Shown here: one piece after another, positions 1 through 11,048 of the stretch
Layout of the letters: every line of letters starts with the position of its first letter
How positions within the stretch are numbered: position 1 is the first letter of the stretch
Origin: Armatimonadota bacterium
Lineage (GTDB): Bacteria; Armatimonadota; Hebobacteria; CAIYQO01
Direction of reading: 5' to 3'
Length of the DNA: 11,048 nt
Assembly: GCA_038248345.1 (NCBI GenBank)
Contig: JBBRXO010000089.1
Coordinates: forward strand, 1-11,048
Notes under the pieces: model-generated
What the model saw: only the letters and a program-made list of their open reading frames with translations
Told to the model about the DNA's origin: nothing
Database searches by the model: none
Program-made: the position numbers and the translations under genes

Positions 1-1
1 C

Positions 2-817
2 AGTTATAATTCGCCAGTAGCCAGCGCACAGCTGAAGTCGGCCATTTTACTCGCCGGGCTGTATGCCGACGGCGTCACCACGGTGACCGAGCCGGTGAAG
101 TCGCGCGACCATACCGAGCGGATGCTGCGCGGCTTCGGCGTGGAGGTGGTGGAAGACGGGCTGACGGTGAGCGTACGTGGCGGGCAACAGCTGCTCGGGC
201 GGCACGTGGCGGTGCCGGGCGACATCAGCAGCGCGGCCTTTTTCCTGGTGGCCGGGTGCATCATCCCCGGTGCCGAGATCACCGTGCGTCACGTGGGGGT
301 GAACCCCACCCGCGCCGGCGTGATCGACGTGCTGCAGGCGATGGGCGCTGACCTGAGCATCACCAATACGCGCGAGGAGGGCGGCGAGCCGGTGGCCGAC
401 CTCACCGTGCGCCACGGCCAGCTGCACGGCGTGGAGATCGGCGGTGCAATAATCCCCCGGCTGATAGATGAGCTGCCGATACTGGCGGTAGCCGCCGCCT
501 TCGCCACCGGCACGACGACCATCCGCGACGCCGCCGAACTGCGCGTGAAAGAGAGTGACCGCGTGGAGACGGTGGCGCGCTTCCTGCGCGACATGGGCGC
601 ACAAGTGCAGGAGCGCCCCGACGGCATGGTAATCACCGGCGGCCACGCCCTGCACAACGCCACGGTAGACAGCGCCCACGACCACCGCGTAGCCATGAGC
701 GCCGCCATAGCCGCCCTGGCCGCCCACACCACAGTAAATATCAACGGTGCCGAAACCATAGCCACCAGCTTCCCAAACTTTCTGGAATTGCTGGGGGCGT
801 TGGGGTGGGCGGGGTGA
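2..817 (+). CDS. aroA: 3-phosphoshikimate 1-carboxyvinyltransferase (EPSP synthase), 3' part; start lies upstream of the window
   Basis: Frame is open from base 2: SYNSPVASAQLKSAILLAGL...SRDHTERML...PGDISSAAFFL...NPTR...IDELP...ELRVKESDR...DHRVAM...TSFPNF, all class II EPSPS motifs; stop TGA at 815-817. Confidence 0.98.
   Translation, partial: SYNSPVASAQLKSAILLAGLYADGVTTVTEPVKSRDHTERMLRGFGVEVVEDGLTVSVRGGQQLLGRHVAVPGDISSAAFFLVAGCIIPGAEITVRHVGVNPTRAGVIDVLQAMGADLSITNTREEGGEPVADLTVRHGQLHGVEIGGAIIPRLIDELPILAVAAAFATGTTTIRDAAELRVKESDRVETVARFLRDMGAQVQERPDGMVITGGHALHNATVDSAHDHRVAMSAAIAALAAHTTVNINGAETIATSFPNFLELLGALGWAG
744..817 (+). repeat. 74-bp aroA 3'-end direct repeat, copy 1 (att-like; within the intact gene)
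   Basis: ACGGTGCCGAAACCATAGCCACCAGC...GGGGTGGGCGGGGTGA recurs at 2825-2898 (2 mismatches) and 4007-4080 (4 mismatches). Confidence 0.97.
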
Positions 818-822
818 GGGTG

Positions 823-831
823 TGGTAGAAT
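823..831 (+). promoter_or_regulatory. possible extended -10 promoter (TGnTAGAAT) upstream of the AlbA_2 gene
   Basis: TGGTAGAAT 6 bp after the aroA stop; no convincing -35 element. Confidence 0.35.
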
Positions 832-853
832 AATCTGTGGGACGTTGCGTAAA

Positions 854-964
854 CGCGCATAAAATCGCAATCGACCAGTTTTATTGCGATTTTTATTGCG
901 AACGCGCAAATAATCGCAATTATCCAGAGTTTTATGCTATATTTTAGGCGTGTGCGCATAAAAT
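854..964. repeat. palindromic repeat array A (CGCATAAAATCGCA / TGCGATTTTATGCG units, about 50-bp period)
   Basis: CGCGCATAAAATCGCAAT...TTTTATTGCGATTTTTATTGCG, CGCGCAAATAATCGCAAT...TTTTATGCTATATTTTAGGCG, TGCGCATAAAAT; the first 18 bp (854-871) are identical to 2699-2716. Confidence 0.9.
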
Positions 965-988
965 GAGGCCATACGAGGGAATGCTACT

Positions 989-2698
989 ATGAGAACAGTG
1001 CAGCAGATAAATGATCTTTTACCGAAGTTGGACGAACATATTGCAGATGAGTTGGAAGACCAGGATTTAGATTTTAAGCAGTGGGACACGCAAAGTATAA
1101 AAAAGGCTGTCGATCTTTTGATACAGAATGCTATCTGTATGGCCAATGGCGGCGGTGGCACGGTTGTTTTCGGGGTGGCCGACAGAGTGGAATCACGCAA
1201 ATTGGCCATTAAAGGGGTTCCACTTGATGTCGATGTAAATCTGTTGAAACAAGCCGTTTACGACCGCACTGACCCCAAAATAACTCCTGTCTTCGAGGAG
1301 TTACCGGTGCCGGAGGGTACTGGACGCATAATTATTATGCAGATTCATCCGGGGATTCCACCCTACACGGACACCAGCGGTCATGGGACGATACGTGTGG
1401 GTAAAGATTGCGTACCCCTTACTGGTACAATGCGAGGGAAAGTCTCGGTAGTTACTGGTGATACCGACTTCACTGCCGAGGAGATACATACTTCATCTAA
1501 TAATTTGCTCTCACCAGTCGCGTTAGAGAAATTGCGTGACATTGCCCGTGCCGAAAATGCCCCCGATGATCTGATGCGCTTAAGTGACCGGGAGCTTATT
1601 CGCTCGCTCGGGCTGGAGCGGAATGGCAACCTGACGAAAGCAGCATTACTGTTGGCGGGCACCGAGGAGGCATTGCGCGAATATGTCCCCGGTTACAACT
1701 GGACATTTCTCAAAATGTCTTCCGATACCGAATACGATAATCGCGATGATCACAACTGGGCGATTCCCGCTTCAGTTATGCGTGTAGAAGAGCATATTCT
1801 CCCATACAATCCCATTACAACCTTGAGGCATGGCTTGTTTCACTTCGAGTATCGCACCTACCCAGAGGTAGCACTACGCGAAGCATTGATGAACGCATTT
1901 TGTCATAGAGACTACCGTATAGCGGGGCCGGTTATGATCAAGCTCTATCAGGATCGCCTGGAAATAAGCAATACCGGCGGGTTTATCGGCGGTGTCACGG
2001 CAAATAATATCTTGCACCACCAGCCAGTAGCGCGCAACCCACTGCTGGTGCAGGCAATGACACAGTTGCGCCTGGTGAATCGCAGTAATCTCGGCATCAG
2101 CCGCATGTACTCTTCGCTGTTGATGGAAGGCAAAGAACCTCCGGTTATTTGCGAGAGCGGCGACTCGGTGATGATGACATTCTTCCGGCGCGAGATATCA
2201 CCCGCTTTCCGCTTTTTTGTGGAAGAAGAAAGCCAGGCCGGTCGGAGTCTGAACGTGGATTCCCTGCTGATTCTGCAATATCTGCTGAAGCACAGGGAGA
2301 TTGACACCACCCAGGCATCCGCAATATGCCAACATTCAGAAGAACAAATGCGCGAGCAACTCGCAAATATGGAGCAAATAAACTACCTGGAACGTGGTGG
2401 CGCTAAACGCGGAACCTACTGGTCACTCAGCCACAAACTCGTCGTTACACTTGGGAATGATGGAAATGGCGGTCACCATAGCCGCATAGAATGGAATGTC
2501 GCCAAAACCAGTATCCTGAATATCTTGACGGAACGAGCGCGACATAATGAACCCGGCCTTAGTAATGCAGAAATCCGACAGATATGCCACTATGACCGAA
2601 ATCAAGTACGGCGTATGGTGCAAGAGCTTATGATGGAGAACCCCCGCGTAAGAATGACCGGAACAACGAAATCGGCACGCTACGAAATGATGCGTTAG
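989..2698 (+). CDS. Schlafen/AlbA_2 domain protein with HATPase_c_4 (RecG-C-like) and C-terminal winged-HTH domains
   Basis: 569 aa; N-terminal LEDQDLDFKQW and CMANGGGGTVVFGVAD (AlbA_2); YPEVALREALMNAFCHRDY and ARNPLL (HATPase_c_4); C-terminal HTH-like segments; GAGGGA RBS upstream. Confidence 0.88.
   Translation: MRTVQQINDLLPKLDEHIADELEDQDLDFKQWDTQSIKKAVDLLIQNAICMANGGGGTVVFGVADRVESRKLAIKGVPLDVDVNLLKQAVYDRTDPKITPVFEELPVPEGTGRIIIMQIHPGIPPYTDTSGHGTIRVGKDCVPLTGTMRGKVSVVTGDTDFTAEEIHTSSNNLLSPVALEKLRDIARAENAPDDLMRLSDRELIRSLGLERNGNLTKAALLLAGTEEALREYVPGYNWTFLKMSSDTEYDNRDDHNWAIPASVMRVEEHILPYNPITTLRHGLFHFEYRTYPEVALREALMNAFCHRDYRIAGPVMIKLYQDRLEISNTGGFIGGVTANNILHHQPVARNPLLVQAMTQLRLVNRSNLGISRMYSSLLMEGKEPPVICESGDSVMMTFFRREISPAFRFFVEEESQAGRSLNVDSLLILQYLLKHREIDTTQASAICQHSEEQMREQLANMEQINYLERGGAKRGTYWSLSHKLVVTLGNDGNGGHHSRIEWNVAKTSILNILTERARHNEPGLSNAEIRQICHYDRNQVRRMVQELMMENPRVRMTGTTKSARYEMMR
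2637..2698 (+). repeat. 3' end of the AlbA_2 gene, duplicated with divergence at 3865-3926
   Basis: AGAACCCCCGCGTAAGAATGA...AAATCGGC.CGCTACGAAATGATGCGTTAG is present in both places. Confidence 0.92.
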
Positions 2699-2818
2699 CG
2701 CGCATAAAATCGCAATACGTCGATTTTATGCGATTATTTATGCGCGTGCGCATAAACCGCGCATAAATCCAAAGCTTTATGCGATATTTTACGCGTGCGC
2801 GCATAAAATCGCATAAAA
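2699..2818. repeat. palindromic repeat array B
   Basis: Two and a half units of CGCATAAA.../...TTTATGCG starting immediately after the AlbA_2 stop; followed by CTGCTG and aroA repeat copy 2. Confidence 0.92.
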
Positions 2819-2824
2819 CTGCTG

Positions 2825-2898
2825 ACGGCGCCGAAACCATAGCCACCAGCTTCCCGAACTTTCTGGAATTGCTGGGGGCGTTGGGGTGGGCGGGGTGA
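2825..2898 (+). repeat. 74-bp aroA 3'-end direct repeat, copy 2
   Basis: 72/74 identical to 744-817; both differences are synonymous in the aroA frame (GGT>GGC, CCA>CCG). Confidence 0.97.
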
Positions 2899-2927
2899 AT
2901 CATATCATTGAAATTATGCATAATGCC

Positions 2928-2952
2928 AGAACTACCGAGAGTTCTTTTTGTT
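2928..2952 (+). terminator. possible weak intrinsic terminator
   Basis: AGAACT-ACCGAG-AGTTCT stem-loop followed by TTTTGTT, 30 bp after aroA repeat copy 2. Confidence 0.3.
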
Positions 2953-3141
2953 GATTTTCAGTTGGCATTCTTTGCAAATTCCATTGTGTGTGTCATTTTT
3001 AGCCACATTGTGGAAAAATTCTGAAAGCGGTTTCTCCTCTTTACAATGTTGACATATCTTTTTTATTGCTGCAGGCATACTATACCCTCCTTATAATTTA
3101 GAGTCGCCATATAAACACAGATATAACAGATCAGAGTTATT

Positions 3142-3507
3142 CTATTCACTCTGGTGATTAGCAAAGTCATTAGCGATCACCCAACCGATTCCTTCAGTTA
3201 TTGAAGCTGCTGTAGTCGCATTGACTACATTTCCCCACAATGGTATCCACCCCACCATCCATTGGCTTATCCCACGTCCGACTATTGTTGCCGTCGCAGC
3301 TGCAATTGCTGATTTTGCCGCGCTTTCGTCAATTCTCTTTTCAAACACTGCCCCTAGCGATATAACCATACCTATTTGGATAGGAACTATAATTAGATTA
3401 TCTGCTGTCGGCAGTTGCGCTCCCGCAAATCCAACACTACCAGCCAAAAGAGCTGCACTGTGAATAATACCATGGCACCGTTTTTTTTGATCATCAGACA
3501 TTGACAT
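3142..3507 (-). CDS. small hydrophobic protein, DUF697/YcjF-like
   Basis: 121 aa, Ala/Gly-rich; IIHSAALLAG, LPTADNLIIVPIQIGMVISLG and WIPLWGNVVNATTAASITEGIGW resemble DUF697; strong AGGAGGAG RBS upstream. Confidence 0.75.
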   Translation of the reverse strand: MSMSDDQKKRCHGIIHSAALLAGSVGFAGAQLPTADNLIIVPIQIGMVISLGAVFEKRIDESAAKSAIAAATATIVGRGISQWMVGWIPLWGNVVNATTAASITEGIGWVIANDFANHQSE

Positions 3508-3548
3508 TTTAATACTCCTCCTGCTTTGAACGCATATATCGGTTATAG

Positions 3549-3866
3549 CCGATTAGTGACAAGCTGAAACAACGCGGGTGGGATCAGGCGGAGCTGGCGC
3601 GGCGTAGCCGTATCACAACTGCGCAGATATCGCGTGTCTTCACCGGTGAGCGGCGTCCGGGGCCGACGACTTGCCGGGCTATCGCGCGCGCTCTGCAGTT
3701 GTCACCCGAAGAAGTATTCCGTGAGGCTGATCTGTTGCCGAAACTGCGGCAACAACCGGAAGGAACCGAGGAGTTACTACATATTTATATTGATATGAAC
3801 GAAGATGAGCGTGCCTGCACCCTCGCCATCGCTCGTACCCTCCATGGTATGGGGCACCGGGAATAG
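3549..3866 (+). pseudogene. XRE-family helix-turn-helix regulator lacking a canonical start codon (absent from the ORF track)
   Basis: Hand translation from 3552: ISDKLKQRGWDQAELARRSRITTAQISRVFTGERRPGPTTCRAIARALQLSPEEVFREADLLP...HGMGHRE*; in-frame TAG at 3546-3548 and no ATG/GTG/TTG before the HTH. Confidence 0.82.
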
Positions 3867-3926
3867 AACCCCCGCGTAAGAATGAACGAAAAAGCAAAAT
3901 CGGCGCGCTACGAAATGATGCGTTAG
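3865..3926 (+). repeat. remnant second copy of the AlbA_2 gene 3' end
   Basis: Encodes NPRVRMNEKAKSARYEMMR* versus NPRVRMTGTTKSARYEMMR* in the full gene. Confidence 0.9.
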
Positions 3927-4000
3927 CGCGCAATTAAATCGCAATTATCCAGATTTTTATGCGATTATTTATGCGTGCGCGCATAAATAATCGCATAAAA
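3927..4000. repeat. palindromic repeat array C, including a perfect 21-bp inverted repeat (3955-3975 / 3980-4000)
   Basis: TTTTATGCGATTATTTATGCG-TGCG-CGCATAAATAATCGCATAAAA followed by CTGCTG and aroA repeat copy 3. Confidence 0.95.
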
Positions 4001-4006
4001 CTGCTG

Positions 4007-4080
4007 ACGGCGCCGAAACCATAGCCACCAGCCTCCCGAATTTTCTGGAATTGCTGGGGGCGTTGGGGTGGGCGGGGTGA
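4007..4080 (+). repeat. 74-bp aroA 3'-end direct repeat, copy 3
   Basis: 70/74 identical to copy 1 and 72/74 to copy 2; includes TTC>CTC (TSFP>TSLP). Confidence 0.97.
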
Positions 4081-4123
4081 GAAGGAAGAGCAGCAGAGGA
4101 AAATGAGTATTGATGTAGGCTAT

Positions 4124-4569
4124 TCACCTATTGCCGAATATCTGTTGCGGGGTAATTATTTGATATGGGCTATTGCTGAGATTATTTGCCACCGGAAGAT
4201 CAGCAGTAAAGAAGGGGAGACGCAGATTATCTGCTAATGCCACATTGACGCCATCGTATACTGATATCCCGAAACGGCTCCCGATTTCAAAAGCAGTTGT
4301 TATCAAGGAATCAATCGGGTAGTATGTTATCGATAGTTGTTGTAAATCCTGCAGATCCTGCCGTGCCTGCTCAACTGGGTATTTGAAACGAGAATTCGTG
4401 TGCGCAAGACATTCGCATACTCTAATTGAGTCAATATCGGGGCGTGCAATTCCATCCCCGGAGTGAGCTCCTGGAAGAAGGTGAGAATCTCTTCTGAATA
4501 GTCTTCGACCGAGACTGTCTTCAAAAGAATGTTAGCATCGATCACACAAGAAAAAGGCACCGCACTCAT
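4124..4569 (-). pseudogene. vapC: PIN-domain (VapC-type) toxin split by a 1-nt frameshift near 4390
   Basis: N-part CVIDANILLK...APILTQLEYANVLRTR continues in another frame as RFKYPVEQARQDLQDLQQLSITYYPIDSLITTAFEIGSRFGISVYDGVNVALADNLRLPFFTAD; span is 446 bp, one short of a multiple of 3. Confidence 0.85.
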
Positions 4570-4811
4570 CGTTGCCTGTCTTCAGCAATCATTTCCGCAG
4601 CGGTCACCGGGAAACGTTCTCGGGTGGTCATGCGTTGGCGCATATTTGCCAGGGCGGCGTTGTGATCCTGGCGTTGTAGCAGAGTTTTTCGCACCCCTAC
4701 CTCGGTAAGATGCAACACTTCTGCAGGCACCGAGCGTCTTTCCAGTGCCGCCGCTTGTTTGATCTCTTCCATCAATTTTTCCGGTATATCGCGTAACATG
4801 ATTGTCGCCAT
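4566..4811 (-). CDS. ribbon-helix-helix (Arc/FitA-like) antitoxin
   Basis: 81 aa; MATIMLRDIPEKLMEEIKQAAALERRSVPAEVLHL RHH pattern and AAEMIAEDRQR tail; ATGA overlap with the PIN gene; GGGAG RBS. Confidence 0.85.
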   Translation of the reverse strand: MATIMLRDIPEKLMEEIKQAAALERRSVPAEVLHLTEVGVRKTLLQRQDHNAALANMRQRMTTRERFPVTAAEMIAEDRQR

Positions 4812-4828
4812 TGCTTTACTCCCATATC

Positions 4829-4837
4829 ATTATACCA
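4829..4837 (-). promoter_or_regulatory. extended -10 promoter of the TA operon
   Basis: TGGTATAAT on the minus strand, 17 nt upstream of the antitoxin ATG. Confidence 0.55.
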
Positions 4838-4869
4838 CTTGTTGCTCTTTTGATAACATCTTAGCAATG

Positions 4870-5970
4870 TCATTCCTCCTCATCCCGCAACAACCGCTCG
4901 TAGGCAGCGTAGCGTGCGGGGGTGATCTCGCCTTTTTCTACCGCATCTTTCACGGCGCAGCGGGGTTCGTGGGTGTGGCTGCAGTTGCGGAAGGCGCAGT
5001 CTTCGGCTAGTTCGGTGAATTCGCTGAAGCAGGCGGCGATCTCTTCGGGGGTCATCTTCCACAGGCCGAAGGCGCGGATGCCGGGGGTGTCGATGAGGCG
5101 GATGCCGCCCGCCAGCCGGTAGAGGCGCGAGGAGGTGGTGGTGTGGCGGCCAAGGCCGTCGCGCTGGCGCAGCGCGCCGGTGACCAGCTCCAGCGTGGGA
5201 TCCAGCGCATTGAGCAGCGAGGATTTGCCCACGCCGCTGTGCCCCACCAGCACGCAGGTGCGCTCCGCCAGCGCCGCGCGCAGCTCGGGCAACCCCTCGC
5301 CGGTGGTAGAGGAGCAGGGGATGATCATAATGTCCTGATCGCGGAAGGGCTGTAGCCGCGCCAGCTCCGCCTCCCGTTCCTCTGGGGTGAGCATATCCAC
5401 TTTTGTGGCGATGATTATCGGCGTGGCGCCCCCGCGCGATATGGCCAGCAACGCGCGCTCCAGCAGGCGCACGCGCATGGGCGGGAGTTTGACGGAGGTG
5501 ACCAGCCCCACCACGTCGATGTTGGCGGCGAGGATGCGCTCGATATGCACCGCGAAGGGATCCGGGCGCGAGAGTCGCGTGCGCCGCGGCAGCACCGCCT
5601 GCACCATCAACGGGTCGCCATCGAGGCGCACCATGTCGCCCACGGCGATGGCGCTCTTTTGCAGTTGCGCCAGCGCGGGGGCCAGCGGGGCCACAATCTC
5701 GGTGCCGTCGCACTGCACGGTGGCGCGTCGGCTAGTCAGCCCCACCACCAGCCCGGTGAACTTCGCCTCGTCGCCCAGCGTCACCGGCGCAGGTTCCGCG
5801 CGCTCCCGCTCCATGATACGCAACATCAGCTCATCAAGGGAGGGCGCGCGTTTGAACTGCTTCATGATATCGTTGCGCTCGGTCTCCGCGCGTTTGCGCA
5901 GCAGCTGTTGTCCGCCCCCCGGCAATGCGGAAAGCAGCACCTGCAAGCGTTTTTTCTCCTGGAATTTCAA
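4870..5970 (-). CDS. rsgA: ribosome small subunit-dependent GTPase A
   Basis: Circularly permuted GTPase motifs TKVD, GHSGVGKSS, GRHTTT, DTPG and the C-terminal CAFRNCSHTHEPRC zinc finger; TTG at 5970 chosen as start because of an AAGGA RBS 6 nt upstream (ORF extends to 5991). Confidence 0.96.
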   Translation of the reverse strand: MKFQEKKRLQVLLSALPGGGQQLLRKRAETERNDIMKQFKRAPSLDELMLRIMERERAEPAPVTLGDEAKFTGLVVGLTSRRATVQCDGTEIVAPLAPALAQLQKSAIAVGDMVRLDGDPLMVQAVLPRRTRLSRPDPFAVHIERILAANIDVVGLVTSVKLPPMRVRLLERALLAISRGGATPIIIATKVDMLTPEEREAELARLQPFRDQDIMIIPCSSTTGEGLPELRAALAERTCVLVGHSGVGKSSLLNALDPTLELVTGALRQRDGLGRHTTTSSRLYRLAGGIRLIDTPGIRAFGLWKMTPEEIAACFSEFTELAEDCAFRNCSHTHEPRCAVKDAVEKGEITPARYAAYERLLRDEEE

Positions 5971-6057
5971 AATTGTTCCTTTTTTATCCAATATAAGAGC
6001 AGCATGGCCCTAAGATCGTAAATAAGACGTTTCAGCGTGGTGAAGAACAAATGAGGA

Positions 6058-6132
6058 TGGTGGTCGCTACTGGATTCGAACCAGTGACCCCTACAGTGTG
6101 AGTGTAGTGCGCTACCGCTGCGCCAAGCGACC
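6058..6132 (-). tRNA. tRNA-Val (anticodon CAC)
   Basis: GGTCGCT/AGCGACC acceptor stem, CTACA-CTCACAC-TGTAG anticodon arm, GGTTCGAATCC T arm, encoded CCA. Confidence 0.96.
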
Positions 6133-6139
6133 GGGGACA

Positions 6140-6215
6140 TGGTGGGCGAAGAGGGACTCGAACCCCCGACCATCTGGGTGTAAACCAGACGCTCTACCAA
6201 CTGAGCTATCCGCCC
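6140..6215 (-). tRNA. tRNA-Val (anticodon TAC)
   Basis: GGGCGGA/TTCGCCC acceptor stem, TCTGG-TTTACAC-CCAGA anticodon arm, GGTTCGAGTCC T arm, encoded CCA. Confidence 0.97.
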
Positions 6216-6249
6216 ATGAAAGCCTGACGACTTACTGTTACCATTAGAA

Positions 6250-6278
6250 AGTATAGCCACTCAACGGCCTGGTGTCAA
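6250..6278 (-). promoter_or_regulatory. sigma70-type promoter for the tRNA-Val pair (possibly also rsgA)
   Basis: TTGACA (6278-6273), 17-bp spacer, TATACT (6255-6250). Confidence 0.85.
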
Positions 6279-6532
6279 TATTGATTCGTCCGCTGCTGTA
6301 GGGCATTCTCACCACAGATACAAATATATTTTCCCCAGTGTATGGAAAAGGAAGATGATTTGTGGTATAAATAGCATAGAGACAAAAGGAATAATGGTTA
6401 CGCAGGCAGAAACTATTAGGTAAGATGAATGTGATGAGCCAATCGGCTACTCTCATTTGAGCAAATATTTACTGCTTAATACATGCACAAGCAGGTCTCG
6501 CACTATCATAGAGGGGGAGTTGGATTGCCAGC

Positions 6533-7378
6533 ATGAATACATTTGGAATCATATTGCTGTTAGTTGAAATTGCCATTTACTCAGGTATTGCCTGGATGGC
6601 GTCGAAAAAATCGCTACCGCTGACACTCATCGGAGTATTGGTGGGGATTTTCTTCGGCTTCCTTATCAGTCTGCTAGCAGCGATGGTCACCGGTGCTACT
6701 CCTTCAACAGCATTTGTCCTCAGTCCTGACGGTGCCTCCAACATAGTCATCATCGTCATCGCCACCGTGGTGACGGCAGGTGTATTATTCGGTCTGTTGA
6801 GCTGGTTAGCCGGGAATAACGAGCCTGCTCCTGCTGTGAAGCGCGAAGCAGAGAAGCAAAAATTTAATTTCGCCCCCCGTCCAGCCGCACGGGAAGCGGT
6901 GAAGCCGATGATGATCCCTAACCGCACTGTGGTGAAACCCGGGACGCCATCAGTAACCAATGATGGGGTACATACTCCTGCGGAAGGTTTCATGCCCGTT
7001 CACCCTACCGAAGGTGTCTTTGGCATGGTCGCCATCCCCGCTGCTACTATTATTGATTCTATCCCCGAAGCGGCGAAGTACCTGGAAGGGATGACTACCG
7101 TCCGTGTTCGGTTGGCGCTGTTTATCCCCCAGTTGAAGAAAGCGACCGCCTGGCTTACCTGGCGACAGGTTGCCATGCAGAGCGAAGCGGAGCGGGCGAC
7201 GGAAAATGATCGACCCGATGTAGAGCTCCTCAATCGGTGGGTACGCATTCCCCCGCAGGTATATGTCTCACAGGTACCGATAGAGTATTTCAAAGTAACT
7301 ACTACAGCTCCTGTATGGATGAAACAAACTCCCGTTACACAGGAAGAGCAGTTCCCACTTGATGAAGGGCCTATGTAA
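6533..7378 (+). CDS. hypothetical membrane protein (3 N-terminal TM helices, Pro-rich linker, soluble C-terminal domain)
   Basis: 281 aa with three hydrophobic stretches in residues ~1-93; GGGGGAG upstream; 6 bp gap to mglA. Confidence 0.8.
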   Translation: MNTFGIILLLVEIAIYSGIAWMASKKSLPLTLIGVLVGIFFGFLISLLAAMVTGATPSTAFVLSPDGASNIVIIVIATVVTAGVLFGLLSWLAGNNEPAPAVKREAEKQKFNFAPRPAAREAVKPMMIPNRTVVKPGTPSVTNDGVHTPAEGFMPVHPTEGVFGMVAIPAATIIDSIPEAAKYLEGMTTVRVRLALFIPQLKKATAWLTWRQVAMQSEAERATENDRPDVELLNRWVRIPPQVYVSQVPIEYFKVTTTAPVWMKQTPVTQEEQFPLDEGPM

Positions 7379-7384
7379 GAAGCT

Positions 7385-7987
7385 ATGGCATCAATTAACT
7401 ATGCAACTAAAGAGATTAACTGCAAGCTGGTCTATTACGGGCCAGGTATGTGTGGCAAGACCACCAACTTGCAAGTGATTCACTCGAAACTCGACGCCAA
7501 CAAGCGCGCCGAGATGGTGTCGTTGGCGACACCGGGCGAGCGGACACTTTATTTCGACTTCTTGCCAATCTCCATGGCGGAGATCAATGGTTTCGTCGTC
7601 AAATTCGGGCTTTACACCGTTCCCGGACAGGTGATGTATAATGCCACCCGCAAACTGGTGCTCCGGGGCGCTGATGGCGTAGTCTTCGTTGCCGATTCAC
7701 AATGGAAGCTGATGCAGGAAAATGTCGATAGCCTGGAGAATTTGCAATCTAACCTCGCCGAATATAACGTGAATTTGAATGAACTTCCGTATATAATGCA
7801 GTACAACAAGCGCGATCTACCGGATATCGCCCCTACCTGGTACATGGATTACCTGTTAAATAATCGCGGAGTGCCGACATATGATGCGTGCGCTCCGGAG
7901 GGTAAAGGTGTGTTTACCACACTTTCGGCGCTCTGTCGCTTTGTAATACGAGATCTGGTTCACCGATTTGAATCAGGATCTTTCTAA
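7385..7987 (+). CDS. mglA: MglA-family small Ras-like GTPase
   Basis: INCKLVYYGPGMCGKTTNL, ERTLYFDFLP, YTVPGQVMYNATRKLVLRGADGVVFVADSQ, YNKRDLP. Confidence 0.96.
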   Translation: MASINYATKEINCKLVYYGPGMCGKTTNLQVIHSKLDANKRAEMVSLATPGERTLYFDFLPISMAEINGFVVKFGLYTVPGQVMYNATRKLVLRGADGVVFVADSQWKLMQENVDSLENLQSNLAEYNVNLNELPYIMQYNKRDLPDIAPTWYMDYLLNNRGVPTYDACAPEGKGVFTTLSALCRFVIRDLVHRFESGSF

Positions 7988-8005
7988 AAAATAAGGGGTC
8001 ATGCA

Positions 8006-8443
8006 GTGGAACATAACGATCTCATAATCGACCAGGACGACGCGGCGCTATTAGACCAGTGCCTGTCCCGTTTTATCGATGATACTGGCGTCCGTGTAGC
8101 GATGCTGATGGGGCGCGACGGGCATCTCGTCGCCCGCCAGGGTAACTCCAAAGACATCAATCTGGAGAGTTTCTGTGCGCTTTCCGTGGGGGCGTTCGCC
8201 TCCTCCGAGGCCCTCGCGCGGATGGCTGGCGAGGAGTCATTCAACTCCATCTTTCACCAGGGTGTGGTCTGCAACGTATACATCGCCATGGTCGGTGATT
8301 CTCACCTGTTGCTGGTGCTCTTCGATTATAACGCCAGCGCGCCATTGGTACGTCTGCAAACTCGCGTTACCTCGGAAGCCATGATCAACGTGCTTGACCG
8401 GGCATATACGCGTACCCGCGCCGCACGTATCCCCGGGTTTTAG
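8006..8443 (+). CDS. mglB: Roadblock/LC7-domain protein, MglB-like GAP
   Basis: 145 aa; AMLMGRDGHLVARQG, LSVGAFASSEALARMAGEESFNSIFHQG, LLVLFD...LVRL; adjacent to mglA. Confidence 0.9.
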   Translation: MEHNDLIIDQDDAALLDQCLSRFIDDTGVRVAMLMGRDGHLVARQGNSKDINLESFCALSVGAFASSEALARMAGEESFNSIFHQGVVCNVYIAMVGDSHLLLVLFDYNASAPLVRLQTRVTSEAMINVLDRAYTRTRAARIPGF

Positions 8444-8499
8444 TCTGATATAAATGAAAGTACAGTGCGCACAGCTAATGAGCGCGGAGTAAAAATAAA

Positions 8500-9102
8500 A
8501 TGGTAAAGGGTTCCTTCAAGGATATCTCCTTCATAGAATTATTGCAGTTAATGTACGGTGCTCGCAAAACGGGACGCATAGAAGTAACTCAAGATAAAAA
8601 ATGGGCAATGGTTATCTTCCGCGAGGGAGTAATCTGGCATGTGGAACCACGCGGATTCCGCGGGATCTCGGCAGAAGAAGTGGTCTATGAAATTCTGGCT
8701 ATGCAAGATGCCAACTTCATTCTGCAACGGGTAGAGATATTGCCCACCCTGGAACGTTCCATTAACTTGAGTACAGAGAACATCCTGATGGAAAGCGCAA
8801 AACGACAGGATGAAGAAGAGGCGGTCTCGGTAACGATGGGTGGCGACGGCAAAAAGACCAAGCAAGTGCTGCGTATCCGGCCCGGCAGTGAAGCGCGTGT
8901 ACGCTATGTCTCTTCAGAGGTCAAAGTTATTATTGCCCTGGTAGACGGCAACAGAAATCTCAACGAGGTAGTACAGCAGAGCGGTATCGATCAGACACGG
9001 GCCGCCCAGATTGTGAAAGACCTGATGGATCAGGGCATCCTGGACGCGATTGATGTAGTAGCTGAAAATAGCGCCAAGGGGCAAACAGTCGCTGGTGGGT
9101 AA
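8500..9102 (+). CDS. DUF4388 (PatA_N-like) domain protein with C-terminal HTH-like domain
   Basis: KGSFKDISFIELLQLMYGARKTGRIEV...IFREGVI...STENILMESAKRQDE; C-terminal LVDGNRNLNEVVQQSG...LMDQGIL. Confidence 0.85.
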   Translation: MVKGSFKDISFIELLQLMYGARKTGRIEVTQDKKWAMVIFREGVIWHVEPRGFRGISAEEVVYEILAMQDANFILQRVEILPTLERSINLSTENILMESAKRQDEEEAVSVTMGGDGKKTKQVLRIRPGSEARVRYVSSEVKVIIALVDGNRNLNEVVQQSGIDQTRAAQIVKDLMDQGILDAIDVVAENSAKGQTVAGG

Positions 9103-9144
9103 TGCGTTTATCACCACCGCCGGGATACCTTGGAAAGGCTTGTT

Positions 9145-10152
9145 ATGCAGTGCAATAACTGTGGCGCAACATTAGCAGAGGGGCAGACCAGCTGCCCGGT
9201 CTGTGTGGTAAGTGATGCTAAGTCCGCACACTCAGATATCCATTGCATGAAATGTGGCCGCCTCTTGCCCGCTAATGCCACCATGTGCCCGATTTGTGAT
9301 GCACGCAAACCGCAGGATCCGCTGACCAATCCGGTGGCGCCTACCACCATCGCCCCGCCAACTGTTCCACGCCCGGCCCCTGCCAAACCGGCCGTCGTGG
9401 AACAGTTGGTGAGTTGCCCGCATTGCCAGCGTCTGATCCCCCGGGGCGCCGAGCGTTGCCCCGCCTGCGGTATAGAATTTCGTCCCCATCATGCCACCGC
9501 GTCAGCCAGCCGTGTACCTCTGAACATACTGGCGCAGCGGGTGGCCGGTGAACTATGGGCAGAGCCGGTGACCGGCCTAGCCCGAGTGTCGACGGCCTTG
9601 CGCCCGGAGCGTATCCTGGCGCTGGGGATAATCGCCCTCGTGACGACCTACGCACTCCTCCTCGGAGCTGAACTGCTGGCAGCCAATGATTTATTTCACC
9701 TGGTCTTTCGCAGTGCATCACCAGCCGTATCATTAGCAGATATCCGCTACTCAACGCCCCCGCTCTCTCGTAATGGATCGTATATATTACAGGGGGTAGC
9801 GCCATTGTTACCGCTCGCTGCGCTGGCCTCGATGCTCTTTTTTGTCCGGCGTGATCGTCCGGCACGTGCCGAGACCGATCTTTTCATCACTGGGATCGTT
9901 CTGCTGCCGGGTGCACTCATCCTGCTGCTTTCTGCCGGTATCAACCTGATATTGCCGGGACTCTTCGCGTTGGGGGCGTACCTGGGGGGCAGTGTCAGCA
10001 CAGTAATGCTGTATGGCGCCCTGCATGGACGTTACCGGCTGGCGGAGCATCGTGCCCTCGTGCTGGCGCTACTGCTTGTTTCACTCACAGGCTTTATCAG
10101 CGCACTCGTGGTGGTATTTCTGCTACGTATGTTATTCTCGTGGAATTGGTAA
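9145..10152 (+). CDS. zinc-ribbon-containing polytopic membrane protein
   Basis: Six CxxC motifs (CNNC/CPVC, CMKC/CPIC, CPHC/CPAC), a Pro-rich linker and about 5 C-terminal hydrophobic helices; ATG at 9145 follows GAAAGG (alternative TTG at 9130). Confidence 0.82.
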   Translation: MQCNNCGATLAEGQTSCPVCVVSDAKSAHSDIHCMKCGRLLPANATMCPICDARKPQDPLTNPVAPTTIAPPTVPRPAPAKPAVVEQLVSCPHCQRLIPRGAERCPACGIEFRPHHATASASRVPLNILAQRVAGELWAEPVTGLARVSTALRPERILALGIIALVTTYALLLGAELLAANDLFHLVFRSASPAVSLADIRYSTPPLSRNGSYILQGVAPLLPLAALASMLFFVRRDRPARAETDLFITGIVLLPGALILLLSAGINLILPGLFALGAYLGGSVSTVMLYGALHGRYRLAEHRALVLALLLVSLTGFISALVVVFLLRMLFSWNW

Positions 10153-10155
10153 CAG

Positions 10156-11048
10156 ATGATTTGTCCAAAATGTGGTTATGAACATAATACTGACATCACC
10201 TGCCCGACACCTTCGCGGGTGGCCGAGTGGGTACAACTGGCGCTGCTGATGGTGGTGGGGCTGGTAATCCTGGTTACCGTGCTCTTGAATACCCCCGGCC
10301 TTAATCCTGTACCAATAGGCAGTGTGAGATTTCGCCCGGTCCCGCGTGATGTTCAGCAAGTACATGATGATAACTCCAACTGCATGGATAATCAACGACG
10401 AATTATCACCGCAATTCTCATCTATGCGCAGGATCACGAAGGAAAAATGCCGACCAGCAACATCGCCTGGAAGAACCTGAAGATCGCCCCGGCGCTACTG
10501 CACTGTCCCAAAGCGCCGCGGCTGAATAATGCTTATGGTCTAAATCAAGCTATCGTCGGGCAATCTATGTACGATATCCAGGATAAACCGCATGCACTGG
10601 TCATTGCTGATTGCGGTACCGGCAGCGGGATGCTCACCAGTATGAATGACGTGGATACCCGACGTCACGATAACGGGTATATTGCGGCCTTCGCCGACAG
10701 CCACGTGGAACTGCTCCCAGAGGGGACTGGCGCCGGATTGACGATCATGCTCCGTCTGCCTACCGGCATCATCAGTTCGGTGACCTCCGCCGCTCCTACC
10801 GTCCCGGATCCCGCACGAGGCCCGCGCGAAGAAGCGATGAAACTGGCGCTGGCCACGCTACGTACTGCGGTGAAGCAGTTCCAGGCGGATACCGGCGTCT
10901 TCCCGGTGACATTGGACGACTTACTCGCCCCGGGAGCCGAGCAATTGACCGCTAGCCTCCCTGGTGATGCGCGTGCGCGTTATCGCGGCCCCTACCTCGC
11001 TGGCGGTACACTCCCCATCAATCCTCTCGCAGATGACCCCAGTCGCAA
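10156..11048 (+). CDS. membrane-anchored protein with DUF1559/H-X9-DG-like and GspG-like pilin domains; 3'-truncated by the window (absent from the ORF track)
   Basis: Hand translation open to the window end: MICPKCGYEH..., TM helix, CMDNQRRIITAILIYAQDHEGKMP...LHCP...YGLN...RHDNGYIAAFADSHVE, then LATLRTAVKQFQADTGVFPVTLDDL...YRGPYL...LPINPL. Confidence 0.82.
   Translation, partial: MICPKCGYEHNTDITCPTPSRVAEWVQLALLMVVGLVILVTVLLNTPGLNPVPIGSVRFRPVPRDVQQVHDDNSNCMDNQRRIITAILIYAQDHEGKMPTSNIAWKNLKIAPALLHCPKAPRLNNAYGLNQAIVGQSMYDIQDKPHALVIADCGTGSGMLTSMNDVDTRRHDNGYIAAFADSHVELLPEGTGAGLTIMLRLPTGIISSVTSAAPTVPDPARGPREEAMKLALATLRTAVKQFQADTGVFPVTLDDLLAPGAEQLTASLPGDARARYRGPYLAGGTLPINPLADDPSR

Follow-up and report, generated by a model that had tools for sequence, protein, structure and literature searches.

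Tandem copies of an aroA gene end around two defence-type cassettes as probable scars of insertion without a recombinase

Insertion with long target duplication has been described by Furuta, Abe and Kobayashi (2010; PMC2853133), whose available text reports long duplications of variable length, often across a start or stop codon, without mobile genes and mostly in competent species. CIMEs and ICE-IME accretion (PMC5704250) and the ssrA islands of Dehalococcoides (PMC3146451) feature tandem blocks downstream of a gene, some of them integrase-free, in which every block terminates in a repeat of the gene's 3' end. Homology-facilitated illegitimate recombination (HFIR) has been proposed to explain the T6SS immunity arrays of Vibrio (PMC5361080), in which the newest module sits beside a conserved upstream anchor, earlier ones are truncated and displaced downstream, and no integrase is involved. 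In integrons, accessory cassettes form an ordered array that grows from one end. The locus studied here, which lies in a window of 11,048 nucleotides, resembles each of these in part.

The anchor gene is aroA (EPSP synthase; PF00275, E 8e-71; 69–74% identity with family orthologs), whose 3' part occupies positions 2..817 on the plus strand. Its last 74 nt occur as three direct copies, each terminated by TGA: tail A, the functional aroA end (744..817), tail B (2825..2898) and tail C (4007..4080), all on the plus strand. Mismatches number two between A and B, four between A and C and two between B and C, and the final 39 nt are identical across the copies. Using blastn against the 2.98-Mb source genome (G000), the two additional tails were found with E values of ~1e-28 and ~1e-26, and no further copy was detected. 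Sequence comparison confirmed the three direct tails around two cassettes reported in a first-pass annotation, as well as the right end common to both cassettes (palindrome array, CTGCTG, tail) and the lack of integrase or transposase domains in the cassette ORFs scanned. The quoted cassette sizes of 2081 and 1182 bp hold as stop-to-stop spacings, while the DNA enclosed by the tails measures 2007 nt (cassette 1) and 1108 nt (cassette 2).

Cassette 1 begins with a relic of a Schlafen-gene 3' end and a palindrome array (818..964, plus strand; array at 846-964), possibly an upstream operator. The relic is 78.5% identical over 121 nt to 2691-2809, with the alignment starting at the last Schlafen codons, and its first ~70 nt also follow the aroA tail in the sister genome G001. 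The main cargo is a Schlafen (AlbA_2)-HATPase_c_4-wHTH-wHTH protein of 569 aa (989..2698, plus strand; PF04326, PF13749, and two weak wHTH matches below cut-off). Its Ex4DxK motif is intact (E23, D28, K30) and is invariant in 65 homologs. The Ex4(E/D)xK motif and the Schlafen-GHKL-HTH order are those of the prokaryotic Schlafen HisKinase-HTH class (PMC13056530; BREX-linked form, PMC12839542), as is, according to the available text, a frequent position between brxC and pglX. A tRNase/defence role is predicted, and the nearest solved relative of these proteins, which are among the commonest bacterial Schlafens, is PDB 3LMM. GC content is 50% in the Schlafen gene versus 67% in aroA. No relatives at E ≤ 1e-120 were found in 400 other genomes of the phylum, nor any in viral contigs and plasmids. 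The gene is followed by array R1, with CGCATA/TATGCG half-sites and CTGCTG (2699..2824).

Cassette 2 carries a 48-aa ORF with a CxxC...CxxC pattern and no family (2932..3078, minus strand) and a 121-aa protein (3142..3507, minus strand), for which DUF697 is a lead only (no Pfam match; DUF697 on 11% of the members of its ESM Atlas cluster; PADLOC BnzA, E 1e-5). These are followed by an XRE-family HTH gene without a start (3549..3866, plus strand; PF01381, E 1e-13), to whose stop the last ~20 codons of a Schlafen gene are fused (3865..3926, plus strand; 91% to 2637-2704, same reading frame), and by the orphan array R2 with CTGCTG (3927..4006). Since the similarity of the right ends (91% between 2637-2704 and 3865-3932) starts ~60 nt before the array and thus within the Schlafen gene, cassette 2 terminates in a remnant of the gene of cassette 1. 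Contigs of run X2 hold additional DNA in cassette 2 and diverge from the window at 3553/3555, consistent with a deletion at the start of the XRE gene.

Beyond tail C lie a FitA-like antitoxin and a frameshifted toxin gene (4127..4811, minus strand; PF22513, E 3e-5; 96% to positions 1-439 of G001 contig C188). The latter, which lacks a Pfam match, is presumably PIN-like, judging by a motif. The pair stands outside the last tail here but in front of a tail in G001. The following rsgA-like GTPase (4870..5991, minus strand; PF03193) is an accessory paralog rather than a core flank, with close homologs in 1 of 11 other genomes of the order and none found in G001 (77% complete). An Rfam scan of the DNA gave nothing except two tRNA-Val. 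Much of the cargo is defence-like, as had been annotated.

The recurrence of the same gene end and array in cassette 2, with the left array as a third relic, could be explained by local tandem duplications of an aroA tail plus Schlafen block followed by deletions and replacement, which would give repeats without incoming DNA. This is improbable, because the sequences behind the three tails are different immediately beyond the stop codon, the cargo of cassette 2 has no second copy in G000, and the right ends have diverged by 9–25% compared with 3–5% for the tails.

Assembly support was evaluated from contig depths in run X1, which were 10.2 (484-805), 11.5 (789-2836), 13.6 (2869-4018) and 11.6 (4052-6169). 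Both cassettes thus have the depth of their flanks, not half of it, which argues against a strain mosaic, and in contigs 789-2836, 2807-2886 and 2869-4018 the tails, with their distinct substitutions, run on into unique flanking sequence. A chimera assembled from strains with one cassette each is therefore extremely improbable, although strain variation does exist at aroA (C26 copy, 93.6%) and the collapsed 42-nt tail contig has a depth of only 16.5 where two- to threefold depth is expected. The latter counts against three copies, and contigs cannot phase the cassette order through the identical 39-nt stretch.

Reuse of the aroA end, also claimed previously, is borne out by a fourth tail in G001, followed by AbiL-type defence genes, and by run X2, where at least three different sequences stand behind the aroA tail, together with variant right ends. 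At positions 5 and 32 of the tail, copies B and C and the X2 variant right end carry common alleles not present in tail A, as if right end and tail traveled together, an argument from two positions.

The same footprint was found at unrelated genes, where the last 46–83 nt of a gene are repeated behind cargo, ending at the stop, without recombinase or common ends. In G000, aconitase has an 83-nt tail, 100% identical, behind a Fic gene and a small ORF (cassette of 905 bp, no integrase remnant), and DUF711 has a 46-nt tail behind CBS and P-type ATPase genes. In G001, of which 1.6 of 2.5 Mb were screened, ligA shows a 77-nt tail with YhcG as cargo, a fucosidase gene a 58-nt tail with a sulfatase, and aroA a 63-nt tail with its breakpoint at 755 (744 in the window) and AbiL next to it. 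Duplication lengths in the two genomes are 46, 58, 63, 74, 77 and 83 nt. Matches of 23–54 nt or to REP-like repeats were dropped from the screen (5 of 9 in G000, 1 of 3 in G001 and 1 of 3 at homolog loci); a family-level control gave none among 61 ORFs in 90 kb, a sample too small to carry weight, and the genus is represented by these two genomes. The DNA preceding each tail copy has no common motif. The empty site of the aconitase cassette is seen in G001 as aconitase, a small inverted-repeat insert and then the sequence located behind the second copy in G000. For aroA, no empty site, circle or joint was found among the assembled contigs, which collapse at the tail and leave the G001 aroA end unassembled.

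The Schlafen gene was also considered as the driver of tail duplication and rejected, since a flanking repeat was present in only 6 of 59 homolog loci, two of them near-identical, and in 0 of 18 later loci. Tails around homologs elsewhere are those of pheS (172 nt, locus L105) and brxC (~95 nt, locus L061); among the six repeat-bearing loci, only L061 clearly has the tail of its upstream gene.

These results do not sustain the proposal of an aroA-specific att site at which a trans-acting integrase works, as the breakpoint varies and unrelated genes show the footprint with unrelated ends. Nor was a trans-acting recombinase found, G000 holding only XerC/XerD-type tyrosine recombinases and one serine resolvase domain at a contig end. 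The search for elements with the same ends gave no match to the tail pattern in viral and metagenome contigs, and no integrase-bearing element at the same site was found in these contigs or in the genomes searched, two of which are from this genus. In the literature searched, aroA appears only as an MLST gene. A duplicated gene end need not be an att site.

Site-specific integration does predict one feature of the window, the exact common breakpoint (744) of copies B and C; the breakpoint of 755 in G001 could reflect a later deletion there. Repeated insertion of ICEs, IMEs or satellites with an integrase for the aroA 3' end, with later loss of the integrases, would produce the architecture of CIME accretion (PMC5704250) and of the ssrA islands that lack an integration module (PMC3146451), as far as the available text describes them, and would account for the different DNA directly after each stop. 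In cassette 2, the XRE gene together with the small genes divergent to it resembles a switch left over from an integrative element in decay, which counts against the explanation preferred below, and the extra cassette 2 DNA in X2 points the same way. CIMEs also keep attL/attR-like repeats, as here, where integration and transfer genes are absent. Yet this origin is unlikely: separate lost integrases would be needed for aroA, aconitase, DUF711, ligA and fucosidase, no integrase remnant accompanies the identical tails of the 905-bp aconitase cassette, the G001 breakpoint differs, the tail pattern is missing from viral and metagenome contigs, and 9 of 10 other family genomes have a single aroA end (none was found in the remaining one). 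Compared with the CIMEs of PMC5704250 and the ssrA islands of PMC3146451, the present locus has no cognate integrase element found and no fixed breakpoint, and many unrelated genes are affected.

What is observed are the tails, their cargo, the footprint at other genes, the association of the palindromes with the Schlafen family and the way the palindromes co-vary with a single residue of a helix. We regard the three tails as probable scars of insertion with long target duplication in which no recombinase took part; the palindromes are probably binding sites of the cargo Schlafen rather than cassette ends. DNA of a relative carrying aroA with other downstream genes would pair through aroA, and its far end would be joined illegitimately. 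A join within the last 60–80 nt of the recipient aroA would push the old tail behind the cargo (duplication type), and one within resident cargo would cut it back (deletion type), which may have left cassette 2 with 20 Schlafen codons and the array. A tail-flanked block would then need no special enzyme, as its aroA side and its tail could both pair with any strain's aroA end; ordinary homologous recombination could insert it ahead of older blocks, with the newest beside aroA, or loop it out, and cassette 1 would have come to stand ahead of cassette 2 by such stacking. One rare duplicating insertion would thus make a block a cassette for host recombination to move and stack, and integron-like arrays of defence genes could build behind ordinary housekeeping genes without a recombinase.

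This anchored-capture route to a duplication is inferred by us, HFIR being cited for insertion-deletions. The fucosidase join is the only one with visible microhomology (~10 of 13 nt, imperfect); the XRE-Schlafen join has 2 nt. In G001, a cut-back Fic module follows an MNT-HEPN pair, the order opposite to that in G000. ComEC, DprA and ComM are present in the genome, but also in 8–11 of 14 controls, and are weak evidence of competence.

The features common with insertion with long target duplication, as given in the available text of PMC2853133, are a variable duplication >30 bp, an insert <20 kb, no mobile-element genes, a repeat ending at the stop so that the gene stays intact, and the presence of competence genes. 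The known cases were selected for RM cargo, whereas Schlafen, TA, AbiL, YhcG, transport and sulfatase genes are found here, with tandem stacking at one gene end and several housekeeping genes affected per genome. Because the window cargo (Schlafen, XRE, DUF697-like) has no RM genes, the locus is a variant and not a strict member of that group. Unlike in the Vibrio arrays (PMC5361080), the anchor's own tail is duplicated, and the block would be mobile by plain homologous recombination. Unlike integrons, the locus has no cassette-end site recurring across loci and no IntI, both tyrosine recombinases of G000 being of XerC/XerD type (TIGR02249 far below cut-off).

The palindromes had been taken for cassette ends, but the arrays belong to the Schlafen gene family instead. 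At least three half-motifs occur downstream of the gene in 49 of 72 homolog loci and upstream in 2 of 65, and arrays follow homologs that have no aroA tail. Within G000, the three arrays of the window are the only such clusters. A class-level search around genome G404 found only G404.

Minimal cassettes with palindrome plus CTGCTG ends, moved in trans in an integron-like manner by a dedicated or host (Xer) recombinase, are highly improbable. In a hypothetical circle, arrays would lie on both sides of the tail, X2 has variant right ends, and GTGCGCATAA resembles the XerC arm of dif. The arms of dif are spaced by 6 nt, whereas those of the arrays are 8–10 nt apart, and the arrays co-vary with the Schlafen protein; dif-like sites were rejected on these grounds. 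In addition, array plus CTGCTG is missing at the G001 tail and at all other footprint loci, and no candidate recombinase beyond XerCD is available.

Co-variation was located in the last wHTH (2513..2635, plus strand), where Arg541 (codon 2609-2611) lies in the predicted recognition helix. Of 569 alignment columns, that of residue 541 shares the most mutual information with the half-site: Arg goes with TATGC (9/9, vs 0/29), Tyr/Phe/Leu with AATGC (13/14), Ile/Val with AATGT (4/4) and Thr/Gly with AATTG (6/6). The residue-motif rule was right in 13 of 13 held-out proteins, only 3 of which are <90% identical to a training sequence. Helix and array appear to be exchanged as a unit among protein bodies. 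Part, or perhaps all, of the co-variation could come from linkage, since in a tree built from only the last wHTH each motif class is close to monophyletic (8 changes; no more than 2 independent starred pairs). The array is likely a docking site of the Schlafen protein, as judged from the family link and the co-variation; the last wHTH would read the half-sites beside its own gene, and helix and array would move between bodies together. No paper on this co-variation was found, and the available text of PMC13056530 and PMC12839542 describes no gene-adjacent DNA array or swappable helix-plus-array module. For a large, mechanistically unexplored Schlafen class, this predicts a DNA target and offers a rule of specificity at the level of one residue.

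A more speculative extension, to which we give little weight, is that Schlafen-GHKL-wHTH proteins carry their own DNA dock, an array directly downstream of the gene that the last wHTH reads by a one-residue code and that is swapped with this domain. The array might hold the tRNase on host DNA, or keep it in check there, until a phage causes the chromosome (or BREX) to be lost or modified and so sets the enzyme free; the array would act as a DNA antitoxin or DNA-integrity sensor and not as a mobile-element end. If so, several systems could coexist by swapping specificities, and orphan arrays (cassette 2, G001) would be decoys or landing pads. A promoter scan gave no signal above shuffles; an extended -10-like stretch was noticed by eye at ~823-831.

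The three copies of the last 74 nt of aroA were confirmed at 744-817 (tail A), 2825-2898 (tail B) and 4007-4080 (tail C), with 2-4 mismatches between copies. The window is the entire contig C89 of the 2.98 Mb genome G000 (95.7% complete), and a whole-genome search of G000 gave no further copy. Cassette 1, between tails A and B, encodes a 569-aa AlbA_2 (Schlafen)-HATPase_c_4 protein whose C-terminus gives two weak winged helix-turn-helix (wHTH) matches. Cassette 2, between tails B and C, carries in order a 48-aa Cys ORF, a DUF697-like ORF and a start-less XRE gene, and its right part holds the last ~20 codons of cassette 1's Schlafen gene with its palindrome array. Read depths in sequencing run X1 were 10.2, 11.5, 13.6 and 11.6, the two cassettes equalling both flanks, and the collapsed tail contig had a depth of 16.5, below expectation; since X1 may be the assembly's own source, these values give no independent support. 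Four consecutive G-runs (G-quadruplex-like) at 795-814 and in both other tails may cause the low depth of the tail. The gene end is similarly G-rich in a family ortholog (L034). A second aroA 5' part on G000 contig C26 (25394-26273), 93.6% identical over window 1-596 and then giving way to unrelated DNA at the end of the contig, is a strain bubble or misassembly.

The aroA end is reused in this genus, with two breakpoints, at 744 in the window and 755 in the sister genome G001, the sole other genome of the genus. Contig C188 of G001 begins this stretch with the FitA/PIN-like module of the window (96%), which 55 other bases separate from a 63-nt aroA tail; next come the ~70-nt left end also present in cassette 1, the AbiLi/AbiLii genes, a GH43 gene and tRNA-Val. 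The gene beside FitA is presumably PIN-like, judged by its motif. The aroA tail ahead of the AbiLi/AbiLii pair (AAA_21 + RloB; L031, 803-2773) is a fourth one, and a partial orphan array also precedes the pair. Contigs of run X2 join the tail to cassette 1, to cassette 2 and to the G001-type left end, for which X2 and G001 are possibly not independent sources; X2 also contains a right end showing 13 differences, and a variant of the XRE gene preceded by other DNA. Among 10 other family genomes, nine show one aroA end, and in one none was found. The G001 tail, the X2 joins and these single ends therefore confine the reuse to this genus. Alleles at tail positions 5 and 32 are common to B, C and the X2 variant and missing from A, which would fit a right end and tail that move together, on the thin evidence of two positions. 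The rsgA-like gene at 4870-5991 is an accessory paralog with two close homologs in genome G006, and was not found in G001, where GH43 adjoins tRNA-Val instead. Behind two tRNA-Val genes, 6533-10152 encodes an MglA-like GTPase, a roadblock MglB, a DUF4388-HTH protein and a double-zinc-ribbon membrane protein.

The same footprint occurs at other genes. When the 3' ends of 1958 ORFs in G000 were scanned for a second copy further downstream, likewise terminating at the stop codon, nine matches were obtained; removal of five short or REP-like ones left aroA (twice), aconitase and DUF711. The aconitase tail (83 nt, 100%; C69 2514-3584, L191) encloses a Fic gene together with a small convergent ORF. 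Its empty site is present in G001, where a cut-back Fic module lies behind an MNT-HEPN pair, the opposite of the G000 order. The DUF711 tail (46 nt; C128 688-4605, L192) encloses a CBS protein and a P-type ATPase, a cassette also found in G001 (C124) with the tail shortened to ~20 nt. From 1112 ORFs in G001 (1.60 of 2.5 Mb), two of three matches were kept: ligA (77 nt; L242 1663-3090), around a YhcG/DUF1016 gene, and a fucosidase (58 nt; L297 5200-6750), around a sulfatase gene with the join within its last codons. Near Schlafen homologs, duplications involve the tails of brxC (L061 7890-9920) and pheS (L105, 172 nt, copies 8 kb apart), a 64-nt tail (L150), a gene start (L117/L147) and a 223-nt stretch (L097). 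No common motif was found in the DNA preceding each tail copy. Immediately 3' of the aconitase stop in G001 (C18, L222) lies a ~200-nt MITE-like insert with terminal inverted repeats and many copies in both genomes.

The recombinase search in G000 gave two PF00589 genes, one scoring as XerD and the other 87% identical to G001's XerC, a single serine resolvase domain at a contig end and no match to PF07508. A degenerate aroA tail pattern had 0 matches in metagenome and viral contigs, and the integrase-bearing element with the same ends suggested by the first-pass annotation was not found there. A dedicated recombinase was not found, which is not absence, since G000 is incomplete. The literature search returned nothing that describes integration at aroA.

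The cassettes are probably a tandem form of a type of insertion that is already known and whose mechanism is open. The accessible part of Furuta et al. 2010 (PMC2853133) describes insertion with long, variable target duplication and without mobile genes, the duplications often spanning start or stop and the species being mostly competent; ComEC, DprA and ComM are present in G000, but are common generally. The earlier proposal of aroA as a reusable att site of an undescribed system holds for the observation and the reuse, not for the att-based system, given the two breakpoints, the lack of a detected dedicated recombinase and the footprint elsewhere. Incoming DNA would pair via the conserved gene, and its far end would join illegitimately either within the gene's tail, giving a duplication, or within resident cargo, giving a deletion; the tail-flanked block could then be gained or lost through plain homologous recombination. 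Anchored illegitimate joining is likewise invoked for Vibrio immunity arrays in the part of PMC5361080 available. The main rival is accretion of decayed integrative elements without integrase (CIMEs; accessible parts of PMC5704250 and PMC3146451), favoured by the breakpoint that tails B and C have in common and by the XRE remnant in cassette 2; five different lost integrases would be needed, which, with the footprint at several unrelated genes, is less likely than one host process.

The palindrome array, initially taken for a cassette end, belongs instead with the Schlafen gene: it lies 3' of the stop codon in homologs without an aroA tail, many of them between brxC and pglX. At least three half-motifs were counted within 200 nt downstream in 49/72 loci and upstream in 2/65. 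G000 has just three array clusters, all in the window, the left one being what remains of a Schlafen 3' end and its array. All 65 homologs compared carry the Ex4DxK motif unchanged. HisKinase-HTH fusions make up 19.2% of prokaryotic Schlafens (PMC13056530) and were detected in BREX loci of at least 1017 taxa (PMC12839542; general background in PMC2884548 and PMC13617665, all in their accessible parts). Adjacent arrays are not mentioned in those parts of the first two, nor did any show up beside such genes among the openly accessible papers listed by the literature searches. G000 has six more HATPase_c_4-family matches (C6, C18, C25, C53).

The part worth following up is the relation between helix and palindrome. 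At least six half-site classes were distinguished (L041-L160, L340-L359; 170 nt past the Schlafen stop), each linked to a residue at position 541, which by HTH anatomy lies in the predicted recognition helix D-R-N-Q-V-R-R. In 38 non-redundant proteins from 66 complete loci, with motif classes set post hoc after a first look at the data, residue 541 had the highest mutual information with motif class of 569 columns, its excess being 1.23 bits against 0.83 for the runner-up. Arg541 goes with TATGC in 9/9 (0/29 among others), Tyr/Phe/Leu with AATGC in 13/14, Ile/Val with AATGT in 4/4 and Thr/Gly with AATTG in 6/6 (plus 2 Lys). When the tree is built from residues 1-500, the motif changes 20 times and independent pairs agree in 8/8 for Tyr/Phe/Leu (p ~0.008) and 5/5 for Arg, the latter not significant. 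When it is built from the last wHTH with column 541 removed, there are 8 changes vs a shuffled minimum of 18 and only 1-2 independent pairs; helix and array therefore form a linked module exchanged between protein bodies. Near-identical bodies with different modules include L124/L125, L104/L119 and L122/L123, and in L344, where the protein ends ahead of the last wHTH, there is no array. Such linkage alone, without binding, is a possible source of the co-variation. Among pairs at least 70% identical in the last wHTH, the motif is shared by 53/53 with the same residue class and 0/15 with a different one. Cognate binding of the half-sites by the helix is the simplest reading and, from these sequence patterns, a quite probable one. 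With 19 held-out loci (one ran off, five had no prediction), predictions were correct in 13/13, just three of these being under 90% identity to training sequences.
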